Notes: generated from the sequence alone by a model not told the origin. Shown: positions 1 through 10,263, counted from the first letter of the stretch. The stretch is 10,263 nt of DNA from Chloroflexota bacterium (GCA_016200785.1 JACQED010000321.1:1-10263); one strand, 5' to 3'. Program-made: numbers and translations.

Positions 1-5646: not shown

Positions 5647-6648
5647 ATGTTGCCCCTGGGCAAACTGCCTTCCGGCCTCTTGGCCGATCTGCTCTCGAAG
5701 CACGCCGCCGCCGATCCGCGCGTCGTCGTCGGGCCGGGCGTGGGCCTCGACTGCGCGGTGATGGATTTCGGCGACCGATATCTCGTCGCCAAGAGCGATC
5801 CGATCACATTCGCGACCGACGCCATCGGCTGGTACGCCGTGCAAGTGAACGCGAACGACATCGCCTGCTCGGGCGCGACGCCTCGTTTTTTCCTCGCCAC
5901 CATCCTCCTGCCGGAAAGCAAAGCCGATGCGGAAATGGCCGACACGATCTTCGCGCAAATCACGCGCGCCTGCGGCGAGATCGGCGCAAGCCACGTCGGC
6001 GGGCACACCGAAATCACGTATGGGATTGATCGACCGATTGTGATCGGGACGATGCTGGGGGATATCGAACGCGATCGGCTGATCACCGCGGGCGGCGCGG
6101 AAATTGGCGACGCAGTGATCGTGACGAAAGGCGTGCCGGTGGAGGCCACGGCGATCATCGCTCGCGAGAAAAGCGAAGCGCTGGCGGAAAAATTCTCGCC
6201 AGAGTTCCTTGCCGGCTGTCGCGACTTTCTTTATCAGCCGGGGATCAGCGTGGTGCGCGATGCGCGCATCGCCATCGGGGCCGGTCGGGTGACGGCGATG
6301 CACGACCCGACCGAGGGCGGCCTGGCCACCGGCCTGTGGGAACTGGCTGAGGCGTCGGGGCGCGGGATGGAAATCGAATTCGAGGCTGTGCCCATTTTGC
6401 CGGAAGGCCGCGCGCTGTGTGCGGCGTTCGGCCTCGACCCGATGGGAGCGATCGCCTCCGGTTCGCTCTTGCTCACCGCGCCGCCTCAGGAGGCTTCCAG
6501 GATTGTCGCCGCGCTCGCTGCGGAGAGAATCGCCGCGCACATCGTCGGGAGCGTAAGCGATTCTCCCGGCGTGCGAGTGCACGATCGTGACGGCGTCTCC
6601 CCCCTCCACCGCCCGGCGCGGGATGAGATTGCGCGACTGTTCGAATGA
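5647..6648 (+). CDS. AIR-synthase-related protein (PurM superfamily; HypE/ThiL/SelD-like ATP-dependent enzyme), specific function unknown
   Basis: 333-aa ORF. N-terminal PurM-like fold signatures GLDCAVMDF...VAKSDPITF (the DxAV motif), IGWYAVQVNANDIACSGATP, then a C-terminal AIRS_C-like half (RDARIAIGAGRVTAMHDPTEGGLATGLWELAEASG). It starts 11 nt after the DUF4956 gene, so is probably co-transcribed. Confidence 0.7.
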   Translation: MLPLGKLPSGLLADLLSKHAAADPRVVVGPGVGLDCAVMDFGDRYLVAKSDPITFATDAIGWYAVQVNANDIACSGATPRFFLATILLPESKADAEMADTIFAQITRACGEIGASHVGGHTEITYGIDRPIVIGTMLGDIERDRLITAGGAEIGDAVIVTKGVPVEATAIIAREKSEALAEKFSPEFLAGCRDFLYQPGISVVRDARIAIGAGRVTAMHDPTEGGLATGLWELAEASGRGMEIEFEAVPILPEGRALCAAFGLDPMGAIASGSLLLTAPPQEASRIVAALAAERIAAHIVGSVSDSPGVRVHDRDGVSPLHRPARDEIARLFE

Positions 6649-6708
6649 GGCAAGACGCGATGCGCGACGCGTTCTTCACACATCACGCCTCACGTTTCAC
6701 GTCCCGCC

Positions 6709-7782
6709 TCACCCAAACACAATCCCCAACTCTCTCGCCATTTGCACCGGCTCACCTTCGGGATCGACCCGCTTGGGCACAGCCAGCGCTTCGGTCAGCG
6801 GCACGTCAACGAGGCGCGTGCCGTGCAACGCGACCATGCAGCCGAAGTGATCGGCGGCCACGGCGCGCACCGCGCCCGCGCCGTAGCGCGTCGCCAGCCA
6901 GCGGTCGAAGGGACTCGGCACGCCACCGCGCTGAACGTGGCCGAGCACCGTGCATCGCGCTTCCATGCCGCAGTTCCGGCCCACCCAATCGGCCACCCGC
7001 TGCCCCATGCCGCCCAGCCGCTCCGCCGTGATTTGATCGCCGGCGCGCGCCAGCATCTGCGCGCCGCCGACAGGCCGCGCCCCCTCCGAGCAGGCGATGA
7101 TGCTGAACCTGCGCCCGCGCTGCGCCCGCTCCTCGACAGCCCGGCACACGACGTTAAGATCGAACGGAATCTCCGGGATGAGAATCACGTCCGCGCCGCC
7201 GGCCACCCCGGAGTGAAGCGCGATGAAGCCCGCGTCGCGTCCCATCAGTTCCACCACCATCACGCGGTGATGGGCCTCGGCCGTCGTGTGCAGTTTGTCA
7301 ATGGCCTCGGTCGCCGTGTGCAGAGCGGTGTCGAAGCCGAAGGTCACATCGGTGCCGCCGAGGTCGTTGTCAATCGTCTTGGGCACGCCGACGACGGGCA
7401 GGCCTTTCTGGCACAGTTCGAGCGCGATGCGCAGAGTCCCATCGCCGCCGACGGCGATCAGGGCATCGAGCCTCATCTGCTCGAAGCCGGCCATGAAGGC
7501 GTCGGACATATCCACGATGACTTCCTGGCCGTCCCTCATCACTTTGCGGCCAAACGGGTTGCCGCGATTGGCCGCGCCGAGGATCGTGCCGCCTCGCGAC
7601 AGAATGCCGCGAATGTCTTCAGCCGTCAGAACGCGCCAGCGGCCGTCGATGATGCCATCGTAGCCATCCATAATGCCGACCATTTCCCGGCCTTGATGAT
7701 CGGCGGTTTTGACAGCGGCCCGGATGACGGCATTCAATCCGGGCGCGTCGCCGCCGCCAGTGAGAATCCCGATCCGTTTCAT
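6709..7782 (-). CDS. pfkA: 6-phosphofructokinase (PFK-A family); phosphoryl donor (ATP vs PPi) not decidable from sequence alone
   Basis: 357-aa ORF. N-terminus MKRIGILTGGGDAPGLNAVIRAAV, then GGDGT, PKTIDNDL, MGR, and HVQRGG near the C-terminus. All are hallmark PFK motifs. The start overlaps the cyclase stop (ATGA). Confidence 0.9.
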   Translation of the reverse strand: MKRIGILTGGGDAPGLNAVIRAAVKTADHQGREMVGIMDGYDGIIDGRWRVLTAEDIRGILSRGGTILGAANRGNPFGRKVMRDGQEVIVDMSDAFMAGFEQMRLDALIAVGGDGTLRIALELCQKGLPVVGVPKTIDNDLGGTDVTFGFDTALHTATEAIDKLHTTAEAHHRVMVVELMGRDAGFIALHSGVAGGADVILIPEIPFDLNVVCRAVEERAQRGRRFSIIACSEGARPVGGAQMLARAGDQITAERLGGMGQRVADWVGRNCGMEARCTVLGHVQRGGVPSPFDRWLATRYGAGAVRAVAADHFGCMVALHGTRLVDVPLTEALAVPKRVDPEGEPVQMARELGIVFG

Positions 7783-10263
7783 CTGACGACCATCCTCTCG
7801 ACCCGGACGACTTCGTAAACGTGCTCGAGCGCGGTGCGGCCTTTCACGCGGAGAGGCTGCAAGGGCCGGGCCTCGACGAAATCGCCGACGTGCTGATAGG
7901 CCATCTCGTTCAGAAGGATCTGGCCGCCGGCGGCATTCTCCTGCAGTCGCTTGGCAAGATTGACTATGTCGCCGACCGCCGTGTAGTTGAAAAGCGCGGA
8001 AGTGCCAATGTTGCCGACAACCGCTTCGCCGACGGCAATGCCGATGCTGAAGTTGAGCGGGAACGTTTTTTCCAGAAGGTTGCGGTGAGGGCTGAGCGCG
8101 TCGCGCATGCGCACCGCCGCCCGGACGGCGTGCAGGGTGTGCGCGGCTTGGGGCAGAGGCGCGTTGAATATCGCCATGACCCCGTCGCCGAGGAACTTGT
8201 CGATCGTGCCGCCCTGCTCCAGCACAGCCTGCGCGGCGACGTCCAAAAAGGCGTTGAGGACGTCGATCAGCGCCTCGGGCGCGGTCTGCTCGGCGAAGGA
8301 AGTGAAGCCCCGCACGTCGGCGAACATGATGGTGATCTCCTGACGCCGGCCTCCGAGCTGCAAGTTGGCCGAGTCGGCCAGAAGAGTCTCGACGACGCCC
8401 GGTGGGACGACGCGCTCGAAGGTGCGCCGGATATGCTCGCGGTCGATCTCAAGCCGCCGTTGTTCGGTCACATCTTCGAGGACAAATGTGACTCCTGCCC
8501 CCTTCCCGTCGGCGCCGGGAAGTGGCGTGAGCGAAACGTTCAGATGAACCGTTCCGCGCAAGGGATAATTGATCGTGACTTCGTGGCCGGTCTCGCTGAC
8601 GCCGAACTTCCGCACTACCTCCGCCAGAGACAGAATCGACTCGCCCAGCGCAGACAAAACGACCTGCGCCGGCTGACCGACCAGCGCGATAGCCGGCAAG
8701 CCGAGAATGCGCTCGGCGGCCGGGTTGACGAGGCTGACTTTCCCGTCGGCCTCCGTCGTGACGACACCGGCGGCAATCGAGGCGAAGACGTTGTCTTGCA
8801 GCTGCTTCATCTCAAGAATCTGCGACAGGTGACGCCCGAGGCTGGTGAACAACTGCGCGTTGTCAACGGCCAGCGCGATTTGCCCGGCGAGGCCCATCAC
8901 GCGATCGAGCTCTTCGGGAGTGAACAGCCGCAGTCGCCGGCTCTCGCCGATCAACGCCGCGCCAATGGTGCGGCCGCGGGCGATCAGCGGAACGCCCAAC
9001 AAGGACTTGTCCGACAACCGCTCCGCGAAACGCGCACCGATAAAGGTTGAGCGGGACGCGTCCTCGATGATTGCCGGCTGGCCGGTCCGGATGACGTGCT
9101 CGGCCAGTGAAGGCTCGCCAGGCTCGGGTTGCAGGTTGGCAAAGCTTACAGTGGTCTCGCCGTACGACGCGGCCGGCAATACGGTTTGTCGCTCGGCATC
9201 CCACACCACCACCGCCGCTCCCGTCGCATCCACAATGGCCGCGAGGTACTTTGACACCGCAGGCAGAAGATCGTCGAGATTCATCGAGTCGGCCAGCGCG
9301 CGGCTCACTTCGGTTTGGAGGGTGAGGTTGCGCACGCGCTCTCGCTCGGCGGCGAAGAGGCGCGCGTTCTGCAGGGCAAGCGCCAGCGGTGTGGCTAACG
9401 CGATCAATAGCGGGTGGTGTTCGGGGGTGAACGCGCCTGTCGCGGAGGAGGTCAGGCTTAAGACGCCGACCAGCTCGGTGCCGGCCAACAGCGGCACGGC
9501 TGCCGACGATTTGACCCCTTGATCTATGTCTGGCACGTAACGCCACCGTTCGTCGAGGTCCACATCGGACGCGATGGCGATCCGGCGGTTGGCTGCCGAC
9601 CATCCGACAAGCCCCTCGCCGATCCGCAGGTGGGCTGCCCGGTCTATTTCTTCCAGTCGATCGCGCGCGACGCCGGTGGCGGCGATGAGTTCCAGCCGGT
9701 CACTCCCGGATTCGATGGTGAATACGGCGGCGTTCGCCAGCGACCCGGCGAACGCATCCAGCGCGCCGGTCACCAGGCGCAAGGCGTTCTCGGCCACGGC
9801 GCGCTGGTCGAGGTTGGCCGCAAGTTCCTGGCTGATCATGGACACGAGTTCCAGGCGGCCGCGCTCGCGCGCCACAGACTCGAACAACTGCGCGTTCTCG
9901 ACGGCAAGCGCGATGGCGTCGGCGATCTGCGCGAGGAGAGGCAGGTGTGCGGTGTCGAAACCTTCGGCATCGCGCCACTGCAAGTTCAACGCCCCGCTGA
10001 CACGCTCGCCGACAAGGAGCGGCACGCTCATGCGCGAGCGATAGCCGGCGGCATATACGGCCTGCTCGGCGGGCAAGCCCAACTCGGCGGCGATGTCGGG
10101 AGTGAGGTGCGGGCGACCGGCCAGCAGATCCAGCCCGGCGGACGTTGCCGTCACAGGCAAGCGGCGTCCCTTTTCCAAGCCGGGCAACCCGTTGTCAACG
10201 GCGGCGATGTGGAATGATGCGCCGCCGGGATCGAGCAAAGCCAGGCTGACGCGATCACAGCCG
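7779..10263 (-). CDS. Multidomain signalling protein: tandem GAF domains (at least 3) - PAS - class III adenylate/guanylate cyclase catalytic domain. 5' end lies outside the window.
   Basis: The ORF track starts it at a TTG (MLDPGG...), but the frame stays open to the window edge (upstream in frame ...GCDRVSLALLDPGG, no stop). There are three GAF-like repeats, each ending in an ALA(V/L)xNAxLF helix (IALAVENAQLF, LALALQNARLF, IALAVDNAQLF). A PAS-like segment follows (VFASIAAGVVTTEADGKVSLVNPAAERILGL...). The C-terminal cyclase motifs are ITIMFADVRGFTSFAE, FLGDGVMAIFNAP, IGIAVGEAVVGNIG and YTAVGDIVNLAKRLQ. Confidence 0.85.
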   Translation of the reverse strand, partial: GCDRVSLALLDPGGASFHIAAVDNGLPGLEKGRRLPVTATSAGLDLLAGRPHLTPDIAAELGLPAEQAVYAAGYRSRMSVPLLVGERVSGALNLQWRDAEGFDTAHLPLLAQIADAIALAVENAQLFESVARERGRLELVSMISQELAANLDQRAVAENALRLVTGALDAFAGSLANAAVFTIESGSDRLELIAATGVARDRLEEIDRAAHLRIGEGLVGWSAANRRIAIASDVDLDERWRYVPDIDQGVKSSAAVPLLAGTELVGVLSLTSSATGAFTPEHHPLLIALATPLALALQNARLFAAERERVRNLTLQTEVSRALADSMNLDDLLPAVSKYLAAIVDATGAAVVVWDAERQTVLPAASYGETTVSFANLQPEPGEPSLAEHVIRTGQPAIIEDASRSTFIGARFAERLSDKSLLGVPLIARGRTIGAALIGESRRLRLFTPEELDRVMGLAGQIALAVDNAQLFTSLGRHLSQILEMKQLQDNVFASIAAGVVTTEADGKVSLVNPAAERILGLPAIALVGQPAQVVLSALGESILSLAEVVRKFGVSETGHEVTINYPLRGTVHLNVSLTPLPGADGKGAGVTFVLEDVTEQRRLEIDREHIRRTFERVVPPGVVETLLADSANLQLGGRRQEITIMFADVRGFTSFAEQTAPEALIDVLNAFLDVAAQAVLEQGGTIDKFLGDGVMAIFNAPLPQAAHTLHAVRAAVRMRDALSPHRNLLEKTFPLNFSIGIAVGEAVVGNIGTSALFNYTAVGDIVNLAKRLQENAAGGQILLNEMAYQHVGDFVEARPLQPLRVKGRTALEHVYEVVRVERMVVR

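What the first reader, a model, noticed from the sequence alone, without database searches (positions are those of the whole stretch)
6709..10263. GAF x3 - PAS - class III nucleotide cyclase translationally coupled (ATGA) to 6-phosphofructokinase
A large sensory cyclase shares an overlapping stop/start with pfkA, implying one mRNA and coupled translation. cAMP/cGMP production would thus be genetically tied to the committed step of glycolysis. The cyclase carries three GAF domains, which are potential small-molecule or cyclic-nucleotide binding sites, plus a PAS domain. It may sense a glycolytic or redox metabolite. The cyclase catalytic motifs look intact (FADVRGF, GDGVMAIF, VNLAKRLQ), so it is probably active. 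ThpR, a phosphodiesterase for cyclic phosphates, lies about 3.7 kb away in a different operon, which is noted here but not claimed to be connected.
Basis: partly seen in the sequence, partly recalled or inferred. Interest (0 to 1): 0.5.

Follow-up and report, generated by a model that had tools for sequence, protein, structure and literature searches.

The report
Sensor adenylyl cyclase overlapping phosphofructokinase gene
A multi-GAF, PAS-regulated adenylyl cyclase gene does overlap the start of a phosphofructokinase gene by four bases, but no relative shares this arrangement and such overlaps are routine on this contig, so it is most likely a chance juxtaposition and not a wired link between cAMP and glycolysis.

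Summary
On the minus strand, an ORF that runs off the contig end (7779 to beyond 10263; 827 aa seen) encodes three GAF domains (the first cut off), PAS, a transducer-like linker and a class III cyclase domain. It overlaps a 357-aa 6-phosphofructokinase gene (6709-7782) by ATGA. All six canonical cyclase residues are present. The Lys689/Thr761 pair marks a class IIIb adenylyl, not guanylyl, cyclase. The GAF domains lack the NKFDE motif of cNMP-binding GAFs.

The functional reading is not supported. The window is a whole 10,263-bp Chloroflexi MAG contig, so no upstream sequence exists. The closest PFK relative (83%, syntenic downstream) has a tRNA-Glu and a 200-bp intergenic region upstream. The 75% relative has an MFS transporter gene overlapping pfk by 4 bp. 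The two 71% relatives have arginase and a hypothetical gene. None of 80 genome PFK loci has an adjacent cyclase, and none of 84 cyclase-family loci has a PFK. The five closest cyclase-relative loci (four independent contexts) carry a GT2 glycosyltransferase downstream instead. Two other ATGA overlaps join unrelated genes on this contig. Co-transcription here is likely, but the pairing is lineage-specific. Verdict: an ordinary new member of a known kind, low interest.

The parts
7779..10263 (-). Partial gene for a multi-GAF-PAS-class IIIb adenylyl cyclase. It runs off the contig end, 827 aa are seen, and the stop TGA is at 7779-7781.
   Evidence: There is no stop in 828 codons. Pfam domains are listed. 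The identical protein P0001 is annotated 'GAF domain-containing protein, partial [Chloroflexi bacterium]' on a 10263-bp contig.
9888..10262 (-). GAF-A (aa 1 to about 125), truncated at the N-terminus by the contig end.
   Evidence: It is one of three GAF_2/GAF_3/GAF stretches. NCBIfam partial matches cover aa 75-155.
9369..9782 (-). GAF-B (aa 161-298).
   Evidence: This is the best stretch of the PF13185 GAF_2 match. No NKFDE motif is present.
8859..9281 (-). GAF-C (aa 328-468), the GAF proximal to the PAS domain.
   Evidence: This is the best stretch for PF13492/PF01590. The best PDB match is 3eea, a GAF/HD protein. It aligns with, but is divergent from, the single GAF of the 575-aa family.
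8454..8789 (-). PAS domain (aa 492-603).
   Evidence: PF08448, PF00989 and PF13426 all score above their cutoffs.
8376..8441 (-). Cyclase-transducer-element-like linker (aa 608-629, REHIRRTFERVVPPGVVETLLA).
   Evidence: It aligns with the segment of Cya2 in 6fht that precedes the catalytic core (RVRNTFGRYLTDQVVATLLE). The CTE and its FGRY motif are described in PMC5995499.
7824..8345 (-). Class III cyclase catalytic domain (aa 640-813). Key residues are metal-binding Asp649 and Asp693, substrate-specifying Lys689 and Thr761, and transition-state Asn768 and Arg772.
   Evidence: PF00211 scores 71.6 bits. Alignments to Cya2 (2w01), CyaB (3r5g) and CyaC (1wc0/1wc1) are. All six residues are invariant in 34 family members.
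7779..7782 (-). ATGA stop/start overlap between the cyclase and pfk.
   Evidence: Read directly from the sequence.
7793..7799 (-). Shine-Dalgarno-like GAGAGGA inside the cyclase 3' end, 10 nt upstream of the pfk ATG.
   Evidence: Read directly from the sequence. The interpretation as a ribosome-binding site is inferred.
6709..7782 (-). 6-phosphofructokinase, 357 aa, of the 'mixed' clade. It has GGDG (Gly104 type) and PKTIDND (Lys124 type).
   Evidence: PF00365 scores 345.9 bits and TIGR02483 scores 431.5 bits. All PDB relatives are ATP-dependent PFKs.
5647..6648 (+). AIR-synthase-family gene convergent with pfk. It marks the end of the cyclase-pfk transcription unit and is the conserved syntenic neighbour of pfk.
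   Evidence: PF00586 and PF02769 match. The same convergent neighbour is present in L165, with 74% nucleotide identity across pfk plus this gene.

Best explanation
The locus holds two ordinary genes that sit next to each other only in this lineage. The upstream gene encodes a cytoplasmic sensor adenylyl cyclase. It has at least three GAF domains, a PAS domain, a helical transducer-like linker and a class IIIb catalytic domain with all six canonical residues. By analogy with other class III cyclases, it should act as a homodimer that makes cAMP from ATP. Its activity would be set by unknown ligands on the GAF/PAS modules and relayed through the linker. It is a divergent, multi-GAF member of a very large Anaerolineae family of roughly 575-aa GAF-PAS-cyclases. 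The downstream gene encodes a catalytically complete, probably ATP-dependent 6-phosphofructokinase. The genes overlap by ATGA, there is no terminator or promoter-like signal between them, and pfk is followed by a convergent gene. In this organism they are therefore probably co-transcribed, and pfk may be translated partly by re-initiation and partly through its own Shine-Dalgarno-like site. The pairing itself is a recent rearrangement just upstream of the pfk start codon, not a conserved regulatory module. It gives no evidence that cAMP signalling is functionally tied to glycolysis. Shown here: the domains, the residues, the overlap and the lack of conservation. Inferred: dimeric adenylyl cyclase activity, co-transcription and ATP dependence.
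For: The catalytic residues Asp649, Lys689, Asp693, Thr761, Asn768 and Arg772 align to Cya2, CyaB and CyaC and are invariant in the family alignment. A single Glu-to-Lys exchange at the Lys689-equivalent position converts Cya2 from a guanylyl to an adenylyl cyclase (PMC5995499). The Thr at the second specificity position is the hallmark of sAC-like class IIIb enzymes (PMC3383692). More than 2000 relatives exist, and the best share 46-54% identity over PAS plus the catalytic domain. For the junction: L165 (PFK 83% identical, with the same convergent AIRS gene and LigT nearby) has tRNA-Glu(CTC) at 1-74, then 200 bp of non-coding DNA with AGGAGG, then pfk. Nucleotide similarity to the window starts exactly at the pfk ATG. 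The 75% relative has an MFS gene overlapping pfk by 4 bp. The two 71% relatives have arginase and a hypothetical gene upstream. L001, L003 and L004 (62-66%) have divergent DUF2085/DUF4126 membrane genes. No adjacent cyclase was found in 80 genome loci, and no PFK was found in 84 cyclase loci. The five most similar cyclase loci (L081-L085, four independent contexts) carry a GT2 gene downstream. Two further ATGA overlaps join unrelated genes on the same contig: thpR with a CDF-HflK fusion, and that fusion with a DUF6174-like gene. No minus-strand promoter-like site and no terminator above chance lies in 6500-10263.
Against: Only one contig of this organism exists, so no close relative (above 83% PFK identity) could be checked. 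A very recent but functional association cannot be excluded. One other Anaerolineaceae MAG (L002) has a different second-messenger enzyme, PASx3-GGDEF-EAL, 50 bp upstream of pfk on the same strand. This could hint at a recurring sensor-pfk theme. An Arg found four residues before the specificity Thr in Cya2, CyaB and CyaC is Leu757 here and Gln in the family consensus, so full activity is not guaranteed. The promoter scan uses an E. coli-type consensus that may not fit Chloroflexota.
Confidence: 0.8

Rival explanations
1. The pairing is a genuine functional module. The sensor cyclase and PFK are co-expressed on purpose, for example with the GAF/PAS modules sensing a sugar phosphate, energy or redox signal, so that cAMP output and glycolytic capacity rise together.
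For: The ATGA overlap and SD-like site are compatible with translational coupling. No internal promoter or terminator was detected. A second Anaerolineaceae MAG has a PAS-GGDEF-EAL gene directly upstream of pfk.
Against: There is no conservation in either direction. Equally tight overlaps join unrelated genes on this contig and join MFS to pfk in a relative. No cAMP effector gene (CRP/CAP or cNMP-binding) was seen in the window. Overlapping pairs are common in prokaryotes generally (PMC6728339).
Confidence: 0.1
2. The cyclase is a catalytically weak or inactive pseudo-cyclase that acts only as a scaffold or sensor.
For: Leu757 replaces an Arg that is conserved in the three closest solved cyclases, and the family consensus has Gln there.
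Against: All six canonical catalytic and specificity residues are present and invariant across 34 family members, which implies selection for catalysis. PF00211 scores well above its threshold.
Confidence: 0.06
3. The junction is an assembly chimera of the metagenome-assembled contig, and the two genes are not neighbours in the real genome.
For: The arrangement is seen on one contig only. Similarity to the closest relative stops exactly at the pfk start codon.
Against: Both ORFs are intact and joined in a canonical ATGA overlap with a plausible SD. GC content is uniform, 0.62-0.68, across the junction. Both genes have their closest relatives in Anaerolineae/Anaerolineales. No repeat that could mislead an assembler was noticed at the junction, but no repeat search was run.
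Confidence: 0.04

Closest known systems
Anabaena/Nostoc CyaB1 and CyaB2 (GAF-GAF-PAS-class IIIb adenylyl cyclase, a cAMP self-activating switch)
   Same: Both have tandem GAF domains followed by PAS and a C-terminal class III catalytic domain. GAF signals are relayed through helices to PAS and the cyclase (PMC4411481). Both have the Lys/Thr specificity pair.
   Different: The GAFs here have no NKFDE motif and not even an NK dipeptide. They do not match cNMP-binding GAF structures at E<=0.01 apart from one weak hit (5w10, E=0.007). At least three GAFs are present here, against two in CyaB1/CyaB2. cAMP autoactivation is therefore not expected.
Anaerolineae roughly 575-aa coiled-coil-GAF-PAS-cyclase family (P0121-P0240; uncharacterised metagenomic proteins)
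   Same: They share 46-54% identity over PAS plus the catalytic domain, the same linker, the same six catalytic residues, and the same absence of the Arg four residues before the specificity Thr.
   Different: Family members have one well-conserved GAF and an N-terminal coiled coil. The window protein has at least three GAFs, and its proximal GAF is divergent. The closest family members are followed by a GT2 glycosyltransferase, not by PFK.
Solved class IIIb and related catalytic domains: Synechocystis Cya2 (2w01/6fht), P. aeruginosa CyaB (3r5g), Spirulina CyaC (1wc0)
   Same: These are the best PDB sequence matches (E from 6e-33 to 1e-22). They share the metal-binding Asp pair, the Asn/Arg transition-state pair and a CTE-like N-terminal helix. 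CyaB and CyaC also share the Lys/Thr pair.
   Different: Cya2 is a guanylyl cyclase with Glu at the Lys689 position. The three enzymes have different sensor modules (CHASE2, MASE2 and others). Their Arg four residues before the specificity position is Leu here.
Bacterial PFK of the TIGR02483 'PFK_mixed' clade
   Same: The match is full-length and scores just above the curated cutoff. The catalytic motifs GGDG, TIDND, MGR and GHVQRGG are present.
   Different: It combines Gly at position 104 with Lys at position 124. Asp104 plus Lys124 is the pair associated with PPi dependence (PMC3608648). The phosphoryl donor is therefore predicted to be ATP but is unproven.

Membership tests
Class III nucleotidyl cyclase (PF00211) | Profile match above the curated threshold | tested here: met
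   PF00211 scores 71.6 bits against a cutoff of 21.9, covering aa 640-813.
Class III nucleotidyl cyclase (PF00211) | Two metal-binding Asp and the transition-state Asn/Arg pair | tested here: met
   Asp649, Asp693, Asn768 and Arg772 align to Cya2, CyaB and CyaC and are invariant in 34 relatives.
Class III nucleotidyl cyclase (PF00211) | Dimeric enzyme that forms cAMP or cGMP | not testable with these tools
   This needs purified protein and an activity assay.
Adenylyl (versus guanylyl) cyclase, subclass IIIb | Substrate-specifying Lys, with Thr in place of the class IIIa Asp | tested here: met
   Lys689 lies in IDKFLGDG and Thr761 in NYTAVG. The roles of these positions come from PMC5995499 and PMC3383692.
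Adenylyl (versus guanylyl) cyclase, subclass IIIb | Stimulation by bicarbonate or CO2 | not testable with these tools
   The Thr is only described as 'thought to be predictive' (PMC3383692).
CyaB1/CyaB2-type cAMP-autoactivated cyclase | Domain order: tandem GAF, PAS, cyclase | tested here: met
CyaB1/CyaB2-type cAMP-autoactivated cyclase | NKFDE motif of cNMP-binding GAF domains | tested here: not met
   A regex search found no NKFDE-like pattern and no NK dipeptide in 827 aa. The motif definition is from PMC4411481.
CyaB1/CyaB2-type cAMP-autoactivated cyclase | Sequence similarity of the GAFs to solved cNMP-binding GAFs | tested here: not met
   1YKD, 1MC0 and PDE5 are not among the hits at E<=0.01. 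The only related hit is weak (5w10, E=0.007).
Anaerolineae roughly 575-aa GAF-PAS-cyclase family | Full-length similarity over PAS, linker and catalytic domain | tested here: met
   Identity is 46-54% over 97% of the query, with E values down to 1e-104. The alignment is A1.
Anaerolineae roughly 575-aa GAF-PAS-cyclase family | Single GAF preceded by a coiled coil, about 575 aa in total | tested here: not met
   The window protein has at least three GAFs and at least 827 aa.
6-phosphofructokinase (PF00365 / TIGR02483) | Profile matches above the curated thresholds, with catalytic motifs present | tested here: met
   PF00365 scores 345.9 bits and TIGR02483 scores 431.5 bits against a cutoff of 430.55. 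The motifs are visible.
6-phosphofructokinase (PF00365 / TIGR02483) | Phosphoryl donor residues: Gly104+Gly124 for ATP, Asp104+Lys124 for PPi | tested here: inconclusive
   The protein has GGDG (Gly104) but PKTIDND (Lys124). The Asp104+Lys124 rule is from PMC3608648. The Gly104+Gly124 ATP pair and the mapping to E. coli numbering rest on my own knowledge of the PfkA sequence.
Translationally coupled operon pair | Overlapping stop and start codons with an SD inside the upstream gene | tested here: met
   ATGA lies at 7779-7782 and GAGAGGA at 7793-7799.
Translationally coupled operon pair | Gene pair conserved in related genomes | tested here: not met
Translationally coupled operon pair | Single transcript, with downstream translation dependent on upstream translation | not testable with these tools
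   This needs RNA-seq, RT-PCR and reporter constructs.

The most novel reading that the evidence does not exclude
In some Anaerolineae, pfk may have been repeatedly captured behind genes for nucleotide second-messenger sensor enzymes: a multi-GAF-PAS adenylyl cyclase here and a PASx3-GGDEF-EAL protein in L002. PFK synthesis would then be slaved to expression of a metabolic or redox sensor, giving a lineage-specific link between second-messenger signalling and the committed step of glycolysis.
Probability: 0.06. Interest if true: 0.5.

Novelty: new member of a known kind. Interest (0 to 1): 0.15.

Why it matters
If the link were real, it would be a rare bacterial case of cAMP signalling tied at operon level to glycolytic flux. 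The evidence instead shows a routine gene overlap in a compact, high-GC genome. This is a useful caution that ATGA overlaps alone do not indicate functional coupling. The practical gains are modest. The cyclase can be annotated as a class IIIb adenylyl cyclase with GAFs not of the cNMP-binding type. A large, uncharacterised Anaerolineae GAF-PAS-cyclase family is identified, and the members closest to this cyclase are paired with a processive-type GT2 glycosyltransferase. That pairing is the more promising lead.

Tried and rejected
1. An exact-sequence look-up of the PFK returned nothing, although the protein is in the homologue database (P0241). Upstream sequence cannot be obtained because the window is the entire contig.
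2. The full-length cyclase homologue search was swamped by multi-GAF kinases and phosphatases and missed the true cyclase family. Searching PAS plus the catalytic domain alone fixed this.
3. I considered that Leu757 replaces the bicarbonate-switch Arg176 of human sAC. I rejected this. From my recollection of the sAC sequence, Arg176 lies in the region equivalent to VNLAKR in the degenerate site, not four residues before the specificity position. The role of Arg176 is described in PMC12250328. The meaning of Leu757 stays open.
4. The sigma-70 promoter and terminator scan of 6500-10263 found nothing on the minus strand above chance. The same scan of the L165 upstream region also found nothing, so the scan is uninformative about promoters in this phylum.
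5. A search for other GGDEF-EAL or cyclase genes next to pfk in the 80 genome loci found only L002 directly upstream. L016 has a cyclase-domain hit 3.9 kb away, and L005 has a convergent GGDEF gene. There is no pattern.
6. A literature search for a cyclase-PFK operon in Chloroflexi gave no papers.
7. No structure prediction was run, because no open question here depended on a fold.
Full report
**Observation**

The window is a high-GC sequence (0.59-0.70). It turns out to be an entire 10,263-bp contig of a Chloroflexi metagenome-assembled genome. The identical cyclase and PFK proteins are on record once each, on a contig of exactly that length (P0001; P0241).

- On the minus strand, an ORF runs from the window end to a TGA at 7779-7781 without a stop in 828 codons. 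Its N-terminus is missing and cannot be recovered.
- Pfam finds three GAF stretches (the first cut by the contig end), a PAS domain (aa 492-603) and a class III cyclase domain (aa 640-813; 71.6 bits against a cutoff of 21.9).
- The next ORF, 6709-7782, is a full-length 6-phosphofructokinase. PF00365 scores 345.9 bits. TIGR02483 'PFK_mixed' scores 431.5 bits against a cutoff of 430.55.
- The junction reads GTC GTC AGA TGA / ATG AAA CGG. This is an ATGA overlap at 7779-7782, with GAGAGGA 10 nt upstream of the ATG.

**The cyclase**

The catalytic domain's best solved relatives are Synechocystis Cya2 (2w01, and the 6fht chimera), P. aeruginosa CyaB (3r5g) and Spirulina CyaC (1wc0/1wc1).

- In those alignments the two metal-binding aspartates (Asp649 in FADVRGF, Asp693 in GDG) and the transition-state pair (Asn768 and Arg772 in VNLAKR) are all present.
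- The specificity positions are Lys689 (IDKF) and Thr761 (NYTAVG).
- Lys at the first position is what turns the guanylyl cyclase Cya2 into an adenylyl cyclase (E488K; PMC5995499).
- Thr at the second position is the signature of sAC-like class IIIb enzymes (PMC3383692).
- The 22 residues before the core (REHIRRTFERVVPPGVVETLLA) align with the cyclase transducer element region of Cya2.

The most likely mechanism is a homodimeric adenylyl cyclase whose activity is set by the GAF/PAS modules through a helical linker. This is inferred from the family, not shown here.

One caveat remains. An Arg found four residues before the specificity position in Cya2, CyaB and CyaC is Leu757 here.

The GAFs are not of the cyclic-nucleotide-binding type by the usual criterion. 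There is no NKFDE-like pattern and no NK dipeptide (motif from PMC4411481). Their best structural relatives by sequence are a GAF/HD protein and PtsP GAFs. The CyaB1-style cAMP self-activation suggested by the architecture is therefore not expected.

**Relatives of the cyclase**

A search with the whole 827 aa returned only multi-GAF kinases and phosphatases at about 30% identity. A search with PAS plus the catalytic domain alone found more than 2000 relatives.

- The best are a very large set of roughly 575-aa Anaerolineae/Chloroflexi proteins with a coiled coil, one GAF, PAS and a cyclase domain. They share 46-54% identity over 97% of the query.
- In a 34-sequence alignment, all six canonical residues are invariant. 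The family consensus has Gln where the window has Leu757.
- The window protein is therefore a divergent member of this family with extra GAF domains.

**The PFK**

The motifs GGDG, PKTIDND, MGR and GHVQRGG are present. All solved relatives are ATP-dependent enzymes.

In E. coli numbering (my mapping) the protein has Gly104 but Lys124. The Asp104+Lys124 pair is the one associated with PPi dependence (PMC3608648). ATP dependence is likely but unproven.

**Is the pairing conserved?** No, in either direction.

*(a) Genome PFK loci.*
- Of 80 PFK loci from GTDB species genomes (best 62-66% identity, Anaerolineales), none has a cyclase next to pfk. One Bacteroidales locus has a weak cyclase-domain hit 3.9 kb away.
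- In L001, L003 and L004, the upstream neighbours are divergently oriented DUF2085/DUF4126 membrane genes.

*(b) Closer PFKs from metagenomes.*
- The 83% relative (L165) keeps the window's downstream synteny: a convergent AIRS-family gene and LigT nearby, with 74% nucleotide identity over pfk plus AIRS.
- Upstream of pfk, L165 has tRNA-Glu(CTC), about 200 bp of non-coding DNA and its own AGGAGG.
- Nucleotide similarity to the window begins exactly at the pfk ATG.
- The 75% relative has an MFS transporter gene overlapping pfk by 4 bp.
- The two 71% relatives have arginase or a hypothetical gene upstream.

*(c) Cyclase-family loci.*
- Of 84 loci carrying cyclase-family members, none contains a PFK.
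- The five loci most similar to the window's cyclase (L081-L085, four independent contexts) have a roughly 500-aa GT2 glycosyltransferase directly downstream.

**Is the overlap itself informative?** Hardly.

- About 15% of gene pairs in most prokaryotic groups are co-directional and overlapping (PMC6728339).
- On this contig, ATGA overlaps also join thpR to a CDF-HflK fusion gene, and that gene to a DUF6174-like gene. A possible TTGA overlap joins an alpha/beta hydrolase gene to thpR.
- A relative's pfk is overlapped in the same way by an MFS gene.
- The cyclase C-terminus runs about six residues past the usual family end before reaching the TGA inside the pfk start. This is what a fortuitous read-through after a rearrangement would look like.

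Co-transcription in this organism remains the parsimonious reading. There is no gap, no minus-strand promoter-like site and no terminator above chance, and a convergent gene follows pfk. The promoter scan is weak evidence in this phylum, however.

**Rivals**

- A genuine cAMP-glycolysis module cannot be excluded for this one organism. Its only positive hint beyond the overlap is L002, where a PASx3-GGDEF-EAL gene ends 50 bp before pfk. A scan of the other loci found no further cases.
- A pseudo-cyclase is unlikely, given the invariant catalytic residues.
- An assembly chimera is unlikely, given intact ORFs, uniform GC content and concordant taxonomy on both sides. Read mapping would settle it.

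**Verdict**

The annotation is refined to a class IIIb adenylyl cyclase with GAFs not of the cNMP-binding type, plus a probably ATP-dependent PFK. The proposed functional tie is not supported. This is a new member of known kinds in an incidental arrangement, and interest is low (0.15).

Noticed in passing
L081:5001-8302, L082:5001-8277, L083:5001-8357, L085 (about 6000-8814), L094 (about 4484-7479): The roughly 575-aa Anaerolineae GAF-PAS-class IIIb cyclases closest to the window's cyclase are each followed on the same strand, after a gap of 35-130 bp, by a roughly 500-aa GT2 glycosyltransferase. Its best partial matches are to cellulose synthase CelA/BcsA and to PgaC. The other flanking genes differ between loci. 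This is a conserved cyclase plus processive-type GT2 pair that might link cAMP to exopolysaccharide synthesis. More distant family members lack it.
   Followed up: partly
window 1897-3438 (-), with 1343-1900 (-) and 319-1230 (-): A single 513-aa ORF fuses a cation-diffusion-facilitator transmembrane domain (aa 8-198) to HflK (TIGR01933, 230 bits, aa 238-489). It is followed by a weakly DUF6174-like gene and by HflC. This is an unusual CDF-HflK fusion inside an hflKC-like cluster.
   Followed up: no
L002:1696-4629 (+), with pfk at 4679-5755: In an uncultured Anaerolineaceae MAG (PFK 63% identical), a 977-aa PASx3-GGDEF-EAL gene ends 50 bp upstream of pfk on the same strand. It is a second, different second-messenger enzyme next to pfk. 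No further cases were found among the 80 loci.
   Followed up: partly
L165:1-274: In the closest relative, a tRNA-Glu(CTC) gene lies 200 bp upstream of pfk. Similarity to the window ends exactly at the pfk start codon. The rearrangement breakpoint therefore lies in a tRNA-proximal intergenic region.
   Followed up: yes
window 7990-7992 (Leu757 codon, minus strand); alignment A1, around column 567: The Arg found four residues before the specificity residue in Cya2, CyaB and CyaC is Leu in the window protein. It is Gln in nearly all of the 33 family members aligned. This is a family-wide departure of unknown consequence.
   Followed up: partly
tool behaviour: The full-length homologue search missed a family scoring 368 bits to the C-terminal half, because the candidates were swamped by multi-GAF proteins. 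The PAS-catalytic-domain search did not list the query's own protein (P0001). The exact look-up of the PFK found nothing although P0241 is in the database.
   Followed up: no
window 5647-6648 (+): This AIR-synthase-family protein scores below the cutoff for every named equivalog (HypE 104, ThiL 95 and SelD 80 bits). It is nevertheless the conserved convergent neighbour of pfk in L165 and lies near pfk in the 75% relative.
   Followed up: no
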